Positions 1 through 64,000 of a DNA stretch of 64,000 nucleotides are shown one piece after another. The stretch comes from an uncultured Candidatus Saccharibacteria bacterium (GTDB taxonomy: Bacteria > Patescibacteriota > Minisyncoccia > Spechtbacterales > 2-12-FULL-38-22). The stretch is taken from positions 341 through 64,340 of the forward strand of contig CAYMUG010000002.1 in NCBI GenBank assembly GCA_964393575.1. Reading direction: 5' to 3'. A program made the translations under genes and the position numbers. Position 1 is the first letter of the stretch. Every line of letters starts with the position of its first letter. The notes beneath the pieces are model-generated. The model searched no databases. It worked only from the letters and a program-made list of their open reading frames with translations, and was not told the origin of the DNA.

Positions 1-31
1 AAACATATACTGCGACCGCAGTATATGTTTC
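1..31. repeat. perfect 14-bp inverted repeat (aaacatatactgcg / cgcagtatatgttt)
   Basis: Read directly. It shares the core tatatactgcg with the hairpin at 49520-49543. Confidence 0.5.
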
Positions 32-63
32 AACGACAGTTTTAGGAGATTCTTGATGTATAC

Positions 64-145
64 AATAAAAAAGGGCCTCCGCTGCAACTAATCTGCCGCC
101 TGCCTGCCGACAGGCAGGTAGTAGAAAAAGTTGCGGCGGAGGCCC
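64..145 (-). terminator. long GC-rich stem-loop with a nested inner hairpin and a T-tract on the minus strand, downstream of the 175..798 gene
   Basis: The outer arms gggcctccgctgcaact (73-89) and agttgcggcggaggccc (129-145) differ by one mismatch. The inner hairpin is cctgcctgccgacaggcagg. A-run 66-72 gives T-run on minus. Confidence 0.6.
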
Positions 146-174
146 GGGGCCTCAATCGGCAAAGAGTTAGAGGT

Positions 175-798
175 TCACTTCCGAGTCCGAGCGGACGCCA
201 CACCGATGAAGTCGTCGCGAAGGTCGTCCCATAGGTGGCGGACGAGGAGATTCCACCCATCGAAGAAGCCGACGTTGAAGCGGCAGCCGACCAAGTGCAC
301 GGACGATGTCCTCACGTATACGTTCGGAACGAGACGGATACCCCGAACCTTGGCGTAGGTGGTTAAGAACCACGTTGCTTCGGCCGCGTTTGGAACGCGC
401 TCGTTGCCGTTGAGGAGAGCCTGCTGTTCATCCCACGTCTTGTTGATGGAATTGGGAGCAGGATCCTTGTGGACGACGAGCCACGTTGCCCCGACCGTGT
501 CGGAGCGAGCGAACGTCTGGCGATTGTCCGTGAACCACGGATCGTTCTTACGGTAGAAGAAATCCGTCGAGAGTTCGTGGATGTCCAGAAAGTTCATCTC
601 GTTCGGCGGGCCGGGAAGAACGGCGAAGCCGTTGTCGCGCGCCCACCGGAGCACTTTTTCTTCAGGAAGTGTCCATGCAAGCTCTTCGAGCTGCGTTGCG
701 GTGTACGGGGCGTCATACGCTTCTGCGACCTCCAGTGGTCTAATGAAGTCGTTACCAAGGATGTCGAAAGCTGGCTGAAACGTTGGAATGGTAGCCAT
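175..798 (-). CDS. hypothetical protein (207 aa) encoded in a GC-rich island
   Basis: It is a long ORF with AAGGAG 7 nt upstream of the ATG. Its GC content (~58%) is far above that of the rest of the window. I recognise no domain. Confidence 0.5.
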   Translation of the reverse strand: MATIPTFQPAFDILGNDFIRPLEVAEAYDAPYTATQLEELAWTLPEEKVLRWARDNGFAVLPGPPNEMNFLDIHELSTDFFYRKNDPWFTDNRQTFARSDTVGATWLVVHKDPAPNSINKTWDEQQALLNGNERVPNAAEATWFLTTYAKVRGIRLVPNVYVRTSSVHLVGCRFNVGFFDGWNLLVRHLWDDLRDDFIGVASARTRK

Positions 799-962
799 CG
801 TATTTCTCCTTCCTTTTCTTTGCCGCGTTTAGTTCAGTGCTCGGGTGGTACCGCCTGAGCTTCGGTCTTGTCCTCGCATGAGGCGAGAGATATAGGAACT
901 ATGCTTAATTCTCATATCACCCGCCTCATTTTGAAGTTTAAAGGAACTTTATTGTTTTCTAA

Positions 963-991
963 ATTATATAATATTAAGTCAAGTGTGTCAA
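963..991 (-). promoter_or_regulatory. sigma70 consensus promoter TTGACA-17-TATAAT oriented toward the 175..798 gene
   Basis: On the minus strand: TTGACA(991-986)-17 nt-TATAAT(968-963). Confidence 0.55.
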
Positions 992-1046
992 GCTTTAGAA
1001 ATTACAAAGACAACGCAGATCCGCCCCTCGTTGTCCCAATATCATA

Positions 1047-1084
1047 CAAAAAACTCGGCTCAACCATAGGTTGAGCCGAGTTTT
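1047..1084. terminator. bidirectional rho-independent terminator hairpin (actcggctcaacc-atag-ggttgagccgagt) with A/T flanks
   Basis: Stem-loop between an A-run and tttt. A near-identical copy lies at 23464-23500. Confidence 0.6.
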
Positions 1085-1138
1085 GGTTGTCTTAATGCCC
1101 GATTTATCAGCCATCGTTCATATGTAATCAGTCATATA

Positions 1139-1342
1139 TTATTCCTCTGCTTTATAATGATCTTTCAGGAGCTGGTTAAGCTCTTCTACGTGTTCTTCTT
1201 TATCTTTTTCCATCTTGTCCCAAAATTCCTTACATTGCGCGCAGTCACCGGCATCTTCTTTATAATGGTGTTTTATGCGCCACAAGCTTTTGCTTTCCAT
1301 TGTAAGCTGCTTCATTAGGTTGTAGAGGTGGTTGTGTAACAT
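1139..1342 (-). CDS. small hypothetical protein (67 aa, charged and helical, with a CAQC motif)
   Basis: ORF. The conserved 5' leader motif (tttgtgaggcggagccga...ATG) lies immediately upstream, as for rpmA and mraY. Confidence 0.45.
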   Translation of the reverse strand: MLHNHLYNLMKQLTMESKSLWRIKHHYKEDAGDCAQCKEFWDKMEKDKEEHVEELNQLLKDHYKAEE

Positions 1343-1365
1343 GGTTAGGTCGGCTCCGCCTCACA
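1343..1365 (-). promoter_or_regulatory. conserved 5' leader motif copy (GTGAGGCGGAGCCGA-N-ATG)
   Basis: It matches the leaders upstream of rpmA, mraY, rplI, sodN and sodX. Confidence 0.5.
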
Positions 1366-1427
1366 AAATACTTCAAACACTATAACTATGACTATGACAC
1401 AGCGCTCGTTGCGCGAGCGCATTAATT

Positions 1428-1467
1428 ATCGCGCTTTGCCTGCCGGCAGGCAAAGCGCGATAATGTC
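1428..1467. repeat. perfect 40-bp palindrome attatcgcgctttgcctgcc|ggcaggcaaagcgcgataat
   Basis: Read directly. It belongs to the GCCTGCC...GGCAGGC palindromic element family (also 93-116 and 56055-56100). Confidence 0.7.
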
Positions 1468-1539
1468 ATGGTTATGGTCATTATAATGGTGCGAGCGAAG
1501 CGAGTTGTTAATTATAATCCAATCTTATTATAAAGTTGT

Positions 1540-2523
1540 TTACCTCAGGCGTGAACCTATAATTTGTGGATGGCCTTTTAAAAATTCTTCGGATTTTACA
1601 GGATTTTTGCCCTCAAGTTGCACTTCTTCGGGGACAAAAATACCTTCTCCTGCCTGCACAGCGAATGAATTTTTGTATTTTTTAACAATACCCCGGGAAG
1701 AAGATTTTTTTTGACTTTCAGGGAATTCCGCGCGGCCGTTTAATATTTTAAGTTTTCTATTATTCCAATCAGTATAAATTCCGGGCCAAGGGGTAAAAGC
1801 GCGTAATTTCCTTTCTATAGTTAAGGCGGAACCTGTCCAATCAATTTTTCCGTGGTCACGCAAAATAACACCTGAATACGTAGCGTTTTGATGGTCCTGG
1901 TCCTGAGGGTCTATATTGCCGGAAACCCATTCGGGTATAGTTTCTATGAGCAATTCACCGCCTACGTGCGCTAATACATCACGTAATTCCGGAGCGGTAA
2001 TGTTATCCATTGTTTTATTTTTGTATTTTTGATGGTCGGCATTTGGTAATTCCAAAAGTTGTTGTGCAACTAGCGGTCCGTGGTCTATTTTTTCATCCAT
2101 TAAAATGATACTCACCCCCGTAACTTCATCTCCGTGCAGAATTGTATATTGAATGGGGGAAGGACCACGCCAACGAGGCAAGAGAGAGGGATGAACATTT
2201 AATGTTCCGTGTTCCGGGGCATCTAAAATTTTTTTGGGTAAAATTTTGCCATAATCAGCTACTATAAATAGTGAGTTGTGAGTAGCGATTAGTGAGTGAA
2301 AATCATCATCAAATTTCTCAGGTTGAGTTACTTTTATGCCTTCTTTTTCTGCCGTCAGTTTTACAGGAGGAGAAGTTAACTCCTTTTTTCTGCCGGTAGG
2401 TTTATCGGGCGTGGTCACAACCAAGCCCGGCTTATAACCGTTTTCTATGAGATGTTTTAGAATGATATCGGCAAATTCGGCGGTGCCGAAGAAGATAATG
2501 TTTATTTTATTCGTTTCACTCAT
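1540..2523 (-). CDS. fmt: methionyl-tRNA formyltransferase
   Basis: The N-terminal formyltransferase fold is present (IIFFGT, HPSLLPRWRG), followed by the C-terminal domain. It sits downstream of def. The start is taken at MSETNKIN (2523) rather than at the track's upstream M. Confidence 0.9.
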   Translation of the reverse strand: MSETNKINIIFFGTAEFADIILKHLIENGYKPGLVVTTPDKPTGRKKELTSPPVKLTAEKEGIKVTQPEKFDDDFHSLIATHNSLFIVADYGKILPKKILDAPEHGTLNVHPSLLPRWRGPSPIQYTILHGDEVTGVSIILMDEKIDHGPLVAQQLLELPNADHQKYKNKTMDNITAPELRDVLAHVGGELLIETIPEWVSGNIDPQDQDHQNATYSGVILRDHGKIDWTGSALTIERKLRAFTPWPGIYTDWNNRKLKILNGRAEFPESQKKSSSRGIVKKYKNSFAVQAGEGIFVPEEVQLEGKNPVKSEEFLKGHPQIIGSRLR

Positions 2524-2649
2524 AAAATAGTTACAAGTAACCTGTAACTCGTAACCAGTACAGGAAAGCACCTTCGGTGCTTTGATTTTAGTTCGTTACT
2601 TATTACTTGTTACAGATTACGATTAGAGAAGGGCCGAGGACGGGGTGGT

Positions 2650-3153
2650 TTAGATCCGCTCTGTAAACAGCACTCCGTTTAGATGGTCGGTTTCATGCTG
2701 AAATATACGAGCAAGGAGTCCCGTTGCCTCTACGGTAAATTTGCGTCCATCTTCATTTTGCGCTCTCAGGGTTACTTTATATGATCGGGGAGTAGGGTGA
2801 TATTTGCCTTTAATACTTAAACAACCTTCCTCTACTACCTCTTTATCTTCGCTGTATTCAATAATTTCCGGATTTATATAAACAGAAGGTTGTAGTGGTT
2901 TGAGTAATGATGCAGGAATAAAAATTGTCCTAACTTTAGGCGCGTATTCTTCGGGTATAACAAATACGCTTTTACTTACATTTATTTGAGGTGCAGCTAA
3001 GCCAGCCCCGTCTTCAGCACGCAGGGTTTTTCTCATTTCTTTTATTAAATTTTGAAGGTCAGGACTGTTAAAATCCGTTATTTTTTCTGCGGTTTTATGG
3101 AGAATGGGGTTGGGGTCCTGAACTACCTCCCTGATTTTATTCGTTTCGTTCAT
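2650..3153 (-). CDS. def: peptide deformylase
   Basis: The motifs GAGLAAPQ, EGCLS and HETDH are present. Confidence 0.92.
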   Translation of the reverse strand: MNETNKIREVVQDPNPILHKTAEKITDFNSPDLQNLIKEMRKTLRAEDGAGLAAPQINVSKSVFVIPEEYAPKVRTIFIPASLLKPLQPSVYINPEIIEYSEDKEVVEEGCLSIKGKYHPTPRSYKVTLRAQNEDGRKFTVEATGLLARIFQHETDHLNGVLFTERI

Positions 3154-3205
3154 AAAATAATTTTGAATCGAAAATTAATGAGTCACGCTAAACGTAGCGA
3201 ATTTA

Positions 3206-5134
3206 TTATACCGCATCTTCGGGATCCACGTCTATATCCCAGTCAGAGGGAATTACACGCAGCATCCCGTTTCTTAGTTTTAGGTTTTTATCTTTTCCGG
3301 GCCATTTAATAAGCATATACCAGCTATGTTTACTAGCGACAGTCGGAGAGGGACCCAGTATTTGAATTTTGTTATGCCTCGCGGTAGTTGAATTTTGAGC
3401 TTTCAACTGTTCTATTTGGGTTTCTATTTTTTTCCGCAGAACCTTTGCTTCGTTTTCGGCCTTTTCTGGATTTTTATGGGTGTAACTTAATTTTATAAGC
3501 TGGGAGTAAGGAGGATAATTAAGAGCTTTTCTCTTTTTCAATTCTTCGGAAAAGAATTTTTCAAAATCCTTTTCTTTTGCGTGTTTAAATACATCCATAT
3601 CGGGGTGATACGTTTGTATAATACAATTTTTCTTTGCGATATATTTAAGATGCCACAGTATATTAAATACTTGTTCTTCAGCGTTGTACATAGGAAGGGT
3701 GAGTATTGCATCCTGCATTACCGACGCAGTGATATCAACATCCGGAAGAAGTGAAGGTTTTAAGGCAATATGTGTTCCTATAAGCACGTCCGCCTCATTC
3801 TTAAATGCCCGGAATGCATTATCACGATCTTTTTGAGTGGGTGCAGAATCGGAATCAAGGCGCACTGTTTTTAATTCCGGCATCAGCTTATTTATTTCTT
3901 CAGCAATTTTTTGTGTACCCCCTCCTAATTGTTTAATTCTATAACCTTTACATTTTTCACATACCTGCGGAGGAGTTGTTTTTTTACCACAATGATGGCA
4001 AATAAGCACATGTCCTTTGTGTAATACTAATGCTTTTTCACACTCTGAACATTCTTTGACAAACCCGCAATCTCTGCATACCAAGGCAGACGCCAACCCC
4101 CGTCTGTTTATAAAAAGCAGGGCTTTTTCTCCTGTGTTCATTGTTTTAAGTTGGTTTTGTAGATCTATACTTAGTAAGGAGGTGTTCTTTTCTTTAAGTT
4201 CATTACTCATATCTATGACGCGGGGAGAAACAGTACGGGGCATTTCTTTGTGTATCTCCCATCTTTCTTCATGCGCTTTTTTATATAGTTCCAGAGTAGG
4301 TAAAATATCACCGGTTATAAAATCAGCACCCCTTTTTTCGGCAATTACTCTGCTCACGTATCTTGCATCTATTTTAGGGTGTTGAGTATCCGATTTGTGG
4401 GAAGAATTATTATTTTCATCAAGTATAACAGCACTTAATTTTCTCATAGGAGAGAATATTACCGAGCGTGTACCTGCTAAGTTATTTATTTCTCCTTTGT
4501 ATGATCCTTCCCATAAATTGCGCCACCGGTTGCGCCCGGCATTTTTAGGCAGGGTTTCTACATCTTTTAAAATATTTTTTGCGTTTTTCAGGTTGTAATA
4601 CTCCGGAAAAATTAATAAATTTCCGTCGTCCCCTATATATTTTTTGTAAAGTTTGTTTTTGTGCGGCGATATGATTAGACGTTTTTTAGAAGAGGTTTTA
4701 TTTGTTGCAAACACCGGCTCCGGCAAATCTTCTAACATTTTTAGAAGCGGTTTTGTGGGGGTAGAAAAAAATGGAGGTAACATTCTCTGCATCATAAGTC
4801 CTACCGGTGTATAATAATAGTCCGCCAGATGAACTGCTAAATCCAAAAATTCTTTGCAGAAGATAGGTTTTTTAACTACTGCACGATTAATCTTTTTTAG
4901 TGTAAAACCCGCTTTTCTTATCTCTTGCTTTGCATTTTCCGCCTCCTGCTCTCTGTATATTATACCTTGTATATTTCTTTTACCCACCGGAGCTTCAATA
5001 ATCTGACCTGTATAAAATTTATTCACACTGAAATATGTAAGCATCTGCATGTGGGGGCGCGGTAATTTTGTTAAAGGTATGATTTTATATATATACATAC
5101 GAGCAACGGTATTTCTGTGTTTATATCTTATCAT
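3206..5134 (-). CDS. priA: primosomal protein N' (PriA) homolog with degenerate ATPase motifs
   Basis: The N-terminal 3'-DNA-binding region and the Cys-rich zinc-binding region (CRDCGF..CSECE..CHHCG..CEKCKG) are present and colinear with PriA. Walker A is replaced by SPHKNKL and DEEH by DENN. Confidence 0.8.
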   Translation of the reverse strand: MIRYKHRNTVARMYIYKIIPLTKLPRPHMQMLTYFSVNKFYTGQIIEAPVGKRNIQGIIYREQEAENAKQEIRKAGFTLKKINRAVVKKPIFCKEFLDLAVHLADYYYTPVGLMMQRMLPPFFSTPTKPLLKMLEDLPEPVFATNKTSSKKRLIISPHKNKLYKKYIGDDGNLLIFPEYYNLKNAKNILKDVETLPKNAGRNRWRNLWEGSYKGEINNLAGTRSVIFSPMRKLSAVILDENNNSSHKSDTQHPKIDARYVSRVIAEKRGADFITGDILPTLELYKKAHEERWEIHKEMPRTVSPRVIDMSNELKEKNTSLLSIDLQNQLKTMNTGEKALLFINRRGLASALVCRDCGFVKECSECEKALVLHKGHVLICHHCGKKTTPPQVCEKCKGYRIKQLGGGTQKIAEEINKLMPELKTVRLDSDSAPTQKDRDNAFRAFKNEADVLIGTHIALKPSLLPDVDITASVMQDAILTLPMYNAEEQVFNILWHLKYIAKKNCIIQTYHPDMDVFKHAKEKDFEKFFSEELKKRKALNYPPYSQLIKLSYTHKNPEKAENEAKVLRKKIETQIEQLKAQNSTTARHNKIQILGPSPTVASKHSWYMLIKWPGKDKNLKLRNGMLRVIPSDWDIDVDPEDAV

Positions 5135-5276
5135 ATTTCCACATTGTATTTTGTATACGACATCCTAATATGCTATAATATATTTAAGGAATTACAATTA
5201 ATGTTTACAAGCTCGCTTTACTTGTAGTTTCAACAAGACATTTGCTATTCGGTATAGCGGGCTTACAAATTAATCT

Positions 5277-5507
5277 ATGAGTGTAGTATTTTGGGTACTA
5301 GTAGTCATACTTGTTCTTGCCGCCGGAGCTTATTGGTGGTTCTTCATGCGAAAAGGAGGCGGTAATAAAGAACGTGTAGATTTTAAGGAAGAAGGTAAGT
5401 CTTCTTCACAGGAAGGAAGCCAAAAACAGGACATGGGAGGAGAGAAGAGCTCAACTGATCAAGGAGGTGATGACAACAAACAACAGCCTGGTCAGCCGGG
5501 TATGTAA
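5277..5507 (+). CDS. small membrane protein (one TM followed by a Gly/Gln/Ser-rich tail)
   Basis: ORF with a hydrophobic N-terminus, followed by a terminator. Confidence 0.4.
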   Translation: MSVVFWVLVVILVLAAGAYWWFFMRKGGGNKERVDFKEEGKSSSQEGSQKQDMGGEKSSTDQGGDDNKQQPGQPGM

Positions 5508-5520
5508 TCAGAAATCTTAC

Positions 5521-5552
5521 AAAAAACCCCCGAGTACATCGGGGGTTTTTTG
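5521..5552 (+). terminator. rho-independent terminator (cccccgagtacatcggggg + T-tract)
   Basis: Hairpin followed by a T-run. Confidence 0.7.
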
Positions 5553-5577
5553 TTGGCAAAAAACGTAAAATGGTATA

Positions 5578-6531
5578 ATGTTATATATTATGCCTGATAT
5601 AGCCCCACAAGTTATAGTTGTTGTACTAAACTGGAATAACGCTGAAGATACTTTGCAATGTTTAGAGTCCTTGAAGCAAGTTGAATACCAAAGTTTTAAA
5701 GTTATAGTTGTGGACAACGGTTCTAATGATGATTCTCCTAAGGAAATAAAAAGTTTTCTCTACCAAACAAATGCTTATACTTCAGAATTTATCCAGAACT
5801 CCGAAAATTTAGGGTATGGCGGGGGAAATAATGAAGGGATAAGGATTGCTTTGAGAAAAGGGGCGGAATATGTTTTGATTTTAAATAACGATGTATCAGT
5901 TTCCCCCAGGTTTATCAATAAATTAGTAGAAGTAGCTGAGGCCAGAAAAAAAGCAGGGGTTTTGGCACCCTCTATATATTATAAGCGGGAACCTGAAATT
6001 TTGTGGTACGGAGGCCAAGCGCATATCAATTGGAAGAAGGTAGATAAAGAAATGATTAATATGTCTCTTGAAGGTAAAGAGCTTCCGGAGAATGCGCAGG
6101 TCAGGAGGACTGAATTTGTAACCGGAGCTTGTATGTTTGTAAGGAGAGCGGTTTTTGAAGAAGTAGGATTGTTTAGGGATGATTATTTTTTGTATTTTGA
6201 AGATGCTGATTTTTCTGAACGGGTAAAAAGTTCGGGGTGGAATTTGGTGTGGGTGCCCCATGCTAAAGTATGGCACAAGGTTTCGGCGACCAGTAGGGCG
6301 AGTTTGGGTGCGCCGAATATGAACTATTATAATACAAGAAACTCTATGTTGTTTGTGCGGAGGCATGGACCGGCTTGGGCAGGGTGGTATATACATTTGT
6401 GGGCTTACTTAAAATATATTAAACAAATAACTAAGCTTGTATTTTCCAGAAAATATAACCCGGAAACATCCAGGGCTGTATTAAGAGCAATAAAGGATTA
6501 CTATGGAAACAACTTAGGCAAATATAGTTAA
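5578..6531 (+). CDS. family 2 glycosyltransferase
   Basis: GT-A fold motifs are present (VVVLNWNN, VDNGSNDDS, a DxD-like motif). Confidence 0.8.
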   Translation: MLYIMPDIAPQVIVVVLNWNNAEDTLQCLESLKQVEYQSFKVIVVDNGSNDDSPKEIKSFLYQTNAYTSEFIQNSENLGYGGGNNEGIRIALRKGAEYVLILNNDVSVSPRFINKLVEVAEARKKAGVLAPSIYYKREPEILWYGGQAHINWKKVDKEMINMSLEGKELPENAQVRRTEFVTGACMFVRRAVFEEVGLFRDDYFLYFEDADFSERVKSSGWNLVWVPHAKVWHKVSATSRASLGAPNMNYYNTRNSMLFVRRHGPAWAGWYIHLWAYLKYIKQITKLVFSRKYNPETSRAVLRAIKDYYGNNLGKYS

Positions 6532-6654
6532 GCTCACTCCGTTCCGACTTAACGTAGGAACTCCGTTCACACTATTACAATAACCATAACCATTACATTA
6601 TTGCGCGAAGCGCAATAATTCACAATTCTTGATTCATGATTCTTAATTCTTTTT

Positions 6655-7815
6655 ATGAGCGCAGCGAATAAAATAAAAGTAGCCATAGATTGCCATAAAT
6701 TAGAAGATAAAACCGGAGCCCATAGAGCCGGTATAGGCAGACATCTATACCGTTTTCTTGAAGAGGCATCAAAACAAAAAGAACTTGAAGGCAAATTCAA
6801 ATTTTATTTGTATTTTAAAAGCGGAGTACCAAAAGACATACCTTTTTTGCAGGAGAAAATATTTGTTAACAAAGTAGCAAAACTACCTTTCTTTTTTCCG
6901 TTTTTCCGCCCCTCTTTTAATGTATTTTTTCATATAGCTATACCTATTTTAGCGTTAAAAGACAGAATAGACGTTGCGTTTTTCGCTTCGTTTATGCACC
7001 CCGCATTTTATATAGGCAAAACCGCAGTTGTTTTGACAAACGATATCTACTATGAATCCTCGCAACGCAGTCAACCGCTAAAATACCGCATAGGTTATAA
7101 ACTTTTTGCCACGTGGGCAGCCAAACGAGCTACAACCATAACCACGCAAACATATGCATCACGCAAAGAAATATCCAGATGTTATAATGTGCCTGAAGAT
7201 AAAATTATAGTTGTGCCTTTGGGGGCGGATTTTACAGAATTTACGCCGGAGGATAACGAAAAAGACAACTATATTTTATATGTGGGTCAAGCGTTCCCAC
7301 GTCGACATCTTCGCGAAACTATAAATGCGTTCAGGATTATTGCACCTGAATTTCCTCAACTGAAATTTATTGCAGTAGGATTAGATAAGTATAATCCTCC
7401 CATCATCGATGATTTGGCAAAAAAAACCAACAAAGAACTGGGGGAGGAAAGGGTGATAAGGAAAGAATCTGTTTCCGACGAAGAATTAAAGGAATTATAT
7501 AGAAAGGCACAAACATTTGTATATATTTCTTCTTCGGAAGCAATGGGCTTACCTCCACTTGAAGCCCTCGCTTCCGGCACTGTTCCTGTCGTTGCTGATA
7601 CACCCACTACCAATGAAATATTTGAAGATAAAGCGTTTTTTGTAGAGAATACAGAAAGCCCCCCAGCAATAGCGGAAAAAATAAAGAGATCAATTACAGA
7701 TAATGATAGAAGAAATTATATTCTGCAGAACAAAGATAAGATTTTACAAAAGTACACATGGAAAAAACACACCGATAAAATGTTGGAATTATTTAAGCAT
7801 ACCGTTCAAAAATAA
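6655..7815 (+). CDS. GT1/GT4-type glycosyltransferase
   Basis: The C-terminal EAMGLPPLEALASGTVPVV motif is typical of GT-B retaining transferases. Confidence 0.8.
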   Translation: MSAANKIKVAIDCHKLEDKTGAHRAGIGRHLYRFLEEASKQKELEGKFKFYLYFKSGVPKDIPFLQEKIFVNKVAKLPFFFPFFRPSFNVFFHIAIPILALKDRIDVAFFASFMHPAFYIGKTAVVLTNDIYYESSQRSQPLKYRIGYKLFATWAAKRATTITTQTYASRKEISRCYNVPEDKIIVVPLGADFTEFTPEDNEKDNYILYVGQAFPRRHLRETINAFRIIAPEFPQLKFIAVGLDKYNPPIIDDLAKKTNKELGEERVIRKESVSDEELKELYRKAQTFVYISSSEAMGLPPLEALASGTVPVVADTPTTNEIFEDKAFFVENTESPPAIAEKIKRSITDNDRRNYILQNKDKILQKYTWKKHTDKMLELFKHTVQK

Positions 7816-9413
7816 TGAAAAATCTTTTCACTAAACAAAACATTATATTTTCTGCATCATTAGCACTTGTTGTGTTAACAGGGTTAGGTATTATTCCCCG
7901 TTTTGCCGCGTTTTTAGTTTTAGGTTTGTATCTTTTTTACCTTGTTTTTGCCCCTCTAAACAGAGGAGTGGAAATATTTTTACGCTCAATCCCTATTTTT
8001 ATAGCTTTGCCAATAACCGAGTCCTTCGATAATTTTAATATGTGGCGCTTGCTTTTATTGGTGTTATTTTTGAAATGGGCTTGGGAGGTAAATATTTTTA
8101 GGATGTTGAGACGCGGACTGGATAAGCTTTTATACGGAGGTCTGAATATAAGAAAATATAGCATTGAGTTTTTCGGAATTTTATTTTTCGTATTTGCAGG
8201 TATTTCTGTTTTTGTAGCTTTGGACACAACAGCTGCTGTAAAACGCCTTATTTATCTTGCAAACGGGGCCTTCTTATTTATCATTACAGTTTCATTAATA
8301 AGAAGTAACAAAAATTATCTCAATGGTTTTCTCAAAAATTTTGCTTATTCGGGTATTCTGGTTGTTGTCATAGGGTTTGTACAATTTATTTCCGCTTACT
8401 TTACTCAGCCGTGGATTTTTCATTACTGGTGGGGGCAAGTCGTAAGCTTAAATTTATACGGCAGGGAATGGGCTGATATTGTTACATTTTTCGGAAATAC
8501 ATGGTTTAGTTATTCAGGGGACACTCTGCGTCTGCGAATGTTCAGTATTTTCCCGGACTCTCACTCTTTCCCGTTGTACGTAATTATGACAATACCCGGT
8601 CTTTTGTATATGGTTTCCCGCAAACTATCTGAATTTAAAAATTATATATCAAGCAAAAATTATAAATTTAAGCTCATACGTTTTTTCAAATCAAGGAGGA
8701 ATTTATTTTTTGTTTTCGGTTTTGCCTTGATGAATTTAGCCCTAATTTTATCCGGAACCCGGGGTATCTGGGTAAGCGGACCGTTAGCTGCGCTAACGTT
8801 TTTACTTTTTTGGAAATTTAAAACAGATAAACGCTTCACTAAAGTTGCCACCGCCTGGCTAACTGTGTTTTTAATTATGTTTGCGGCATATTTTCTAATA
8901 GTATCATTTCCGCAATTTCAGGATACGGAATTCAGCTCTTCAGCTACCGTATCCAGAATCAAAAGTATTACTGATTTCGGAGAGATATCCAATAAGGGGC
9001 GTATAAATATATGGCAAAAAACACTAAGCTTTACAGTGAAAAGCCCTGTATGGGGTACCGGTATAGGAAATTATCCGCTTGTTCTCTATGAGCCGCAGTC
9101 GGCTATGCAGGCGGGTGCCAGTGCCCATAATATATATTTGCATATAGCGTCCACTATTGGCATTTTTGGCTTGTTGGCGTTTTTGGGTTATATTTTTGAA
9201 ATTGTACGAAGGGGTATTATATATATAAAAAATAACCCACGCACGCAAGAAGGGTTGTATGCTGCCTTGACCCTTTTTGCGTTAGCGTGGGTGGGGGCAT
9301 ATCTTATGACTGACGCTACGCTTTATGACGGGCGGGCGCTACTTGCTTTTATGGCATTTACGGGCATAATTACAGGCCTCCTGTCTCAGCCCATTAAAAG
9401 AACTAACAACTAA
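7815..9413 (+). CDS. polytopic membrane protein, O-antigen ligase/polymerase-like (Wzy_C)
   Basis: About 12 TM segments and an LSGTRGIW loop motif. Confidence 0.6.
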   Translation: MKNLFTKQNIIFSASLALVVLTGLGIIPRFAAFLVLGLYLFYLVFAPLNRGVEIFLRSIPIFIALPITESFDNFNMWRLLLLVLFLKWAWEVNIFRMLRRGLDKLLYGGLNIRKYSIEFFGILFFVFAGISVFVALDTTAAVKRLIYLANGAFLFIITVSLIRSNKNYLNGFLKNFAYSGILVVVIGFVQFISAYFTQPWIFHYWWGQVVSLNLYGREWADIVTFFGNTWFSYSGDTLRLRMFSIFPDSHSFPLYVIMTIPGLLYMVSRKLSEFKNYISSKNYKFKLIRFFKSRRNLFFVFGFALMNLALILSGTRGIWVSGPLAALTFLLFWKFKTDKRFTKVATAWLTVFLIMFAAYFLIVSFPQFQDTEFSSSATVSRIKSITDFGEISNKGRINIWQKTLSFTVKSPVWGTGIGNYPLVLYEPQSAMQAGASAHNIYLHIASTIGIFGLLAFLGYIFEIVRRGIIYIKNNPRTQEGLYAALTLFALAWVGAYLMTDATLYDGRALLAFMAFTGIITGLLSQPIKRTNN

Positions 9414-9580
9414 TAACCGACAACCCACAACTAACAACTAACAACTAACAACAAATGACAAATGACAAAAGAACAGATTAACAGATTAACATAATAAAAA
9501 TCCTAAATTCTAATACCTAAATCCTAAACAAATTCAAAATTCAAATGTTCTAAATTCTAAACCGTTTTGAATTTTATATT
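9401..9580. repeat. low-complexity intergenic block of short tandem repeats (caactaa x3, caaatga x2, cagattaa x2, ctaaattctaa x2, aattcaaa x2)
   Basis: Read directly. Related short repeats occur at 2600-2625, 28036-28052, 60722-60745 and 60810-60835. Confidence 0.6.
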
Positions 9581-9689
9581 TTAGTCATTTGATATTGTTT
9601 AGAGTTTAGTGTCGTTTTGAAATTAGAATTTTGTGAAAGCAGTAAACCCTGCACCTGTTCCTTCGGAAAGGTGAGGGACAGATAAAATT

Positions 9690-10790
9690 ATGAAAAACCC
9701 GCGGGTTGATATACATCTAATAGTGCAAAACGGAGAGAAGTACATTAGAAAATGCCTGGAACATGTAAAAGTCCAGGGATATTCAAATACAAAGGTTAGA
9801 ATATTTGATAATAACTCCTCAGATAACTCAATAAAAATAGCCAACGAAGTTATACCGGATGCCGAGGTTATTAATTTTGATAGAAATTATAGTTTGGGCG
9901 GAGGTTTTAATCGCAGTTTATATTTTTCCGATGCTCCATATGTTGTTTTACTGAGCGTTGATATTTTTATGCACGGAAATTTTACGGAAAACGCAGTCAA
10001 TGTGATGGAAGGTAAAGATACTGTAGGCGCTCTGCAGGCAAAAATATTTAAGTATGACTGGGATAAAGGTGGTTTTTCGCAAAAACAAAACCCAGAACCC
10101 GTAAAAGATCCGGGTAGAACATCTGTTATTGATACAACGGGAATGCAGATTTTTAAATCAGGACGAGTTATCAATAGAGGGCATGGCGAAGAAGATAAGG
10201 GGCAATATAATACAGCGGGTGCCGTCTTTTGCTATGAAGGCGCTGTCCCTATTTTTCGCAGAAGGGCGCTGGAAGAGGTAAAAATGCAAAAATTCCCGCC
10301 TTTTTACGCTCCATATACTGATAAAAAAGATGCATCAAAATATCCTTATGAATATCTGGACGAAGATTTTGTGTGGTATGCGGATGAGGTTGACTTAGGA
10401 TGGCGAATACGTTTATATGGATGGGAATCCTATTATAGTCCTGATGTAATTGCATGGCACGACAGACAGACAACCAAAAAATTATCAGGAGGACGTATAA
10501 ATTTTATTAAACAACGCAAAACAATACCTATCCGCAAAAGGCGGTTAGATTTTCGCAATTTACGCCTTACGTTTGTTAAAAACGGATTTTGGAGCAACAC
10601 CTTATTAACTCTCCCTTATACATTAAAACGCGAGATAATGCTGTTTGTTTATATTTTATTTTGGGAGAGAGGCACGCTTCGTGCTTATGCGGGAATTTTA
10701 AAAATGATGCCGAAAATATTAAAAAAAAGGGGTGTTATAATGAACTCCAAAAAGATATCCGCTAAAGAAATCAGATATTGGTTTAAATGA
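9690..10790 (+). CDS. family 2 glycosyltransferase
   Basis: N-terminal GT-A motifs are present (DNNSSDNS, a DxD-like motif). Confidence 0.75.
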   Translation: MKNPRVDIHLIVQNGEKYIRKCLEHVKVQGYSNTKVRIFDNNSSDNSIKIANEVIPDAEVINFDRNYSLGGGFNRSLYFSDAPYVVLLSVDIFMHGNFTENAVNVMEGKDTVGALQAKIFKYDWDKGGFSQKQNPEPVKDPGRTSVIDTTGMQIFKSGRVINRGHGEEDKGQYNTAGAVFCYEGAVPIFRRRALEEVKMQKFPPFYAPYTDKKDASKYPYEYLDEDFVWYADEVDLGWRIRLYGWESYYSPDVIAWHDRQTTKKLSGGRINFIKQRKTIPIRKRRLDFRNLRLTFVKNGFWSNTLLTLPYTLKREIMLFVYILFWERGTLRAYAGILKMMPKILKKRGVIMNSKKISAKEIRYWFK

Positions 10791-11875
10791 GTAAAAAAAA
10801 GAAAATTACAATCTCTGCTGTGTTAGCTACTGTCTTACTTCTGGGAATGGGAGCACTGTTTTTACATAGCTCTTCTAATGTTGTGACAGTAAAAGGTAAT
10901 GCTGATGTAGGAAAATATGAGAATTTTAGTGTTGAACAAAAAGACGAGCGTGTTAACGTTCTTGTCTTGGGTATGAGAGGTGCGGGTAACGGCGAAAACG
11001 GAGCACTTTTAGCGGATAGTATTATGCTTTTTAGTTTCGATAAAGAAAAAGAGGAGGCAGCTATGATTTCTGTACCCAGAGATTTATATGTTAAAATTCC
11101 GGAACACCCTAATAAAGAAAAAATTAATTATGCGTATGCGCTGGGTGAACAAAGAAGTCCCGGCGGAGGCGGACTTAGCTTAACGAAAGAAGTTGTTCAA
11201 TATGTTACCGGTGTACATATAGACCATGCTGTAGTTGCTAATTTTGAGGGTTTTGAGGAGGTAGTTGATATAGTAGGCGGAGTGGAGGTTTATCGTGATA
11301 GGCCTTTTTATGAATCACAACAATGGCAGTTTGAAGGAAATCCCAATAGTCCTTATTGGTTTAAACAGCAGAATACTGCAACAAACGACACTTCTTCTTT
11401 GGAAGAAAATGCTACGGGTACATCTTCCGAAAATCCGCCGGAATATTGGGTGTTTCATGTTCCGGCAGGTCGCAGTGTGCTTGACGGAGAATCCGCTCTC
11501 TATTACGTGCGTTCCCGCTTTACGAGTAATGACTTTGAACGCATGGAAAGACAACAAGAGGTCATGAAATCTCTAAAATCAAAGATTTTTTCACTGGGCA
11601 TTTTAAGCAACCCTTCAAAAGTATTTCAGATTTTGGATAGCTTGGGCAGAAATGTTAGAACTGATATGAGTTTGGGAGAAATAAACGAAGTGATTTCTCT
11701 GGCACAACAGCACTCGGATATGGATATCAAATCGATAACGCTGGATACATCCGAAAACGGAATGCTGCGTTCAAAAACATCACCCCAAGGCGCTTACATT
11801 CTTGTGCCTAAAACAGGGGAATTTGATAAAATAAGGGAGGAAATTAAAAATATTTTTAATAACAATCAACAATGA
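10787..11875 (+). CDS. LytR-CpsA-Psr (LCP) family cell-wall polymer phosphotransferase
   Basis: N-terminal TM anchor. The LCP core is present (VLVLGMRG...SIMLFSF...ISVPRDLYV...GFEEVVDIVGGVEV). Confidence 0.8.
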   Translation: MSKKKKITISAVLATVLLLGMGALFLHSSSNVVTVKGNADVGKYENFSVEQKDERVNVLVLGMRGAGNGENGALLADSIMLFSFDKEKEEAAMISVPRDLYVKIPEHPNKEKINYAYALGEQRSPGGGGLSLTKEVVQYVTGVHIDHAVVANFEGFEEVVDIVGGVEVYRDRPFYESQQWQFEGNPNSPYWFKQQNTATNDTSSLEENATGTSSENPPEYWVFHVPAGRSVLDGESALYYVRSRFTSNDFERMERQQEVMKSLKSKIFSLGILSNPSKVFQILDSLGRNVRTDMSLGEINEVISLAQQHSDMDIKSITLDTSENGMLRSKTSPQGAYILVPKTGEFDKIREEIKNIFNNNQQ

Positions 11876-13086
11876 TTTCATCATCTAAAAAATCACGTTT
11901 TTTTCTCGGTTTTGCCGTTATTGTTTTTATACTTTTAGCTTTTGCCGGAGGTTTTCTGATAGGTCAACGACATCCTTCTGATAGTGACAAAAAAGAGCAG
12001 CTTGATTTGAGTAGTATTTTTAACAACGAAGAAGATGTCAAGTTTTCTCTGGTAAGAGATGCATGGGATATTATTCACAATAAATATGTGGACTCGGAAG
12101 AATTGGATGACAGAAAGTTAATTTTTGGTGCAATCAAGGGAATGGTTAAAGAGGTAGATGACCCTTTTACGGTATTCTTTAATAAAGAGGAAACCAAGCA
12201 GTTTGAAAGCAGTGTTAAAGGTAAATTTGGGGGTGTTGGTATAGAAATTACTATGAGAGAAGGCCAGCTCACTGTTGTATCTCCTATACGCGGCACTCCG
12301 GCGTTTGAAGCAGGGGTTGAAGCGGAAGACAAAATTATTAAAATAGATGGTGAAAATACTGAAGGAATAAAATTAGAAGAAGCTGTTTCAAAAATTAGAG
12401 GAGATGAAGGAACCACTGTTGTACTTACAGTAGAGCGCAGCGATGGAGAAGTTCTGGATATTCCTATTGAACGCGATATTATTAAGGTGCCCAACATTGA
12501 TTGGCAAATCCTGGAAGACGGAGTTGCTTATATAGAGATAAAACAGTTTTCCGAACCTACAGCACGTGATTTTAAAAAAGCAGCACAGAATGTACTTGAA
12601 TCAAATGCGGATAAAATTATTATAGATGTGCGCAATAACCCGGGCGGATTTTTGGACAGAGCTATAGATGTTTCAGGTTGGTTCATAGAAAAGGATAAAG
12701 TAGTTGTATATGAAAAAAGAGGTCCGAATAAAAAAATAACACACACCAGCTCAGGACCTAATTCATTTGAGGGTTTTAAAGTAGTGGTATTGCAAAACAA
12801 GGGTTCTGCCTCCGCTTCTGAGATTTTTGCCGGAGCATTACGCGACCATGAAAAAGCAACAATCATCGGGGAAAAAAGTTTCGGCAAAGGGTCTGTGCAA
12901 TCGTTTGAGAATTTAGCAGGAAATACCGGACTTAAAGTGACTATAGCAAAATGGTTTACGCCTTCTAATGAAATAATTAACGATAAAGGTATTACGCCGG
13001 ATATCAAAGTAGAATTGACACAAGAAGATGCTGAGGCAGGGAGAGACCCTCAGAAAAATAGAGCTATTGAATTTTTGAAGAATTAA
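11872..13086 (+). CDS. C-terminal processing peptidase (S41, CtpA-like) with a PDZ domain
   Basis: The motifs GVGIEI, IIDVRNNPGG and GSASASEIFAGAL are present. Confidence 0.85.
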   Translation: MISSSKKSRFFLGFAVIVFILLAFAGGFLIGQRHPSDSDKKEQLDLSSIFNNEEDVKFSLVRDAWDIIHNKYVDSEELDDRKLIFGAIKGMVKEVDDPFTVFFNKEETKQFESSVKGKFGGVGIEITMREGQLTVVSPIRGTPAFEAGVEAEDKIIKIDGENTEGIKLEEAVSKIRGDEGTTVVLTVERSDGEVLDIPIERDIIKVPNIDWQILEDGVAYIEIKQFSEPTARDFKKAAQNVLESNADKIIIDVRNNPGGFLDRAIDVSGWFIEKDKVVVYEKRGPNKKITHTSSGPNSFEGFKVVVLQNKGSASASEIFAGALRDHEKATIIGEKSFGKGSVQSFENLAGNTGLKVTIAKWFTPSNEIINDKGITPDIKVELTQEDAEAGRDPQKNRAIEFLKN

Positions 13087-13096
13087 TTTATCATGT

Positions 13097-14050
13097 TTGT
13101 ATATGAATTTTACCGAAATGTATAAAGAGGCAGTGCGCTTGGGCATGGAAGCGGATCCACGAGGCAGGGAAGCGCCTCAAAAAACACTGCAAGAAAATAA
13201 AAATAAATACGAAGGGTCTTCGGAAAAAGATAAAGAATTTTTTGATACAGAAGGTCTTGAAAATCCCTATCCGGATACAAGGATACTCTATCGCCCGGAA
13301 GAAGATCCTGATATTAAAAAAATAATAGCGGGTATTGATATAGATGCCGGAGAGTTACAGGTTGCAAAAGCTATGCAGGACATAGACGCTGTATTTTCTC
13401 ACCACCCCCGAGGAAAAGCATTGGCTTCTTTAGGCGAAGTTATGCCTATGCAGGCAGAGATATTGAATATGTATGGTGTACCCATAAATGTAGCCGAAGC
13501 TCTTCTTGAAAAAAGAATCTCGGAAGTATCGAGAGGTCTTTCTCCGGGAAACCATTTTCGTTCTGTAGATATTGCCCGTTTACTGCATATGCCTTTTGCA
13601 TGTACTCATACTGTAACGGACAATATGGCGTACCAATTCCTTAAAAAAGAAGTGGAAGATAAAGAACCTGAAAAAGTTGGAGATATTTTTGATATGCTTT
13701 TGGATGTCCCCGAATACAAAAAAGCTGAAAATATGGGTCTCGGTCCTAAATTATTTTCCGGCAAAAAAGAAAATAGAGCAGGCAAAATTGCGGTTACCGA
13801 AGTAACCGGAGGAACTGAAGGCGCTAAAGATATTTATGAAAAAATGGCAAATGCAGGCGTGGGAACAATTATAGCCATGCATCAGTCAGAACAACACAGA
13901 GAAAATGCGGAAAAAGCACACATTAATGTTATAATCTCGGGACATATGAGTTCCGATTCTATGGGTATGAATCAATTATTGGATTATTATGAAAGAAATG
14001 GTATAGGTGTGGTCCCTGCAGGTGGTTTAATAAGAGTATCGCGCAATTAA
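13097..14050 (+). CDS. Nif3-like dinuclear metal-centre protein (tentative)
   Basis: Motifs HHP, CTHTVTDN (AHTxxD-like) and a C-terminal ISGHMSSD (GHY-like) are present. The N-terminus is atypical. Confidence 0.45.
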   Translation: MYMNFTEMYKEAVRLGMEADPRGREAPQKTLQENKNKYEGSSEKDKEFFDTEGLENPYPDTRILYRPEEDPDIKKIIAGIDIDAGELQVAKAMQDIDAVFSHHPRGKALASLGEVMPMQAEILNMYGVPINVAEALLEKRISEVSRGLSPGNHFRSVDIARLLHMPFACTHTVTDNMAYQFLKKEVEDKEPEKVGDIFDMLLDVPEYKKAENMGLGPKLFSGKKENRAGKIAVTEVTGGTEGAKDIYEKMANAGVGTIIAMHQSEQHRENAEKAHINVIISGHMSSDSMGMNQLLDYYERNGIGVVPAGGLIRVSRN

Positions 14051-14135
14051 GCTCACCGCCACCGGCGGTTCGCACATTTGACCATTAACCATTGACAGAT
14101 ATACTTACACCGCAAGCATCAAAGGTCAAAGGTTA

Positions 14136-14165
14136 AATGTTTTTGTGAACGTAGCGAACAAAATT
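14136..14165 (+). promoter_or_regulatory. conserved 5' leader motif copy (GTGAACGTAGCGAACAAAATT-ATG)
   Basis: Same motif family as upstream of rpmA, mraY, sodN and sodX. Confidence 0.5.
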
Positions 14166-14615
14166 ATGAAAGTTATATTATTAAAAGACGTAAAAAATTT
14201 AGGAAAACAGGGTGATGTAAAAGAAGTAAAAAACGGTTACGCCCGCAATTTTCTCATTCCACAGGGTCTGGCCAAAGCTGCCACAAAGAGCGCATTAAAA
14301 CAACACGAAAACGAATTAAAGTTTCGTGAAGAAAAGGGCATGCAAGAACTTAAGGAAGTTGAGAAATTAGCGGAGCAACTGGAGGGTCATGAAGTTATGA
14401 TCAAAGAAAAAGCTAACGAAGAAGGTAAATTATACGCTGCAGTTGACGAGGAAAAGATAAAAGAGGTTCTTGGCAATGAAAACACTACGATAAAAGCGGA
14501 ATGGGTGAAGTTGGACAAAAAAATAAAAGAAACAGGGGAGTATGAGGTTAAATTAGAATTTGACCATGGCATTGAAGCAAATATCAAAGTTATAATAGAA
14601 AAAAAGGAAGAATAG
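14166..14615 (+). CDS. rplI: 50S ribosomal protein L9
   Basis: The N-terminus [32 protein letters not shown] matches L9. The start is taken at the second ATG on the basis of the leader-motif alignment. Confidence 0.85.
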
Positions 14616-14709
14616 AATATAAAATTATTCTCCACCATCCTCGTTAGGTGTGTTTATCTGTTATAATAAAAACACGAGCACGCTTACAATTTTTGAATTT
14701 TAATCATTT

Positions 14710-16353
14710 ATGAAATTTATTTTTGTAACGGGAGGTGTAATGAGCGGAGTAGGAAAAGGTGTTGCTACTTCCTCTATAGGCGCGCTTTTAAAGGCGCGCG
14801 GTTTTAATGTAACACTGGTTAAAATAGACCCTTATATTAATGTGGACGCAGGTACAATGAATCCTATTGAGCATGGCGAGGTTTTTGTGACAGATGATGG
14901 AGTAGAATGCGACCAGGATTTAGGTAATTATGAACGGTTTTTAAACATAAGTTTATCTTCTACTAATTATATGACGACAGGAAGGGTATATAATTCCGTT
15001 ATTAATAAAGAAAGGAACCTGGAATACGGAGGTAAGACAGTGGAAGTGGTGCCTCATATACCCGAAGAGGTTATAAAAAGAATTAAAAAAGCCGGAAAAG
15101 AAAAGAATGCAGATTTTGTTATGGTGGAAGTGGGAGGCACTATAGGAGAGTATCAGAACTTGCTTTTTCTTGAAGCGGCCAGAATGCTTCACCTGAGACA
15201 ACCTAAAGATGTACTTTATGCTTTGATCACCTATCTTCCCCGACCCAAAATGATAGGGGAAATGAAAACAAAACCCACTCAATATGCAGTACGAGCTTTG
15301 AATTCCGCGGGTATACAACCGGATATTATCGTCGCGAGAAGTGAAGAAGAATTAGATACACCCCGAAAGAAAAAAATTGCTACTTTCTGTAATATGGAAG
15401 ACCATGCTATTATTTCCGCGCCGGACATTAAGACCAGTATTTACGAAATTCCTTTAAACTTTGAAAAAGAGGATGTGGGAAAAATCATTTTGAACCGTTT
15501 CGGTATGCGTGAGCGGCCAACCGACCTTTCGGAGTGGCAGAAATTAGTCCGAAAAATTCATACATCCTTAGAAAAAAAGGAAAAAGGCGATACTATTAAT
15601 ATAGGGGTTGCGGGTAAATATTTTGAAACCGGAGAATTTATACTTTCCGACGCCTATCTTTCTGTGATAGAAGCAATTAAACACGCGGCCTGGGATCACA
15701 ATGTGGCTGTAAATATTGATTGGCTGAATGCAGAAGATTATGAGGTGACAAATAAAACCACTAACCTTAAGAAATTATCAAAATATAATGGCATAATAGT
15801 GCCCGGCGGATTCGGAAGTCGCGGCACGGAGGGAAAAATTAATGTGATAAAATATGCGCGGGAAAACAATATTCCGTTTTTGGGTCTGTGTTATGGCATG
15901 CAATTAGCCACCGTAGAATTTGCTCGTAATATTTGCGGTTTAGAGAAAGCGGATTCCACCGAAATAAAAAAAGACGCAAAACACCCTGTTATAGACGTAA
16001 TGCCGGAGCAAAAAGTAAATCTGCGAAAAAAATACTTTGGCGCAACAATGCGCCTCGGAGCTTATAATTGCAACCTAAAGCCGGGCACACTAACCTATAA
16101 AGCTTATCAAAATACTAACAGAGTATCGGAGCGTCATAGGCACAGATATGAATTTAACAATGAATATAAAGATGCCCTAGAGAAGGGAGGGCTTATTTCA
16201 AGCGGCATCAATCCCGAAAAAAATTTAGTGGAAGCTATAGAGGTGCCCGGCCACAAGTTTTTTGTGGGAACCCAGTTTCACCCCGAGTTTAAAAGCAGGC
16301 CGTTCACCCCACACCCTCTTTTTAAAGAGTTTATCAATGCAGCTAAGCGATAA
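14710..16353 (+). CDS. pyrG: CTP synthase
   Basis: An N-terminal synthetase domain and a C-terminal GATase (GLCYGMQ) are present over the full length. Confidence 0.95.
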   Translation: MKFIFVTGGVMSGVGKGVATSSIGALLKARGFNVTLVKIDPYINVDAGTMNPIEHGEVFVTDDGVECDQDLGNYERFLNISLSSTNYMTTGRVYNSVINKERNLEYGGKTVEVVPHIPEEVIKRIKKAGKEKNADFVMVEVGGTIGEYQNLLFLEAARMLHLRQPKDVLYALITYLPRPKMIGEMKTKPTQYAVRALNSAGIQPDIIVARSEEELDTPRKKKIATFCNMEDHAIISAPDIKTSIYEIPLNFEKEDVGKIILNRFGMRERPTDLSEWQKLVRKIHTSLEKKEKGDTINIGVAGKYFETGEFILSDAYLSVIEAIKHAAWDHNVAVNIDWLNAEDYEVTNKTTNLKKLSKYNGIIVPGGFGSRGTEGKINVIKYARENNIPFLGLCYGMQLATVEFARNICGLEKADSTEIKKDAKHPVIDVMPEQKVNLRKKYFGATMRLGAYNCNLKPGTLTYKAYQNTNRVSERHRHRYEFNNEYKDALEKGGLISSGINPEKNLVEAIEVPGHKFFVGTQFHPEFKSRPFTPHPLFKEFINAAKR

Positions 16354-16418
16354 ATTCTACTTACAAAACAAAAAATAACAAGTTGTCTTTGTTAGTCGGT
16401 TCTATTGTAACAACCACT

Positions 16419-16456
16419 AAAAAGGTCGGCTAAACCAATGGTTTAGCCGACCTTTG
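16419..16456. terminator. bidirectional terminator hairpin aggtcggctaaacc-aa-tggtttagccgacct
   Basis: It lies between convergent pyrG and rpmA. A paralogous copy is at 57081-57126. Confidence 0.65.
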
Positions 16457-16482
16457 TTCACCAAGAAAAGATGTAGAGATTG

Positions 16483-16755
16483 TTATAACACTTCTATAAC
16501 CGTTGCTTTTCTTTGAGTGCCGTCAAATTTTGTTTTCCGTATTTTTTTGAAGTGCACTACACCTTGACGCTTTGCATATAAGGTGTCGTCAGCACCTATG
16601 CGTACATTTTGCCCGGGTATATACTTTGTGCCTCTTTGACGCACAAGAATCATTCCTGCTTGTGCTTTTTGACCGCTAAATAATTTTACGCCCAAGCGCT
16701 TAGATGCTGAATCTCTTCCTAGTTTTGTTGATCCTGATGCTTTTGTTTTCGCCAT
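16483..16755 (-). CDS. rpmA: 50S ribosomal protein L27
   Basis: Conserved L27 core ([26 protein letters not shown]). Confidence 0.9.
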
Positions 16756-16885
16756 GATTATTTGTTCGGCTCCGCCTCACAAAAACATTTGACAATTGAC
16801 TTTTAACCTTTGACTGTGCTCGTTTTGCGAGCGCTCGGAAGATCGCGGGACGATTTTGTCAGGAGTCAGGTGTCGAATGTTAGAT
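16756..16885 (-). repeat. copy A of a ~130-bp intergenic leader/promoter element (leader motif + GCGCTCG-N-CGAGCGC palindrome + 4 heptad TGTCA-like repeats)
   Basis: It is about 88% identical to 36047-36172, which lies upstream of mraY. Confidence 0.7.
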
Positions 16886-16937
16886 GTGCTGGTAGAGTGA
16901 GCTTGCCGAAGGATTGTATTAATGCTATTTTATTCTC

Positions 16938-17273
16938 ATGAATTTTTTTGAGAATAATAAAAAAGAATTATTCAATGCGACCCTTATAGGATTAGGGATA
17001 ATTACGGTATTCTCTCTGGGGTATTTTACCGCGAATTTAATTAATGTGCAAAAATCCCCTATAGAAGTTGACCAGTTAGATTATACGGATAAAAACAATA
17101 AAAATCAAGTCCCTAAAGAAGGTAGGGTCGTAGGCAGCGTGAATTCTGATAAATATCATTATACTGACTGTCCCGGCGCCCAAATGATAAATAAAGAAAA
17201 TAAAATATTTTTCGCGAGCGTAAAAGAAGCACAAGACGCGGGATACCAACTTGCTGCAAATTGCAACAAATAA
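16938..17273 (+). CDS. membrane-anchored small protein with a C-terminal YHYTDCP...GYQLAANC metal-binding-like module
   Basis: ORF with an N-terminal TM segment. The Cys/His spacing resembles small Zn-ribbon-like secreted domains. Confidence 0.45.
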   Translation: MNFFENNKKELFNATLIGLGIITVFSLGYFTANLINVQKSPIEVDQLDYTDKNNKNQVPKEGRVVGSVNSDKYHYTDCPGAQMINKENKIFFASVKEAQDAGYQLAANCNK

Positions 17274-17319
17274 TAATCAATAACTAATAATCGCTAACAT
17301 TATAATTTCCAATTGATTG

Positions 17320-17383
17320 AGGGGGTTTTTTATTTTTTGATTTAAATAAAAAACCCCCCGCTTTTTTTGCAGAAAAGCGGGGA
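17320..17383. terminator. tandem bidirectional terminators (ggggg-T/A-ccccc and ccccgc-T7-gcagaaaa-gcgggg)
   Basis: Two stem-loops lie between the convergent genes. Confidence 0.65.
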
Positions 17384-17400
17384 GTGTGAAAAGAACAAAA

Positions 17401-18552
17401 TCAGTCGTAGCACTCTTTTATTTCTTCCTCCGCGGGTTTATTCAAAGGAGTGAAGGTCGCATCTTCTTCAGGATTTGGAGGAGACCAGATATTTGCAGCC
17501 CACCAGTATATACCGTCTATGTATGGCTTCCAGGCATCACAAGATGCCTTATAAAACTTTCTCTGTGCTTCTAAGCTAATCGGTGTTCCGTGGTCCCATC
17601 TCCAGCTATACTGCCACGAACCTCTTTGAGAGGTAGTGCCCATTTCTGATATCACCAGAGGCTTGTTCAGTGCTTGTGCCCTCTCTATCTGCCTCTGTAC
17701 TATTTGGCTCCATTCTTGTCTTATCTTTTGCGGCGAAGACCCTATAGGCGCGTTAAGTTGAAAAAAAGCATCCATAGAGATAAAATCTAAGTCGTTCCAC
17801 GGCATTCCATTCTCTATGTTTCTGTTGACGGAATAAGTCAACTGTCCGCTGAATTTATTTCTTGCGTTTTCAATAAATTCACGCCAGCGGTCTGTATATT
17901 TTTCCATAGATACCAGCTCTGCACCTATGGTGAATATATCCGCGTTTGTTTGTTCGCCGAGTTGGGCGTACTCAAGTAAAAGTTCTTGGTAGTTACCAAA
18001 CCAGTCGTCTATATCTGCAGGTTCAATGGTGCCGCGCCATTCGCCCGTGCCTTCTATGTTTTCTTCATCAATTATAGGACGCAAATTAACTGTGAAGTTT
18101 CTTTCTTTCGCTTTAGTGATAAAAAGTTTTATCGCATTAGTTGAAGGCGTCTTTTCATTGTGCTTCCAAAACTCTGTTCCGTGTAATCCGTCCTGAAACA
18201 CGGGCCAGTTTAAGCTCAAGCTGTTTATTTCCAAGCTTATCAATCTGTCAAAAAGACGGTTCAGTTTTCTATTCAACTCATCCATACCAGAATAGTCCGT
18301 TCCATATAACAATACCGCGATACCTGCGTGGAAGTCACTCTCTTTCTCGCGCGGATCTTTAACTTTTTTTATCGGGATAGAAGTAGGCGTAGGTGTAGGT
18401 GTGGGCGCGATTTTTATACGACCCTTTTTCTCTTCTGTAGATTGTTGCTCGTCGTTTTGCTCGAATTGGCTTTGGCTTCCATCGTCTCTTACCAGAAATA
18501 TTCCACCTACAATGAAAACAACAGCTATAGCTACTAATGCGACTGTTTTCAT
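17401..18552 (-). CDS. membrane-anchored TIM-barrel glycoside hydrolase (GH5/GH26/GH113-like)
   Basis: N-terminal TM followed by a PTPTPTPT linker. A catalytic-Glu-like VISEMG and a WAANIW motif are present. Confidence 0.55.
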   Translation of the reverse strand: MKTVALVAIAVVFIVGGIFLVRDDGSQSQFEQNDEQQSTEEKKGRIKIAPTPTPTPTSIPIKKVKDPREKESDFHAGIAVLLYGTDYSGMDELNRKLNRLFDRLISLEINSLSLNWPVFQDGLHGTEFWKHNEKTPSTNAIKLFITKAKERNFTVNLRPIIDEENIEGTGEWRGTIEPADIDDWFGNYQELLLEYAQLGEQTNADIFTIGAELVSMEKYTDRWREFIENARNKFSGQLTYSVNRNIENGMPWNDLDFISMDAFFQLNAPIGSSPQKIRQEWSQIVQRQIERAQALNKPLVISEMGTTSQRGSWQYSWRWDHGTPISLEAQRKFYKASCDAWKPYIDGIYWWAANIWSPPNPEEDATFTPLNKPAEEEIKECYD

Positions 18553-18561
18553 CTTTTCTCC

Positions 18562-20115
18562 TTACTTGGTTTTGTTGATAACTTCAAAGGAATAGTTTTT
18601 CTTTAAAAAACGCCATATTCCCAAAAAAGCTGAAAATGCCTCCACCGCTGTAAACGCGTAAACGAGCGGAGCCATTATTAAGGTGTCTGTCAGGTTCTTT
18701 AACTTGTGGCTTCTATTACAAATAAGACCCCCGAAGAGCAAAGTCCCTAATCCGAACTTTTTTCTTCTGGTAAATTTCGATACACTTCTGTTGATGCGCA
18801 GTCCCTCGCTGTATGCCCATATAAAATAGGCGAGCGTAAAACTCCAAATTAAAACTACCCAGTTAGATACAGGGGAGGTGTTTCCTATGCCCGTAAAATG
18901 TGATACGAGCAGCACAACTCCCACAAACTGAAACGGACCCAGAGCCCAAGTGATCACGGTGTACATAAGCGGAGCCCGTGTCTTGAAGGGTAGGTCACGT
19001 TTAAAAATAAGGTCTATCAGGCCCGCTGCCCATCGCCTTCTCTGACGGACAAAATCTCTAATAGTGTCAGGAGAAGCTCCGTAAGAAAATGAATTTAGCG
19101 CTTTAGACTTTCCCGGATATTTCCGGGAAAACTCAAGTCCAAAATAAGCATCTTCTACGAGGGTACTACCGAAATCCCATCCGATTTCTTCTTCTATGTC
19201 TGCTCTAATCAGAAGATGCTCTCCGTGTAAACCCGCAAGAGGGGTGCCAAAATCTTCAGTAAACAAACCGAATCGGCTTTTGTCATCCATCGGCCGCACG
19301 CTATCAGCCATGCGACAAAATCTTGATGCAGAAAGTTCTTTGGGAAAAGTCAGAATTCCCTGAGCCAAGTACTTTAATCCGTGGTACTTATCTATGAACT
19401 CTGCTATGGACGCGACTGTATCTGCGCCTACATGTGTATCATCATCCAGATGATACACATATGTGTCCTTTGTATGAAGGTTGAGTTCACGCCTAATAAG
19501 TATCCCGAAATGAGAAGCTCGAGCTTTAGCATTTGTATTTCGGGGAGTTTTATAGTCATGGGGAATAGTAATAACACGGATATTTTCAGAAAAGTGTAGA
19601 GAAGCAATCCATATTTTTAGTTCCTCTCTATACTCCGCTTTTTCTTCAACAAGGATATGAACTTCCCAATCATTTATATTGTTGGGAGCATGTTTTACAA
19701 CAGATTCGACCACTCTTTGAAGAGCGGGAAAAGTGTCTTTTCGGCAAACAGTCGGCACTAAGAATATAACCCTTTTTTCAGTTACTCCGCTATACGAAGA
19801 TACCTCAACATCATCATTTCTTGCCACCCTTATAAAACCTATCAAAGCGACAGGGCAATACAGCGACCAAACGAAAGTAAGGTACCAGTTCAAAAACGTG
19901 TTTTCCGGAGTTGCGATGTAAAATGAAATCGCTACTGCGATTAGGTATAAAATCAGAAACTTATATACATTTAAGCCTAAAACACGTTGGTTATCCTGTA
20001 TATCTGAAGCGGGTATTGCCGGATTCGCTGCTTGAGCCACGCTACGCCTCCTTATTTTTGCTGGGAAAGTCGGAAGGTTTGCGTTGTTAATGTGCAGACA
20101 ATGACGATAACACAT
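18562..20115 (-). CDS. processive family 2 glycosyltransferase (cellulose/chitin-synthase-like, multi-TM)
   Basis: D,D,D motifs and QRRRW (QxxRW) are present, flanked by TM segments. The true start may lie internal to the track ORF. Confidence 0.75.
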   Translation of the reverse strand: MCYRHCLHINNANLPTFPAKIRRRSVAQAANPAIPASDIQDNQRVLGLNVYKFLILYLIAVAISFYIATPENTFLNWYLTFVWSLYCPVALIGFIRVARNDDVEVSSYSGVTEKRVIFLVPTVCRKDTFPALQRVVESVVKHAPNNINDWEVHILVEEKAEYREELKIWIASLHFSENIRVITIPHDYKTPRNTNAKARASHFGILIRRELNLHTKDTYVYHLDDDTHVGADTVASIAEFIDKYHGLKYLAQGILTFPKELSASRFCRMADSVRPMDDKSRFGLFTEDFGTPLAGLHGEHLLIRADIEEEIGWDFGSTLVEDAYFGLEFSRKYPGKSKALNSFSYGASPDTIRDFVRQRRRWAAGLIDLIFKRDLPFKTRAPLMYTVITWALGPFQFVGVVLLVSHFTGIGNTSPVSNWVVLIWSFTLAYFIWAYSEGLRINRSVSKFTRRKKFGLGTLLFGGLICNRSHKLKNLTDTLIMAPLVYAFTAVEAFSAFLGIWRFLKKNYSFEVINKTK

Positions 20116-20146
20116 CTAATGTATAAAGTCAAATATGTACACATTG

Positions 20147-20175
20147 TTGACATTATTAATCGTAGGGTATATAAT
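20147..20175 (+). promoter_or_regulatory. sigma70 consensus promoter TTGACA-17-TATAAT upstream of the adhesin gene
   Basis: TTGACA 20147-52 and TATAAT 20170-75. Confidence 0.55.
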
Positions 20176-20229
20176 TAAGTGTCTTTAACAGTGCACGTTT
20201 AGTATTAAAAGTTAAAATTAAAGTAAAAT

Positions 20230-22617
20230 ATGTTTAATATGTTTAATAAGAATCGCAACCAAGTTTCAAATAGTGTTTTTTCTATTCCTTCTTCGGGATA
20301 TGAGGAAAAACGCGCACAAGGAATTAGAAAATTAAAAAACATTCCGGCAAAATCTTACCTAGCATTCGCTTTCAGTATTTTGTTTGTAGGAATTTCATTT
20401 ATGCCCGCGGTAAGCGGACTTACTGTATTTGCTGAAAATACACATACAATATCCGGAACTGTCTTTGAAAAGACGGATTCAGGTGACTTAGAAGGACTTG
20501 AGGATTGGACCGTAAAACTAATAGGTTATAACGAGGTGCGTGAAGCTGTGACCGGAAGTAATGGCGGTTATAGTTTTGCAGGTCTAACAGAGGGGGATTA
20601 TAAGGTTTGCCAAGTAAGAAAAATGGGTTGGCAAAAGATTGACTTTGATTCAACCGCTCCGGACCTCGGAAATTGTCATAATGTTACTATACACAGCAAA
20701 AACAAAACTGATGCTAACTTCTTTAATGAGTCCACCGATGCTGATAGTTTTAGTAACGCCCGCTTAACGGTAATAACTCATGTTGTTAATGATAGCGGAG
20801 GACAGAATGAGGCCTCTGATTTTACTACACAAATCGTGGGTAATCCCGGAACAAACAAAGCTATTGACGGTGCATCTGTGCCCGGCACAGAAATTACTGT
20901 TGAACCGGGGGAATACCACATAGATTCAACCTCAAATAATAATTACACCAAATTTTTGTTTGGCTGCTCCGAGAGAGAGCTCGGAGAAGGTGAGCACGGA
21001 ATGTGTGTTATCATTCAAAACGACATAGATACTGTATGTCCTCTGGAAAACAAGGAGAATAGAACCATAATTGGGTTTCCCGAAAGTTGGCATTTTAGTC
21101 ACCTTAATGCACGACATCCTGAAAATAATTCCAGAGGCCCGCTTGACCTTTTCAATCGACCTGAAAATGGTCTGTATGATGTAACAATGGTTTCCTTTGA
21201 CAACCACGATGAGAAGTCCGGACAACACCAACCTGAAGAACAATGGTTTTTCAAGGCATTTGATAAAAATGGAAATTCTGTGTTTACCTCTGATTCAATA
21301 GATGATCTTCCTGAAAACCAAAATCGGCTTACACAACAGGTCCACACTGATGTAGAGATTACCTCTGAAGTTCATTCTGTTTCTGTGCATCATAAACTTC
21401 CCGTTGATTCCGGCAATAATATAAACAGCATCAGTCCGCTTTGTATTGCCTTTGATAAAACAGATAGTACAGAGGAAGAACCTGAGGAAGAACCTGAGGA
21501 AGATGCCCACCTTACTCTTCACAAAACGGTAGTAAATGATGATGAAGGAGAAGCTACAGCGGATGACTTCCAATTATTTATTGACGGTGATTCCGCAGAC
21601 AGTGGCGAAGCGGTGGAGCTTGAGCCCGGAACATACACCGCAAGCGAAAACAGTGTAGAAGGTTACGCAGCTTCAGGCTGGACAGGAGATTGTTCTACAA
21701 ACGGAACGGTTACTCTCTCTGAGGGTGAGAATGCTCACTGTAGCATAACGAATAACGATATTCCCTCTGACAGCCCTCCCGCTGTAACCGGCTCTCCTAA
21801 CCTCACCCTTAATAAGAATGTTGTGCCGACAAGTACCAGCGCAGGAGAGGAAATTGAATTTACTATAACGATTGAAAATGAAGGTAACTCTGAAGCCGAG
21901 AACGCGATTCTTGAAGACACACTTCCGGAAGGGTTTACATTTCAGGAAACAGGGAGTGATTCAAGAGAATGGACACTCGGAGATATAGCTGCCGGCGGAG
22001 GTACGCGCGTAATTAACGCCGATGTCAGGATTGCAGAAGATGTAAATGCGGGGAATTACACTAACAATGCCAGTGTTGATGCTGATAATCATGCTGCGAT
22101 TGAAGATACAGCAGAAGTTAGTGTTACCTCTTCTTCCGAAGGAGAAGTTTTAGGTGAAGAGGCATCTCCTGTATTGGAAATCGTAAAAAGCGCGAACAAA
22201 GATTTTGTTAATCCCGGAGGCACCATTACGTTTACCGTGGCTGTTACAAACAGCGGTGAAGCTCCGGCCGAAAATCTGGTAGCAGGGGACACTCTTCCCG
22301 ACGGATTCCGTGATGCGAACGGAAATAAAGTTATAACTTTTGAAAAAGACCGACTTGATCCCGGAGAAACTTTCCAAGAGTCGTTTGTGGTAAGTGTGTC
22401 CGCAGACGCTGAAGCGGGTGAACAAACCAATGAAGCTTCCGCAGAAGCGGATAACCACGACACGGTTAAAACCACCGAAGATATTACCGTAAGGAAAGGA
22501 GCTGTGTTGGGCAAAACAGGAGTTTCTCCTATTGCTCTTACTTTATGGGTTGCAGCTTCTCTCTCATTAGTGTTCGGTGTATTTCAGGTACGAAGAACTC
22601 TTGCATCTGTAGCGTAA
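20230..22617 (+). CDS. large cell-surface adhesin-like protein (Cna-B/SdrD-like domain, paired-Cys beta-sandwich repeats, DUF11-like repeats) with a C-terminal sorting signal LGKTG-TM-RRT
   Basis: The N-terminus is signal/TM-like. ISGTVFEKTDSGDLEGLEDWTVKL matches Cna-B. LTLNKNVVPTSTSAGEEIEFTITIENEG matches DUF11. The tail reads VLGKTGVSPIALTLWVAASLSLVFGVFQVRRT. Confidence 0.75.
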   Translation: MFNMFNKNRNQVSNSVFSIPSSGYEEKRAQGIRKLKNIPAKSYLAFAFSILFVGISFMPAVSGLTVFAENTHTISGTVFEKTDSGDLEGLEDWTVKLIGYNEVREAVTGSNGGYSFAGLTEGDYKVCQVRKMGWQKIDFDSTAPDLGNCHNVTIHSKNKTDANFFNESTDADSFSNARLTVITHVVNDSGGQNEASDFTTQIVGNPGTNKAIDGASVPGTEITVEPGEYHIDSTSNNNYTKFLFGCSERELGEGEHGMCVIIQNDIDTVCPLENKENRTIIGFPESWHFSHLNARHPENNSRGPLDLFNRPENGLYDVTMVSFDNHDEKSGQHQPEEQWFFKAFDKNGNSVFTSDSIDDLPENQNRLTQQVHTDVEITSEVHSVSVHHKLPVDSGNNINSISPLCIAFDKTDSTEEEPEEEPEEDAHLTLHKTVVNDDEGEATADDFQLFIDGDSADSGEAVELEPGTYTASENSVEGYAASGWTGDCSTNGTVTLSEGENAHCSITNNDIPSDSPPAVTGSPNLTLNKNVVPTSTSAGEEIEFTITIENEGNSEAENAILEDTLPEGFTFQETGSDSREWTLGDIAAGGGTRVINADVRIAEDVNAGNYTNNASVDADNHAAIEDTAEVSVTSSSEGEVLGEEASPVLEIVKSANKDFVNPGGTITFTVAVTNSGEAPAENLVAGDTLPDGFRDANGNKVITFEKDRLDPGETFQESFVVSVSADAEAGEQTNEASAEADNHDTVKTTEDITVRKGAVLGKTGVSPIALTLWVAASLSLVFGVFQVRRTLASVA

Positions 22618-22679
22618 AATAACTTCTCACTTTAGTTCAGGAGCAGGAAAAATTGATTCTACTCTCCTGAATTTTCCCT

Positions 22680-23432
22680 ATGGACTTAATACCGATTGAC
22701 TTCGCTCCTTCTTATGAGGCGGGGTTGGATACAAAAAAGATTTTATATCTAAAATCACACAGATATAAACCCAACAAAAAACGGGTGAAGCTTTCGGTGT
22801 GGCTAGGAGTTATTTTGGTTACATTAAGCGCCGCTGCTTATCCGGTTATGCCTATGGTTATGTACAAAATTAACCCGCCTGAAGTTTCAGAAACAGAAAC
22901 TTTGCCCGCCACATACACAGCAAATGACGGAGAAAATAGTGTAAACACGAGTAGGGCAGAGGAGACCGGCAGCAGTAACCGCACACCCGAAAGTCGTAAT
23001 ACTGCCTCTGCCGCAACCACTCAAGAGAGAACCAATCGTCTTGTAATTCCTAAAATAGATGTAGATATAGAAATTATAGGGGGCAATAATGCCGAATATG
23101 CATGGAGCAAAGGAGCATGGCATCAACCGGGAACTTCTTCTCCGGACAATGGCGGTAATATGGCGTTAAGTGCTCACAGGTTTCGTTATCAACCCCCTCA
23201 CACAGAAACTTTTTATCTCTTGGATAAACTGGAGACAGGCGACCACTTTTTCATTTATTGGGAAGGAAAAGTTTATAAATATAAGGTTAAAAAAGAAGAG
23301 GTGGTAAGCCCTTACGCAACTGAAATTCTTGAACCCACAGAAGAACCTGTTGCAACCCTTTATACGTGCGCCCCTCTTTTTTCCACTGAAAACCGCCTGT
23401 ACGTACGGGGAGAGTTGATGAGTATTAATTAA
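22680..23432 (+). CDS. sortase family transpeptidase
   Basis: N-terminal TM. The His motif GNMALSAHR, the catalytic TLYTCAP (TLxTC) and a downstream Arg (RLYVRGEL) are present. Confidence 0.8.
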   Translation: MDLIPIDFAPSYEAGLDTKKILYLKSHRYKPNKKRVKLSVWLGVILVTLSAAAYPVMPMVMYKINPPEVSETETLPATYTANDGENSVNTSRAEETGSSNRTPESRNTASAATTQERTNRLVIPKIDVDIEIIGGNNAEYAWSKGAWHQPGTSSPDNGGNMALSAHRFRYQPPHTETFYLLDKLETGDHFFIYWEGKVYKYKVKKEEVVSPYATEILEPTEEPVATLYTCAPLFSTENRLYVRGELMSIN

Positions 23433-23463
23433 ATCCGCGACTTTTGTAATACATTTAGTACTC

Positions 23464-23500
23464 AAAAACTCGGTTCAATCTATAGGTTGAGCCGAGTTTT
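23464..23500. terminator. terminator hairpin actcggttcaatc-tata-ggttgagccgagt (paralog of 1047-1084)
   Basis: The stem is nearly identical to the copy at 1053-1081. Confidence 0.6.
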
Positions 23501-23587
23501 GTGTTTATATATAACACTCATATAAAACTATGGCTGATGCAATTAAATATGTAGACACAGGAAAAAATTTGTGTTATTATAAATACA

Positions 23588-24601
23588 ATGAAGGGGTTTA
23601 AAAAATTTTTAAGTAAAGCGTTTATACCGGGGGCGGAAAATAATTTTACACCTTCCGCGTTTAGTATAAACGCTTTTATTGTTTACGGGATTCTTGTAAT
23701 GCTGACTATGGGTGTTTTGACGCAGGGTTTATTTATAGATTCTTTTTTAGCTAATATTACGCGCAACCTTGTCGTCCAAGAAGTTAATCCCGTAAGAAAT
23801 AATTTAGACCTCCCGGAACTACAGGAAAACCCCGCTCTTTCCAGGGCGGCACAAATGAAAGCTGAAGATATGATACGCCGCGATTACTTTTCGCACACAG
23901 GTCCGGCAGGGGAGGAGCCCTGGGTGTGGTATGAGAAAACCGGTTATGATTTTTCTTTAGCGGGGGAAAATTTAGCTATAGATTTCAATGACCCCTCTCT
24001 TTTAATGGATGCATGGCTTGATTCACCGAGCCACGCGCGTAATATTTTAAACAGTTATTTTGAAGATATAGGTATAGGGGTAGCAAGAGGGGAGTTCAGG
24101 GGTAGAAACACAACGGTGGTTGTGATGTTCTTAGGTAAAGAAGTAGGCAGCACCCGAACCGCCTCTGCCGAAGAGGAAACCGCACCCGAAGAAAATAGTC
24201 CTCCTGAAAATAACGAGGATATAGCGGGTGAAACCTCTAACGAAGAGCCTCAACAAAGTGAAACCGAAGTGACCCCTGTCACAAAAGACCCGCAAATTGT
24301 GCCGGCTGAAGAGTTGGTTATAGCCAAAAAAGCGGATTCCAAAGTATTACAGACCGGCAAAGAAACCTTAGTAGGAGAGGAAGTACAAAAATTACAAAAG
24401 CGCCTGGAGAATCCCGAAAAAAGTGCTAAAAATGAAATAATATCCGGAACCCCGGAAACAGTTAGAGCAATCTTCTCCGTTTTCTTTACAGGGCTGTTTT
24501 TCTGGTTGATTGCTGCCGCATTTATATACAAAACAAGCACATACTTTTACTTACCCCGCATTCTTCTTTTAGCTGCTATGACAATTGTTTTGTGGATATA
24601 A
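23588..24601 (+). CDS. CAP/SCP/PR-1 domain protein with N- and C-terminal TM segments
   Basis: The CAP core is present (FSHTGP...GENLA...DAWLDSPSHARNIL...IGIGVA). Confidence 0.75.
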   Translation: MKGFKKFLSKAFIPGAENNFTPSAFSINAFIVYGILVMLTMGVLTQGLFIDSFLANITRNLVVQEVNPVRNNLDLPELQENPALSRAAQMKAEDMIRRDYFSHTGPAGEEPWVWYEKTGYDFSLAGENLAIDFNDPSLLMDAWLDSPSHARNILNSYFEDIGIGVARGEFRGRNTTVVVMFLGKEVGSTRTASAEEETAPEENSPPENNEDIAGETSNEEPQQSETEVTPVTKDPQIVPAEELVIAKKADSKVLQTGKETLVGEEVQKLQKRLENPEKSAKNEIISGTPETVRAIFSVFFTGLFFWLIAAAFIYKTSTYFYLPRILLLAAMTIVLWI

Positions 24602-24627
24602 ATATGACAAATTTTTAATATAATTTT

Positions 24628-24656
24628 AAACCCGCGCTGTTTCGCGCGGGTTTTTT
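24628..24656. terminator. terminator hairpin aaacccgcgc-tgtttc-gcgcgggttt + T6
   Basis: A near-identical copy at 25094-25121 points to local duplication. Confidence 0.6.
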
Positions 24657-25005
24657 AGGAACCTTTATATTTACCTCTTAATTTGTTTATAATTTTTCTT
24701 AGTTTTTCTGTTGTTTTGTAATATAGTTCTTTTATGGCTTGTGCTATAATCACACACAGCCCACCGAGAATAACCGCAACCAGTCCGGCAGCAAACAAAA
24801 TGCCTGAGGTATTATAGCTTATCTCCTCGCCATTGATAAGCGTAATCACGCCTGCAACTAACACGCTAAGTAAAGTATCATCGCTTATCTCTACCCCCAA
24901 GAATAGCATGGATAAATAAGTTAACTCTTTCCATACCTCAAAAAATAACAGTATATAAATCAGAAGAAGTACCACAATTATTAATCTGCACATCCACCGA
25001 ACCAT
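24655..25005 (-). CDS. small membrane protein, divergent member of the tandem two-TM paralog array
   Basis: Hydrophobic helices and a C-terminal IxELYxK-like motif are shared with the neighbours. Confidence 0.5.
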   Translation of the reverse strand: MVRWMCRLIIVVLLLIYILLFFEVWKELTYLSMLFLGVEISDDTLLSVLVAGVITLINGEEISYNTSGILFAAGLVAVILGGLCVIIAQAIKELYYKTTEKLRKIINKLRGKYKGS

Positions 25006-25093
25006 CCAACCTCCTTTTGTAGAAGAACTAATTATATGATATCAACTATATTGTCACTTTGCCATACAGACAGACCACCTTTTAAAAAATTTT

Positions 25094-25121
25094 AAACCCG
25101 CACTGTTTCGCGCGGGTTTTT
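25094..25121. terminator. duplicate of the aaacccgcrc-tgtttc-gcgcgggttt hairpin
   Basis: It differs from 24628-24653 at one position. Confidence 0.55.
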
Positions 25122-25149
25122 AAGAGCGTTTAGTTTATTTATTAGTTTT

Positions 25150-25416
25150 TCAGCGTTCCAGTTTCTCTCTTATTTTGCTGTATATTGTTTTTGCCGTAAA
25201 CGCTATGCCTGCAATCATCGCAAACAGCATAACAGCGGCAGTAAAAGCCATTACTATTGCTACAGTGACACTCATAGCATCATGTACTTCTGTGGGTCTA
25301 TAATATACGAAAATGTAACTCAGCGCTCCCCAGGTGCCGAGAAATAACATTATAAAGAACAAGGTGAATCCGGTGGCTATGAGGGCGCTGCCTATCGATT
25401 CATACGTTTTACGCAT
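25150..25416 (-). CDS. small two-TM membrane protein (paralog array member C)
   Basis: The motifs LGTWGALSYI and MIAGIAFTAKTIYSKI are shared with 25409..25921. Confidence 0.55.
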   Translation of the reverse strand: MRKTYESIGSALIATGFTLFFIMLFLGTWGALSYIFVYYRPTEVHDAMSVTVAIVMAFTAAVMLFAMIAGIAFTAKTIYSKIREKLER

Positions 25417-25921
25417 CTAATCTCCTCTCTATCGTGTTATAGATTGCTTTTGCTACTGCTACTATAATTACAAACAGCACAATAGTCGTAAAACCAGTTA
25501 CACCTATGGCTAACATTATACCTGAAAAACCACCACTTATATCTATACCCAAGGATAAGAAGTAACCCCAGACGCTGAAAAACAATATTATGGGAATCAA
25601 AGTCAATACAGCAGCTATCACTCTGCGCATTCGATAGGGCATCCAAACATTAAGTTCCGGCACTCTTCTAATTTCTTCCATGATAAAGCTATATATTACC
25701 TCTGCCGTGAACGCAATACCCGCAATTAACCCAATCAGCACAGCAATAGCAGCCAACCCCATTCCTATTGAGAAGATTACCCCCACAGCATCATATACCT
25801 CTACGGGTCCGTGCGATGCAAGAATATAAGTCAGCGCTCCCCATAGGCCGAGGAGTAAAAATACGATGAGCGCAGTGAGTGCCGTAGCTGTCAGCTTGCG
25901 CTTGAGTATACCCACATACAT
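25409..25921 (-). CDS. membrane protein made of two tandem copies of the two-TM module
   Basis: Internal repeat: LGLWGALTYI...LIAGIAFTAEVIYSFI, then SVWGYFLSL...VAVAKAIYNTIERR. Confidence 0.55.
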   Translation of the reverse strand: MYVGILKRKLTATALTALIVFLLLGLWGALTYILASHGPVEVYDAVGVIFSIGMGLAAIAVLIGLIAGIAFTAEVIYSFIMEEIRRVPELNVWMPYRMRRVIAAVLTLIPIILFFSVWGYFLSLGIDISGGFSGIMLAIGVTGFTTIVLFVIIVAVAKAIYNTIERRLDA

Positions 25922-25954
25922 CTACATTCTCCTTTTTGTTGAAGAACGTGTTTC

Positions 25955-26191
25955 TTACTCCCCGAAATAAATTGCCTCATAGAGTTCTTTTGTTAATCTT
26001 GCTGCAACATAAACCAAAAGAGACAACATAATAGTGACAATCAAACTCAATACAATCGCAACGAAAATGACCGCGAAAGTATACGCTTCTCCTTCGAAAT
26101 ACATGTAAATGTTATAAGCGAGTACTCCCCAGATACCCAAAAATGACAGTGCAGACATAAGGGCGAGTGCAGCGGATACCTTTTTGCGCAT
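25955..26191 (-). CDS. small two-TM membrane protein (paralog array member A, first gene of the operon)
   Basis: The motif LGIWGVLAYNIY is present. AAGGAG lies 6 nt upstream. Confidence 0.55.
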   Translation of the reverse strand: MRKKVSAALALMSALSFLGIWGVLAYNIYMYFEGEAYTFAVIFVAIVLSLIVTIMLSLLVYVAARLTKELYEAIYFGE

Positions 26192-26227
26192 CCCGTCTCC
26201 TTTTCTGTTGGCAAACTAACTGGAATG

Positions 26228-26256
26228 ATTATAATCACTTTCAAGTGTACTGTCAA
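26228..26256 (-). promoter_or_regulatory. perfect sigma70 consensus promoter TTGACA-17-TATAAT driving the small-membrane-protein array
   Basis: On the minus strand: TTGACA (26256-26251)-17 nt-TATAAT (26233-26228). Confidence 0.6.
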
Positions 26257-26259
26257 ATT

Positions 26260-27210
26260 TTATTCTTCTCCGTTTTCACCGTGGAGTTTTTTGTGTATTT
26301 CTTTCAGGCGCTTGTTGGTTACGTGGGTGTAAACCTGGGTTGTAGCTATATTTTTATGACCCAAAAATTCCTGTACTGTTCGCAGGTCAGCCCCTTTAGA
26401 GAGTAGGTCGGTGGCAAATGTGTGGCGCAGAACATGCGGGGTAACATTAACCGGCAGAGCTGCCATTTTAGCGTAACGATTAATCGCGTTTTGTATGTAA
26501 CGCGGAGACAGGCGCTTGTCTTTGTTTTTAGAGCGATAGTTTATAAATAGCGGTTTTTCCATATCCGTGCGGGTGTTGTCATATTCTTTCATCCATTTTA
26601 AAGCTCTGGGTGAAAAGAACACCGTACGGGGTCTCTCGCCCTTGCCGGTTATATTAAGCTCCAGTGTATTTTCAACCTGCCTCAAGTTAATTTGTTCCCG
26701 GTCCAAATTCACAAGTTCCGCAATACGCATTCCCGTAGAAAACAACACTTCCATAATAGCACGATCCCGCAGGCCTGCGCGTGTATTGGTGTCCGGCATT
26801 GAAAGAAGCTTTTCTACTTGCTCCCCGGTTAAAAATTTAACGGAATCTTTGTCCGTTCCCTTGGGCAGCTTTATTTTAGTTGAGGGGAGGGAGTTTATAT
26901 CACGGTCGGCAAAATAATCCAAAAGGGCTCTTAGCGATACAAGATAGTAATTCTGTGTTTTTCGGGAGAGATTTTGATTGTCCCGTGTTTTATATTTGCG
27001 CGCAAGGAACAACCTATAATTCCATACCTCCTCTGCCGTTAGCTGGTGGGGGAGTAAATCTTCTTTTTTCTCGTCCCGCAGCCATTTTTTAAAAGTTTCC
27101 AGGTATCTTTGATAGTTTTCCTGGGTTTTATTACTCAAACCTTTTTCTATTTCACAGTAATCCAGAAAATCAGGTATATGTTGCATAATTGTTTTTTTTG
27201 ATTTTTGCAT
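26260..27210 (-). CDS. tyrosine recombinase, XerC/XerD family
   Basis: An N-terminal core-binding region is present, together with R...HVLRHTFAT...LGHKNIATTQVYTHV catalytic motifs. The start is taken at MQKSKK. Confidence 0.8.
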   Translation of the reverse strand: MQKSKKTIMQHIPDFLDYCEIEKGLSNKTQENYQRYLETFKKWLRDEKKEDLLPHQLTAEEVWNYRLFLARKYKTRDNQNLSRKTQNYYLVSLRALLDYFADRDINSLPSTKIKLPKGTDKDSVKFLTGEQVEKLLSMPDTNTRAGLRDRAIMEVLFSTGMRIAELVNLDREQINLRQVENTLELNITGKGERPRTVFFSPRALKWMKEYDNTRTDMEKPLFINYRSKNKDKRLSPRYIQNAINRYAKMAALPVNVTPHVLRHTFATDLLSKGADLRTVQEFLGHKNIATTQVYTHVTNKRLKEIHKKLHGENGEE

Positions 27211-27355
27211 AAGGGGAGTAGAAGAATTAGTTATATGAATAGGTTCGCACAATATAGGTAAAGCGAATTATGTACTTCTTTTTATTATATATACACACTT
27301 TTTTATAGTCAAACCCTATTTATCCTTAAATATATTTATAGATAATATAATAATT

Positions 27356-27499
27356 CGCTTTACCTATGCGCAGGTTTTGCGCAACTTTCCTATTAAAGGT
27401 TCGCAAGAATCTGCGCTTCGTTATTCATTCTGTGCCTATTCTATTAACATTTTTAAAGAAACGCTTTACCTGACGCAAATTGCGCAATTTTCCTATTTA
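27356..27499. repeat. two ~40-bp direct repeats (cgctttacct..gcgca..ttgcgcaaYtttcctatt), each containing the palindrome TTGCGCAA, upstream of the recombinase gene
   Basis: Copies at 27356-27395 and 27462-27499. Confidence 0.55.
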
Positions 27500-27541
27500 T
27501 TACGGGGTATGTATCCTATATTTGCCATTTTAAGCGTCTTT

Positions 27542-27865
27542 TTAGCCGTCTTCGCCCCATAGGCGCTCCCAGGCATTAACTAAGTCATGAAAGGCATTAT
27601 ATCGCGCCTCCAGGGTGTTTTTTACTGCTTCAACCTTATGGATGGCCTGCAGGTACTTGTTTTTGGCGAAATTTGTAGTTTTGTGAAATATATCTTTACC
27701 AAATTGAAAAATATATGAAAACTTTTGACGTGTCCAGTTTTTAAATTTGTTTATCTTTAACAAGCCAACTTTATCGGTTACATTTTCAGTTGTTTTGCCG
27801 GGCAAAACTAAAAATATAATCAACGCAATCAGAGCCAATGCAATAATTTTATTTAAAATAGCCAT
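27542..27865 (-). CDS. small membrane-anchored hypothetical protein
   Basis: ORF with an N-terminal TM segment. Confidence 0.4.
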   Translation of the reverse strand: MAILNKIIALALIALIIFLVLPGKTTENVTDKVGLLKINKFKNWTRQKFSYIFQFGKDIFHKTTNFAKNKYLQAIHKVEAVKNTLEARYNAFHDLVNAWERLWGEDG

Positions 27866-27950
27866 TACCTACCCTATTAAATTTAAACCTTGACAAATTA
27901 TAAATTATGTTATTTTGTAAAAACACCCCGTTTCTTTTTTACATTATAAC

Positions 27951-27980
27951 AAAAAACCGGCGCAATATGCGCGGTTTTTT
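27951..27980 (-). terminator. terminator hairpin aaccggcgcaatatgcgcggtt flanked by A/T runs
   Basis: It lies downstream of the M23 peptidase gene. Confidence 0.55.
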
Positions 27981-28066
27981 GTATTTTTAAGTATTATATT
28001 TGAATTTAGAATTTCGGGTTTGTTTGCGTCCTTGGGGTTACCGATTACCGATTACTTGTTTCTTAC

Positions 28067-29365
28067 TTAAGGAAGATAATTACCCGGATTAAGTGTTGCA
28101 CCTATGGGCAAAATTCCTTCAATACTACTCTGTTGAGTCCTGAAAGTATCTGCGGCGTATACCATAAAATGCAGGTGTGGGCCGGTACTCAATCCGCTGC
28201 TCCCCATATAACCTACAACATCCCCTTCTTCAACCTGTTCTCCGCGGCCTGTTACGGCTATATCCGCCATATGAGTATATGCAGTAATCAACCCGTTAGG
28301 ATGTTCTATGGCTACCCAATTTCCGTAAGCATAGGGCGCCTCCCCTGTTGCCTTCACAACTCCACTATCTGCAGCACGCAAGGCGGTTCCATAGGGAGCT
28401 CCCATATCAATACCATTATGAAATCCTCCCGCGCCATCGTTGCATGAAGGATAGTATTTTCGCGCAAAAGAGCTTGTGTTACATCCGTATCCTTGAGTTA
28501 GATACCACTGATTCTCTATAGGCCATTTCAGAAGTCCAGGTCTTGCTTCAGGTATTGCGCTGGGATCAAGTGCAAATCTGAGTTGTTGCTCTAACTCAAA
28601 GATCTCCTGGCGTATTTGTTTTTGTTTCCTCTGAGCTTCTGTTAGAAGTTCTTTATATTCGGATGCTTCTCTTCTGGTTTGTGCCAATAAACTTCTATGC
28701 GAAAGACGCCGCCTCTCCAAAACAATTTTTTGATTCCGAAGTGTGTTCTGCTCTTCTTCAAGTTGTGCTTGTTCTTTTTCCAATCGCTTTTTAGCTTGCT
28801 CAAGTTCGACCTTAAGCTTTTTGAGATTGAGGAGTTCTTTATGAACCGTTTCCTGAATGTTCTTGCTTGCCTGTACTTGGTTGAAGAAATTTGAAAAATC
28901 CTCATACTTAAATACGAGTTCAATCACGCTCTGGTCATCTGTGCGGTAAATTTGTTGTAATAGAGTTTCTATCTGAAGCTTCTTTTTTTCAACTTCTTTA
29001 GTTTTTTCTTCTATTTTTAAATTTACTTTTCTTATAGCCAATCGTGTTGATTGCATTTTCTCCTTTTTTACAGCTATTTGTGACTCCATCACTGCAACAT
29101 CCTGATTAAACTGTTCCACTTTTTCTTCCAATGAGCTGGCGCGATGACGGGTTTGATTATAATTTTCTCTTTGCTTTTTAGCTTCTTTTTTCAACTGTTC
29201 AAGGCGTTCTTCCTGTTGTTTTATTTTTTCCTCAAGATCATCAACGGTGTTTGTCTCTTTATGTTCACTCGCTGAAACCAACCCTCCGAATATCAGAAAG
29301 ATGGTTGCGGCCATAGCCGATAATGCTAACGTGAATGTTTTATTTTTTGTGATTAATTTAGTCAT
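28067..29365 (-). CDS. M23/LytM-family peptidase with an N-terminal coiled coil (EnvC-like murein hydrolase activator)
   Basis: A long coiled coil is followed by HNGIDMGAPYGT...HLHFMVY. Confidence 0.85.
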   Translation of the reverse strand: MTKLITKNKTFTLALSAMAATIFLIFGGLVSASEHKETNTVDDLEEKIKQQEERLEQLKKEAKKQRENYNQTRHRASSLEEKVEQFNQDVAVMESQIAVKKEKMQSTRLAIRKVNLKIEEKTKEVEKKKLQIETLLQQIYRTDDQSVIELVFKYEDFSNFFNQVQASKNIQETVHKELLNLKKLKVELEQAKKRLEKEQAQLEEEQNTLRNQKIVLERRRLSHRSLLAQTRREASEYKELLTEAQRKQKQIRQEIFELEQQLRFALDPSAIPEARPGLLKWPIENQWYLTQGYGCNTSSFARKYYPSCNDGAGGFHNGIDMGAPYGTALRAADSGVVKATGEAPYAYGNWVAIEHPNGLITAYTHMADIAVTGRGEQVEEGDVVGYMGSSGLSTGPHLHFMVYAADTFRTQQSSIEGILPIGATLNPGNYLP

Positions 29366-30912
29366 ATATTTTTTTCAGCTTTTTCCCCGGCGAGACGAAG
29401 ACGATCAAGAGTTTCCTCTTTACCTATAACTGCCATAATTTCAAAAGGACCCGGGGAAGCCTTCCTGCCGGTAAGCGCGGCACGGAGAGGCCAGAGAAGC
29501 TTACCCCTGTCCCCTGCTTCATTAGCGTGTTCCATTAATACTTCTTCAATGTGTTCTGTTTTTTCCCATTTTTCTTCAGGCATCTCTTTTATTATAACAT
29601 TTAAATTATCCAGCACCTCACGTAATTCCTCAACACTCGTATCCTTCCAGAAGAGAAGGTTTGCTTCATAGTCGGGCTTCTTAAATACAAACTCAACTGC
29701 CTCAGGCACTTCAGATAAAGTTTGTACCCTTTCTTGTTCCATGCTTACAACTTTTTTTAGCCACTCAAAATTCTTTTCTCCATATATTTCCGTTTGGAAT
29801 TTGTCATTTGTAAGATGAATAAGACCTGCATCTGCTAAATAAGGCAAAGACATCGCAGTGAAATCAGATAGCTCTAAATTCCTAATATAGTTCCCATTCA
29901 TCCAGTTAAGTTTTTTAATATCAAATACAGCTCCGGTTTGTTGGATATCTTCAACTGCGAATTCTTCTATAGTTTCTTCGCGCTCCATCAATTCTTTTTG
30001 GTCGTCTTTCGGATGCCATCCCAGCAAAGCGAGGAAATTAAACATAGCATCGGGAAGATACCCCCCATTCCGATATTCGGACACTGATGTCGCTCCATGG
30101 CGCTTGGAGAGCTTGCTTTTGTCGGGACCTAATATGAGGGGAATGTGCATATATTCGGGGATAACAACATTTTCCCGGCTGTCGGGTACTTCAATCCATT
30201 TAGACATCTCTTCTTCTGCTTGTTCCAAACGGGAAACCCCCATCGCCTCTCGTACCAGCATTTGTTTCGGTGTATTTGAAATATGGTCTTCTCCCCTAAT
30301 AATATGTGTAATATTTTGTTTATAATCATCAACCGCTACTGCAAAATTATATAAAGGCCTATCTAAGCTTTTTGCGATAGAAAAGTCACCAAGCAATTTC
30401 GAGTCAAAATCAATCCATCCTCGCACCCGGTCATAAAAGGATATAGTTTCTGTAAAATCGTTTTTCAACCTGATAATTGAACGTGTTACTTTGTCCTCAT
30501 CCCCTCTTACATCCTCGTCACGGTACTCGCATATGTGGTGTGGTGATTCTTTTCTCTCCATTTGCTTTTCTTTCTCTTTATACAATTCATCCTGTGTATG
30601 CCAGCAGTAAAAAGCGTTTCCCTTTTCCAGCATTTCCTGAAGAAAACTTTTATACATATCTATATGATCACTTTGCCGCAAAATATCCCCGTCCCACTCC
30701 AGGCCTAGCCACTTAAATCCTTCTAAAATATCTTCCTCCCACCGTTTTTCTGAACGTTCTGTGTCAGTATCTTCAATACGCACCAAAAACTCAGCTCCGT
30801 ATTTTTTCGCAAAAATATAGTTGAATAACGCGGTTCTTGCGGTACCCACATGAAGCGGGCCTGTGGGTGAAGGCGCCATGCGCACTTTTGATTTTAAGTT
30901 TTTTTCTGTCAT
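29362..30912 (-). CDS. gltX: glutamyl-tRNA synthetase
   Basis: The class I motifs HVGTART (HIGH-like) and KLSKRHG (KMSKS) are present. Confidence 0.92.
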   Translation of the reverse strand: MTEKNLKSKVRMAPSPTGPLHVGTARTALFNYIFAKKYGAEFLVRIEDTDTERSEKRWEEDILEGFKWLGLEWDGDILRQSDHIDMYKSFLQEMLEKGNAFYCWHTQDELYKEKEKQMERKESPHHICEYRDEDVRGDEDKVTRSIIRLKNDFTETISFYDRVRGWIDFDSKLLGDFSIAKSLDRPLYNFAVAVDDYKQNITHIIRGEDHISNTPKQMLVREAMGVSRLEQAEEEMSKWIEVPDSRENVVIPEYMHIPLILGPDKSKLSKRHGATSVSEYRNGGYLPDAMFNFLALLGWHPKDDQKELMEREETIEEFAVEDIQQTGAVFDIKKLNWMNGNYIRNLELSDFTAMSLPYLADAGLIHLTNDKFQTEIYGEKNFEWLKKVVSMEQERVQTLSEVPEAVEFVFKKPDYEANLLFWKDTSVEELREVLDNLNVIIKEMPEEKWEKTEHIEEVLMEHANEAGDRGKLLWPLRAALTGRKASPGPFEIMAVIGKEETLDRLRLAGEKAEKNI

Positions 30913-30920
30913 AGTATTTT

Positions 30921-32030
30921 CTATTTTATATTCTTCAGTATCACCTCCGCAATCTTAAATGCGGACTGCGGGGTTGCAAACCTTTGTGCTGCTTTGGACA
31001 TTTCTTCAAGTTTTTCGGTATTGTCGGTTAGTTTTTTAATTTCTTGTAAAAATATATTTGTTGAAAGATTAGATGTACTTAGCGTTATACACGCTCCTGC
31101 ATTTTGATACGTTTGTGCATTTTTTTCCTGGTGTCCGCCAGCGGAACTTTCTAAAGGCAGTATTATAGAGGGTTTGCCTGCTGATGCAATTTCATATATA
31201 CTGCCGGCGCCCGCTCTACTTATGACGATATCGGAAAGTGCAAAAATGTTTTTGAGATCTTCTTCTTCAAAAAATGGTTGGATGTGCCAACTTGCCGCCT
31301 CTTGTTTACTAAGCTTATCTTCGCCTGCTTTTTTAATTTTTGAATAATGTTTTTCCCCTGTCTGATGAAATATTTCGTAGCGGTTAGTTAATTCTTTAAG
31401 CGTTGCAAATATAAGCGAATTTATCGGTGTAGCACCCTGGCTTCCGCCCAGCACGAGTACTGTTTTTTTGTTTGATTTTACATTATACTTTTCCCTTACT
31501 TTTGCAGCCGAACCTCCGGACATATTTCTTACAGGATTACCCAAGTATTCTGTTTTTTCAGACGGAAATTCCGGATAAGACCCCGGGAAAGATACTACAA
31601 CCACACGGGCAAATTTTGCAAGTATCGTATTTGTCATACCGGCTTTGCTGTCGGATTCATGTAATATAATTGGAATTCCAAAAAGTCGCGCTACCATTAC
31701 TGTGGGAAAGCTACCATATCCGCCTTTAGAAAATATTATATCGGGCCTGATCTGAACCAGGTATATATATGCCTGAAAAAACCCGAATAGTGTTTTAAGC
31801 GCGTCCGGTATATTTTTGATCGAAAAATATCTTCTTATTTTACCTGTGATTAAATTCTTTATATTTATACCCTCAATTTTTAACTTGCTATTATGAGGGT
31901 TGCGCGGTCCTATAAATATTAGTTCAACATTGGCTTCTTTTTTTAATTCGCGGGCCACTGCAATCAAAGGAAATATATGACCTCCCGTACCCCCTCCTGC
32001 GAATACTATTTTTAATGGTTTGTTTTTCAT
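30921..32030 (-). CDS. murG: undecaprenyldiphospho-muramoylpentapeptide beta-N-acetylglucosaminyltransferase
   Basis: Contains FAGGGTGGHIFP, a GT28 fold and dcw cluster context. Confidence 0.9.
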   Translation of the reverse strand: MKNKPLKIVFAGGGTGGHIFPLIAVARELKKEANVELIFIGPRNPHNSKLKIEGINIKNLITGKIRRYFSIKNIPDALKTLFGFFQAYIYLVQIRPDIIFSKGGYGSFPTVMVARLFGIPIILHESDSKAGMTNTILAKFARVVVVSFPGSYPEFPSEKTEYLGNPVRNMSGGSAAKVREKYNVKSNKKTVLVLGGSQGATPINSLIFATLKELTNRYEIFHQTGEKHYSKIKKAGEDKLSKQEAASWHIQPFFEEEDLKNIFALSDIVISRAGAGSIYEIASAGKPSIILPLESSAGGHQEKNAQTYQNAGACITLSTSNLSTNIFLQEIKKLTDNTEKLEEMSKAAQRFATPQSAFKIAEVILKNIK

Positions 32031-32069
32031 ATTTATAGCGAATTACATGATGCGGGTATATTTTATATA

Positions 32070-33158
32070 TTAACGTGATTTAGAAAGCTGCAGAAGAAAT
32101 CCTGAAGCTGCAAGCATAATAGCAAGTGAAGAACTTCCGTAGCTTATAAAAGGCAGTGTTACTCCCGTTAAAGGAAATAGGCCTATAGTTGAGGCAATAT
32201 TTATAAACGCCTGTAAAAAAATCCATGTAACTATTCCTGTTGCTGCAAATCTGGCGAAATTATCTTTAGCCGAGAGTGATATCTTTATTCCCCGCCAAGC
32301 TATTATAATATACAGTAGAATTACTATTAATGCTCCTATAAAACCGGTTTCTTCAGCGAGTATAGCAAAAATGGAATCATTCATAGCAAGGGGTATAAAT
32401 TCTTTTTGTGTTCCCATAAACGGACCAACCCCGAAAATTTGGCCGGATCCTACAGCGATCAAAACTTGATTTATTTGGTAACCCAATCCCAATGGATCGC
32501 TTTCCGGCTTTAAAAAAGCCAGTATTCTATTCATTCTGTATGATGAACCCTGTACAACAACAAAGAAACCGCCCACCCCCAACATTACGAGAGAAGATAT
32601 ATACTTCAAAGAAGCACCTGCTGTAAAGTACATAATTCCTCCTATGATAACAATAATACCGAGAGCGCTGACATTGGGCTGCAATAAAAGTAACATACTT
32701 AAAATACCCATAAATATCAGAACAGACACAAAAGATTCTTTGTTTTTCAGATTTTTTTCTCTTGAAGCCAGCCATGCTGCCATATAAACAATGAAGGTAA
32801 ACTTTACTAATTCTGACGGCTGGAAAGTCGCAAAATGTAAATCTATCCATCTTTGTGCGCCGCTGGTTTGCACGCCTAATCCCGGGACAAACACAATCAC
32901 TAAAAATATTAAAGAAATAAAAAATATAAAAGGCGCTAATTTTTGTATCTTTTTGTATGGTATTAAATATAACGCAAGCGCACCCACACCTCCTAATAGA
33001 AACCCAAAAAAAGCTTGGTGCATGAAATACCCGTATATGTTACCAAAATCCTCTTTGCTCTGTGGTATAGAAGCGGAAAGCAAAGTAATAGCGCCTATCA
33101 ATATTAGCGCCCCCAGGACAATTGCTAAAATTTTATCCGGTTTTTGCTTTTTTGGCAT
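32070..33158 (-). CDS. ftsW: SEDS-family peptidoglycan glycosyltransferase (FtsW/RodA)
   Basis: A 10-TM SEDS fold, adjacent to murG. Confidence 0.8.
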   Translation of the reverse strand: MPKKQKPDKILAIVLGALILIGAITLLSASIPQSKEDFGNIYGYFMHQAFFGFLLGGVGALALYLIPYKKIQKLAPFIFFISLIFLVIVFVPGLGVQTSGAQRWIDLHFATFQPSELVKFTFIVYMAAWLASREKNLKNKESFVSVLIFMGILSMLLLLQPNVSALGIIVIIGGIMYFTAGASLKYISSLVMLGVGGFFVVVQGSSYRMNRILAFLKPESDPLGLGYQINQVLIAVGSGQIFGVGPFMGTQKEFIPLAMNDSIFAILAEETGFIGALIVILLYIIIAWRGIKISLSAKDNFARFAATGIVTWIFLQAFINIASTIGLFPLTGVTLPFISYGSSSLAIMLAASGFLLQLSKSR

Positions 33159-33321
33159 ACCGATTTCTAAAGAGTGCGACAGTTGATTGAAAAATCAAGC
33201 ACTCTGATTCGACGGAGAATGTTTACACTAAATATGACCTTCAATAAAAAACAAGGCGTTTTTATGCCGCCTACTTATATGCCCTACTCCGCCGGTTGAT
33301 TTTTTTATAATTAAAATCCAT

Positions 33322-34875
33322 CTACGTTCTTTTAAGTACCTGACCTGCCATATTTTTTATCTCTTCGTTGCGAACAGCAATTTTACCGTTGACGATAACG
33401 TGCTTTATGCCTTCGGGGTATTGATACGGATTTTCAAAATTTGCTTTATCCTGCAGTGTATCAGGGCTGAAAATAACAAGATCAGCGTAGTTCCCTTCCT
33501 TTATTATGCCCCGATTTTTTAATTTAATTTTTTCGGCAGGCTTGCCTGTAATTTTTGCTATAGCATCTTCCCAGCCAAGAAGCTCTTTTTCTTTGACGTA
33601 TTCTCGTAAAAATTTAGGCATAGCGCCGAAATATCGGGGATGTACAGACATATCTTTTAATTGTGATTTGGGTTTAATACCTACACTATCAGAGCTAACA
33701 AATGAATCACTGTGTCTAATTCCCTCCTCTACGTTTTCCTCGCTTAAGTTAGGAGTAAATACTATTATACGATTTTCAGAAGCTAAAATTAATTCTATGG
33801 CGATTTGCTCAGGGGACTTCTCCTGATTAGATGCAATTTCTTTTAAAGTTTTTCCGGAATAAGTATTATCTATATCCCCCATAGCAACTATCATATCTCC
33901 TATAGAATAAGGGCTTTCCTGCATTTCTTCTACTATTCTCTTTTGATGTTTTTCATTGCGCAGATATTTAAATATACTCTTATTGCCTTCTTCTGCTACC
34001 CAAGCGGGAAGAAATCTATATAAAACAGAGGCGGTTATAGAATAAGGATAGAGGTCAAAATTAACATTATACTTTCCTGATATAGCGCCTATTACATCTT
34101 CATATTCGTGCCAATAGTTTTTTCCGGCTACCTTCAGGTGCGAAAGTTGCATATTAACACTCGATTTTTCCGCTACCTCAAGTTGTTCGTTTGCAGCGCT
34201 CTTAAACGAATCCGACTCATTTCTTATGTGGCAGGAATAAAGGGCATTGTATTTTGAGACAAGCTCTGCTATTTTTTCCAGCTCATTGCGGTCTGCCGGT
34301 CGTCCGTGTGCGTATCCCAATCCCAAAGAAACACCGAAAGCCCCTTCTTCAAGAGCGCGCTCCATCATTAAAAGCATTTTTTTTGTTTCAACATCGGTAA
34401 GGATACGATGCTCGTCTCCTGCAAAAGCTCTGCGTATTGTAGAATGACCGGCCAACGTAGCTAAATTTATACCGAAAGAGTGTTGTTCTAATTCCTGAAG
34501 ATATTCTTCTAAAGAATTCCAGTTTACGTTTATTTTTTGCGGGTTTCCCCACTTTTGTATAGAATTTACAAAAACTCCGTCCACAAGCGGAGCCAGCGAA
34601 GAGCCGCAATTACCCATTAATGCTGTAGTGATACCCTGCCTCAGTAAATTTTCCTGTGCGGGATTATCAAAAATAGTTATAAAAGCATCAGAATGGTTTA
34701 AAATATCAACAAAACCCGGAGAAACAATACAGTTTTCCGCATCAATTATCTCTTCGTTGGATCTTTCGCGTAAATTGCCTATGTTTATTATCTTACTTCC
34801 CTCTATGCGTAAATCCGCCTGATATTTTTCCTTGCTTCCGCTACCATCTATAATTGTTCCTTTTTTGATAAGCAT
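33322..34875 (-). CDS. amidohydrolase family protein (N-acyl-D-amino-acid deacylase-like)
   Basis: The metal-binding SPGFVDILNHSD motif and the Amidohydro_3 architecture are present. Confidence 0.65.
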   Translation of the reverse strand: MLIKKGTIIDGSGSKEKYQADLRIEGSKIINIGNLRERSNEEIIDAENCIVSPGFVDILNHSDAFITIFDNPAQENLLRQGITTALMGNCGSSLAPLVDGVFVNSIQKWGNPQKINVNWNSLEEYLQELEQHSFGINLATLAGHSTIRRAFAGDEHRILTDVETKKMLLMMERALEEGAFGVSLGLGYAHGRPADRNELEKIAELVSKYNALYSCHIRNESDSFKSAANEQLEVAEKSSVNMQLSHLKVAGKNYWHEYEDVIGAISGKYNVNFDLYPYSITASVLYRFLPAWVAEEGNKSIFKYLRNEKHQKRIVEEMQESPYSIGDMIVAMGDIDNTYSGKTLKEIASNQEKSPEQIAIELILASENRIIVFTPNLSEENVEEGIRHSDSFVSSDSVGIKPKSQLKDMSVHPRYFGAMPKFLREYVKEKELLGWEDAIAKITGKPAEKIKLKNRGIIKEGNYADLVIFSPDTLQDKANFENPYQYPEGIKHVIVNGKIAVRNEEIKNMAGQVLKRT

Positions 34876-34940
34876 TACATCTAAAAAGATTAATTATTTT
34901 TATTATACCAAACTTTATACATTCTACCCAATGCTGTAGA

Positions 34941-34980
34941 TAAAATAAACGACCCTCCGACTTGAGTCGGAGGGTCTGTA
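34941..34980 (-). terminator. terminator hairpin gaccctccgac-ttga-gtcggagggtc
   Basis: It lies downstream of mraY. Confidence 0.6.
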
Positions 34981-35002
34981 TTTATGACACAATAGTTATT
35001 AT

Positions 35003-36046
35003 TTAACCTACAAGACCTATTATAATACCAAGTCCTGCGAATACTGCCGATATCACCCAAAAACGCATTACTATTTTGGGTTCACTCCATCCTATGGCCT
35101 GGAAATGATGATGTATGGGCGTGCTCTTAAATAATTTTTTATTAAATACTTTTCTCCAAAATATTTGCAGTATTACAGATGCCGATTCTAAGACCAAAAC
35201 AAATCCGATAAGCGGAAGTACAAATACCTGGTTGGTTAACATAGCAATAACTCCTAATGTTACACCTAAAGACATACTTCCTGTATCTCCCATAAAAAAT
35301 CGTGCCGGGGGTATATTAAACCAAAGAAATGCTAAGAGTGCACCTGCGACAACTATTGTAAAAGCGGCTAATTGGAACATCCCTGCTGCAAATGCAAGGA
35401 TGCCGTAACTTGCAAAAGCAATCATAAGCACACCGCCTGAAAGGCCGTCCAGCCCGTCTGTTTCATTGGTTGAAAAACTGGTTGCGAAAATTATAAATAT
35501 AAAGAAAGGTATATACCAGATACCTATACTAAAGTCTCCTGCAAACGGTATGTGTATTATATCCCAATCAAGTTTAGCCCAGAACCACCATGCCCCCACG
35601 CCGGCAATCAGAGTATATAAGAGCGCCCTTTGTTTCATGCTTATCCCCCCTCCTACCGGACCAAGTTTAAAAATACCCAATAAATCGTCAGCGAGACCTA
35701 CAATTGCAGCAGCAAAAAGTGCGGTTAATGGCAAATATGTTTCTCCTCTATCCAGAAAATTAAACTCTGCCAGGGCGGACCCAGGAAATACTTTATTAAT
35801 TAACCAGAATATTAATACGAGTATACCTACGGTGCCCCATATTAAAATACCACCCATTGTGGGTGTACCTGCTTTGTGTTTGTGCAACTTAGCAAATATA
35901 GGCGCATTAACGCTTTGTCTGATCTGTTTTCCCAGGTTGTATTTATATAGAAAATGCGTTAGTAGAGGAGTAGAAAAAAGAGCAACTACGAACGCAATGG
36001 TCCCCAGCCCGAACATTCGGGCTAATTCAACAATTTGAAGCTCCAT
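35003..36046 (-). CDS. mraY: phospho-N-acetylmuramoyl-pentapeptide transferase
   Basis: MraY TM topology with GLADDLLG. The start is placed at MELQIVE on the basis of the leader-motif alignment. Confidence 0.9.
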   Translation of the reverse strand: MELQIVELARMFGLGTIAFVVALFSTPLLTHFLYKYNLGKQIRQSVNAPIFAKLHKHKAGTPTMGGILIWGTVGILVLIFWLINKVFPGSALAEFNFLDRGETYLPLTALFAAAIVGLADDLLGIFKLGPVGGGISMKQRALLYTLIAGVGAWWFWAKLDWDIIHIPFAGDFSIGIWYIPFFIFIIFATSFSTNETDGLDGLSGGVLMIAFASYGILAFAAGMFQLAAFTIVVAGALLAFLWFNIPPARFFMGDTGSMSLGVTLGVIAMLTNQVFVLPLIGFVLVLESASVILQIFWRKVFNKKLFKSTPIHHHFQAIGWSEPKIVMRFWVISAVFAGLGIIIGLVG

Positions 36047-36172
36047 AGATTTGTTCGGCTTCGCCTCCAAAAACATTTAACAATTGACTTTTAACTTTTG
36101 ACTGCGCTCGCTTTGCGAGCGCCCGGAAAATCGCAAAACGATTTTGTCAGGAGTCAGATGTCAAATGTCAGC
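36047..36172 (-). repeat. copy B of the ~130-bp leader/promoter element
   Basis: It matches 16756-16885, sharing the leader motif, the GCGCTCGCTTTGCGAGCGC palindrome and the heptads TGTCAGG/AGTCAGA/TGTCAAA/TGTCAGC. Confidence 0.7.
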
Positions 36173-36187
36173 TGGGCGGAGCGAGCT

Positions 36188-37369
36188 TTATTCTTTCCAG
36201 ATATACGCCTTTTTTACCCAGTTTAAAAGATTTCGTGTGGCTTCCACTCTATCCTTAGCGTTAAGCGTGGCTACTACCAAGTACTTTTGTTTATTGGGGG
36301 TTTCAGAAAGTACAGTCATAGAAGGACCAGCTTCTTCCGTAAATCCTGTTTTTCCGGCAACTACACCATCGTAAGCATCCAATAGTGCGTTTAAGTTTAT
36401 CCAATAGTGCGTAATATCTTTATTGCTTACTTCCACCGTGGCGTTGGGTTGATTTAAAATCTCCCGTAGCACCTCGTTCTCCCATGCGGCGTACATAATC
36501 TGTGCCACCTCATGGGCTGTAGATATATTTTTTTCGTTTAAACCGGTAGGATCTTCAAAGGAGGTGTTCGTGAGGTTTAACTCTCCTGCTTTTCTGTTCA
36601 TTAATTCTACAAAAGACGGACCTCCTCCGGAGTTATTATTTTCGTCATAATAAGTTTGGAGGGCAACACCGGCATCATTACTGCTTTCAAGGAGTAATGC
36701 TTGCAAAAGTTGTTTTGTGGTCAGCTTTTCACCCTCTATTAACCCCGCTGAATTTCCTCTTGTTTCTATTGCCTCTTCCTGTACTGTTATTTGTTCGTTA
36801 AGATCTAAATTATCCACTACTACCATTGCCGTTACAAGCTTAGAGATGCTGGCAATAGGTCTTGGTTCAGAAATATTTTTACCATACAAAATTCTTTTAG
36901 AGGGAACATCCATGGCAATTGCTGATTCTGCATTTATATCTTTAAACTTTACCCCCCAATTTCTTGCCGGTAAAAGTTCGGGCCGTGAATTAGCTCTTAT
37001 AAAACCCGTAAGAGAAGTTCTGATTTCAGTTGTTTGAGGTAAAAATGCCGGTTTTGTTTTGTATTGTTCCAGGAACTTTTCTCTTTCAGTAAGGCGCAGA
37101 CCTGATAAATGCACCTTCTCTCCTTCCGATTGTTTTTCTCCCGCCCCTTCTTCTGCCTGAGGAGCAACCCTAAGAGATGCAGCCCAATCTTTAACTGTTT
37201 GGTTGCCGTAATACAAAAACCCTAATAACAAAAGCGGAAAAATAACAGCAACAGTAATAATGCTGGCCTTTTTTCTGTGCCTTTTTATGATGTTTGTACT
37301 TTCTCTTACACGGCTTTTTACGAATCTGGCCCGTGCATCAGCTGAATATTTAAGTTTTTTTGTGTCCAT
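36188..37369 (-). CDS. D-alanyl-D-alanine carboxypeptidase (S11, PBP5/6-like)
   Basis: SISKL (SxxK), SGN-like and KTG motifs, with an N-terminal TM. Confidence 0.8.
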   Translation of the reverse strand: MDTKKLKYSADARARFVKSRVRESTNIIKRHRKKASIITVAVIFPLLLLGFLYYGNQTVKDWAASLRVAPQAEEGAGEKQSEGEKVHLSGLRLTEREKFLEQYKTKPAFLPQTTEIRTSLTGFIRANSRPELLPARNWGVKFKDINAESAIAMDVPSKRILYGKNISEPRPIASISKLVTAMVVVDNLDLNEQITVQEEAIETRGNSAGLIEGEKLTTKQLLQALLLESSNDAGVALQTYYDENNNSGGGPSFVELMNRKAGELNLTNTSFEDPTGLNEKNISTAHEVAQIMYAAWENEVLREILNQPNATVEVSNKDITHYWINLNALLDAYDGVVAGKTGFTEEAGPSMTVLSETPNKQKYLVVATLNAKDRVEATRNLLNWVKKAYIWKE

Positions 37370-38774
37370 TGTTATTTTTATCTTTTACTATTTTAAGCCC
37401 CAATTCTCTTAATTGTTCCGTGCTAACTTCATCGGGAGCATCCATAACCGAAGTTTTAGCAGCTCCTGTCGTGGGAAATGGAACAACCTCTCTAATGCTT
37501 GCCTCTCCCATCATAGCCATCAACCATCGGTCACTAGCGGCAATTCCTCCGTGAGGAGGTACACCGTACTTAAATGCCTCAAGTAAATGTCCGAATTTTT
37601 CCAGGGTTTCCTCTTTGGTGTGCCCCAAAACTTCAAAAACCTTATGAAGAATCTCGGGCTTGTGCGTCCTTACGCTTCCGCCGAACACCTCAGATCCATT
37701 TAGTACAAGGTCATATTGTTCGGCTTTAATATTTAAAATATCCTCTTCATTATCGGAATCTAATTTATTTATATCACTTTTATTGATTCCCGTAAACGGA
37801 TGATGTGTGGAGCTAATTGAACCATCATCAAGTTTTTCAAACATAGGAAAATCCGTGATCCACACATAAGCAAGAGGGTCGTTATCTGCGGAACTTTTTC
37901 TTAAATCAGGAGAATCGGTGCCGTACTTTTCCATTGCCTCTGTATATGTAAGTCGCGGGAAAGGTTTTTCAGCTATTTTTTTACCTATTATCTCTTCTGA
38001 GACAAAGATAACAAGTTCTTCCGTTAACTGTAAAATTTCCTCCTGACTATAAAAAGCAACCTCAATATCAAGCTGCTCAAATTCAAGTAATCTATCCTGC
38101 CGCAGGTCTTCATCGCGGAAATTTCGTGCGAATTGAAAATACTTCTCTACCCCCGCAATCATCAACAGCTGTTTATATTGCTGGGGTGACTGCGGAAGCG
38201 CGTAAAACTCCCCGGGGTAATGCCTGCTCGGTACTAAAAAATCACGCGCGCCCTCCGGTGTGGATTTAGTTAATATAGGTGTATCCACATAGGTAAAACC
38301 TCTCTCGCGCAAAAATTCAGAAACCCCCGCCTTATATTCCTGACGAAGACGCAGCATTTCCCGAAGACGAGGACGGCGTAAATCCAAATATCTGTACTTT
38401 AGCCGCTTTTCTTCTTCTATATCGTAACCGTCTGTATCTAAAGGAAAAGGCGGGGTTTCCGCTTCATTGATAACTTCTAAGTCCTCTACGTTTATCTCAT
38501 ACTCTCCTGTTTTAATGTCTTTATTTACCATATTTTCAGGCCTCTTTTTTACCTCGCCTTGTACTCTTACAACCCACTCCTCGCGTATTGAATCAGCGGC
38601 CTCGTATGCATTATCTTCTTTGGGGGTTACAACAAGCTGCGCCATGCCTTCTTTATCGCGCAGATCAAGAAAAATAAGCTTGCCATGATCACGACGGGAA
38701 TCCACCCATCCCGCAAGCGTAACTTTCTCGCCTTCCCGTTCTGTAATTTGGTTTGTATATATACGGTTCTCCAT
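37350..38774 (-). CDS. aspS: aspartyl-tRNA synthetase, bacterial-type but lacking the GAD insertion domain
   Basis: An OB anticodon domain and the class II motifs FRDEDLRQDR and GGIAASDRWLM are present. HHPFT follows motif 2 after only about 60 residues. Confidence 0.9.
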   Translation of the reverse strand: MENRIYTNQITEREGEKVTLAGWVDSRRDHGKLIFLDLRDKEGMAQLVVTPKEDNAYEAADSIREEWVVRVQGEVKKRPENMVNKDIKTGEYEINVEDLEVINEAETPPFPLDTDGYDIEEEKRLKYRYLDLRRPRLREMLRLRQEYKAGVSEFLRERGFTYVDTPILTKSTPEGARDFLVPSRHYPGEFYALPQSPQQYKQLLMIAGVEKYFQFARNFRDEDLRQDRLLEFEQLDIEVAFYSQEEILQLTEELVIFVSEEIIGKKIAEKPFPRLTYTEAMEKYGTDSPDLRKSSADNDPLAYVWITDFPMFEKLDDGSISSTHHPFTGINKSDINKLDSDNEEDILNIKAEQYDLVLNGSEVFGGSVRTHKPEILHKVFEVLGHTKEETLEKFGHLLEAFKYGVPPHGGIAASDRWLMAMMGEASIREVVPFPTTGAAKTSVMDAPDEVSTEQLRELGLKIVKDKNNNGHKKT

Positions 38775-38800
38775 TATTATTTGTCATTAGTCATTTATTA

Positions 38801-40375
38801 TTAGTTATCGGTTGTCTCCTCATTATGCGGTTGTTTTTCCGGAATTTCAATGATGATCGTGGTTCCTTCTCCCTTTCCCTCACTTTCCGCTTGTATTGTG
38901 CCGTTATGACCTTCTATTAACATTTTAGCAACATACATTCCCAAGCCGGTTCCGCTGGCTTGTTTTTCTTCTCCTCTGCCCCGCTGAAAACTTTCAAAAA
39001 GATTTTCTTTATCTTCCTTAGTAAGCCCTATTCCTGTATCCTGTACATAGATTTGCACGGTATTTTTAAATTCATCTCTCTTAATGCGCAGTGACACCCC
39101 TCCTTCCTCAGTGTATTTTATAGAGTTGTCCACTAAATTGCCTACCACCTGCTCTATTTTTTCACTGTCCACCTCTACTTCCACCGGTTCCTCCGGCTTG
39201 TTCCAGGTGAAGCTAAGCCCTTTTTCTTCTGCAGGTTTTTTCATTTCACCGACTACAGTATCTATAATTGCGCGTAAGTCCTGTTTTTTAAAGTTAAACT
39301 TAAGTGTGCCCTTCTCGGCACGGGACAAGTTCAAAAAATCTTCCACAAGACGTTGCATATTTTCATTGGAGTGGTACATATTATTTACGACACGCAACTG
39401 CTCTTTGCTTAGCTTTCCGAAGTCGCCCTCGCGAAGCATTGAAATGTATCCCTTCAATACCGTAATCGGGGAACGTAGTTGATGAGAAGCAATAGATAAA
39501 AATTCGGATTTCTTTTCGGATACTTCCTGTAGAGCATTTATTTCTCTTAATGTGCTTCTTACAAGTAAAATACTGATAATAATTACCAATATAAAGAGTC
39601 CTCCGTCAACCAAATATTCTCTGGGTGTATCAGCCAACAGCGCGTTAATGAGAAACACAATAATAAGAAGTGCTGCAAATAACTCTGTAGCTATAACTTT
39701 TATATTGAATAACTGATGTTTGAATATCGCATAAGCAATAGAGGCAACAAATATTAAAACGGATACATTAGCCACCCAATTCAATTCAAAAAAGCCGAAA
39801 TGCGGAGGATATAGGTTGGTAAAAACGGACACCAGAATTGCCAGTGTTGTTCCCACCAAAACATATAAAGCCTGGAGTTTTTTTATACCGGAACTCCGGG
39901 TGTAATATTTATATAAAATCAAAATCCCGGCAGGAAAAAATGTTGAAAAATATAATATATATATCCACGAACCCCAGCCGAAATTTATTATATTTTGTCC
40001 ATTTTCTATATATTCCCCTCCCCTGATTAATACATCCGGCCATATGAATATTACAAGCAGAGGTAAAAAAATAAGAGTTAAAAATATTTTTTGTTTTTTA
40101 GAAATCTTTTCTTTGGTAAATGAAAGGGTGAAATATACATATAATATCGGGATAAGCGAAGCGGTTGTATACAAAATGTGAGCCCAATAAGCTACTGCTT
40201 GGCCTGAATCAGCCGATTGGAAAAACAGCATACTCACAGACCAAGCTATAATAAACAAATCCATTACAAAAAAAACTCTTGCTGATTCTTCTTTTCTGTT
40301 TTTTATAAATGTAACAACTGCCAAAACTGCAATCGCAAAAGTTGCTACACTGATTGTAATGTTAATCAAACTCAT
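38801..40375 (-). CDS. sensor histidine kinase with an N-terminal multi-TM sensor domain
   Basis: About 8 TM segments, followed by an H-box (SIASHQLRSP) and an HATPase (GTGLGMYVAK). Confidence 0.85.
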   Translation of the reverse strand: MSLINITISVATFAIAVLAVVTFIKNRKEESARVFFVMDLFIIAWSVSMLFFQSADSGQAVAYWAHILYTTASLIPILYVYFTLSFTKEKISKKQKIFLTLIFLPLLVIFIWPDVLIRGGEYIENGQNIINFGWGSWIYILYFSTFFPAGILILYKYYTRSSGIKKLQALYVLVGTTLAILVSVFTNLYPPHFGFFELNWVANVSVLIFVASIAYAIFKHQLFNIKVIATELFAALLIIVFLINALLADTPREYLVDGGLFILVIIISILLVRSTLREINALQEVSEKKSEFLSIASHQLRSPITVLKGYISMLREGDFGKLSKEQLRVVNNMYHSNENMQRLVEDFLNLSRAEKGTLKFNFKKQDLRAIIDTVVGEMKKPAEEKGLSFTWNKPEEPVEVEVDSEKIEQVVGNLVDNSIKYTEEGGVSLRIKRDEFKNTVQIYVQDTGIGLTKEDKENLFESFQRGRGEEKQASGTGLGMYVAKMLIEGHNGTIQAESEGKGEGTTIIIEIPEKQPHNEETTDN

Positions 40376-41525
40376 ATCTGTGTTGTATTAACCGAAAAAC
40401 ATTTTCCAGAGTTTTATTTTTTATTACACCTGTATAATTCTGGTATTCTCCTATTTGAAAATCAGAATTTTTAAATAATTTATCTAATTCCTCTATCTTT
40501 GAAAAATCGAGACGACCCAGAGAAAAATGTTTGTCGGTTTTTTGATTGATGGTTAGCAAGACAACTTCGGCAAGACATGAAAAAAGATCGTGTTCGCCGG
40601 CAAGTTCTATATTTGGCTTTACAGTAGTGTTGGGAGAATAAATTATCCCTGCCTCTGTTACAACAATGTCTTTTCTTTGGTTAATTACATCGGGATCAAC
40701 ATCAGAAGGTTGGGCATCGTCCACAACTATTGTGCCCGAACTTAAATTTTCTTTATGCAAAACAAATTTCTCCGCATTAGTAGCTGTAATGATAATATGT
40801 GCTTCTTTTATTTTATTAATATCAAAATGCGTGCTGATTTTTGTTCCCGGGTTTTGTTTTTTTAAACTATCTCTAAGTGCTTTGACTGTTTTTTCTTTAC
40901 GTTTTACGTCAAACAGCATCAACCGATTGAATTTATAATTTGCCAAGAATCTTGAAACATTATTACCCACAGAACCTGCAGCACCAACCACCGCCACATT
41001 AAGCTTTTCTTTCTTTAATTCTCCGCGTTGAATTAAAGAAAGCGTTGTTTCTGCGACCGCCTTAACAGTGGCCGGGTACCCGTTTGTCAGTGAAACAGGA
41101 GATTTCTTTTTTAACGCGGATCCTCCTTTTGTAACCGAGGGAGTAAGAGCGCCTAACCCCGCAATTCTTGCTTCCATCTTAGACCCCAAACGTAATGCCC
41201 TGTGTATCTTTCTCGTAGCAAGGCGGCGGTTTTTTAATATCTGTTCAGGCAAAAGCATAATACCAACGGTCCATCCTGTATATATTGTGTCATTATAGTA
41301 AGCTTTGATTCTATGAACTCTAATCGGCCACATTAACCTGGCTAAAAAATGCAGGAGAAAATCAGGAAATGTTTTAAGCATAGGAAAATGTTTTTCAATA
41401 TCTTTTCTGTGCCTCGGATGGATTATAAAGATAAAATCCGCGCGTTTTGATGGCGCCCGTTTTAACCCATACTCTATAAATAAATCCTCTAAGTTGGTTT
41501 TGAAAAATTTAATAATCTGTTTCAT
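40362..41525 (-). CDS. acyl-ACP/acyl-CoA reductase-like (AAR family) Rossmann-fold oxidoreductase
   Basis: It is colinear with cyanobacterial AAR. VGAAGSVGNNVSRFL provides the NAD(P) site. The conserved Cys sits in FSCLAEVVLL. Confidence 0.5.
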   Translation of the reverse strand: MKQIIKFFKTNLEDLFIEYGLKRAPSKRADFIFIIHPRHRKDIEKHFPMLKTFPDFLLHFLARLMWPIRVHRIKAYYNDTIYTGWTVGIMLLPEQILKNRRLATRKIHRALRLGSKMEARIAGLGALTPSVTKGGSALKKKSPVSLTNGYPATVKAVAETTLSLIQRGELKKEKLNVAVVGAAGSVGNNVSRFLANYKFNRLMLFDVKRKEKTVKALRDSLKKQNPGTKISTHFDINKIKEAHIIITATNAEKFVLHKENLSSGTIVVDDAQPSDVDPDVINQRKDIVVTEAGIIYSPNTTVKPNIELAGEHDLFSCLAEVVLLTINQKTDKHFSLGRLDFSKIEELDKLFKNSDFQIGEYQNYTGVIKNKTLENVFRLIQHRYEFD

Positions 41526-42203
41526 CTATATATTTGATAATTCTTCCACGCTTTTCCATACTTGAGCGCTGATTTGCTTGTAATCTTCTTCAGAAGAGTG
41601 AGTATATTTGAAAGGTACTCCGACCTTTATTGTAATATTCCTTTTTCGGAAAATTACTTCCTTCAACCTCATATTGATTCCGCCTTGAATATAAACAGGG
41701 ATAACTAAAGGATTGCTATGTTTAATAAGATAACCAACACCTCGTCTTGCCTTTCGTTTGCGCCCACGATTAGTTTTTGTTCTGCGTCCTTGCGGAAACA
41801 TACCCACCACGCCGTTGTTATGTAAAATTTGCAGCGATTCCTGCAATGCACTCTCTATGCCTATTCTCTTATCTAATTTTAAACTTCCATATATCCATAT
41901 TATTTGACCCTTAACAGGCACTCTAAACAATTTATCGTGAGCAAGATGCCTAACAGGAAATAGGTTCGGAAAAGCAACACTCAGCATAAAAGGGTCCGCC
42001 CAGCTTACATGGTTTGATATTATAAGTACAGGTTGCCTGCCCTCTTTTAACTTTTTAGTTGTGGACTCATCTTCGTATACCGCTTTCCAGTTTAAAAAAA
42101 ATCGAAAAATTCCCCGCGAGATCCTCCAGGTGGTTTTATACATAAATTTTGCTATCCAATATCTCATCTTTCGCAAACCTATTATTTTCTTACATTTTAC
42201 CAC
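41526..42203 (-). CDS. plsC: 1-acyl-sn-glycerol-3-phosphate acyltransferase family protein
   Basis: The NHVSWAD (HxxxxD) and FPQGRRT motifs are present. Confidence 0.8.
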   Translation of the reverse strand: MVKCKKIIGLRKMRYWIAKFMYKTTWRISRGIFRFFLNWKAVYEDESTTKKLKEGRQPVLIISNHVSWADPFMLSVAFPNLFPVRHLAHDKLFRVPVKGQIIWIYGSLKLDKRIGIESALQESLQILHNNGVVGMFPQGRRTKTNRGRKRKARRGVGYLIKHSNPLVIPVYIQGGINMRLKEVIFRKRNITIKVGVPFKYTHSSEEDYKQISAQVWKSVEELSNI

Positions 42204-42450
42204 AAACTATCCTAAAATTTTATCTGAAAATAGGGTTTTTGTTTGAAGTAAATTGTTTATCGTATGAATAGTTCCTCTATATTCCTCCTATATTAGTACT
42301 GCCTGTCAGATATTTTCATATTGATATATATAAATACCTTCTTAGTGGCATCTTTAACAAGCTATTGAGCTATTACGAGTATATTGACAAATATCTCTCG
42401 TTACCATTAAGATGATGGGGTGCCCTGTATGCGGACCTTAGGAGCGTGTC

Positions 42451-42606
42451 ATGAGCGAAAACACCGCACACGAGACCGGTTCTACGGAGAACACCCTTCC
42501 TATTCTTTTCAACGTTGCCGAAAGGGCGACTGATGTTTCCGTAGAATCTAAGCGTTTCGGAAGCGAAAAAGACACATTCTTAAACGGCAGCAGCGATACG
42601 GTGTAG
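42451..42606 (+). CDS. candidate graspetide (microviridin-like RiPP) precursor peptide, 51 aa; not in the supplied ORF track
   Basis: ATG preceded by AGGAG at a 6-nt spacing. The leader-like stretch TLPILFNVAERA is followed by a Thr/Ser/Asp/Glu/Lys-rich tail (TDVSVESKRFGSEKDTFLNGSSDTV). It sits immediately upstream of the ATP-grasp ligase. Confidence 0.5.
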   Translation: MSENTAHETGSTENTLPILFNVAERATDVSVESKRFGSEKDTFLNGSSDTV

Positions 42607-42709
42607 TAAACACTTAAGTACCTTTAAATAACGTGACATAGGAGGGGGTGCGGTAAATGCCGCGCCCCCAATATATGTACGGCAACCGAATGCGGAAAGG
42701 AGGGTACAG

Positions 42710-43693
42710 ATTATACTTATTATTTCTCACCACGAAGACACACATACTCTTCATGTATGCGAATTATTAGATAGTATTTACGGCGTCGAATACTGCGTAC
42801 TGGATTACAAGGAATATCCCGCTAACTTAAATATATCTTATGTTTTTGGGGCAAATAACAAAAACCTTCTCATTGAAATAGACCAAAATCGCACAATTGA
42901 ATTAAAGGATATTCGTTCTGTGTGGTTTAGAAGGCCTACATCCCCCCTCGCCTCTAACAAGGTTGAAGATAGAAATATACGTCAATATATAGAACAAGAA
43001 TCGAATGTTATGCTGTCTAATTTGATTCACGCAATACCCGGACAAAGATGGATTAGCAACCCAATCAATATGGAGCAGGCAGCGTATAAACCATATAACA
43101 TCAGAGTGGCTCAAGAGATTGGTTTTGAAATTCCTGAAACAATTATTTCCAATTCTCCGGAAGGTGTAGAGAAATTTATGCACAACCTGAACTTAGAATA
43201 TGTTGCACTAAAACCCGTGGAAACACCCTGGATTAAGTCAACTGACAATTCCTTTTTATTTTTTACAAAAAAAATACATAAAAACCGGATTTCGGAATGG
43301 CGAAAACAAATACAAGTTTGTCCGGTTATACTACAGGAATATATAGAAAAAAGCGTGGAGTTGCGCATTACTGTAATAGACAACCAGGTTTTTCCATGCG
43401 CGATACACTCTCAACGATCAGAACTCACCAAAGAAGACTGGCGAAAATATGACATTGACAACACGCCGCACGAAACATTCCAACTTCCGGAAGATATAAA
43501 ACAAAAATGCGTCGCCTTGCTAAAAAATCTCGGGATTAGGTTTGGATGTATTGATATGATTTTAACCCCTGAGAATCGATATGTGTTTTTGGAGATAAAT
43601 CCCGCCGGACAATGGCTTTGGATTGAAGAATTAACCGGTCTTTCCATTTCTAAAACTCTTACACACGCATTGGTTTATCCAACTGAAGCGTAA
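42710..43693 (+). CDS. ATP-grasp ribosomal-peptide maturase (MdnC/MvdD microviridin-ligase family) with a non-ATG start
   Basis: A pre-ATP-grasp domain (ILIISHHEDTHTLHV...SVWFRRP) is followed by the ATP-grasp fold. The reading frame is open from 42632. A strong AGGAGG is followed 6 nt later by ATT at 42710. No ATG, GTG or TTG occurs in frame before the GTG at 42920. Confidence 0.75.
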   Translation: MILIISHHEDTHTLHVCELLDSIYGVEYCVLDYKEYPANLNISYVFGANNKNLLIEIDQNRTIELKDIRSVWFRRPTSPLASNKVEDRNIRQYIEQESNVMLSNLIHAIPGQRWISNPINMEQAAYKPYNIRVAQEIGFEIPETIISNSPEGVEKFMHNLNLEYVALKPVETPWIKSTDNSFLFFTKKIHKNRISEWRKQIQVCPVILQEYIEKSVELRITVIDNQVFPCAIHSQRSELTKEDWRKYDIDNTPHETFQLPEDIKQKCVALLKNLGIRFGCIDMILTPENRYVFLEINPAGQWLWIEELTGLSISKTLTHALVYPTEA

Positions 43694-43698
43694 AGTGC

Positions 43699-43727
43699 CT
43701 AACCTGTCTCATCGACAGGTTTTTTAT
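43699..43727. terminator. terminator aacctgtc-tcatc-gacaggtt + T6
   Basis: It lies between convergent genes. Confidence 0.7.
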
Positions 43728-44254
43728 TATTGTTTATTTTTTATCTCTTTAATGTATTCATCTAATGAATTGAAGCCCATTTTTTTACGGCGAACATCAA
43801 CATTCTCTTTGTCTTCAATGGGAAGAGGTTTTACCTCTCCGTCCTCTGTTTTTGTAAATTGCGTGCCATAGAGTTGCCTATCCCCGGAATTGACACGTAC
43901 TCTATCTTCCAAATATGCAATTAGTTTTTGCTCTACCTCATCTTTGGGTTCTTTTTTCATTAAATTTAGAGCTTTCTTTTGAAACCTTACATCATCAGCG
44001 TGCTGAGTTAATAGCCAGGCATTTGTAGACGCTTCTTTGCCCACTTTAGATATTGTAGGCCACTCAATTTGGTTAATAATTTCCTTTACTTTTTTGGTGT
44101 GTTCTCGCGCAATATTTTGTATTTTTTTCATACATTCTTCAGTCATGCCTTTTTCTCTGCATTCCGCACGCATATTTTGATCTTTTTCAGCCATATTGTT
44201 TAATTGTTTAGCGATTTTTTGATACTCCATACGAATAACAGAACTTTGCAACAA
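43727..44254 (-). CDS. hypothetical cytoplasmic protein (175 aa)
   Basis: ORF. I recognise no domain. Confidence 0.45.
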   Translation of the reverse strand: MLQSSVIRMEYQKIAKQLNNMAEKDQNMRAECREKGMTEECMKKIQNIAREHTKKVKEIINQIEWPTISKVGKEASTNAWLLTQHADDVRFQKKALNLMKKEPKDEVEQKLIAYLEDRVRVNSGDRQLYGTQFTKTEDGEVKPLPIEDKENVDVRRKKMGFNSLDEYIKEIKNKQ

Positions 44255-44315
44255 AAATTTTAATTACGAATTCATTTTATGTATATCTGACGATATTTTC
44301 AATGTTTAATACGGA

Positions 44316-44341
44316 AAATCGCCCGCATTTGCGGGCGATTT
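44316..44341 (-). terminator. terminator aaatcgcccgc-attt-gcgggcgattt
   Basis: It lies downstream of the MMPL gene. Confidence 0.6.
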
Positions 44342-44348
44342 ATAATTA

Positions 44349-46640
44349 TTATTTAGTTGAAGTTAAAGGAGCGGTTAAAATGGAAGCACAAAATGAAAAC
44401 GCAATAATTGCCATACCAAGAATACCATAAGTTGCAAAAAGCGGCATAGGTGCCGTGGCAAGAACAGCGAATCCTATAATGCTTGAAATTGCCGCAGCAA
44501 GTGAAGCAAGCCCTGTTCCTTTACCGACAACCTCAAAAAGTGCATTATTCCTGTATCCCTTTTCACGGGATCGTTTAAAACTATAAGTAATATGCAGCGA
44601 GTAATCCACGCCAATGCCAAGTCCAACAGCAGCGATGGTCGCGGTGATGAAATTCAAATCAAAACCGAACCAGCCCATAAACCCGTATGTCCAAACAACA
44701 ACAAGAACCATCGGAATAAGTGTTTTAACGCTGAATCTGAACGATCCTGATACAGTCCAAAGCAGGAAAAGGATAATTCCTACCGCGAGAGCACCTGTTT
44801 TGATAGGTTCATTGGTTACCGCATTCAAACTCGCCTCACGGGTAAACGGCGGACCTGTAATTCCGTAATCAATAGTAACGCGACGAAGCGGCCTCAGATC
44901 CCGCTCAAGTTGTTTCCGGGCAGCGGTTACATTCTTGAGTTCTTTTGTGTCCAAAATTTCAATGCCAATACGCATTGCTTCGTTTCCATCCTCTACTTCC
45001 GTAATATCAGGTTTTCCGTACGGCATCACCAGGTTTTCATTGCTATCACGACCTAAAAACGGATTTTCTTTAAGATTATCAAGAGTAGCACCAATAGCAT
45101 TTTGTGATTCCTTGCGGCGGAGATCTTTGCCGTAGGCGTAGATAAAGGCCTCTTCGCCGCGTCTATCTCCCAGATGATCATCCACCAAATCCAAACTTTG
45201 TACAAAATTGGAATCCTGCATTAAGAAGTCGCTGGGACCAATGCTGCGTTCAACACGCGAAATACCGAAAACACTTACAACCGTTAATCCCGCTAAGGCG
45301 AGGATAACGATAAAACGAAAACGATAAATAGTTTTAAAAACAGGAGCAATCGAAAGAGCTGTCAGTTGCTTACGGGGTCGCTCTTTTTGCTTATCGCGAA
45401 TAACAAGAATAATCGGCATAACTATACCCATAATAAAAAATGCCGCAAATGCGGAAAAGATACCCGTAAAAGCGAAGGAGCGAATTGCCTCAACATTTGA
45501 AATACCGTTAGCACCGAAGGCAACAGCATCGGTTACAGCAGCAAGTAAAAGTATTGCGCCTATATCAATAAAAGCACGGCGGAGCGCTGCTCTATCTCGC
45601 AACAACAAAGAGCGTTCCTGTTCATACCGACGAATCACATACAGGTAAGAATCAATACCGAGCGCCATAAAAGCCATTGGTAAAATAACCTTTGTTGTGA
45701 TTGATGGTTTTATGAGGCCTGCGGTAATTCCGGGAAAACCCATAATCCAAACAAGCAATGCAGATAGTCCGACAAATGCTATAAATCCGATTCGCAGAGA
45801 ACGCATTAAGAGGCCGGTCAGCACGGCAAGAGCCGCCAATAAACCTACATTTCTGAGAAGGATCGGGGTTGAAAAGCCCTCTTCTTCAGCTTCAAGGTTT
45901 AGGTCTATACCTACGCCCAAGAGATTATACTCTTCTCCGTATAGATGTTTTTCAATCTCGCGGTTAAACTTTTCTTTTTGCAAAATATCTTCGGTGCCTC
46001 CGAGGGTTCTCCGGAAATAACCGCCGCCAAGCTTATTACTATCCGCCCGGATAAAAAATTCATATAACGGCGAAACCCACTTCTCATCAGTTTTATATGC
46101 CTGTGAAGAAAGCCGGAGATGAAAAAAGTCCGCATGAGCGTTATCGGCATTCAGAATACTTCCAATAACTTGTTCCACCTTCGCGGGAGATGCGGACTCA
46201 AGAGATGTGCCTTGGCGGTGCAATTTCGCATCAACCGCATCCGCTATAGTGTAAAAACCCAGGGTACCGGTTTTTCCGATTTGAGGGTCACGGAACGGAA
46301 CTAAAAACTCTTGCCCCAGCTCAGAATTACGCAAAGCATCCAGTTTATCTTTAAGTTCCGCTAAGGTTTTTTTCGTAAGAACATTTCCCTCTTTTTCGTT
46401 AAAAAGCTCATACGGAACCGCGTAAATCTCGGGAGGAAATTGCTTATCAACTTTTTCCTGCAAGTCAAAAACACGTCCCGGAGGATCCGTTGATGCTTCT
46501 TCTTGGTTACCGCTAATGCCTAATAATGCACCATAACCAAACAGTACAGTTAGTCCGAAAAATATTGCTATAATAAACTTACGGAGTCTCCATATTTTTC
46601 GCATGTATCCCCCGTTTCTTGTTTGTAAAAGAGCGTCCAT
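44349..46640 (-). CDS. MMPL/RND-superfamily membrane transporter
   Basis: Two 6-TM bundles with large extracytoplasmic loops and an SSD-like region. Confidence 0.8.
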   Translation of the reverse strand: MDALLQTRNGGYMRKIWRLRKFIIAIFFGLTVLFGYGALLGISGNQEEASTDPPGRVFDLQEKVDKQFPPEIYAVPYELFNEKEGNVLTKKTLAELKDKLDALRNSELGQEFLVPFRDPQIGKTGTLGFYTIADAVDAKLHRQGTSLESASPAKVEQVIGSILNADNAHADFFHLRLSSQAYKTDEKWVSPLYEFFIRADSNKLGGGYFRRTLGGTEDILQKEKFNREIEKHLYGEEYNLLGVGIDLNLEAEEEGFSTPILLRNVGLLAALAVLTGLLMRSLRIGFIAFVGLSALLVWIMGFPGITAGLIKPSITTKVILPMAFMALGIDSYLYVIRRYEQERSLLLRDRAALRRAFIDIGAILLLAAVTDAVAFGANGISNVEAIRSFAFTGIFSAFAAFFIMGIVMPIILVIRDKQKERPRKQLTALSIAPVFKTIYRFRFIVILALAGLTVVSVFGISRVERSIGPSDFLMQDSNFVQSLDLVDDHLGDRRGEEAFIYAYGKDLRRKESQNAIGATLDNLKENPFLGRDSNENLVMPYGKPDITEVEDGNEAMRIGIEILDTKELKNVTAARKQLERDLRPLRRVTIDYGITGPPFTREASLNAVTNEPIKTGALAVGIILFLLWTVSGSFRFSVKTLIPMVLVVVWTYGFMGWFGFDLNFITATIAAVGLGIGVDYSLHITYSFKRSREKGYRNNALFEVVGKGTGLASLAAAISSIIGFAVLATAPMPLFATYGILGMAIIAFSFCASILTAPLTSTK

Positions 46641-46780
46641 ATCATACCAAAATTAAACAAAAAATCAACAAAACAGCACTGCTTATCTAAGGGGTTGCAT
46701 ATAATACACTCATCTCATTAAAAAACAAATTGAATAACATTATTTACAACCTCCCTTGTCGCTTATTATATACACCTACA

Positions 46781-46808
46781 TTGACATTGTATATATATAG
46801 GGTATAAT
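46781..46808 (+). promoter_or_regulatory. sigma70-like promoter TTGACA-16-TATAAT
   Basis: TTGACA 46781-86 and TATAAT 46803-08. Confidence 0.5.
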
Positions 46809-46854
46809 AAAAAAAGTAACATACACCACCACAGCAAACTAAGGAGGTAAGACA

Positions 46855-47292
46855 GTGAATGATCCACCGAAAGCAGATCCCAAATCCTCTTATGATCATG
46901 GTTTTTTGAAAATTGCAGCTGTAATCCTTAACAACCATCCTCTTCCGTGGACAATTGAACGTGATTGGACTTGTGAAGTACATGCATCTGATGGTGCGAT
47001 AGTAGCAAAATGCGACAGAAATAAAGAAGAAAAAGCGGAGAATATCATCAGTTGTGCTAAAAGATTATCCAATAACCAGACTATACCTATAAGTCTGATA
47101 CACAGTTTGGACGATTTAGTTTTTGAGGTTTTCATACATCATAAACCACCATGGGAATATGATTCTGAAACGGGAAATTTGTTCGCGTCAGACGGGGTTC
47201 TAATAGCAGCTAATCTATCCGATGGTTGCGCAAGAGCTCTTTGTTACTGGGCTCAAGAGATGCAATATAAGTTAAGCAATTTTAATACATAA
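46855..47292 (+). CDS. hypothetical protein (145 aa)
   Basis: ORF preceded by AAGGAGG, with a GTG start. Confidence 0.45.
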   Translation: MNDPPKADPKSSYDHGFLKIAAVILNNHPLPWTIERDWTCEVHASDGAIVAKCDRNKEEKAENIISCAKRLSNNQTIPISLIHSLDDLVFEVFIHHKPPWEYDSETGNLFASDGVLIAANLSDGCARALCYWAQEMQYKLSNFNT

Positions 47293-47318
47293 GAGACGAC
47301 ATCCTAAAGTTGGTGGTT

Positions 47319-47355
47319 AACACCCTCACAACATTCGTTGTGAGGGTTGTTTTTG
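47319..47355 (+). terminator. terminator caccctcacaac-attc-gttgtgagggtt + T-tract
   Basis: Hairpin followed by a T-run. Confidence 0.65.
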
Positions 47356-47385
47356 TCTATAATTTCAATAAGCAACTAAAAACTA

Positions 47386-47414
47386 TTGACAAATTATTTT
47401 TAATATATTATAAT
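47386..47414 (+). promoter_or_regulatory. perfect sigma70 promoter TTGACA-17-TATAAT upstream of GC-rich island 2
   Basis: TTGACA 47386-91 and TATAAT 47409-14. Confidence 0.55.
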
Positions 47415-47456
47415 TAGGTAACTCAGTTGGTACGTTGACAAAAGAAAGGAGCAGGG

Positions 47457-48416
47457 TTGCCTAAAGTTCCCGCTCCCGTTGTTGTGGCGATCGTTATTTC
47501 AATTCTCGCGCTATGCGGTGCGGGATTTGTTGTTTTTAAGAAGAACGCTGAAGCCGAACAAGCTCGACTTCAGAATCAGCTTGAGCATTCGCAATCTCGA
47601 GCTGATACTTTGAAAAGCACTGTTGACGATATCTCCCCAAAGGTGAAGTCACTAAAAACCCGCGCCGAAGAGGCCGAAGAGTTAGAAAAAGAGAACTCCC
47701 GACTAAGGAAGGAGCTTAACAAAGAGAGAACAACCACGGAAACAACACAAACCAGAACGGAAGAAGAAGAGGAGAAGGAAGAGGAAGAGGTTTCTGAAAC
47801 ACCTTCCTCTTCATCGCCCAACCCCTCGCCTACACCGGAACCCAATCGGGTTCGCGGTCATGGCGAAAAGATGGTTTTGACGTTTGATGATGGAGGTGCG
47901 CCAAATAAAGTCACGGCCATTCTGAACATTCTGAACAATAAAAATGTTCAAGCTGTGATGTTCCTGAACGGAAGATGGGCACACGCCCATCCCGACTTAG
48001 TTCGCCGTATGCGAGCCGAGGGACATATCGTAGCAAACCATACTTGGTCTCACGCGAAGCTCACCGAACTTCCCGATGAGGAAGTTCGGAGGGAAATCCG
48101 GCGTGGCGCGCAGGAAGGTTCGGATCTGTTCCGCCCTCCGTACGGAGCCATTGATGCCCGTGTTCGCGGCATTGTGCAAAGCATGGGTCTTCGGACTATG
48201 CTCTGGGACATTGACACCCGCGACTGGGACAACACCTCGGCAGACGAGATTACCCGGATCACACTGAATAACGCCCGGCCGGGAGCTGTAGTGCTTCTGC
48301 ATCTCCACGGAGAACATACCGCAGAAGCGTTGCCGCGCATGATCGACGGTCTGCGCAATCAGGGCTATACATTTGGCCTTCCCGCCCCCGAGAAGGAGGA
48401 AAGTAATGCTACGTAA
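47457..48416 (+). CDS. polysaccharide deacetylase (CE4/NodB) with N-terminal TM, coiled coil and an acidic/Pro-rich linker
   Basis: The NodB motifs TFDDG, HTWSH and RPPYG are present. The gene is GC-rich. Confidence 0.8.
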   Translation: MPKVPAPVVVAIVISILALCGAGFVVFKKNAEAEQARLQNQLEHSQSRADTLKSTVDDISPKVKSLKTRAEEAEELEKENSRLRKELNKERTTTETTQTRTEEEEEKEEEEVSETPSSSSPNPSPTPEPNRVRGHGEKMVLTFDDGGAPNKVTAILNILNNKNVQAVMFLNGRWAHAHPDLVRRMRAEGHIVANHTWSHAKLTELPDEEVRREIRRGAQEGSDLFRPPYGAIDARVRGIVQSMGLRTMLWDIDTRDWDNTSADEITRITLNNARPGAVVLLHLHGEHTAEALPRMIDGLRNQGYTFGLPAPEKEESNAT

Positions 48417-48696
48417 AAAGTTGGTAGCTGCCATACTGATGGCCGTACTCGCAACAGCGAGTGCTGCCTCAGCAGCCCATGAGGTAATTGAGGCAAGCGA
48501 CCTCCGGGAAGAGAATACTCAACTTCAGGATGAAGTTGAATCACTTTCCGAGGAGCGTGAAACCCTTGAACGCTTCGCTCGGCTCCAAGAAAAACACGAA
48601 GAGCTGAGCGGGAAAGCGAAGAAAACCGACCAGAAAGTGCGAGATCTGAAAGAGAAAAAAACAGGGCTTACGCGAGCATTGGAGGAGCACCGATGA
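48406..48696 (+). CDS. small membrane-anchored coiled-coil protein
   Basis: ORF with a TM segment and heptad repeats. GC-rich. Confidence 0.45.
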   Translation: MLRKKLVAAILMAVLATASAASAAHEVIEASDLREENTQLQDEVESLSEERETLERFARLQEKHEELSGKAKKTDQKVRDLKEKKTGLTRALEEHR

Positions 48697-49442
48697 GAAA
48701 CGAATTTTTCGCTAGAGTCAATTTCTTCGTTGGCTTTACTGCAATCACGGCGATCATTGTCGCCGTTAGTGCCGCTTTGCTCCTCGTCACGAACGTCGAG
48801 GAGCCCCAACAGGCCAATGCTCAGCTAAAAGAGCAGAAGGCCGAGCTCTCTAGCAGCGTCAGCGAGATGCGCGAAAAGCATAAGGTGAGCGGGAAGCCTT
48901 CCCTCTCTCCTCAGGTTTCTGAACTCGAGGAGGGGGTTCAGAGACTTCGCTCGGAGGTCGGTACTCTTTCGGGGAAAAAGAAAAACCTCGAAAAAGAGGT
49001 TGCCGGACTTCGTGAGAATGTGCGCGAAGCCCGGGAAGCCCGGGAAGCCAGAGAAGCCGAAGAGAGGCAATCCCAATCCCGCCAGAGTCAGAGCGCTCAT
49101 AGCGGTCGCACTCCGGCAAGTGCGCGGGCACTCGGCCGCCAGATGGCCGCCCAACGAGGTTGGGCAGGCCGTCAGTGGCCATGCCTGAATGAGCTCTGGA
49201 GACGGGAAAGTGGATGGCGCTATAACATCCAAAACCATACCCACCGGCGCCAAGGTCGAGCTATAGAAAACTCGGCCTACGGAATCCCGCAGGCGTTACC
49301 TGGCAGGAAAATGGCCAGCCACGGCGGCGACTGGCGCACCAACCCACGTACACAGATAGCGTGGGGGTTGGACTACATCGCCGACCGTTATGGAACGCCG
49401 TGCAACGCACTGGCATTCCATAACCGAAAAAACTGGTACTGA
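48693..49442 (+). CDS. membrane-anchored coiled-coil protein with a C-terminal lysozyme-like (SLT/GH23-like) transglycosylase domain
   Basis: C-terminal W.CL..LW.RESGW...N......SAYGIPQA...WGLDYI..RYG.PC resembles actinobacterial SLT-type domains. Encodes REAREAREA in its coiled-coil region. GC-rich. Confidence 0.5.
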   Translation: MRNEFFARVNFFVGFTAITAIIVAVSAALLLVTNVEEPQQANAQLKEQKAELSSSVSEMREKHKVSGKPSLSPQVSELEEGVQRLRSEVGTLSGKKKNLEKEVAGLRENVREAREAREAREAEERQSQSRQSQSAHSGRTPASARALGRQMAAQRGWAGRQWPCLNELWRRESGWRYNIQNHTHRRQGRAIENSAYGIPQALPGRKMASHGGDWRTNPRTQIAWGLDYIADRYGTPCNALAFHNRKNWY

Positions 49443-49452
49443 CGCTCCAGAA

Positions 49453-49549
49453 GAGAGGGGGAGTCGGTACTCAGGTGAGTACCGACTCCCCCTCTCGACC
49501 TGTTCTTTAGTAAAAAGGTCCCCGCAAGTTATATACTGCGGGGTTTTTT
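49453..49549 (+). terminator. strong 19-bp-stem GC hairpin (49453-49494) followed by the terminator ccccgc-aagttatatact-gcgggg + T6
   Basis: Read directly. Confidence 0.6.
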
Positions 49550-49666
49550 ATTTTGTAATAGTCATCGTCATAGTGATTTTATGTCAGTGTCAGTGTTGGT
49601 GCCTGCCATCTGCCATTGGTCATAATGGTTTTACGTCATCGTCATAGTCACAGTCATAGTGGTTTC

Positions 49667-50746
49667 TCACATCCCTCTCTTCCAGATCCTGTACTTGTCT
49701 ACCGCCCAACTCAACCAATATTTATAATTTAATTTATAATCCCGCGCGTGAAGGTAGTCAGTTCTAAACCCGCCGAATCCTTTTTTGAACAAAGTAAGAC
49801 CGTACCAGGGATGGCTTTTATTTTCCTCGTCTTTTGCAATACCCCAAAAGTTATAATATTGTTTACCTTTATTTTTAGCGTCCGTAATCGCACTCCACTG
49901 CACAAGGTGTGAGGCGGGAATTTTTTTATATTTTTCGTTTGTTGTATTCGCGCCATGGTGGTAATAAGCGCTGTGCCCGTAAAAAACAATAATAGCAGAT
50001 GCAACGGGGGTATCATTGTAATAACCTATATAAATCCCTATACCCTCTTCACCGAAATGATTGATTTGCGCTCTTATAAACTTTTCCGAAAATGGCGTAA
50101 ACCCGTGTTTATGCGCGGTTTCGTTGTATAATTTTAGAAAATCTTTAATCAAATCATCTGAAGTACCGCTTTTTACTTCCACCCCCTCTTTTTTAGCGCG
50201 TCTTACAAGGTTTCGCGTATTCTTGCGCATTTCCGCCATAAGTCCGTCTTCGGACTTAGATAAATCTATTGTCCAGGTAGTTTCAGCATGCATATAAATG
50301 GGTGCTGAACGATATCCCAATTCTTCAAATATCTCTCTGTTTTCTTCCGTATCTTTCAATAAAGGGCTTACTCTTATAAAACTTGTGTTTTCAGATTTTC
50401 CTAATTGTATAAAATAATCCGTAACTGTTTTTAGAATTTGAAATTTGTAATTTGAAATTTGTTTGTTACTTGTTATTTGGGATTTGAAATTTCCGTGTTC
50501 GCTTTGGGCGAACACGGGCCCGTGTGGAACAAATAAAAAATTACCGCGCCGCGCGTGCACTTTTACAACCATAGCAGCCGCTATAAGTTCTTCGTTTTTG
50601 TAAATACCTAAACGCCACACCTTATCCCCTAACCCGTGATTTAACTCTCCCCACGCCCACGAGTGTAGAAAAGAATGTTGCGTGCAGGATGTAATAAAAC
50701 CATCCCATCGTTCTTTATTTTCTATTTCTTTTATCTCCAAATCCAT
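49667..50746 (-). CDS. FemAB-family peptidoglycan interpeptide-bridge aminoacyltransferase
   Basis: FemABX fold signatures are present (SFLHSWAWGEL, FLFVPHGPV, a C-terminal GNAT-like half). Confidence 0.75.
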   Translation of the reverse strand: MDLEIKEIENKERWDGFITSCTQHSFLHSWAWGELNHGLGDKVWRLGIYKNEELIAAAMVVKVHARRGNFLFVPHGPVFAQSEHGNFKSQITSNKQISNYKFQILKTVTDYFIQLGKSENTSFIRVSPLLKDTEENREIFEELGYRSAPIYMHAETTWTIDLSKSEDGLMAEMRKNTRNLVRRAKKEGVEVKSGTSDDLIKDFLKLYNETAHKHGFTPFSEKFIRAQINHFGEEGIGIYIGYYNDTPVASAIIVFYGHSAYYHHGANTTNEKYKKIPASHLVQWSAITDAKNKGKQYYNFWGIAKDEENKSHPWYGLTLFKKGFGGFRTDYLHARDYKLNYKYWLSWAVDKYRIWKRGM

Positions 50747-50753
50747 TAAAATT

Positions 50754-51995
50754 TTAAAAATTTGAAAGTAATAATTTAACCAACCTGCCCGCGTCTTTTT
50801 CTTTTGTTCTTATATTTGTCGGCAGATTTAATATTTCGGATGCCGAGCGCTCTGCGTTCTCGGTGTTGCCTTTATAGTTTACCGCCTGTTTTTCCGTTCC
50901 CTCGGGCGCGATAACCTCTTTATACCAATCCCCTAAAATAAACCCTTTTTCTTTCGCGAGTTCTTTAATTTTTTCGGGATTCTTATGCATTACGGGATAC
51001 CTTAGAAATATACTTCCTTTGCTATAATATTCCGGAATCTTAAAACCTTTTTTGTCTTTCAGGGCATCTTCATAAATACGGGCAAGTTTTTTTCGGTGAG
51101 AATTCAATTTATCCAGCTTATGAAACTGGTTCAGAGCAAGACAGGAAAGTGCATTCGGCATTTTGGCGGGGAAATAACTTGGTTTCTCCGCGCTTTTTTC
51201 CTGTTTGCTTACCGCAACACTTAACAACCGTAGTTTTTGAAGTGCAAAGAGTAAGTATTTGCCCAAAAAATTATATGTAGCCAGGATAAAGGGCGAGAGA
51301 ATAGGATGAAGCACTTGTTGTATTGTCCACAACATCGCGGGATAACTTAATTTTGCGAATTCGTCGTCCAATTCATTCTGTATTTCGCTTTTATTTGCTA
51401 TAACCGCCCCGCCATACACAGAGGAAATAACTTTGTCCCGGCCGAAACTAAAAAAAGCGGCATCCCCCATTGTTCCGACTTTTTTACTTTTATTTTCACT
51501 GTCCGCAGGCACATACTCCGCCCCGAGGGCGTGCGCACAATCCTCTATTACGGGCACCCCGTGAGCGTGTGCTATAGAGAGAATTTTTTCCATTTGAGCC
51601 GGGATACCGAAGGTGTGCTGTACAATAATTGCTTTTGTGTTATCCGTTATCTTTTTCTCAATGTCCTCGGGAAGAATGTTAAAACTCTTATCTATATCCG
51701 CGTAAACCGGTTTAGCTCCCGCCCACACAATCGGGTTTGCAACAGCGTTACATGTAAATGACTGAAGTATAACTTCATCGTCATCACCTATCTTCATCGC
51801 GCGCAAGAGTACATATAACGCGCTGCGCCCGCTATTGAAAAGCCATACTTTTTCCGTATTAAAATATGCAGCAAAACTATTTTTTAATCTTTCAGAGCAA
51901 CTCCCCTTATTCCAAGCGAATGGAGATGAAAAAATTTTTAATGCCTCAGCGACATCATCTTTTTCAATATTAGGTGAGAGAGAAATGTGAACCAT
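50754..51995 (-). CDS. DegT/DnrJ/EryC1/StrS-family PLP-dependent aminotransferase
   Basis: Family motifs are present (SGRSAL, IIVQHTFG, SFGRDKVIS). Confidence 0.85.
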   Translation of the reverse strand: MVHISLSPNIEKDDVAEALKIFSSPFAWNKGSCSERLKNSFAAYFNTEKVWLFNSGRSALYVLLRAMKIGDDDEVILQSFTCNAVANPIVWAGAKPVYADIDKSFNILPEDIEKKITDNTKAIIVQHTFGIPAQMEKILSIAHAHGVPVIEDCAHALGAEYVPADSENKSKKVGTMGDAAFFSFGRDKVISSVYGGAVIANKSEIQNELDDEFAKLSYPAMLWTIQQVLHPILSPFILATYNFLGKYLLFALQKLRLLSVAVSKQEKSAEKPSYFPAKMPNALSCLALNQFHKLDKLNSHRKKLARIYEDALKDKKGFKIPEYYSKGSIFLRYPVMHKNPEKIKELAKEKGFILGDWYKEVIAPEGTEKQAVNYKGNTENAERSASEILNLPTNIRTKEKDAGRLVKLLLSNF

Positions 51996-52004
51996 AATTT
52001 GAGA

Positions 52005-53630
52005 TTAATCAAGCGTGAGCCCGTTTACTATATTTTGCGGCACGCGATTCTCTATGAGTATGATATCACCCTTATCAGTTAGTTCCTGTGCCTTTCTCAG
52101 GGCTTTATGCGCGTCGGGTATCGCAAAAATAGATCCTTTATCCATACCTACATCTATAGCTTCTTTATACATAACTTTAAAGTAATCAGTAGAAGTTAGA
52201 ATAAAATAATCGCATATTGATGCAACCTCAGAGGCAATTCGTTTATGCACTCTCTCAGCTGCATCTCCTAGTTCTATAAGTGGACGTAAAATACATATTT
52301 TGTTATTGCCATTCATTGTGCGCAACACAGAAAGCGCTGACAGAACTCCGTGCATATTAGCGGTATAAGAATCGTCCAGTACGGTTGACTCTTTAATACC
52401 CTTTCTGGTGCGTAAAGCGTGCCGGCGGGGTTTAAACTCGGCTAATTTTTTCTGTATCTCATCAAAGGGCACGTCCAGCTCACGCGCTACGGTAACCGCT
52501 CCCATAATATTTATTGCGTTATGCTCTCCCAAGAGTGAGCTTTTTAGGGTGTATTCACGGCTATCCCCTTTTTCTTTTACTTTAATTTCAAGTCCCTGCG
52601 CAGTAGACGTGACTTTTTCAGCAAGAACTTTTTGTTTCGAGATGTCTATCGTAGGGTCTGTAGTATATACCCGCTTGGGAGTATTACATTGCCGAAAAAG
52701 AGACAAAGTATATTTATTATTGCCGTTAAATACAGCTAAGCCCTTCTCCGGAAGCGCCTCTATAAGTTCATATTTTCCTTCTTGTATATTTTTAAAATTA
52801 CCGAACAGAGAAATATGCTGATTGCCAATACCGGTAAGAACACCTATTTGGGGTTGTGCGGTTTCCGCGCTTTTTTTAATTTCCCCTTTTTTATAAGCGC
52901 CCATTTCCGCTATAAATACCTCGTGCTCCTGTTTTAAATTTTTTAATATTACTTTTGCTATACCTATCTCGGCATTTACATTTTCCGGGGTTTTTATAGT
53001 TTTAAACTGCCCACTGAGTAAAGAATATAGCAGATCTTTCATTGTACTTTTCCCGTAGCTTCCGGTTATGCCTATAACAAGCAAATTTTTCATTTTTCCC
53101 CTTTTTTCTGCAGCACGTTTTAATGTGCGGTTTTTGAGAAGCGCGGCAAGCGGATGTGTTGCCAGGACTGCCAATGACACCCCCGCGAATAAAAGGATAT
53201 CCGCCGCTATAAACCACACAAGAAGAAATTCTTGGGCGTATATAAAAACAGCAGCAGTACCTCCGGCATACAACAAAATAACTCCTGCGAAAACCAATAT
53301 CGCCCGAAAAGTAAACTTCGGTATTTTTATTTTCTTTTTTTGTAGTGCCTGCAGTGTGCGTACACCAAAAAAACTATAAAAAAAGAGAATGACAGCAAGA
53401 GCAGCTGATTGGGCAACACTAAAAGGGAGAGATGCTAAAATCAGCATTCCGAGAAGCCAGGTAAGTCGTTTGTTCAAAATAAGTTTTTTAGAAGAAGGTT
53501 CCTGAAAATGAACACGCATTCTATCCGCACGGTATTCCTTAACCTGCCATAAATATATCCAAAAAAGAGCGTTTCTTAGCAGGACAACACTCCAGAGTAG
53601 AAATATTATAAAAAGTATAATAAATGACAT
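52005..53630 (-). CDS. murF: UDP-MurNAc-tripeptide--D-Ala-D-Ala ligase-like Mur ligase fused to an N-terminal ~150-aa multi-TM domain
   Basis: The GITGSYGKST P-loop and a C-terminal DDSYTAN are present. The N-terminus carries 4-5 TM helices. Confidence 0.75.
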   Translation of the reverse strand: MSFIILFIIFLLWSVVLLRNALFWIYLWQVKEYRADRMRVHFQEPSSKKLILNKRLTWLLGMLILASLPFSVAQSAALAVILFFYSFFGVRTLQALQKKKIKIPKFTFRAILVFAGVILLYAGGTAAVFIYAQEFLLVWFIAADILLFAGVSLAVLATHPLAALLKNRTLKRAAEKRGKMKNLLVIGITGSYGKSTMKDLLYSLLSGQFKTIKTPENVNAEIGIAKVILKNLKQEHEVFIAEMGAYKKGEIKKSAETAQPQIGVLTGIGNQHISLFGNFKNIQEGKYELIEALPEKGLAVFNGNNKYTLSLFRQCNTPKRVYTTDPTIDISKQKVLAEKVTSTAQGLEIKVKEKGDSREYTLKSSLLGEHNAINIMGAVTVARELDVPFDEIQKKLAEFKPRRHALRTRKGIKESTVLDDSYTANMHGVLSALSVLRTMNGNNKICILRPLIELGDAAERVHKRIASEVASICDYFILTSTDYFKVMYKEAIDVGMDKGSIFAIPDAHKALRKAQELTDKGDIILIENRVPQNIVNGLTLD

Positions 53631-54406
53631 TATTTTTCCCCTTTAATAAACAAAGAAATTTGTTTGGCAATTTCTTTCGGCGCCTTCAGGTTAATAGCAT
53701 GAGGCATATCAGGAAACACGTGCATATGGGATAAAGGTATAGTTTGGTGTAACAAAAAACCATCCGAAACCGGAGTAAGTACGTCCTTATCCCCCCATAA
53801 AATAAGTGTATGTGTTTTTATATGGGGTAAGTACGCTTTTAATTCTTCCGCTATAACCCTCTTTAGTATTTCTTTCATTTTAGGGCTCGCTTTTTTGTAA
53901 TCCTTTCGTGATGCAAACCGATGCCATATTTTTTTTACCGGTTCTTTGAATACAGAAAGCCCGGGCTTTGAAAACACCCAATCCCCCATTTTAGTCAAAG
54001 CTATAAAAAGCCGTGTTTTTACGTCTTTATGTCTTATTACTCCTGCCGCACTCATAAGCACTAAAGCGCGCAATTCTCTTGCGTTTTTTTGGGCGTATTT
54101 TATTGCTATTCTGCCCCCGAAAGAGTGCCCTGCCAGAACAAATTGATGTAAGTTAAGCGCTTTGGCAAAATTTCGGACAAACTCCATATAATCAGAAAGA
54201 TTCCATATGTCTTCGGGTTCATCTGTTTGTCCGAAACCGGGCAAGTCGGGCACTATAACTCTGAATCCTCTATCAACCAGATGTTTCTGAGTTTCTCTCC
54301 AGGATTCCGTGGAGGCAGACCAGCCGTGTAGTATTAAAATAGGCACGCCTTCACCTTCTTCAACATAAAATACGTTTAATCCCTGTATCTCTTGGTTTTT
54401 TTCCAT
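53630..54406 (-). CDS. alpha/beta-hydrolase fold protein
   Basis: The HGWS oxyanion motif, the GHSFGG nucleophile elbow and a C-terminal His are present. Confidence 0.75.
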   Translation of the reverse strand: MEKNQEIQGLNVFYVEEGEGVPILILHGWSASTESWRETQKHLVDRGFRVIVPDLPGFGQTDEPEDIWNLSDYMEFVRNFAKALNLHQFVLAGHSFGGRIAIKYAQKNARELRALVLMSAAGVIRHKDVKTRLFIALTKMGDWVFSKPGLSVFKEPVKKIWHRFASRKDYKKASPKMKEILKRVIAEELKAYLPHIKTHTLILWGDKDVLTPVSDGFLLHQTIPLSHMHVFPDMPHAINLKAPKEIAKQISLFIKGEK

Positions 54407-54555
54407 CTACTGTATTTTAAACCAAGCCCACACAAAGTACAAGGAGTGATTCACAAACTGCCATATTGCCATATTGATGCCCGCCGCCCGCTTCGCCGAA
54501 CGAGGCGAACAGGCGCGCTGAGGTAATTTAATAATATAGCAATGTGGTAATTTAT

Positions 54556-55098
54556 TTAGCTATGCCATTTTTCTTCCGCCCTGCCTTCTTTGTGGTTCAG
54601 ATAACGCGCGAGAGTAAAAAAGACATCGGAAAGCCGGTTTACATATGACTGCACCATTTGTTGTTGAAGATCCAAAGAAACGATTCTCCTCTCTGCACCC
54701 CTCGCCTTAGTACGGCACAAATGTATAAGTGAGGCGGCTTTGGTGCCTCCGGGTAAAATAAAATTTGTCAGCTCCGGTAAATCTTTTTCAAATTGCTTGA
54801 TAGTTTTTTCCAAAAATTCAACACGGTCTTCTGTTAGTTCGGGGGCGGGACTTGAATCTTCTGAGTCAGGTGCAACCCCTAAGCTGCTTTGTGCGGTAAA
54901 AATATCGCGTTGTATTTCTTTCAAAGTTTCATTTACTTCGGAATATTGAATAAAAGAATTAGCAACTCCTAAAAAACTGTTTAGTTCATCTAAAGCACCA
55001 AGCGCATGAAAACGCTCGGAATTTTTAGAGAACTTTTTTCCCATAGCTCCGAATAAATTGGTCTTCCCGTTATCACCTTGTCCGATATTTGGTTTCAT
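54556..55098 (-). CDS. PduO-type ATP:cob(I)alamin adenosyltransferase family protein
   Basis: MKPNIGQGDNGKTNLFGA...DELNSFLG matches the MMAB/PduO family. The start is taken at MKPNIG. Confidence 0.75.
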   Translation of the reverse strand: MKPNIGQGDNGKTNLFGAMGKKFSKNSERFHALGALDELNSFLGVANSFIQYSEVNETLKEIQRDIFTAQSSLGVAPDSEDSSPAPELTEDRVEFLEKTIKQFEKDLPELTNFILPGGTKAASLIHLCRTKARGAERRIVSLDLQQQMVQSYVNRLSDVFFTLARYLNHKEGRAEEKWHS

Positions 55099-55123
55099 AA
55101 TTACAACGAATCGGTTTTTCTTG

Positions 55124-55435
55124 TTACTTATTACTATCAATTACCTTCCCCACAATATCAAGACGGGTTACGGGGCCAAAGTGCCTGCTGTCAGTGCTGT
55201 TTTTGTAATTATCTCCTTCTACAAAATACTGTGATCCGCTTTTACGAACTATCCTTTTCATCATTCGAATAGTTTTATTTCCGGGATGTTTAATTACAAC
55301 TACATCGCCTACGTCGGGTTTTGTAAATAAATAAGCAAGGCGACTTACTAACACTTCATCCCCCTGCTTATATTCGGGTTCCATACTTTTACCCTTAACC
55401 GTATAACGAAAGATTGGAGAAAATTTAGAGGCCAT
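55124..55435 (-). CDS. sodX: S26 signal-peptidase-like NiSOD maturation protease
   Basis: GKSMEP (Ser), a KR motif and GDNYKNSTDSRHFG are present. It lies immediately downstream of sodN. The start is placed at MASKFS (55435), which is preceded by the leader motif. Confidence 0.65.
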   Translation of the reverse strand: MASKFSPIFRYTVKGKSMEPEYKQGDEVLVSRLAYLFTKPDVGDVVVIKHPGNKTIRMMKRIVRKSGSQYFVEGDNYKNSTDSRHFGPVTRLDIVGKVIDSNK

Positions 55436-55466
55436 TGTTTTGTTCACTGCGTTCACAAAATCGTAA
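55436..55466 (-). promoter_or_regulatory. conserved 5' leader motif copy (GTGAACGCAGTGAACAAAACA-ATG)
   Basis: Leader motif family. Confidence 0.45.
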
Positions 55467-55499
55467 CCCGTATTACTTATTACGGCGAGCGTAGTAAAC

Positions 55500-55955
55500 T
55501 TATTTAGCTTGATTCTCCATATTTTTACGGACCGCATCGTAATCATATCCTTCTTTTGTGCGTGCAAATGCTTCACCTACTTCATCCACACACTCAAGAA
55601 GATGTTGCGCATCTTTTTCTTCTACCGTTTTTTTTGCCTGGCCGGCGGCCTTTGTAGCCCTCCAGAATAAATCGTGAATATCGGTTCCCCCCGCTTCTTC
55701 CAGATGATGCGGTTTAAAGTAATCCGTCCAAAGAACCCACAAGTGATGCTTAACGTATTCTGCTCTTTCCTCTTTAATTAAAAGCGCGCGTTGCTTTTCT
55801 ACATCACTTTCAGAATTATGATAAATTTTAACCGCATTATAGACGCTTTGCGCTTCAATGCGTGCCTGTGCGGGATCATATACTCCACAGAAAAGGTCGC
55901 AATGAGCATACACATCTCCTGCGTCTATTAGTTTTGAGATAAGATTCTTAAACAT
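55500..55955 (-). CDS. sodN: nickel superoxide dismutase precursor (leader + HCDLFCGVY Ni-hook)
   Basis: HCDLFCGVYDPAQARIEAQSV...HHLWVLWTDYFKP aligns along NiSOD. The leader peptide precedes His1. Confidence 0.85.
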   Translation of the reverse strand: MFKNLISKLIDAGDVYAHCDLFCGVYDPAQARIEAQSVYNAVKIYHNSESDVEKQRALLIKEERAEYVKHHLWVLWTDYFKPHHLEEAGGTDIHDLFWRATKAAGQAKKTVEEKDAQHLLECVDEVGEAFARTKEGYDYDAVRKNMENQAK

Positions 55956-55985
55956 AATTTTGTTCACTGCGCTCACAAAGTAATA
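55956..55985 (-). promoter_or_regulatory. conserved 5' leader motif copy (GTGAGCGCAGTGAACAAAATT-ATG)
   Basis: Leader motif family. It is nearly identical to the rplI leader. Confidence 0.45.
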
Positions 55986-56150
55986 ATGCGAATGATGCTA
56001 ATTTTTATGCGAATGATACGAATTGTTTTTGGTTTAATTCGCGGCATTCGCATGCCTGCCTGCAAAAGCGAGGCGGCGGGCAGGCATTCGTGTCATACAA
56101 TTCATGATATTCGCATTATTATAAAGCGAGCGAAGCAAGTATTAATTATA
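55986..56150. repeat. composite palindromic intergenic element (outer IR taataatgcgaat.../...attcgcattatta; inner GCCTGCC...GGCAGGC palindrome; 3' block related to 1470-1515)
   Basis: Read directly. Confidence 0.55.
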
Positions 56151-56166
56151 AAAATTGAGGTATAGT

Positions 56167-56400
56167 TTATGACTCAAGTAAATCTTCTAAGGCCTCTTTA
56201 TCAAAACCAATGAGGACTTTTTCTCCGACCTGAATAACGGGAACTCCCATTTGACCTGATTTATCTATCATCTCCTGTCGCGCTTCCTGATCCTGAGTTA
56301 CATCCTTCTCATTATACTCAATTTCGTTTTCTTTAAAGTACTCTTTTGCCATTTTGCAGTAATGGCATGTTGGTGTAGTGTATATGGTAACTTGTGACAT
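56167..56400 (-). CDS. glutaredoxin-like thioredoxin-fold protein (CHYC active site)
   Basis: YTTPTCHYCKMAK...GVPVI is present. Confidence 0.7.
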   Translation of the reverse strand: MSQVTIYTTPTCHYCKMAKEYFKENEIEYNEKDVTQDQEARQEMIDKSGQMGVPVIQVGEKVLIGFDKEALEDLLES

Positions 56401-56555
56401 TTTAATGTTTGTTAATTATAAGCTTTTTCAATTCTAACACATCTTTAATTTTAACGTAACAGCAGTTGAAAACTTATTCAAATATCAAACAACAGAATAA
56501 CCCGTTTTTGTTAATCTGTTCTTTTGTTATTACTATTTTCTAATTTCTGCAAGCC

Positions 56556-57047
56556 TTGGCAATGTCGCAAAAAGGAGTTATAATTAAAAGCACTATGGTA
56601 CAACTTACAAAAGAGGGATACAAAAAATTAAAACAGGAATTAAAACAATTACAGAATGAAGAAAAACCCAAAGTTGCAAAAGCTCTTGAAGAAGCAATAG
56701 CAGAAGGTGATTTATCGGAAAATGCTGCCTATGAAGAGGCTAAAGAAAAACAAGCAAAGCTTGAGGCAAAAATAAGCGAATTGAAACAAAAATTATCCAC
56801 GGCTGAAATAGTGGAAGAAGAAACAGGTGGCACAGCCGGCGTAGGAAGCACAATAAGAGTAAAAGACGAAAATGGCTCTGAGAAAACGTTTAAGATAACC
56901 GACAGCGAAGAAAGTAATCCTATGGAAGGAAAAATTTCTTACGATTCACCGTTAGGAAAAGCGTTTATAGGGCACCAAGAAGGAGAAAAAGTTAAGGCAA
57001 ATACCCCCGGCGGTGAAAAGCAGTTTGAAGTTCTGGAAGTGAAATAA
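56556..57047 (+). CDS. greA: transcription elongation factor GreA
   Basis: An N-terminal coiled coil and a C-terminal FKBP-like domain are present. The start may be the internal M at 56595. Confidence 0.85.
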   Translation: MAMSQKGVIIKSTMVQLTKEGYKKLKQELKQLQNEEKPKVAKALEEAIAEGDLSENAAYEEAKEKQAKLEAKISELKQKLSTAEIVEEETGGTAGVGSTIRVKDENGSEKTFKITDSEESNPMEGKISYDSPLGKAFIGHQEGEKVKANTPGGEKQFEVLEVK

Positions 57048-57080
57048 GTGTAAGAGATTTAAATTTTGGGATATTACCTA

Positions 57081-57126
57081 AAAAAGGTCGGCTAAATCAT
57101 AGATTTAGCCGACCTTTTTTATTTTT
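57081..57126. terminator. bidirectional terminator aggtcggctaaatc-atag-atttagccgacct + T-tract (paralog of 16419-16456)
   Basis: Read directly. Confidence 0.65.
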
Positions 57127-57157
57127 AGTTGAGTGCCGGCAACCTCACAAACCAAAG

Positions 57158-57478
57158 TTATATGCCTAATATCTCTTTAACTTCGGATAAAATTTCTTCG
57201 GGCACCGGCTCCTTTTCCGGCGCCTTTCCGGGATAACGCCATGCTGTAATTATTCTACATCGCCGATTTTTTGTAAGCTGATACATCACCCATATTTCCT
57301 GATATTTTTTTGATTGAGCGGGACGCATCACGGCAATTGTATTTGCAACAATACCCTGTTCCGTCCGCTTAGGAAAACGAATGACACGCTTTATCAGCTG
57401 CGGAGAAAGTCGGTAGTAGCGCATTTTGTATTGAGCATGATTTGTCCACTGGTATTTTGAAGGTAACTTTGAAGGCAT
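57158..57478 (-). CDS. hypothetical protein (106 aa)
   Basis: ORF. Confidence 0.4.
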   Translation of the reverse strand: MPSKLPSKYQWTNHAQYKMRYYRLSPQLIKRVIRFPKRTEQGIVANTIAVMRPAQSKKYQEIWVMYQLTKNRRCRIITAWRYPGKAPEKEPVPEEILSEVKEILGI

Positions 57479-57479
57479 A

Positions 57480-57737
57480 TTATATAACGTTTCCGCGCTC
57501 TTTGTTTAAAAGTTGCATTTTCCGGTTTAATCCCCTGTTGTAACCTCCGACACTACCGTCGGAACGAATAACCCTGTGACAGGGAATGCGCGGGTTGGTG
57601 TTTTTATTTAAAATATTTCCCACAACCCGGAATGCTTTGGGGTTCCCCGCCCGCCTCGCAACTTCTTTATATGTTAAAACCTCTCCTTTGGGTATCCCGG
57701 AAACTACTTGTAAAACTTTGTGACTAAACGAAGGCAT
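57480..57737 (-). CDS. methylated-DNA--protein-cysteine methyltransferase, DNA-binding/catalytic domain only (85 aa)
   Basis: The PCHRV active-site motif is present. Confidence 0.75.
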   Translation of the reverse strand: MPSFSHKVLQVVSGIPKGEVLTYKEVARRAGNPKAFRVVGNILNKNTNPRIPCHRVIRSDGSVGGYNRGLNRKMQLLNKERGNVI

Positions 57738-57745
57738 ATAACTAT

Positions 57746-58540
57746 TTATATGAACGCTGCGCTTATTGCAAGCAATCCGAAAAACAAAACAAAATAAGCA
57801 AAGTTTATTTTTTGAGCCAGTTTTAACAGCGCATGAATTGTTAAAAGCCCGAAGAGAAACGAGGATCCAAGAGCTACAAACACGGGTAATGTAAATTTAA
57901 ATTCGGAAAAATTTAATATTATATTCCCCGCAAGGACCACGGGTAAGCTCATAAGAAAACTTAAACGCAAAGAAAGAACTTCGTTTACCCTGCTTAATAA
58001 CAGGGCTGAAGTAGTCATACCCGACCTGGATATGCCGGGCAATACAGAAAAACCCTGAGCAATGCCCGTAAAAATCCAATCCTTCGCATTAATATTGTCT
58101 TTCCCGCGCAACCCCTTCTTTTTTGATACAAATTGAATGAAGGCGGTAAATAAAAGTGCAATTCCGACCAACAACATTATAGAATTACCTGTAAAAGCAA
58201 ACTCTCTTTCTGCGACACTTATTCCCCATAAAATGATACTCGCAATAATTCCTGTAACAATAGTTCCTCCTATTAAAAATCTGAGTACAGCTTTTGTTTC
58301 CGGATCCGCATGTTTAAACATAAAAAGAGATCGCGTAAGACGCCATACTTCTCTGCGAAAGTATACCAAAGCTGAAAAAAATGTTCCCATATGTAAAAAC
58401 AGTGCAACTCTTATTGCCTCCTCAAGTGATATAGGTTTGTTAAACAACTTGACCCGAATCAACGTTAAAATACCCTCCGAACTAATAGGAAGCCATTCTG
58501 TAATACCCTGAACTATGCCAAGAATTAACTGTTCCAACAT
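57746..58540 (-). CDS. uppP: undecaprenyl-diphosphatase
   Basis: BacA/UppP motifs and 8 TM segments. Confidence 0.9.
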   Translation of the reverse strand: MLEQLILGIVQGITEWLPISSEGILTLIRVKLFNKPISLEEAIRVALFLHMGTFFSALVYFRREVWRLTRSLFMFKHADPETKAVLRFLIGGTIVTGIIASIILWGISVAEREFAFTGNSIMLLVGIALLFTAFIQFVSKKKGLRGKDNINAKDWIFTGIAQGFSVLPGISRSGMTTSALLLSRVNEVLSLRLSFLMSLPVVLAGNIILNFSEFKFTLPVFVALGSSFLFGLLTIHALLKLAQKINFAYFVLFFGLLAISAAFI

Positions 58541-58546
58541 ACTTGC

Positions 58547-59104
58547 TTATTCCTGCTCTTGTTTGAGATTAAATTTATCAATCATATTATAAACAGCGCC
58601 TTCAGGAGTTAAGTCGGAAGACCACAACTCAAATGACTGAATTTTAAAGTTATATCCTTCGGGGGTTTTGCTTTTAAACTTAAACCGGGACGCAATTCCG
58701 GGATCCTTAAATCTGGCTATGGTTGCATGCGGAATTATACTTTTGTGTGTATTCAAATTTTGCGGAATAAACTGACTCAGGCGATCGCCGGAAAGGTTTA
58801 CCAAATTTTTAAACTCCTCGGGCGCAGAAAATACAGTCCAAATCATACTCGGTGGACGATTCGGAGGAGCATATATTATCTCTCGCAGTTCAAGAGTAAA
58901 TTCATTAATACCGGAAGCTACATCCGCGAGGGTATTTTTTATTCCATCTATTTTTTCATATTCTACATCTCCTAAAAACTGTAACGTTATATGCAGGTTT
59001 TTGTCGGAAGTCCATCGTATATTGTAATTTTCTCCCTCCTTTTTGAATTCCGATATATAGTTTTTTATCTCTTCCGGTATTGGTATGGCTGTAAATAATC
59101 TCAT
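58547..59104 (-). CDS. RNA 2',3'-cyclic phosphodiesterase (2H phosphoesterase, LigT/ThpR)
   Basis: Two H-x-T/S-x motifs are present (HITLQF, HATIAR). Confidence 0.8.
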   Translation of the reverse strand: MRLFTAIPIPEEIKNYISEFKKEGENYNIRWTSDKNLHITLQFLGDVEYEKIDGIKNTLADVASGINEFTLELREIIYAPPNRPPSMIWTVFSAPEEFKNLVNLSGDRLSQFIPQNLNTHKSIIPHATIARFKDPGIASRFKFKSKTPEGYNFKIQSFELWSSDLTPEGAVYNMIDKFNLKQEQE

Positions 59105-59156
59105 GCCATAGTTCTCGGCGAGGCGTTGAGTGTAACGAAACGCCGAGACTTTAGAA

Positions 59157-59354
59157 TTATGAGCACCCTGAGGAGCGCAGCGACGAAGGATTGCATTCTC
59201 CTTCTATAGGCAAAGCGCGGTCTTCATATGCATCTTCTTTGTCTTCGGGGCGAACAAAATCGGCACGATCCGTATTTTCAAACGCATCAATTATACGTTG
59301 GTTTTTTAAATGCCCCGCATCAACTAACGACTGCACCATCTCCTTATTGCTCAT
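59157..59354 (-). pseudogene. N-terminal remnant of protein-L-isoaspartate O-methyltransferase (pcm)
   Basis: FVRPEDKEDAYEDRALPIEGE matches the Pcm N-terminus. The ORF stops before the SAM-binding motif. Only about 50 bp separate it from the next gene. Confidence 0.45.
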
Positions 59355-59899
59355 TTTTTCTTATATAACCTCTCCGGCTCAGCTGCCCTGAAACGAAGAG
59401 GTTTATCCGCCCACTCACCTGCATAGTCTATTCCTACTCTGGCCAAACGTTCAATATTATTTTTTTCCGCTTCCGCGCTTCCCTCTTCAAACCATACCCC
59501 TATTTCTTTGCTTGCGGGTTTTCCGTTAATACTTTTATCTATATTAAAGTGTTTTGTGAGTTTCCCGGGGCCGTTATATTCCTCTATACCTCTTATTAAA
59601 ACCGCAGATGGATACTCTATTTTATCCGTAACTACATTAAGCATCCAATGCACTCCGTAAATCAGATATACATAAAAATTACCCGGATTTCCGAACATAA
59701 CTTCTGTACGTTCGGTTCTTCCGCGCGAGGCATGAGAAGCCTTGTCCTCCGGGCCGACATATGCTTCGGTTTCGGTAATAATTCCGCGTAATTCTTCCGG
59801 GTCTTGTTTTTTTACTAAATATTTTCCTATTAAATCGTGGGCCACCGCTTCAGCGGGTCGTGCGAAAAACGAAGATTTTAAAATGTTCTCGGTATTCAT
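59351..59899 (-). CDS. DNA-3-methyladenine glycosylase (AAG/MPG family)
   Basis: LIGKYLV...ITETEAYVGPEDKASHA...YGVHWMLNVV is present. Confidence 0.85.
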   Translation of the reverse strand: MNTENILKSSFFARPAEAVAHDLIGKYLVKKQDPEELRGIITETEAYVGPEDKASHASRGRTERTEVMFGNPGNFYVYLIYGVHWMLNVVTDKIEYPSAVLIRGIEEYNGPGKLTKHFNIDKSINGKPASKEIGVWFEEGSAEAEKNNIERLARVGIDYAGEWADKPLRFRAAEPERLYKKK

Positions 59900-60181
59900 T
59901 TAGTATTCTATACTAAACTCTTCAAACTCTTTAACCTTTCCTTCATCAAAAGAAATATTTTCCACCTTTGCAAGACGGGACCCTTCTTTTGCCCATTCAA
60001 GAAGACGATTTAACTCCTCTTCTTTTCCCTCAGCTTCAATATATACAGAACCGTCTTCTTGATTGCTCACATAACCCGTTATCCCCAAACGTTCAGCCTG
60101 TTTTTGGGTTTCGGCACGGAAAAACACGCCTTGCACCTTTCCATAAACACTTATGTTGTAATGTTTTTTATTTTCTTGCAT
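59900..60181 (-). CDS. acylphosphatase
   Basis: VQGVFFR and GYVSNQEDGSV are present. Confidence 0.85.
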   Translation of the reverse strand: MQENKKHYNISVYGKVQGVFFRAETQKQAERLGITGYVSNQEDGSVYIEAEGKEEELNRLLEWAKEGSRLAKVENISFDEGKVKEFEEFSIEY

Positions 60182-60218
60182 AAGTTGACATCTCCGTTTT
60201 TTTAGATTATCCGCTTAT

Positions 60219-60734
60219 TTACTTTGGATGAGATAAATTAAATACCGCCACACCAAAAGCAACGCTGACGTTTAATGACTTTTTTTCGCCCTTCATCGGT
60301 ATTTCCAGCACCTTGTCCGCTCTCTTTAAAATTCCCGGGGTCAACCCTTTAACTTCATGACCCACAACAAGAGCGATTTTTTTAAGTTCTTCGCGGGTAG
60401 GTTTGACTTTAAAATACGGAACAGAGTTTTTACTTGTCTCTAACGCATAAATACGGAAACCCTCTTTTTTGAGATTATCAAGGAGTATATGGGTTTTTGC
60501 TCCACGGGGAGAGCTTGTTGAGCTGCCCCGCTCCCATTCTACGTAATTTTCAGCCCCCAGAGAAACTTTGGTAAACCTGATGCGGGGTTTGCCTAGTTCA
60601 TCGTAAGGGGCGGGTGTGTGTCCGCACAAGTATATTTTTTCTACGCCGGCTCCGTCAGCAGTGCGAAAAATTGAACCCGTGTTATGCATACTTCTTAAAT
60701 TGTGTAATACCACAATCATACTTACAAATGACAA
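60219..60734 (-). CDS. SpoU/TrmH-family RNA 2'-O-methyltransferase
   Basis: SPOUT motifs are present (NTGSIFRTA, LVVGHEVKG, N.SVA.G). Confidence 0.8.
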   Translation of the reverse strand: MSFVSMIVVLHNLRSMHNTGSIFRTADGAGVEKIYLCGHTPAPYDELGKPRIRFTKVSLGAENYVEWERGSSTSSPRGAKTHILLDNLKKEGFRIYALETSKNSVPYFKVKPTREELKKIALVVGHEVKGLTPGILKRADKVLEIPMKGEKKSLNVSVAFGVAVFNLSHPK

Positions 60735-60926
60735 ATGACTTATGACAAGCTACCATAAACTGTAATGCGTAATATGTAACAAGACCGAAGCGCCGAAGGC
60801 GCTTCCCGTACGGATTACTAGTTACAGATTACAGATTACGATTTTGTTTGATTATTCTCTTATTTTATATACTAACATATAAAACGAAAGCGGCCCGAAG
60901 AAGATCGGACCGCGTAAGTACTTGGA

Positions 60927-61721
60927 CTAATTAAGCTTTTCATTGAACTCATAAAGCTTTTTGTTGAACACTGTATTTTTAAAACGTTCACCTTCGCCTT
61001 GAGTTTCAAAAACAGATACGCCGCAATTTACCGGTTTTTGTGATTTATTGCTAACATACTCCAAAAACGTAGTTTCATCCCACCATTCCAAAACCGCTCG
61101 TACGGCAAGTATTACAGTAAAATGTGAGATAACTAAAATGTTTTTACCGGCAAATTCTCGATTTATACGTTCAAGGAACATTTGCACCCTGTCAAGCAAT
61201 TCGGGAACGTTTTCTCCGCGGGGAAATTTATAATAATACATTCCATCCCTCTCCCGTCTTAGCCGCTCTTCAGGATTAAGGGCAAAAAACACCCTGAATG
61301 CACCGAATGTGCCGTACTCATGAGCGTCGCCCGTACTCTGTTCACGCATAGCTTGAGCGGGTAGATAGGGTGCAGATTCTGACCCTAAAAGAGGCCAGAA
61401 TGTTTGCATAACCGCAAAAGTTTGGCAAGCCCGCACATAAGGAGATACAAATACTACCTCCGGAGGTTCAATTATTTCTTGTAACACCACACCTGTTTTT
61501 TGCGCCTGTCGCTTTCCTTCAGGGGTAAGGTGTATTTTTTGATCTGCAACGTTTGTTCCGTACACTTTCTTTAGTTCTGCAGCCTTTTTTCTTGTGGATT
61601 TAGAATCCGGATCGGCCTCATATTCTCTTACAAATTTCTGATATAAGTCGGAATTAGTAGCTATTCTATCTGTGAAGTTAAGGTACGATTCAGCATGCCG
61701 AATTAACGTTAGTTGCGACAT
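60927..61721 (-). CDS. histidine phosphatase superfamily protein (phosphoglycerate-mutase-like)
   Basis: An N-terminal LIRHAES (RHG-type) motif is present. Confidence 0.7.
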   Translation of the reverse strand: MSQLTLIRHAESYLNFTDRIATNSDLYQKFVREYEADPDSKSTRKKAAELKKVYGTNVADQKIHLTPEGKRQAQKTGVVLQEIIEPPEVVFVSPYVRACQTFAVMQTFWPLLGSESAPYLPAQAMREQSTGDAHEYGTFGAFRVFFALNPEERLRRERDGMYYYKFPRGENVPELLDRVQMFLERINREFAGKNILVISHFTVILAVRAVLEWWDETTFLEYVSNKSQKPVNCGVSVFETQGEGERFKNTVFNKKLYEFNEKLN

Positions 61722-61835
61722 TATACCTCCTTCGGTCGGCAGGTTAATTGTATAATTTATAACACAAAGCGAACAAAAATTCCAGATTTGCCGTACTATT
61801 TTAATTTAGCGAAAAATATAGTAAAAAGAAAGAAT

Positions 61836-63809
61836 ATGTCTGAACAAAAAAAATCCGAAAAATCAAATAAACACCCTCCTCATATAGTTGAAGGAATACT
61901 TACAGTTGCCCAAAACGGCGTGGGGTATGTGGACACAGGAGAAGAGGAAAAGGAAGATATTCAAATTCAACCACACCTATTAAACACAGCTTTAAACCAA
62001 GATGAGGTGCGTGTTGCTATACTGCCAAAAAGTGAGGATGATACCAGAACTCAGGGAGAGGTTATAAAAGTGTTAAAACGCGCAAAAGATGAATTTATAG
62101 GCACTATAGATAAGAAAAATCCTGAAAAAAATTTTGCCTTTGTTGTACCCGATAACCCTCGTATGCAAACGGATATTTTTATTCCTGACGCGCGCTCCGA
62201 AGAGATAAAGCACAACCACAAAGCACTGGTAAAAATTACCGACTGGGGGTCCCCTAAAAAAAATCTTTCCGGAGAAATAGTAAAAGTTCTCGGCAAAAAA
62301 GGACGGCATGAGGTAGAAATGCAGGCCATTCTTTTGGGAAGCGGCTATCCTGCTGACTTTTCCGAAGAAGCTACCAAAGAGGCGAAAATAATACAAAAAG
62401 AGGCCAAACCTATTTCTCAAAAAGAAAAGGATCTGCGTACAAACCTTACTGATTTAACTATTTTTAGTATAGACCCGGAAGACGCCAAAGACCTTGATGA
62501 TGCCCTTTCGGTTAAAAAAATAGAGGATAATCTGTTTGAAGTTGGAATACATATAGCTGATGTAACTCATTATGTAAAAGAAGGCACTGCTATTGATGTA
62601 AACGCCAAGGATAAAGGCAACTCTGTATACTTAGTGGACAGGACAGTGCATATGCTGCCCGAAGAACTTTCTGCGGATGTATGCAGCTTAAATCCGGGTG
62701 AAGAAAAATTGGCTTTTTCCGCAATATTTAAAGTTGACAAACAAGGCCACATTAAAAACAGATGGTTCGGCAAATCCGTTATAAATTCTAAGGCAAGATT
62801 TTCTTATGAAGAAGCGCAAAAAGCCATAGATACAGGCAAAGGAAAATACGCCGAAGAATTGCGGATCTTAAATGAAATAAGCAAAAATCTGCAAAAACAA
62901 AAAGAAGAACGCGGGGCACTAACCTTTGAACAGCCGGAAATAAAATTTGAATTTGATTCTAAGGGCAAGCCAATCCGTGTTTTGGAGAAAAAACTTCTCC
63001 CGGCACACAAATTAATTGAAGAATTTATGGTTATGGCTAACCGCGAAGTAGCTAAATATATTTATCAACAAGCTAAGAATAAAAGGAGTTTGGGTTTATA
63101 TCGTATTCACGAACCTCCGGAGAAAAAGAATGTAATTGAGCTTATCGGTTTTCTGAACGCTTTAGGCTACGATTTTCAACCCCCAAAAAGCGAAAATATA
63201 TCTTCAAAAAAACTAAATGAATTGTTTAAAGCGGTAGAGGGAAAAAGTGAAGAGTACCTGGTGGAAACTATGGCTATGCGGGATATGGAAAAGGCGGTGT
63301 ACTCCCTTGAGGCAAAAGGACATTACGGCCTGGCGTTGGAGCATTATACGCATTTTACTTCCCCAATACGCAGATACGCGGATATGATGGTACATAGGAT
63401 TTTACATGGTTACCTGGAAGAAAAACCCGTAAGCGCCAAGAAAGCTAAAGATTATAAAAAAATTACGGAAAACCTAAATCGAAAAGAAGCCAATGCACAA
63501 GAGGCAGAACGGGACTCTATAAAGTACAAACAAGTGGAATATATGCTTCAACATAAAGGGGAAACATTTAAAGGAGTTGTAGCCGGAGTATTTAAGTGGG
63601 GTATATTTGTACAGGAAAATACCACCAAAGCCAGCGGCCTCGTTAAAATTTACGACATGGAGGATGATTACTATGTTCTGGACAAAGAAAATTATGCGCT
63701 TCGGGGCACACACACCAATAAAAAATACACTATAGGAGATGAGATTAAAATAAAAGTTGTAGGCGGAGATACGGAGCAGAAAATATTAGATTACAAAATT
63801 GTTTCATAA
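61836..63809 (+). CDS. rnr: ribonuclease R (RNB family)
   Basis: Cold-shock-like domains are followed by an RNB domain (DPEDAKDLDDALS) and a C-terminal S1. The start is taken at MSEQKK. Confidence 0.9.
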   Translation: MSEQKKSEKSNKHPPHIVEGILTVAQNGVGYVDTGEEEKEDIQIQPHLLNTALNQDEVRVAILPKSEDDTRTQGEVIKVLKRAKDEFIGTIDKKNPEKNFAFVVPDNPRMQTDIFIPDARSEEIKHNHKALVKITDWGSPKKNLSGEIVKVLGKKGRHEVEMQAILLGSGYPADFSEEATKEAKIIQKEAKPISQKEKDLRTNLTDLTIFSIDPEDAKDLDDALSVKKIEDNLFEVGIHIADVTHYVKEGTAIDVNAKDKGNSVYLVDRTVHMLPEELSADVCSLNPGEEKLAFSAIFKVDKQGHIKNRWFGKSVINSKARFSYEEAQKAIDTGKGKYAEELRILNEISKNLQKQKEERGALTFEQPEIKFEFDSKGKPIRVLEKKLLPAHKLIEEFMVMANREVAKYIYQQAKNKRSLGLYRIHEPPEKKNVIELIGFLNALGYDFQPPKSENISSKKLNELFKAVEGKSEEYLVETMAMRDMEKAVYSLEAKGHYGLALEHYTHFTSPIRRYADMMVHRILHGYLEEKPVSAKKAKDYKKITENLNRKEANAQEAERDSIKYKQVEYMLQHKGETFKGVVAGVFKWGIFVQENTTKASGLVKIYDMEDDYYVLDKENYALRGTHTNKKYTIGDEIKIKVVGGDTEQKILDYKIVS

Positions 63810-64000
63810 TCCGCCTAAAACCCAACCCGCATTCGGTTTTTTGATGACCTGTATTACTTTACCGTTAATTATAAAATTATCGTCCGGGTGTAGGTATATA
63901 GGCGCATAGTTTTGCGTGCTTTCCGAAACAAGAATAACGCGGCGCTCTTCTTTTATAACTCTCTTAATTGCAGCTACTTCATCCACCGCAGCTACCACAT
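63804..64000 (-). CDS. C-terminal end of an unidentified protein that continues beyond the window
   Basis: The open frame runs to the window edge. Confidence 0.3.
   Translation of the reverse strand, partial: VVAAVDEVAAIKRVIKEERRVILVSESTQNYAPIYLHPDDNFIINGKVIQVIKKPNAGWVLGGL

What the first reader, a model, noticed from the sequence alone, without database searches (positions are those of the whole stretch)
20147..23432. Adhesin-sortase pair with a non-canonical LGKTG sorting motif
Seen in sequence: the 795-aa surface protein ends in VLGKTG, followed by a 21-residue hydrophobic stretch and the basic tail QVRRT. That is the tripartite architecture of a cell-wall sorting signal, but Gly replaces the usual Pro/Ala at motif position 2. 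The next gene encodes a membrane-anchored sortase with the His (GNMALSAHR), catalytic Cys (TLYTCAP) and Arg motifs intact. The adhesin combines a Cna-B/SdrD-like domain, two paired-cysteine beta-sandwich repeats and DUF11-like repeats. Its gene sits behind a perfect TTGACA-17-TATAAT promoter. Inference: this is a dedicated housekeeping-independent sortase with a single cognate substrate and possibly novel LGxTG specificity.
Basis: partly seen in the sequence, partly recalled or inferred. Interest (0 to 1): 0.6.

Follow-up and report, generated by a model that had tools for sequence, protein, structure and literature searches.

The report
CPR adhesin-sortase operon with LGxTG signal
A tiny-genome (Patescibacteria/CPR) bacterium encodes a stalk-like surface adhesin and, in the same operon, the sortase that most likely anchors it to the cell wall; the adhesin's LGKTG signal is a recurring variant in these bacteria, not a one-off, but the sortase looks like the general one rather than a private one.

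Summary
A 795-aa protein (20230-22617) ends in LGKTG, a 21-residue hydrophobic stretch and a basic tail. A 250-aa membrane-anchored sortase with His166, Cys230 and Arg239 follows. A perfect sigma-70 promoter precedes the pair and a strong terminator hairpin follows it, so they form a two-gene operon.

The organism is a Patescibacteria (CPR) relative of 'Candidatus Spechtbacterales'. LGxTG is not a chance oddity. At least 13 distinct CPR surface proteins end in V-L-G-x-T-G, a membrane segment and a basic tail, and 11 of them lie beside a related sortase. Leu and Gly come from a conserved 'G-x-VLG' linker that follows each CLIPPER (DUF11) stalk domain. Relatives carry VLAxTG or VLPxTG in the same register, or VLG, a linker and LPxTG.

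Among 94 substrates near CPR sortases, position 2 is P 52, A 15, G 11, with E, T and V also present. Gly is concentrated among the window sortase's closest relatives (8 of 11 versus 3 of 83). However, the tree support is weak and no diagnostic residue was found.

The 'dedicated, single-substrate' reading is not supported. The sortase-CAP gene pair lies in conserved core synteny and occurs without an adjacent adhesin in the nearest relatives. This is a new variant of a known kind, of moderate interest.

The parts
20147..20175 (+). Consensus sigma-70 promoter, TTGACA-17-TATAAT, 55 nt upstream of the adhesin ATG
   Evidence: Read directly. It scores 12/12 in the scan. The window has five perfect sites against 0.02 expected.
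20230..22617 (+). Fibrillar adhesin, 795 aa. Order: signal peptide, weak Cna-B/SdrD-like domain, SpaA_2, orphan insert, SpaA_2, two CLIPPER (DUF11) domains, LGKTG sorting signal.
   Evidence: An identical 792-aa protein, P0055, is in public data.
20347..20433 (+). N-terminal hydrophobic segment (aa 40-68) after a basic n-region. Inferred Sec signal peptide, with VFA|EN as a possible cleavage site.
   Evidence: Kyte-Doolittle scan. The cleavage site is inference only.
21025..21459 (+). Orphan insert (aa 266-410) between the two SpaA_2 domains, bracketed by Cys270 and Cys405. Candidate ligand-binding module.
   Evidence: No Pfam hit. Homologues do not cover it. The single-sequence AF2 model has pLDDT 38 and is unusable.
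21802..22467 (+). Two CLIPPER (DUF11 / DUF7507) stalk domains (aa 525-620 and 646-746). Each is followed by the 'G-x-VLG' linker element.
   Evidence: Pfam and NCBIfam hits. The VLG element after both domains is shown.
22507..22521 (+). LGKTG pentapeptide (aa 760-764), the inferred sortase cleavage site between Thr and Gly.
   Evidence: The same register occurs in 13 distinct CPR proteins.
22522..22614 (+). 21-residue hydrophobic segment (nt 22522-22584) plus the basic tail QVRRTLASVA.
22680..23432 (+). Sortase, 250 aa. N-terminal TM (aa 36-62), disordered linker (aa 65-118) and catalytic domain (aa 119-250) with His166, Cys230 and Arg239.
   Evidence: Pfam Sortase 2e-22. Invariant residues. 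AF2 model with pLDDT above 90 over the catalytic domain. Sortase fold confirmed by Foldseek.
23465..23500 (+). Intrinsic-terminator-like hairpin (16-bp stem) followed by a U-rich tract. It ends the adhesin-sortase unit.
   Evidence: dG -26 kcal/mol, z -5.0.
23588..24601 (+). CAP/SCP (YkwD-like) membrane protein, a conserved downstream neighbour of this sortase family. It has its own promoter-like site at 23552-23580.
   Evidence: Pfam CAP 4e-16. It lies directly downstream of the sortase in 16 of 88 CPR loci.

Best explanation
This is a two-gene operon of a Patescibacteria (CPR) bacterium. It encodes a fibrillar surface adhesin and the sortase that most likely anchors it.

Proposed steps:
1. 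The adhesin is exported through Sec (inferred).
2. It is held in the membrane by its C-terminal hydrophobic segment and basic tail (shown in the sequence).
3. The sortase Cys230 cleaves it between Thr763 and Gly764 of LGKTG (inferred).
4. The adhesin is transferred to peptidoglycan (inferred). MurG and FtsW are encoded in the same window.

The stalk is built from SpaA_2 and CLIPPER (DUF11) domains, and an orphan 145-aa insert is the candidate binding module.

The unusual Leu-Gly of the signal comes from a conserved 'G-x-VLG' linker that follows every CLIPPER domain in this protein family. Here x-T-G follows that linker directly. Relatives carry VLAxTG or VLPxTG in the same register, or VLG, a linker and LPxTG.

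The sortase belongs to a CPR-specific clade that fits none of the curated classes. It appears to tolerate many residues at P3 (motif position 2). It is probably the organism's general sortase, not a private enzyme for this one protein.
For: - Operon anatomy.
- Catalytic residues and fold.
- CPR origin and synteny with a Spechtbacterales MAG.
- Recurrence of V-L-G-x-T-G, TM and basic tail. In the HMMER search of 1.84e9 representatives: P0083, P0120, P0168, P0169, P0182, P0185, P0148. In loci: L003, L091 (338-aa protein), L093, L096, L117, L121.
- Adjacency to a sortase: L003, L088, L089, L091, L092, L093, L096, L117, L121. Overall, 59 of 94 putative substrates end within 100 nt of the sortase start.
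- Same-register variants: VLAATG, VLADTG, VLAETG and VLPATG. Spaced variants such as VLGAELPETG.
- The VLG linker also follows the internal CLIPPER domain in every LG-type protein.
- P3 spectrum: P 52, A 15, G 11, E 4, T 4, V 4. Gly is enriched among the closest sortases, 8 of 11 versus 3 of 83.
- In the LG set, x varies (K, E, V, G, I, A, D, L) while L, G, T and G never do.
- The sortase-CAP pair occurs without an adjacent adhesin in L001 and L004. L091 has two LGxTG substrates.
Against: - No biochemical evidence exists for any CPR sortase. Cleavage at LGKTG and attachment to peptidoglycan are inferred by analogy.
- The invariance of Leu-Gly could come from the structural VLG linker rather than from sortase recognition.
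- Grouping of the LG-associated sortases is not robust. Bootstrap is 37% and 9% for the window's group; only the small L003/L117/L121 group reaches 85%.
- No diagnostic residue was found.
- One LGxTG protein (L090) has no sortase in the 2.5 kb downstream that are available.
- Only 64 kb of the genome is visible. The number of sortases and substrates in this organism is therefore unknown.
Confidence: 0.72

Rival explanations
1. A sortase subclade with true LGxTG specificity. The window's sortase and its closest relatives have co-evolved with substrates carrying Gly at P3. They discriminate against LPxTG and LAxTG, and the enzyme serves one or a few operon-linked adhesins.
For: All eight neighbouring substrates of the sortases grouped with the window's carry LGxTG. 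LG is 8 of 11 among sortases at least 56% identical, against 3 of 83 below that. L, G, T and G stay invariant while x varies and the sortases have diverged to about 55-60% identity. The adhesin and sortase share a promoter and a terminator.
Against: Sortases 55-57% identical pair with LPATG, LAPTG and LPKTG. No column distinguishes the group. Bootstrap for the group is 9-37%. The Leu-Gly is also explained by the VLG linker. Sortase-CAP lies in core synteny and occurs without an adjacent substrate in L001 and L004. The association test is not phylogenetically independent.
Confidence: 0.2
2. Plain membrane anchor. The C-terminal segment is an uncleaved stop-transfer anchor, LGKTG is just the VLG linker followed by a chance x-T-G, and the neighbouring sortase acts on other proteins.
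For: LPXTG anchor models gave no hit at E <= 0.01. Leu-Gly belongs to a linker element that also occurs internally, without a following TG.
Against: T-G follows VLG-x at exactly the same distance from the TM in 13 distinct proteins. The same register holds LAxTG and LPxTG in relatives. Eleven of these proteins lie beside a sortase, mostly ending within 100 nt of its start. The basic tail after the TM is conserved.
Confidence: 0.06
3. Pilus-assembly (class C-like) system. The sortase polymerises the adhesin into a pilus instead of, or before, wall anchoring.
For: The best sequence and fold matches are class C sortases. SpaA-type domains are typical of pilins.
Against: The class C model scores 81.7 bits against a cut-off of 160. 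There is no DP[FWY] lid motif, no C-terminal TM in the sortase and no YPK pilin motif in the adhesin. Class E and class A structures match almost equally well. Only one substrate gene is in the operon.
Confidence: 0.02

Closest known systems
Class E (housekeeping, LAxTG) sortases of Actinobacteria, e.g. S. coelicolor SrtE1 (PDB 5CUW; PMC5148588)
   Same: It has an N-terminal membrane anchor and a long linker before the catalytic domain. Its substrates lack Pro at P3. Relatives in this CPR family use LAxTG in exactly the register where the window has LGKTG. SrtE1 accepts both LAETG and LPETG (PMC5148588), similar to the permissiveness inferred here. The fold match is E 3e-12. Some NCBI records name relatives 'class E sortase'.
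   Different: The NCBIfam class E model scores 70.5 bits against a cut-off of 160. Sequence similarity to SrtE1 is only E 3e-7, weaker than to class C. P3 here is Gly, and relatives also use T, V and E. The organism is a CPR bacterium, not an actinobacterium. The class E hallmark Tyr in the beta3/beta4 loop could not be checked.
Class C (pilus-specific) sortases, e.g. GBS SrtC1 (PDB 4G1J)
   Same: These give the best sequence match (E 1.6e-13), the best fold match and the best NCBIfam score (81.7 bits). The gene is also operon-linked with a SpaA-domain substrate.
   Different: The score is below the cut-off of 160. There is no lid motif, no C-terminal TM and no pilin motif in the substrate.
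Known isolated LGxTG sorting signals: C. diphtheriae SpaI (LGNTG) and an S. suis LGSTG protein
   Same: Gly at P3 appears in proteins listed as sortase substrates (PMC12445094 table; PMC7644249 table).
   Different: Those are single exceptions among LPxTG and LAxTG proteins of one genome. Here LGxTG is the recurring signal of a family of CPR adhesins and is built on a conserved domain-end linker.
CLIPPER (DUF11) fibrillar adhesins (PMC12617251; PDB 9IFR)
   Same: Tandem CLIPPER / CLIPPER_2 stalk domains combined with a signal peptide and a C-terminal sorting element.
   Different: The characterised CLIPPER domain comes from a Gram-negative OmpA-anchored adhesin. Here the anchor is a sortase signal in a CPR bacterium. 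Isopeptide-forming residues were not verified (one search was uninformative).

Membership tests
Sortase superfamily (Pfam PF04203, peptidase C60) | Pfam Sortase domain above the gathering score | tested here: met
   79.7 bits against 26.6. TIGR01076 scores 67.9 against 39.35.
Sortase superfamily (Pfam PF04203, peptidase C60) | Catalytic His, Cys (TLxTC) and Arg triad | tested here: met
   H166, C230 and R239 are invariant in 22 homologues and in 10 homologues.
Sortase superfamily (Pfam PF04203, peptidase C60) | Eight-stranded beta-barrel sortase fold | tested here: met
   The AF2 catalytic domain has pLDDT above 90. Foldseek matches many sortase structures at probability 1.00, with rmsd as low as 1.5 A over about 135 columns.
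Class E sortase | NCBIfam NF033747 at or above its cut-off | tested here: not met
   70.5 bits against 160.
Class E sortase | LAxTG substrates | tested here: inconclusive
   The window's substrate is LGKTG. Family relatives use LAxTG (15 of 94) but also P, G, T, V and E at that position.
Class E sortase | Conserved Tyr in the beta3/beta4 loop contacting the P3 amide (PMC5148588) | not testable with these tools
   No residue-level alignment to 5CUW could be obtained.
Class C sortase | NCBIfam NF033745 at or above its cut-off | tested here: not met
   81.7 bits against 160.
Class C sortase | Lid with a DP(F/W/Y) motif, a C-terminal TM, and a substrate with a YPKN pilin motif | tested here: not met
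   None of these is present.
Class D sortase | NCBIfam NF033746 or NF058671 at or above its cut-off | tested here: not met
   56.9 bits against 165 and 66.1 bits against 140.
Cell-wall sorting signal (LPXTG-type) | Pentapeptide, then a hydrophobic segment, then a positively charged tail at the extreme C-terminus | tested here: met
   LGKTG, 21 hydrophobic residues and QVRRTLASVA.
Cell-wall sorting signal (LPXTG-type) | Match to the curated LPXTG anchor models (TIGR01167 / PF00746) | tested here: not met
   No hit at E <= 0.01.
Cell-wall sorting signal (LPXTG-type) | Cleavage between Thr and Gly and linkage to peptidoglycan | not testable with these tools
   This needs biochemistry or proteomics.
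CLIPPER (DUF11) fibrillar adhesin | Tandem PF01345 / PF24346 domains above cut-off, with a signal peptide and an anchor | tested here: met
   DUF11 81.8 bits against 24.6. DUF7507 56.4 bits against 27. TIGR01451 82.6 bits against 24.
CLIPPER (DUF11) fibrillar adhesin | Intramolecular Lys-Asn isopeptide bond | not tested
   The match to 9IFR was only E 0.05 and no alignment was shown. Candidate K, D and N residues were seen by eye only.

The most novel reading that the evidence does not exclude
A Patescibacteria sortase lineage has a real preference for Gly at P3 (LGxTG), orthogonal to the LPxTG and LAxTG enzymes. Its recognition motif is built into the conserved 'G-x-VLG' end of the last CLIPPER stalk domain. 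If so, it would be a naturally orthogonal sortase-tag pair and the first defined surface-display rule for CPR episymbionts.
Probability: 0.2. Interest if true: 0.65.

Novelty: new variant of a known kind. Interest (0 to 1): 0.42.

Why it matters
CPR/Patescibacteria are mostly uncultured episymbionts. Their surface proteins presumably mediate host attachment, yet nothing is known experimentally about how they display those proteins.

This locus and its relatives show a CPR-specific sortase clade linked to CLIPPER/SpaA-type fibrillar adhesins. The sorting signals vary unusually at P3 and include a recurring LGxTG form. Standard LPXTG models miss this form, so current annotation probably undercounts CPR surface proteins.

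If the enzyme truly prefers LGxTG, it could also serve as an orthogonal tool for sortase-mediated ligation. If it is merely permissive, it is an ordinary housekeeping system with a locally drifted motif.

Tried and rejected
- The word-indexed protein search with the C-terminal 148 aa found nothing. It was replaced by the exhaustive HMMER search.
- The first genome-contig scan with the single sortase found nothing. The alignment-based scan worked.
- I looked for alignment columns that separate LG-associated sortases from the rest and found none.
- Bootstrapped NJ trees give weak support for the window's LG group, 37% and 9%. I therefore do not claim a monophyletic 'LG sortase' clade.
- Assignment to class A-F failed. 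All NCBIfam class models score below their cut-offs, and Foldseek ranks classes C, E and A almost equally.
- I could not obtain a residue-level alignment to SrtE1 to check the class E tyrosine.
- The AF2 model of the orphan insert (aa 262-412, single sequence) has pLDDT 38 and is unusable, so no fold search was run.
- The PDB sequence search with the CLIPPER region gave only spurious armadillo-repeat hits and a weak 9IFR hit. Isopeptide residues remain unverified.
- Rfam and tRNA scans of the window found nothing, so taxonomy rests on protein homologues and synteny.
- The pilus reading was rejected: no lid, no pilin motif and no C-terminal TM.
Full report
**1. The observation**

The ORF at 20230-22617 (+) encodes a 795-aa protein ending RKGAVLGKTG-VSPIALTLWVAASLSLVFGVF-QVRRTLASVA.
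- LGKTG is aa 760-764 (nt 22507-22521).
- Only two hydrophobic segments exist: aa 40-68 (signal-peptide-like, after a basic n-region) and aa 763-787.

The next ORF, 22680-23432 (+), is a 250-aa protein with a Pfam Sortase domain (2e-22).
- It has one N-terminal TM helix (aa 36-62).
- A disordered linker (aa 65-118) precedes a catalytic domain modelled at pLDDT above 90.
- His166 (SAHR), Cys230 (TLYTC) and Arg239 are invariant in homologue alignments.

- Two SpaA_2 domains (the paired-cysteine repeats; 82 bits).
- Two DUF11/DUF7507 domains, now named CLIPPER and CLIPPER_2 (PMC12617251).
- An N-terminal Cna-B/SdrD-like stretch that stays below Pfam cut-offs.
- A 145-aa insert (aa 266-410) between the SpaA_2 domains with no detectable relatives. 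It could not be modelled.

The promoter TTGACA-17-TATAAT at 20147-20175 is exact. The window holds five such perfect sites against 0.02 expected by shuffling, so the organism uses consensus promoters.

A 16-bp hairpin with a U-rich tail at 23465-23500 follows the sortase stop (dG -26 kcal/mol, z -5.0). The scan found no promoter-like site in the 62-nt gap between the two genes. The adhesin and sortase therefore look like a two-gene operon.

**2. Organism and genomic setting**

All sortase homologues come from Patescibacteria/CPR metagenome-assembled genomes.
- The best named hit, at 46% identity, is labelled 'Candidatus Spechtbacterales'.
- The window is syntenic with that MAG on both sides: CtpB-NIF3-L9-CTP synthase upstream, and sortase-CAP-XerC-like ... 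M23 peptidase-GltX-MurG-FtsW downstream.
- In that MAG, and in L004, the sortase-CAP pair has no adhesin next to it.
- In the window, the adhesin and a divergent GT2 + GH113 pair occupy the variable slot upstream of the sortase.
- The CAP-domain membrane protein lies directly downstream of the sortase in 16 of 88 CPR loci.

This is the pattern of a core, general sortase with variable cargo genes placed in front of it. It is not the pattern of an accessory sortase dedicated to one protein. Within the 64-kb window there is one sortase and one candidate substrate.

**3. Whether LGKTG is a real sorting motif**

I searched 1.84 billion representative proteins with the last 147 residues. I also scanned ORFs around 170 sortase loci from genomes and metagenomes.

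Thirteen distinct proteins end in V-L-G-x-T-G, a hydrophobic segment and a basic tail.
- They are the window protein, L003, L088/P0083, L089/P0168, L090/P0169, L091 (two proteins), L092/P0185, L093, L096, L117, L121/P0182 and P0148.
- The x position is K, E, V, G, I, A, D, L or S, while L, G, T and G never vary.
- Eleven of the thirteen lie beside a sortase of the same family, usually ending within 100 nt of its start.

Relatives carry other motifs at equivalent positions.
- In exactly the same register: VLAATG, VLADTG, VLAETG and VLPATG.
- VLG followed by a short linker and a conventional motif: VLGAELPETG, VLGAEDLAETG, VLGALTTTG, VLGALVDTG, VLGATLEETG.

In every LG-type protein the same 'G-x-VLG' element also follows the internal CLIPPER domain, in the form ...G-x-VLGEExxPVLEI-K.... 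The Leu and Gly of the signal are therefore supplied by a conserved domain-end linker. In the LG-type proteins x-T-G follows that linker directly.

This explains the origin of the motif. It also means that Leu-Gly conservation is not, on its own, evidence of sortase specificity.

**4. Specificity of the sortase**

Among 94 distinct putative substrates on the sortase strand, P3 (motif position 2) is P 52, A 15, G 11, E 4, T 4, V 4, S 2, D 1 and K 1.

Gly is concentrated among the sortases most similar to the window's.
- Eight of 11 substrates carry Gly where the catalytic domains are at least 56% identical, against 3 of 83 below that threshold.
- Fisher's test gives 2e-7, but the samples are phylogenetically related, so this is not an independent-events probability.

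In neighbour-joining trees the LG-associated sortases form two groups.
- Group I: window, L001, L089, L091, L092, L093, L095, L096 and L103. Its sister, L097, has VLG-LAPTG. Bootstrap support is only 37% and 9%.
- Group II: L003, L117 and L121. Its sister, L119, has VLAETG. Bootstrap support is 85%.

No alignment column distinguishes group I. Sortases 55-57% identical to the window's pair with LPATG, LAPTG and LPKTG.

The most economical reading is that this CPR sortase clade tolerates many residues at P3, with Gly a frequent local state. A true LGxTG-specific subclade is not excluded, and I give it about 0.2.

**5. Classification**

- All NCBIfam class models fall far below their cut-offs: class C 81.7, class E 70.5 and class D 56.9 bits, against 160-165.
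- PDB sequence matches favour class C (1.6e-13) over SrtE1 (2.8e-7).
- Foldseek ranks classes C, E and A within one order of magnitude of each other.
- The enzyme lacks the class C lid motif and C-terminal TM, and the adhesin lacks a pilin motif.
- Functionally it resembles class E housekeeping sortases. These use LAxTG and also accept LPxTG (PMC5148588). By the tests available here, however, it is not a member of that class.

**6. Novelty**

- No paper in the searchable library contains 'LGXTG'.
- Individual LGxTG signals are listed for C. diphtheriae SpaI (LGNTG; PMC12445094) and one S. suis protein (LGSTG; PMC7644249). Gly at P3 is therefore rare but not unprecedented.
- Literature that pairs sortases with CPR is very sparse.

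What appears new is the systematic use of LGxTG by a family of CPR adhesins, its origin in the CLIPPER domain-end linker, and the breadth of P3 variation around one sortase clade.

**7. Verdict**

- The adhesin-sortase pairing and the reality of the LGxTG signal are supported.
- The 'dedicated, single-substrate, housekeeping-independent' inference is not supported.
- 'Novel specificity' remains a testable hypothesis, with permissiveness the more likely answer.
- This is a new variant of a known kind, of moderate interest.

Noticed in passing
window 23588-24601; also L001 8868-10328, L004 8725-10299, L006 8661-10139, L088 8535-9590: A CAP/SCP (YkwD-like) protein lies directly downstream of the sortase in 16 of 88 CPR loci, and elsewhere in 8 more. 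It has an N-terminal TM and two C-terminal TM segments. The pair persists even where no adhesin is adjacent, which suggests a functional link between the sortase and this protein.
   Followed up: partly
window 22138-22146 and 22504-22512 (aa 637-639 and 759-761 of the adhesin); also P0083, P0120, P0168, P0169, P0185: A conserved 'G-x-V-L-G' element follows each CLIPPER (DUF11) domain in CPR adhesins. Internally it continues as VLGEExxPVLEI-K into the next domain. Most sortase-adjacent CPR substrates carry VLG 0-15 residues before the sorting motif. Its role is unknown; it could be structural or an extended recognition element.
   Followed up: partly
window 21025-21459 (adhesin aa 266-410): An orphan 145-aa insert sits between the two SpaA_2 domains, bracketed by Cys270 and Cys405. 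It has no Pfam hit and no homologue outside the identical protein. The AF2 single-sequence model failed (pLDDT 38). It is a candidate host-binding module.
   Followed up: partly
window 24655-26191 (- strand): Four consecutive small membrane proteins (116, 88, 170 and 78 aa) show visible paralogy, for example ...LGxWGALxYI...GIAFTA...IY... They have no Pfam family (two of them tested). A perfect consensus promoter lies at 26256-26228.
   Followed up: no
window 963-991(-), 20147-20175(+), 26228-26256(-), 46781-46808(+), 47386-47414(+): The 64-kb window holds five perfect TTGACA-N16-18-TATAAT promoters against 0.02 expected. This CPR genome uses the full E. coli-type consensus unusually often.
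   Followed up: partly
window 17401-20115 (- strand): A GH113 glycoside hydrolase (383 aa) and a multi-pass GT2 glycosyltransferase (517 aa) are transcribed divergently from the adhesin promoter. They are absent from the syntenic Spechtbacterales locus L001, so they may have arrived together with the adhesin. They could make a surface glycan.
   Followed up: no
L003 8642-9664; L006 10340-11146; L009 11938-13050; L017 10573-11679; L108 9729-10829: A second conserved neighbour lies downstream of CPR sortases. It is a secreted protein of about 270-370 aa with an Ig-like N-terminal part and a Trp-rich C-terminal membrane region, for example ...CGKYGWWPWVTIIMAMLITLFRPKKF. It has no Pfam hit on record.
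   Followed up: no
L013 1-2019; P0060; L131 and L141: Some sortase-adjacent CPR substrates lack Leu at P4: VLGAEDTG (L013), VGAPNTG (P0060) and VPxTG (L131, L141). In this clade the signal may reduce to little more than x-T-G plus the TM.
   Followed up: no
window 22902-22916 and 22950-22967 (sortase aa 75-79 and 91-96): The sortase's own disordered linker contains LPATY and AEETG, which resemble sorting motifs used by relatives (LPATG, LEETG, AEDTG). The linker is not conserved among homologues, so this is probably chance.
   Followed up: no
window 48001-50000: This segment has a GC content of 52.5% against a window average of about 40%. It has no rRNA or tRNA. It holds a 249-aa coiled-coil-like ORF at 48693-49442. 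A polysaccharide deacetylase gene (47457-48416) lies just upstream of the segment, with a perfect promoter in front of it.
   Followed up: no

Follow-up and report, generated by a model that had tools for sequence, protein, structure and literature searches.

An orphan array of two-helix membrane mini-proteins beside a conserved Xer recombinase in a Spechtbacterales-like Patescibacteria genome

A row of small paralogous genes lying directly behind a tyrosine recombinase raises the question of how such genes came to be there, whether the recombinase had any part in gathering them, and what their products do. The row considered here lies in a 64,000-nt stretch of DNA (the window, meaning the whole stretch analysed) from an uncultured member of the Patescibacteria; an earlier note, made from the sequence, had described it as a rapidly expanding family of small membrane proteins and had named immunity or holin-like factors, membrane receptors under diversifying selection, and cargo of a recombinase-associated islet as possibilities.

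Architecture of the array

The array consists of four minus-strand genes encoding proteins of 78, 170, 88 and 116 aa, which together hold five paralogous two-helix modules, as the note had described. Gene 1 (78 aa, 25955–26191, minus strand; Shine-Dalgarno AAGGAG) encodes one module, laid out as a basic N-terminus, TM1 with GIWGVLAY, a short acidic loop, TM2 and a C-terminal LYEAI. Gene 2 (170 aa, 25409–25921, minus strand) is a fusion of module a (25643–25921) with module b (25412–25642), in which residue 94 is the retained initiator Met of module b; AlphaFold2 models it as four long helices (2–37, 40–86, 96–127 and 133–169; pLDDT 74). Gene 3 (88 aa, 25150–25416, minus strand) encodes a single module modelled as a hairpin of helix 2–38, a loop and helix 48–87; an 8-nt overlap between its start and the end of gene 2 suggests that the two are translationally coupled, and its closest paralog is module 170a, with 48% amino acid identity and 70% nucleotide identity across 171 nt. 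Gene 4 (116 aa, 24655–25005, minus strand; Shine-Dalgarno AAGGAGG) encodes the module that has diverged furthest; its C-terminal tail is very basic, and its loop carries an acidic, partly hydrophobic insertion of about 30 aa. The module description given previously was right but had overlooked this insertion. Read from the sequence, Shine-Dalgarno elements of AAGGAG/GAGGAG type precede all four genes.

An exact TTGACA-17-TATAAT promoter (26228–26256, minus strand; 12 of 12 positions) begins 3 nt past the stop codon of the recombinase gene, xer. The claim of a consensus promoter with a strong Shine-Dalgarno thus stands; however, the spacing had been given as 35 nt, and the distance from the end of the −10 element to the ATG of the 78-aa gene measures 36 nt. 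Five such exact sites occur in the 64-kb window against 0.02 expected, so the array promoter is non-random, yet not unique to this locus. Upstream of gene 4 there are weak promoter-like sequences only.

Two terminator hairpins divide the array. T1 (25094–25119) has a 10-bp GC-rich stem (−17.7 kcal/mol, z −4.2) and closes the 78-170-88 transcription unit; with an A-run before it and a T-run after it, it could serve in both directions. T2 (24628–24653; −19.6 kcal/mol, z −5.6) is a copy of T1 (25 of 26 nt). The 116-aa gene and the CAP-domain gene (stop at 24601) converge on it, T6 follows it on the plus strand, and it probably ends transcription of both genes. T1 and T2 fall within a 121-nt duplication of 75% identity which also spans the 3′ coding ends; the duplicated terminator, flanking DNA included, had therefore been recognised correctly. 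Expression would run in two units, the first comprising the consensus promoter, the 78-aa gene, the 170-aa gene with its two fused modules, the 88-aa gene and a terminator, and the second the 116-aa gene with the copied terminator.

A 21-nt segment in the leader of gene 4, TCATATAATTAGTTCTTCTAC (25019–25039, minus strand), matches a segment of the xer leader (27218–27238) at 19 of 21 positions, a match reached by none of 40 shuffles; its 3′ part, GTTCTTCxACAAAAGGAG, is common also to the leader of gene 2. The likeness between the gene 4 and xer leaders may point to a degree of sequence exchange with the xer region, which the main account presented below does not explain.

Age and orphan status of the modules

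All ten module pairs outscore composition-preserving shuffles (500 each), with z from 3.3 to 27.6; for the weakest pair the observed score was reached by at most 6 of 500 shuffles. A tryptophan, a leucine and a tyrosine are invariant across the module alignment, and IAGIAFTA is exact in modules 170a and 88. That a small membrane-protein family expanded here by duplication, as proposed, is borne out by the whole-unit tandem copies; however, neither "rapidly" nor "recently" expanding is supported, as protein identity between copies is 25–48% and dS is 0.8–2.0 in all ten pairs, and the same dS range speaks against a recent origin of the terminator duplication. The dN/dS comparison among modules that the note had called for gave 0.31–0.78 over the ten pairs, which indicates that the copies are old duplicates under moderate purifying, not diversifying, selection. 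The array grew in place, by one gene fusion and by tandem duplication, long ago, of units complete with ribosome-binding region, ORF and terminator; its composition and GC3 resemble those of the neighbouring genes.

Searches for relatives of the module outside this locus were negative throughout their scope. A word-index protein search returned the array's own proteins only, an exhaustive profile search of 1.84 billion (1.84e9) representative proteins returned the window's own genes only, and among about 15 billion public proteins no relatives of the module were present, the clusters being singletons. There was no credible match in Pfam, PHROGs, PADLOC, NCBIfam, PDB or viral structures, nor any match in phage records and viral contigs. 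Membership of a family was taken as a score at or above the curated cut-off (Pfam-A, NCBIfam), and the module falls short of this: the best Pfam match, XK-related, scores 15.3 bits against a cut-off of 24.8, the remaining Pfam matches have E of at least 0.03, and the NCBIfam matches all have E of at least 0.048, far under their cut-offs. The family databases thus offer no housekeeping membrane-protein family to which the modules could belong. Neither is the array conserved as a single copy among relatives: none of the related loci examined contains it, hmmsearch --max and blastn detecting no module in 29 of them. The two-helix mini-proteins are a lineage-restricted (orphan) family of a Spechtbacterales-like Patescibacteria genome; since the nearest sampled relatives are distant (Xer 67–70% identical), rapid change in short hydrophobic proteins could account for part of the lack of homologs.

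Such isolation is also what would be seen if these were proto-genes, i.e. young and poorly constrained sequences, born or radically diverged in a terminus-proximal intergenic zone, locally amplified and expressed from a strong promoter present by chance, with little or no adaptive function. Homologs were found nowhere searched, the equivalent site in the closest species representative (L002) is a 53-bp intergenic spacer, T-rich sequence readily yields hydrophobic helices, dN/dS is fairly high (to 0.78), and the leader partly common to neighbouring xer suggests local raw material. This origin is nevertheless considered unlikely: dN/dS stays below 1 in ten of ten pairs at near-saturated dS, the W, Y, AGIAFTA and IYxxIxE motifs and the topology are conserved, strong Shine-Dalgarno elements are intact in four of four genes, and the 8-nt coupling and the two-module fusion are maintained, all of which argues for long-term maintenance of the genes.

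The Xer recombinase, its neighbourhood and the dif-like element

The gene adjoining the array was rightly called a Xer-like tyrosine recombinase. It encodes 316 aa (26260–27210, minus strand) from an ATG at 27210 that agrees with the start in relatives, the longest ORF running on to a TTG at 27252. The protein contains Phage_integrase (E=1.8e-41) and Phage_int_SAM_1 (2.2e-9) domains; its best NCBIfam models are XerC (7.9e-72; 242 bits, residues 14–311) and XerD (1.3e-68; 231 bits), both scoring under their equivalog cut-offs (335 bits for XerC), and the XerS model reaches only 120 bits. Xer orthologs number in the thousands in Patescibacteria, with a best non-self identity of 70%; 7593 proteins have E<=1e-60 among 8000 candidates scored, and the best 120 listed are 56–70% identical. 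Orthologs are 54–70% identical in the loci with examined synteny. The FtsW-MurG-GltX-M23-105aa-Xer block is syntenic across Spechtbacterales relatives, complete in L026 and L029 and partial in L028 (MurG to Xer) and L002 (M23 to Xer). Judged by homology and gene order, the recombinase is a conserved chromosomal Xer, the housekeeping chromosome-dimer resolvase, and not an element-borne enzyme. Its own promoter, TTGACT-17-TATAAT (27284–27312, minus strand), matches 11 of 12 consensus positions, and a promoter lies at the equivalent position in L002 and L028.

The slot that directly follows xer holds a different gene set in each relative examined, and in none of them the array; in L002 it is the spacer alone, and in L028 it contains a second recombinase together with NYN and DpnI genes. 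The array occupies the sole variable slot, which ends an otherwise conserved block. Gene orientation and GC skew converge at this slot, near 24.6 kb, which suggests a replication terminus; of 11 relatives, 10 also have a skew that goes from + to − at xer, where it is confounded with gene strand. The post-xer slot is the probable terminus, a reading drawn from the 64-kb window and, for relatives, from ±5-kb flanks, in which skew and gene orientation are confounded.

The leader of xer contains a 23-nt core, TTCGCACAATATAGGTAAAGCGA (27244–27266, 34 nt before the ATG), within an extended repeat at 27239–27271, designated R3. The core has 0–1 mismatch in five Spechtbacterales loci, whose flanks differ in an alignment read by eye, and 2–7 mismatches in 11 further Parcubacteria loci. 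Counting the window as well, 17 of 21 loci carry it (16 of the 20 related ones); it lies 11–177 nt from the xer start and occurs both ways round with respect to that gene. Written as arms and spacer the consensus is GATTCGCACAA-TATAGG-TAAAGCGAAGT, with arms that agree as inverted repeats at 6 of 11 positions (counted by eye); the arms of E. coli dif are imperfect to a similar degree. A dif site is defined here, after PMC2958812, by two arms of about 11 bp that form an imperfect inverted repeat on either side of a spacer of about 6 bp; the core is probably a dif-like Xer site. It is single-copy, a PWM scan of the 64-kb window giving one strong site (42.7) and a next best of 13.1. No dif-like site was found at the array borders, where the best PWM score (24400–26400) is 5.0, within a coding region.

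Two further repeats lie beyond R3. R2 (27350–27394, minus strand) is a degenerate dif-like copy inverted with respect to R3 and carrying an insertion of about 8 nt (TTGCGCAAAACCTGCGCA); its final 18 nt form a perfect inverted repeat of 27254–27271, R2 and R3 bracket the xer promoter, and inverted partial dif-like copies resembling R2 are found in L026 and L027. R1 (27462–27497, minus strand) is another degenerate copy, which points the same way as R2 and lies 103 nt from it. R1 and R2 each contain TTGCGCAA, and are the two direct repeats upstream of the recombinase which the note had correctly reported, having overlooked the third, inverted copy at 27239–27271. The most plausible reading of the TTGCGCAA repeats is as degenerate, inverted copies of the putative dif-like element rather than as array-linked sites.

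Comparable arrangements are known elsewhere: difSL lies immediately upstream of xerS in streptococci and lactococci (PMC1914069), and Sulfolobales have dif close to xerA (PMC2958812). As in these systems, the probable site is immediately upstream of the recombinase's own coding sequence, and the putative site is an imperfect 11-6-11 inverted repeat at a skew switch; S. solfataricus also has an extra degenerate dif copy at the same location. Unlike XerS/difSL, the protein here is XerC/XerD-like rather than XerS-like, and the putative site differs in sequence.

With these sites placed, the array may be set against recombinase-associated cassette arrays or islets of the integron, rAID or IMEX kind, with the hairpins or the TTGCGCAA repeats serving as sites. 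A tyrosine recombinase is immediately upstream on the same strand, the array promoter starts directly past its stop codon, hairpins of one kind recur after gene units, the recombinase is preceded by three related repeats, and the L028 slot contents imply that the slot is able to receive mobile DNA. An integron (IntI, attI, Pc, attC) likewise has a tyrosine recombinase by a strong promoter, from which successive small genes without promoters of their own are expressed, and repeats able to form hairpins behind gene units; however, the present recombinase is co-directional with the array and scores 111.5 bits with the integron-integrase model (TIGR02249), far below the cut-off of 265 and below the XerC score, there are only two hairpins (after genes 3 and 4), these are 26-nt canonical terminators with an ordinary GC stem and T-run, and the supposed cassettes are mutual paralogs rather than unrelated genes. 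IMEX, which integrate through Xer at dif, were considered and rejected, as no direct dif-like sites flank the array and R1, R2 and R3 all lie beyond xer, on its side away from the array. The array shares the composition of its host, and the recombinase is orthologous and syntenic with the Xer of many array-less Patescibacteria. An islet is thus very unlikely, and the proposal that the array is islet cargo is not supported, given the conserved block that contains Xer and the lack of probable-site copies flanking the array; with no dif-like site there, nothing points to recombinase-mediated capture. The array is about 1–2.6 kb from the dif-like site, and its proximity to Xer is positional, not mechanistic.

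Possible roles of the mini-proteins

Hydropathy gives two helices per module, in keeping with the helical hairpin and four-helix AlphaFold2 models, and the sequences have a positive-inside charge pattern and a charged C-terminus. The mini-proteins would be expressed strongly and constitutively; a consensus promoter may still be under a repressor, however, and is no proof of constitutive expression. They are predicted to insert as helical hairpins with both termini in the cytoplasm (N-in/C-in) and 7–10 residues outside, and may pair or oligomerise by way of interfacial W/Y residues and small-residue (AGIAxxA) faces, both conserved; the existence of a natural two-module fusion favours pairing. 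They would then act inside the membrane, or else by means of the C-terminal helix (IYxxIxExL), which is cytoplasmic, charged and conserved.

This topology bears on the suggestion that the modules are receptors at the cell surface, or factors for interaction with a host, and evolve under diversifying selection. Patescibacteria commonly live as episymbionts and have numerous envelope proteins peculiar to their lineage, and genes for a sortase, a SpaA-like surface protein and a CAP-domain protein lie near the array. Four of the five modules, however, have predicted outer loops of only 7–10 residues, no pair reaches a dN/dS of 1, and conservation is best in the intramembrane and cytoplasmic parts; the array is missing from relatives that carry sortase and CAP genes. 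A receptor role is accordingly held to be extremely improbable.

Pore-forming effectors, either class II holin-like or of the 2TM abortive-infection/toxin type (PycTM, CBASS 2TM, SLATT) and possibly a mobile-element or phage remnant, are the other candidates. The holin criterion, a small protein with at least two TM helices and a charged cytoplasmic C-terminus, describes the modules but is generic and non-discriminating. Class II (two-TMD) phage holins, e.g. the pinholin type, resemble them in length (about 70–90 residues), two TM helices, predicted N-in/C-in topology, short outer loop, charged cytoplasmic C-terminus and a tendency to oligomerise via small-residue helix faces. They differ in that the array has no significant sequence or fold match and no linked endolysin or phage genes, stands behind a consensus constitutive-type promoter, comprises four co-oriented paralogs including a fused dimer, and is chromosomal, in a conserved cell-division neighbourhood; membership among phage holins finds no support in a significant holin profile match or in linkage to an endolysin or lysis cassette, the neighbours being Xer, a CAP-domain protein, a sortase and an M23 peptidase that relatives without the array also retain. 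The holin and immunity HMM search that the note had suggested yielded sub-threshold matches only: phrog_1350 (E=0.068) and phrog_4712 (E=0.087) among PHROG holins, each over a single helix, PycTM (E=6e-4, 17.7 bits) and a 2TM effector (0.028) in PADLOC, and SLATT models at 0.7–0.9. Segment-preserving shuffles of the 78-aa protein also match the PycTM model (E=0.034, 12 bits) and a SLATT model (0.067), so these matches largely reflect topology and composition. The PycTM match is, moreover, confined to the 78-aa protein among the modules, and no nucleotide cyclase, SMODS or SLOG sensor gene occurs within ±10 kb of the array, the neighbours being conserved chromosomal genes. Nothing in phage records, viral contigs or viral structures matches, and an exact consensus promoter with strong Shine-Dalgarno elements would be hazardous for a lytic protein. 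Pore-forming effectors are thus decidedly unlikely.

Arrays of orphan immunity genes, in which small membrane proteins protect against bacteriocins or contact-dependent toxins, offer a further parallel; recombinase-associated clusters of this kind (rAID) have reportedly been described. They have in common with the present array tandem paralogous small genes, strong expression, lineage-specific content, an adjoining tyrosine recombinase and no cognate toxin nearby. The modules here, however, have no homology to any immunity family, the recombinase is the housekeeping Xer rather than an element-specific enzyme, there are no inter-cassette recombination repeats, and all genes are paralogs of one module. 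A protective or accessory membrane component of orphan-immunity type is tentatively preferred as the role of the mini-proteins, at somewhat short of an even chance; a lytic pore is less likely than this, and improbable in itself. The account as a whole, that of an orphan family of N-in/C-in membrane hairpins grown in place within a terminus-proximal slot, with a link to Xer that is purely positional, is put forward with moderate confidence; the array itself is real, and as a lineage-specific gene expansion it is fairly ordinary.

Array genes, expression signals and predicted products

The array comprises four minus-strand genes lying between 26256 and 24628, with products of 78 aa (gene 1, 25955-26191), 170 aa (gene 2, 25409-25921), 88 aa (gene 3, 25150-25416) and 116 aa (gene 4, 24655-25005); all four genes, the promoter, the hairpins and the repeats described in the earlier note are present, and the genes are shown to be real and maintained, with strong expression signals. 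An exact TTGACA-17-TATAAT promoter (26256-26228, minus strand) begins 3 nt past the stop codon of the adjoining recombinase gene, xer, leaving 36 nt between its end and the first ATG; it is followed by the 78-, 170- and 88-aa genes and a terminator hairpin (25094-25119, -17.7 kcal/mol), and then by the 116-aa gene and a nearly identical terminator copy (24628-24653, -19.6 kcal/mol). All four ATGs are preceded, at 5-8 nt, by a box of the type AAGGAG, GAGGAG or AAGGAGG. The coding regions of genes 2 and 3 share 8 nt, and only weak promoter-like sequences are found upstream of the 116-aa gene. In both hairpins the stem is preceded by an A-run and followed by a T-run, so that they are usable in either direction; the one at 24628-24653, which separates the convergent 116-aa and CAP-domain genes, probably serves both. 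An Rfam search of 23400-28200 returned just sub-threshold matches, located on the terminator hairpins.

Exact TTGACA-N16-18-TATAAT promoters occur five times in the 64-kb window (963-991, 20147-20175, 26228-26256, 46781-46808 and 47386-47414) against 0.02 expected by chance, and consensus sigma-70-type promoters are therefore considered to be in use by the organism; by its sequence, that of the array is predicted to be among the strongest. One of the five lies ~55 nt upstream of the gene for a 795-aa SpaA/DUF11-type surface protein. In the array promoter the -10 box reads as a palindrome (GATTATAATC), which creates a TTGGCA-16-TATAAT match (11/12) on the opposite strand (26208-26235, plus) directed antisense into the 3' end of xer; the promoter is possibly bidirectional. 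Public gene calls for the array look incomplete: the exact 78-aa product is absent from a 15-billion-protein collection, the sole known source of the 88-aa product is a Logan contig (the locus is contained in the Logan assembly of run SRR9010616), and NCBI calls gene 4 as an 84-aa version from Met33 despite the strong SD before the upstream ATG.

When the 170-aa product is cut at its internal Met94, five segments can be aligned, giving a module of ~84 alignment columns in which a W, an L and a Y are invariant. For every module pair (ten of ten) the local alignment score exceeds that of composition-preserving shuffles (z 3.3 to 27.6); hydrophobic composition therefore does not account for the paralogy, which is real. 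The nearest pair is the 88-aa protein and 170a, one of the two modules fused in the 170-aa product (48% identity). One helical hairpin per module is predicted concordantly by hydropathy analysis and AlphaFold2: the 88-aa model contains H2-38, a loop and H48-87 (pLDDT 74), and the 170-aa model has four long helices (pLDDT 74). The N-termini and C-terminal tails are basic while the inter-helix loops are acidic and short (7-10 residues), from which the positive-inside rule predicts an N-in/C-in topology; the loop of the 116-aa protein carries ~30 extra residues, acidic and partly hydrophobic, and its tail is very basic. Aromatic residues at the predicted membrane interface are conserved, as are a helix face of small residues and an amphipathic, charged helix predicted to be cytoplasmic, and exposure of the hairpins outside the cell is predicted to be minimal.

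Relatives and history of the array

The array encodes an orphan family that is new but belongs to a familiar type. A word-index search of 5.8 billion clusters returned the query itself as the sole match, an HMM built on the five modules found three proteins among all 1.84 billion representatives, each from the array locus, and by cluster look-up the array proteins form singleton clusters, whose only sources are this genome and the run it came from. Against Pfam, PHROGs, PADLOC and NCBIfam the four proteins gave only sub-threshold matches to assorted membrane families; the best, PycTM (E=6e-4), involves one module only and is considered mostly compositional, since segment-preserving shuffles match the same model (E=0.034). 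The best hit of a sequence profile search of the PDB had E=9.1, and Foldseek with the 170-aa model found nothing at E<=0.001 in PDB and BFVD. The array proteins were without a tblastn match in phage records, a scan of viral contigs with the 88-aa protein revealed no relative, and no module was detectable by hmmsearch --max and blastn in 29 related loci. Derivation of the module from the two-TM C-terminal anchor of the CAP-domain protein was also considered and rejected, that ORF being unmatched even at E<=10. The earlier interpretation is partly upheld: the family is lineage-specific, tandemly expanded and distinct from housekeeping proteins, while the suggestions of rapid or recent expansion, diversifying selection and a functional link to the recombinase are not supported.

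The manner of expansion is recorded in the DNA. A match of 70% over 171 nt joins 25688-25858 to 25177-25347, and one of 75% over 121 nt, covering the 3' coding end and terminator, joins 25080-25191 to 24613-24733; the ribosome-binding regions of genes 1, 2 and 4 have GTTCTTCxACAAAAGGAG in common. Together these identify the duplicated unit as RBS, ORF and terminator, in agreement with the earlier view that flanking DNA was copied along with the genes. The promoter regions of genes 1 and 4 have no significant likeness and give no sign that the promoter itself was duplicated. For all ten pairs, Nei-Gojobori estimates give dS of 0.8-2.0 and dN/dS of 0.31-0.78; the copies are old duplicates under moderate purifying selection, and the values show neither the pattern of an ongoing burst nor diversifying selection. 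It is rather improbable that the array consists of weakly constrained young genes. The array has the same GC and GC3 as the neighbouring genes, so its composition does not point to recent import. The leaders of the 116-aa gene (25019-25039) and of xer (27218-27238) share 19/21 nt (TCATATAAyTArTTCTTCTAC), a match reached by 0/40 shuffles; the segment is not visible in the xer leaders of five Spechtbacterales relatives when their sequences are read. This likeness suggests local sequence exchange between the array and the upstream region of xer.

The xer gene, its dif-like element and the variable slot

The Xer recombinase (26260-27210) has SAM-like and catalytic domains, and its ATG at 27210 agrees with relatives; the XerC and XerD models score best, far above those of integron integrases or invertases. 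Orthologs number in the thousands in Patescibacteria, the nearest non-self ones being 67-70% identical and from Spechtbacterales bins. The order FtsW-MurG-GltX-M23 peptidase-~105-aa protein-Xer is kept in Spechtbacterales relatives and in the window, whereas each genome examined has a different gene content in the slot that immediately follows xer. Among the numbered loci from these relatives, L002 has a convergent CAP-domain gene and a sortase gene (53 bp between the two stop codons), L026 an M10 peptidase followed by GT2 and GH113, L027 two unknown genes, and L029 Asd and MurC; L028 (5953-9117) has genes for an unknown 170-aa soluble protein, a second tyrosine recombinase, NYN, DUF6998 and DpnI, which indicates that the same position is able to receive mobile or defence-type DNA. 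In the window xer is followed by the array, CAP, sortase, a SpaA-like surface protein, GT2 and GH113, and then CTP synthase and L9; given the variation among relatives, the array is interpreted as a ~1.65-kb lineage-specific filling of the variable slot.

The array adjoins a cell-surface gene set (20230-24601). The 795-aa protein, with SpaA_2/DUF11/CARDB repeats, ends in a hydrophobic anchor preceded by LGKTG; the other members of the set are the sortase and the CAP (SCP/PR-1) domain protein, whose C-terminal anchor has two helices. In L002, too, xer is followed by the CAP and sortase pair. Elsewhere, two GC-rich spikes stand out at 1-2000 (0.47) and 48001-50000 (0.525) against ~0.39 for the rest, and an ARAGORN search of all 64 kb for tRNA genes was negative.

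Gene direction is mostly rightward to the left of 24.6 kb and leftward to the right of it, and GC skew turns from positive to negative at 24.6 kb; the same switch is seen at xer in 10 of the 11 relatives with enough flank. This polarity is the one expected for a replication terminus, which probably lies here, skew and coding strand being confounded at such a scale. Just upstream of xer lies a dif-like 23-nt core, TTCGCACAATATAGGTAAAGCGA (27244-27266; extended 27239-27271). It recurs with 0-1 mismatch in five Spechtbacterales loci (L002 1460-1482, L026 4934-4956, L027 141-163, L028 4952-4974, L029 4936-4958), the flanks being unrelated in an alignment read by eye; 11 further loci bring the related loci with a recognisable core to 16 of 20 (17 of 21 if the window is counted). 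It lies 11-177 nt from the xer start, pointing either way with respect to the gene. A weight-matrix scan of the window gives a single strong match (42.7, next best 13.1), and viral contigs lack the core in exact and degenerate form. The core fits a layout of two inverted arms of 11 bp, imperfectly matched, on either side of a 6-bp spacer, the published definition of dif (PMC2958812), and its place directly upstream of the recombinase gene is like that in XerS/difSL (PMC1914069) and Sulfolobales xerA (PMC2958812). From its conservation, free orientation, single copy, arm layout and known parallels, the core is read as the probable dif of the lineage, and it is probably the dif of Parcubacteria-type genomes; none of the 12 best-ranked of 376 literature hits on dif and Xer mentions Patescibacteria.

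Two direct repeats with TTGCGCAA, R1 (27462-27497) and R2 (27350-27394), lie upstream of xer, inverted relative to R3 (27239-27271), the dif-like copy. They share AATAGG...TTGCGCAA...AGGTAAAGCG with R3 and have 5-8 extra bases mid-element. R3 and the final 18 nt of R2 make up a perfect inverted repeat (27254-27271 and 27350-27367), one arm of which is the dif-like element's right half and the other part of a degenerate copy in inverted orientation; this repeat brackets the xer promoter (TTGACT-17-TATAAT, 27312-27284). An invertible xer promoter formed by R2 and R3 was considered and rejected as the main reading: L026 and L027 have similar inverted partial copies by the core, forming long hairpin-capable palindromes, and their spacers of ~19-23 nt (counted from the sequences) are too short for inversion. 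The comparison favours R1/R2-type copies being accessory binding sites or decayed duplicates; the inverted copies could serve in autoregulation, accessory binding, or cruciform/ssDNA structure. A second, less conserved dif copy occurs at the same location in S. solfataricus (PMC2958812). Neither a dif-like nor an R-repeat site is found at the array borders; the locus thus bears none of the marks of integration by Xer (IMEX), of integron-type cassettes or of the recombinase-associated islet that had been proposed.

Possible function and significance

The natural head-to-tail fusion in the 170-aa gene suggests that modules work in pairs, and the products are inferred to be constitutively made, self-associating membrane hairpins. 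A putative role in the membrane, protective or accessory and of the orphan-immunity type, is tentatively preferred, although far from secure, over that of a lytic holin or abortive-infection effector; the strong, unregulated-looking promoter, the chromosomal setting and the lack of a lysin, sensor or toxin partner make the latter roles less likely, and they are regarded as doubtful. With hardly any of the protein predicted to reach the outside, a role as receptor is unlikely.

With regard to origin, gene birth can be proposed with little confidence: the module would have arisen de novo, or diverged past recognition, in the short terminus spacer by xer/dif, recruited a local leader and the resident bidirectional terminator, undergone four- to five-fold amplification, and become fixed under selection. 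If true, the dif-proximal terminus zone of Patescibacteria would be a nursery for new envelope genes.

With the array, a phylum rich in orphan families of small membrane proteins gains one more; the main value of the array is as a clean, datable case of a reduced genome gaining envelope genes, and this rests on the synteny block that bounds the insertion point, the paralogs that are still adjacent and the visible duplication unit of RBS, ORF and terminator. The conserved dif-like element by xer is possibly a more useful and more reusable by-product than the array itself; it provides a candidate chromosome-dimer resolution site that is open to testing, and a practical marker of the replication terminus for Parcubacteria-type genomes, most of which are known as fragmented metagenome bins.

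Follow-up and report, generated by a model that had tools for sequence, protein, structure and literature searches.

A probable graspetide cassette of the CPR branch with an ATT codon at the homologous start position of its ATP-grasp ligase gene

Genes and sequence features of the locus

In the window, by which we mean the whole 64-kb stretch of DNA analyzed here, we identified a locus that combines a gene for a 51-aa precursor peptide, a gene for an ATP-grasp ligase and a gene for a DUF6624 protein, a three-gene make-up that is conserved in related loci (Table 1). In the public annotation, the precursor gene is uncalled and the ligase gene is represented by a 257-aa form that starts at GTG 42920 (P0001), a truncation that results from an ATT at the place where the relatives have a normal start codon. 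The first-pass annotation of this region had proposed an unannotated graspetide-type cassette with a leader-plus-core precursor, a ligase of the MvdD/MdnC superfamily and a non-canonical start codon. All of its statements on the sequence were checked and are correct, and the proposal itself is supported by profile matches, relatives in the PDB and the aligned start positions of homologous genes.

Table 1. Genes and predicted signals of the locus, in window coordinates
Feature	Position	Strand	Basis
Promoter-like TTGACA, 18 nt, TAAGAT	42384..42413	+	10/12 consensus; ~38 nt 5' of precursor ATG
Shine-Dalgarno AGGAG of precursor gene	42440..42444	+	Direct reading; 6 nt before ATG
Graspetide precursor gene, 51 aa	42451..42606	+	Leave-one-out profile, family alignment
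11-bp stem-loop GGGGGUGCGGU / AAAU / GCCGCGCCCCC, no U-tract after it	42644..42669	+	Folding; between precursor and ligase
Shine-Dalgarno AGGAGG of ligase gene	42698..42703	+	Direct reading; 6 nt before ATT 42710
ATP-grasp graspetide ligase, 327 aa from ATT 42710	42710..43693	+	Pfam, NCBIfam, PDB, relatives
Intrinsic-terminator-like hairpin (8 bp) and T-run	43701..43727	+	Directly past ligase stop
DUF6624 (PF20329) protein, 174 aa from TTG 44251	43727..44251	-	Pfam 84.8 bits; conserved third gene
Promoter-like TTGAAA, 17 nt, TAAAAT	44274..44302	-	10/12 consensus match only; upstream of DUF6624

The precursor ORF extends from ATG 42451 to TAG 42604-42606, which is followed by TAA, and encodes MSENTAHETGSTENTLPILFNVAERATDVSVESKRFGSEKDTFLNGSSDTV; both the 51-codon frame and its Shine-Dalgarno sequence are present as described in the first pass. 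The peptide matched no model in Pfam or NCBIfam and is absent from a public collection of 15 billion proteins. We built a profile from 13 related precursors encoded beside ligases, leaving out the window sequence, and searched it against the 1839 six-frame segments of the window, where the 51-aa ORF was the only significant match (E 1.7e-6; runner-up, 0.73). Furthermore, a homologous small ORF adjoins the ligase gene in 13 of the 15 distinct closest ligase loci, a positive outcome for the search for co-conserved small ORFs that had been suggested as a check. The shortness of the ORF and the lack of a matching model might be taken to indicate a chance frame, with the true substrate encoded elsewhere; however, the leave-one-out match, the homologs next to the ligase, the dedicated Shine-Dalgarno sequence and the position directly upstream of the ligase gene make this very improbable.

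The leader of the precursor contains the motif L16-P17-I-L-F-N-V-A-E24, and the family consensus in this region is LP-h-h-F-x-F-x-E. The first reading of the leader as P-x-x-F...E agrees with Phhx(1,2)h, the signature published for graspetide leaders (PMC8939145), with P17-I-L-F-N-V falling within the first 30 residues. In the family alignment, P17 (across 14 members), E39 and D49 are invariant, and E24, G37 and T50 are nearly so. The core region spans approximately S33-V51 and includes the family-conserved G37, E39, D49 and T50, and most family members have a hydroxyl residue two to three positions past E39. The window precursor retains every family-conserved residue. As in graspetide loci generally, a small precursor with a Phhx(1,2)h leader and a core containing Thr/Ser and Asp/Glu adjoins the ligase gene. 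The expected Thr/Ser donors and Asp/Glu acceptors are indeed conserved, but the Lys residues that had been read as potential omega-amide partners are not; the family has no conserved Lys, and we therefore do not predict a lactam. The core subtype of the window, ..G-S-E-K-D-T....G-S-S-D-T-V, also occurs in three related loci (L009, L006 and L084) and was not found in the supplementary lists of Makarova et al. 2022 (PMC8939145).

Profile searches of the 327-aa ligase, likewise proposed in the first pass, passed the Pfam thresholds for the MvdD pre-ATP-grasp domain (PF21068, residues 2-118, 50.8 bits, cut-off 27) and for RimK (PF08443, 32.7 bits, cut-off 21). The NCBIfam models for MvdC, MvdD and the SAV_5884 maturase align with the ligase end to end, with scores far under the curated cut-offs (TIGR04185, 229.4 against 425 bits; TIGR04184, 209.6 against 475; TIGR04187, the SAV_5884-type maturase, 225.2 against 350). 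The best relatives of known structure are MdnB, MdnC, AMdnB and CdnC, and MdnB (5IG8) matches residues 1-324 at E 8e-44. Hence, the earlier assignment to a microviridin-family ligase stands at the level of the superfamily but not at that of the MvdC, MvdD or SAV_5884 families. In an alignment of 18 sequences (the window ligase and 17 relatives), all 50 invariant columns are kept in the window sequence, and no relative of more than 43% identity was found in the GTDB species genomes and JGI metagenomes.

The start of the DUF6624 gene at TTG 44251 is that of the public annotation, with ATG 44230 as an alternative. In 12 distinct related loci, the DUF6624 gene lies directly downstream of the precursor gene, on the ligase strand; in the window, unlike in every relative, it is inverted, which indicates that the locus has been rearranged. 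The AlphaFold model of the protein (pLDDT 97) showed no fold match in the PDB. The precursor and ligase genes of the two-gene cassette originally proposed are therefore confirmed but its gene count is not, and the flanking "hypothetical protein", previously treated as a mere neighbor, is a member of the module.

The other surrounding genes were rejected as cluster members: the related loci lack counterparts of the MMPL transporter and the dehydrogenase, and a histidine kinase and an acyltransferase recur there only sporadically. We judge the MMPL, dehydrogenase and histidine kinase genes to be background synteny. Among the genes examined at 38.8-47.3 kb, there is one ATP-grasp gene and no GNAT, in agreement with the earlier remark that no N-acetyltransferase is adjacent, and neither a leader peptidase nor an exporter is evident at the locus. 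The PADLOC defense-system models yielded no matches for the precursor, ligase or DUF6624 proteins.

The 131-nt region that holds the stem-loop between the precursor and ligase genes has a folding energy of -45.4 kcal/mol (z = -4.7). In the relatives, a hairpin of similar strength lies directly past the precursor stop codon, its position being conserved in 12 loci; the observed hairpin energies were reached by 21 of 480 random 90-nt control windows. With E values of up to 1 allowed, a search of 42150-42760 against Rfam produced no match, a search of the whole window likewise produced none, and no tRNA was found. We also considered whether the ligase Shine-Dalgarno sequence is hidden by pairing with 42618-42625 and freed by ribosomes terminating on the precursor gene. 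This pairing is present in the minimum-energy fold, and the unpaired probability of the sequence rises only from 0.22 to 0.34 when the footprint is masked (0.21 for the precursor Shine-Dalgarno sequence); the model is not supported. The promoters and the terminator were called solely from their fit to consensus sequences, and promoter-like sites are no more frequent in the region than in shuffled sequences, so that the site at 42384 is no more than a positional suggestion. The terminator-like hairpin sits where the ligase and DUF6624 genes converge, and the promoter-like site at 44274..44302 suggests that DUF6624 could form a separate transcription unit.

The start of the ligase gene

The frame of the annotated ORF 42920-43693 is open back to 42632, immediately after the stop codon TAA 42629-42631, and we confirmed that it contains no ATG, GTG or TTG before GTG 42920. 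Thus, 96 codons precede the first canonical start, compared with no more than 41 in any other stop-to-stop frame of the window that is 150 codons or longer. The strong AGGAGG noted in the first pass just upstream of ATT 42710 is present, with a 6-nt gap. In the relatives, the ligase start consists of aGGAGg, a spacing of 6-9 nt and then ATG or GTG; ATT 42710 aligns with M1 of these proteins and the position of the Shine-Dalgarno sequence is identical. Most relatives start at the residue aligned with the ATT and the others at most 12 codons upstream. Of 133 comparable loci, only the window has no canonical start codon at this aligned position or in its vicinity. The conservation of the N-terminal 70 residues relative to the rest of the ligase (ratio 0.63) lies within the family range of 0.53-0.71. 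Translation of the ligase most probably begins at AUU 42710, aided by the consensus AGGAGG 6 nt upstream, and we put the chance that this AUU is a working start at slightly better than even. The first-pass annotation had held that translation must start here; the position is exactly that of the relatives' start, but the necessity was deduced from DNA, and recent loss of the start codon could also account for the ATT.

Indeed, a single locus without a canonical start among 133 is the pattern also expected from a fresh inactivating mutation, namely, one ATG-to-ATT substitution that would leave a decaying cassette from which no functional ligase is made. The rearrangement of the locus fits with such decay, as does the behavior of AUU mRNAs in vitro, which are translated more weakly and compete poorly with AUG mRNAs (PMC5499595). 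However, the 327 codons are intact with 50 of the 50 alignment-invariant residues retained, the N-terminal 70 residues show no relaxed conservation, the consensus Shine-Dalgarno sequence is still present at ideal spacing and the precursor is conserved at all family positions, so that the loss would have to be very recent; we consider inactivation unlikely. Less probable still is a true ATG start, with the T at 42712 due to a mistake in sequencing or assembly or to a variant carried by a minority of the population. The contig is metagenome-derived, and the GTDB species genomes and JGI metagenomes offer no closely related genome for comparison; nevertheless, the position lies outside any homopolymer, and a separately assembled Logan contig (run SRR9010616), which comes from the same sample and may share reads with the window, shows 100% identity over 7464 bp, a stretch that covers the ATT. 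Exact look-ups of P0001 and P0122 retrieved no contig.

Starts elsewhere in the region were rejected. Initiation at the out-of-frame ATG 42657 or ATG 42690, followed by a programmed frameshift or an indel error leading into the ligase frame, might be suggested by AGGAGGGGG, which precedes ATG 42657, and by the location of ATG 42690 20 nt upstream of the ATT and one base off in-frame. Yet the 11-bp hairpin holds ATG 42657 in its loop, and its 5' arm constitutes the apparent Shine-Dalgarno sequence of that codon, ATG 42690 has no Shine-Dalgarno sequence, there is no slippery heptamer of the X XXY YYZ type, and the relatives' starts and Shine-Dalgarno sequences coincide with, or lie close to, the ATT and AGGAGG of the window; the chance of such a start is minimal. 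Equally far-fetched is the possibility that the annotated 257-aa product is the real functional protein. GTG 42920 is the first canonical start and, as such, is picked by gene callers, but it has no good Shine-Dalgarno sequence, the relatives are all full length, and the shorter form would lose residues 1-70 of the 117-residue pre-ATP-grasp domain (PF21068 match 2-118), including D10, H12 and P37, which are invariant across relatives.

Predicted biosynthesis and implications

We are highly confident that the cassette is a graspetide module of the CPR (Patescibacteria) branch. The full explanation that we favor, to which we assign a probability of about 0.7, is a three-gene omega-ester RiPP module with an AUU-started ligase and the following predicted ring chemistry. 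Transcription would be driven by the promoter-like site near 42384, run through the precursor, the stable stem-loop and the ATP-grasp ligase and stop at 43701-43727, in the terminator-like hairpin. The ligase would bind the leader of the precursor at LPILFNVAE (P-h-h-F-x-F-x-E in the family) and, with ATP, would activate the conserved acidic side chains E39 and D49 of the core, which could then be joined to Thr/Ser hydroxyls (candidates S33, T42 and T50) as macrolactones. For the CPR branch, ring formation and connectivity are both predictions from sequence. DUF6624, encoded convergently just downstream, would contribute as the conserved third component and may be a tailoring enzyme or a partner protein. 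Initiation of the ligase at AUU 42710 is expected to occur at a low rate and, together with the stem-loop that follows the precursor, might keep the enzyme far below its substrate. We find doubtful a bolder version in which the ATT has been selected, the AUU and the stem-loop throttle the ligase, DUF6624 with its own promoter represents a new class of graspetide tailoring or partner enzymes specific to CPR bacteria with small genomes, and E39 and D49 form an undescribed ring pattern.

The genomes of CPR bacteria are tiny, and few natural products are known from them. The presence of graspetide loci in these bacteria was predicted in 2022 (Makarova et al., PMC8939145), and in the literature on the CPR branch we found no characterized member. 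The locus described here adds a diverged member (43% identity) with a precursor subtype that was not found in the published lists of that work. It is also a concrete case of standard annotation losing graspetide cassettes, the precursor being uncalled and the ligase clipped by one non-canonical start. Two aids to genome mining are strengthened, namely, the pairing of a precursor gene with a following DUF6624 gene and the stem-loop directly 3' of the precursor gene. Should AUU initiation prove functional, the locus would illustrate how, in nature, the choice of a start codon sets the enzyme-to-substrate stoichiometry in a RiPP operon.

Comparison with known systems

Initiation factor IF3 selects against AUU starts, and infC of Escherichia coli is an example of an AUU-initiated bacterial gene. 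Similar to such genes, the ATT of the window occupies the start position behind a strong Shine-Dalgarno sequence, and low initiation efficiency could hold the protein scarce; in contrast, the ATT is not conserved in the relatives compared. In lanthipeptide and lasso-peptide operons, stem-loops separate the precursor gene from the genes that follow it. The window family likewise has a stable hairpin directly 3' of the precursor stop, a position compatible with a high precursor-to-enzyme ratio, but the window hairpin lacks a U-tract and, in the relatives, the next gene encodes DUF6624 rather than the ligase.

The locus resembles the microviridin system (MdnA; MdnB and MdnC; PDB 5IG8 and 5IG9) in the layout of the ligase, with a pre-ATP-grasp and an ATP-grasp domain, and in the precursor, with its Pro-hydrophobic leader and a core rich in Thr/Ser and Asp/Glu. 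It differs in that there is one ligase instead of two, no GNAT, no TxKYPSDWEEY core and no PFFARFL leader, and in the scores of the ligase far under the MvdC/MvdD equivalog cut-offs. From the SAV_5884-type system (TIGR04187), it is set apart by the sub-cut-off ligase and by a precursor that matches no NCBIfam model, the TIGR04186-type target peptide included.

DUF6624 is a frequent graspetide neighbor (Carter et al. 2026, PMC13097080). PF20329 is present in 81.8% of 22 group-42 BGCs, and the DUF6624-associated graspetide groups also include 18, 20 and 23, with many examples from candidate phyla (PMC13097080). The window shares with group 42 the minimal make-up of synthetase, precursor and DUF6624 and the occurrence in candidate-phyla genomes. 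However, the representative precursor of that group (Komeilibacteria, MKKNSTPKPLILDRL...DSGGTD) scored -1.5 bits against the window precursor family profile, and no peptide like it was found in the related loci retrieved; we rejected an identification with group 42 through this precursor, given the lack of similarity.

The first-pass annotation had suggested a distinct graspetide group. The cassette is distinct from the microviridins but not new, since its top-ranked ligase relative and related precursors are already among those reported by Makarova et al. 2022. The CPR graspetide loci designated "Branch 1" comprise an ATP-grasp protein, precursors of clusters 1029 and 2658 and a "cluster 23" protein (PMC8939145). 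The window differs from them in a ligase identity of only ~42%, in the inverted DUF6624 gene and in the ATT in place of a canonical start. By inspection, the core signature TxxxTx(6-10)Dx(1-4)D is absent from the window peptide; this signature is found in most, not all, Branch 1 members and is also absent from the Yanofskybacteria cores (PMC8939145). Locus L003 of Parcubacteria GW2011_GWA2_40_143, the ligase of which ranks first among the relatives in the genome collection (42% identity, E 1e-87), is a listed Branch_1 locus. The Branch 1 precursors of cluster1029 (from L003) and cluster2658 (Yanofskybacteria, identical to the precursor of locus L008) align with the window peptide, the leader of which fits the signature Phhx(1,2)h of Makarova et al. 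The window counterpart of the "cluster 23" family protein is DUF6624 at 43727-44251, and the middle gene of L003 encodes another member of the QH.D / YGTQF family to which this DUF6624 protein belongs.

Ligase domains and start codon

Read from ATT 42710, the ligase is a 327-aa product that clears the Pfam thresholds for two domains: MvdD pre-ATP-grasp (PF21068), at 50.8 bits over residues 2-118, and RimK-type ATP-grasp, at 32.7 bits. It aligns end to end with NCBIfam ribosomal-peptide maturase models (MvdC, 229 bits; SAV_5884 type, 225 bits; MvdD, 210 bits) and with the grasp-with-spasm model (142 bits), scoring well below the curated cut-offs of all four; judged by these scores, it is a member of the superfamily and an equivalog of no named type. 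Among solved structures, the microviridin ligases MdnB (5IG8, 8e-44) and MdnC (5IG9) come closest, followed by AMdnB and CdnC. In a search of 5.8 billion proteins, the best homologues were only 43% identical, several of the named ones coming from CPR lineages (Wildermuthbacteria, Uhrbacteria), and the window's own gene was present only as a 257-aa product from GTG. Aligned with 17 relatives, the window ligase keeps 50 of 50 invariant columns; D10, H12 and P37, which are among the invariant residues, all precede GTG 42920.

As the first-pass annotation had stated, the frame of the listed ORF (42920-43693), open back to 42632, contains no ATG, GTG or TTG before GTG 42920, and AGGAGG precedes ATT 42710. 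For all stop-to-stop frames of at least 150 codons in the window (40% G+C), we counted the codons that separate the upstream stop from the first canonical start; the ligase frame gave 96 and no other frame exceeded 41, and the anomaly is thus specific to this gene and no genome-wide habit. Related loci, 160 in all, were drawn from metagenomes and a species-representative genome collection; the N-terminus could be aligned in 133, of which 119 are distinct. The M of the relatives' M-I-L-V-I-T aligns exactly with the window ATT (I-I-L-I-I-S), and aGGAGg lies 6-9 nt upstream in relatives, as in the window. The aligned codon is ATG, GTG or TTG in 70 of the 133 loci, and all 133 have a canonical start within -12 to +3 codons of this position; in the window, no such codon occurs between 26 codons before it and 70 codons after it.

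The simplest history would be an ancestral ATG that underwent one G-to-T change. AUU is the start codon of E. coli infC, and IF3 discriminates against it. In vitro, AUU mRNAs are translated more weakly and compete poorly with AUG mRNAs (PMC5499595). We favour the reading that AUU 42710 works as a start at a low level (probability about 0.55). The conservation ratio between the 70 residues before GTG and the rest of the ligase is 0.63 (family range 0.53-0.71), so this region has continued to evolve as a coding sequence to the present or until very recently; that the start codon has recently been lost appears unlikely. An error or polymorphism at the ATT is less probable again: Logan contig SRR9010616_732950, assembled separately, is identical over 7464 bp, ATT included, which argues against an assembler artefact, though the reads may be the same. 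The genome collection and metagenomes searched held no relative more than 43% identical to the ligase. Minor options share the remaining probability.

Precursor family and DUF6624

Features of the cassette and of related loci
Feature	Coordinates	Strand	Basis	Remark
Promoter-like TTGACA-18-TAAGAT	42384-42413	+	consensus match only	
Precursor Shine-Dalgarno AGGAG	42440-42444	+	sequence	six bases 5' of ATG
Precursor ORF, 51 codons	42451-42606	+	sequence	ATG 42451 to TAG 42604-42606, then TAA
11-bp G+C-rich stem-loop	42644-42669		fold	between precursor and ligase
Ligase Shine-Dalgarno AGGAGG	42698-42703	+	sequence	six bases before ATT 42710
Terminator-like hairpin and T-run	43701-43727	+	consensus match only	
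DUF6624 gene	43727-44251	-	PF20329, 84.8 bits	annotated 'hypothetical protein'
11-bp G+C-rich hairpin AAATCGCCCGCATTTGCGGGCGATTT	44316-44341			between MMPL gene end and DUF6624 promoter-like site
Alternative peptide before DUF6624	L056:4426-4644			small peptide, ...SKEWDYDQD
Alternative peptide before DUF6624	L078:4494-4613			small peptide, ...GKDWDFDSD

The proposed 51-codon ORF and its upstream AGGAG were confirmed. Individual matches to the 51-aa peptide, and to the small ORF beside the closest ligase (related locus L001), are weak; nearly all are small ORFs adjoining ligases on the same strand. Read together, their aligned sequences make up one family, with a leader motif, L-P-h-h-F-x-F-x-E, in which P17 is invariant and E24 almost invariant, with G37-x-E39 in the core and with a C-terminal D49-T50. 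The cores nearest to that of the window, KRFGSEKDTFLNGSSDTV, are QKYHCEVDTYDYGSSDTI (L009), EKLGCEIDTMFLGSPDTI (L006) and TVYGEEIDTMLYDHTDTI (L084). A profile of 13 other family members, with the window peptide left out, matched the 51-aa ORF at E 1.7e-6, the sole significant match among the window's 1839 six-frame segments; with the ligase domains, this bears out the graspetide cassette reading in its essentials. The family precursor is present in 13 of 15 distinct loci with a ligase at least 39% identical to that of the window; one of the other two ends close to the ligase, and the second has no precursor in its available flanks. As no Lys is conserved in the family, only ester links are predicted, which would join E39 and D49 to Thr/Ser partners.

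The hypothetical protein said to flank the cassette does adjoin it, but the cassette is not limited to two genes: the protein is a DUF6624 member and the third gene. DUF6624 begins no more than about 100 nt 3' of the precursor, on the ligase strand, in 12 distinct related loci, where the order is precursor-DUF6624-ligase or ligase-precursor-DUF6624; only in the window is it inverted so that it converges with the ligase, and there it has a promoter-like site of its own. Its closest homologues are 50-56% identical, and the invariant residues (D17, Q18, R21, K62, H77, D79, R110, Y121-Q124, R148) suggest a defined site. The AlphaFold model is very confident (pLDDT 97.2); its fold, helical for the most part with one small beta hairpin, found no informative match among solved structures. 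In two more distant CPR loci (L056, L078), the position immediately 5' of DUF6624 is taken by another type of precursor, so the precursor-then-DUF6624 pairing extends beyond a single precursor family.

Several related loci differ in content. A Wildermuthbacteria-like metagenome contig (L087) encodes DUF6624 twice, at 308-652 and 2576-2962, with about 2 kb between the copies. The L083/L085 locus carries the ligase and DUF6624 with no recognisable family precursor; upstream of DUF6624, it has a 113-codon open frame (L083:2100-2438) which, by eye, may encode a helix-turn-helix regulator. A PlsC-type acyltransferase gene (PF01553) adjoins the cassette in the window (41526-42203, minus strand) and in L001 (2265-2894), with 33% identity; the match is weaker in L011 and missing from the other related loci, and the gene is likely residual synteny and not part of the cluster. 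In L001 (JGI Ga0256727_1000444), a divergent second ATP-grasp gene with a weak PF21068 match lies about 1 kb 3' of the first ligase, and the genes after it are three small ORFs of 84, 63 and 53 aa and one radical-SAM gene; this region (6076-8990) is probably a second RiPP cluster adjoining the first.

RNA and transcription signals

The promoter-like site and the terminator-like hairpin bracket the two plus-strand genes. The 131 nt around the intergenic stem-loop fold at -45.4 kcal/mol (z = -4.7), and hairpins of similar strength but unrelated sequence lie directly 3' of the precursor stop in relatives. Of 480 random 90-nt control windows drawn from these loci, only 21 reached the observed energies, and 6 of the 12 loci had none that did. 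Intergenic hairpins occur in lanthipeptide and lasso-peptide operons; the post-precursor hairpin resembles these and would make the precursor more abundant than downstream products. A 37-codon ORF in another frame (42657-42770, plus strand) was judged spurious, its ATG lying in the hairpin loop and its apparent Shine-Dalgarno sequence being the 5' arm.

In the minimum-energy fold, GUACCUUU (42618-42625), just past the precursor stop, pairs with GAGGGUAC (42700-42707), overlapping the ligase Shine-Dalgarno sequence, with a pairing probability of about 0.57. Pairing probabilities did not support a masked site freed by ribosomes finishing the precursor: a footprint mask barely frees the site. The RNA features of the cassette match no Rfam family, and neither a tRNA gene nor an Rfam match that reaches the gathering score occurs anywhere in the whole window (1-64000). 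The hairpin at 44316-44341 probably represents the terminator of the MMPL gene as seen from the opposite strand.

Relation to published graspetide groups

DUF6624 is frequent in graspetide groups 18, 20, 23 and 42 and was suggested to be possibly an undiscovered biosynthetic enzyme (Carter et al. 2026, PMC13097080). Group 42 comprises 22 clusters, 82% with DUF6624, and includes many candidate-phyla examples (PMC13097080). Its representative precursor does not match the window's precursor family, and the cassette was therefore not filed under group 42.

CPR graspetide loci were previously placed on two ATP-grasp tree branches, with Phhx(1,2)h leaders and an uncharacterised 'cluster 23' protein (Makarova et al. 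2022, PMC8939145). The supplementary tables assign the ligase of Parcubacteria GW2011_GWA2_40_143 (L003) to Branch_1, with precursor cluster1029; in the published alignment, the family of the middle gene at this locus shares the QH.D and YGTQF motifs with the window DUF6624. The listed Yanofskybacteria precursor cluster2658 is identical to the L008 peptide, and no sequences of the window-like core subtype were found in the supplementary files available. Similarity among Branch 1 precursor clusters was reported to stop at the leader motif (PMC8939145), whereas clusters 1029 and 2658 and the window peptide align here across leader and core. The cassette is a diverged new example of the predicted CPR graspetide modules, which combine a ligase, a precursor and DUF6624. 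It is distinguished by the ATT at its start position, by a DUF6624 gene in inverted orientation, and by a precursor and full ligase left uncalled in the public annotation.
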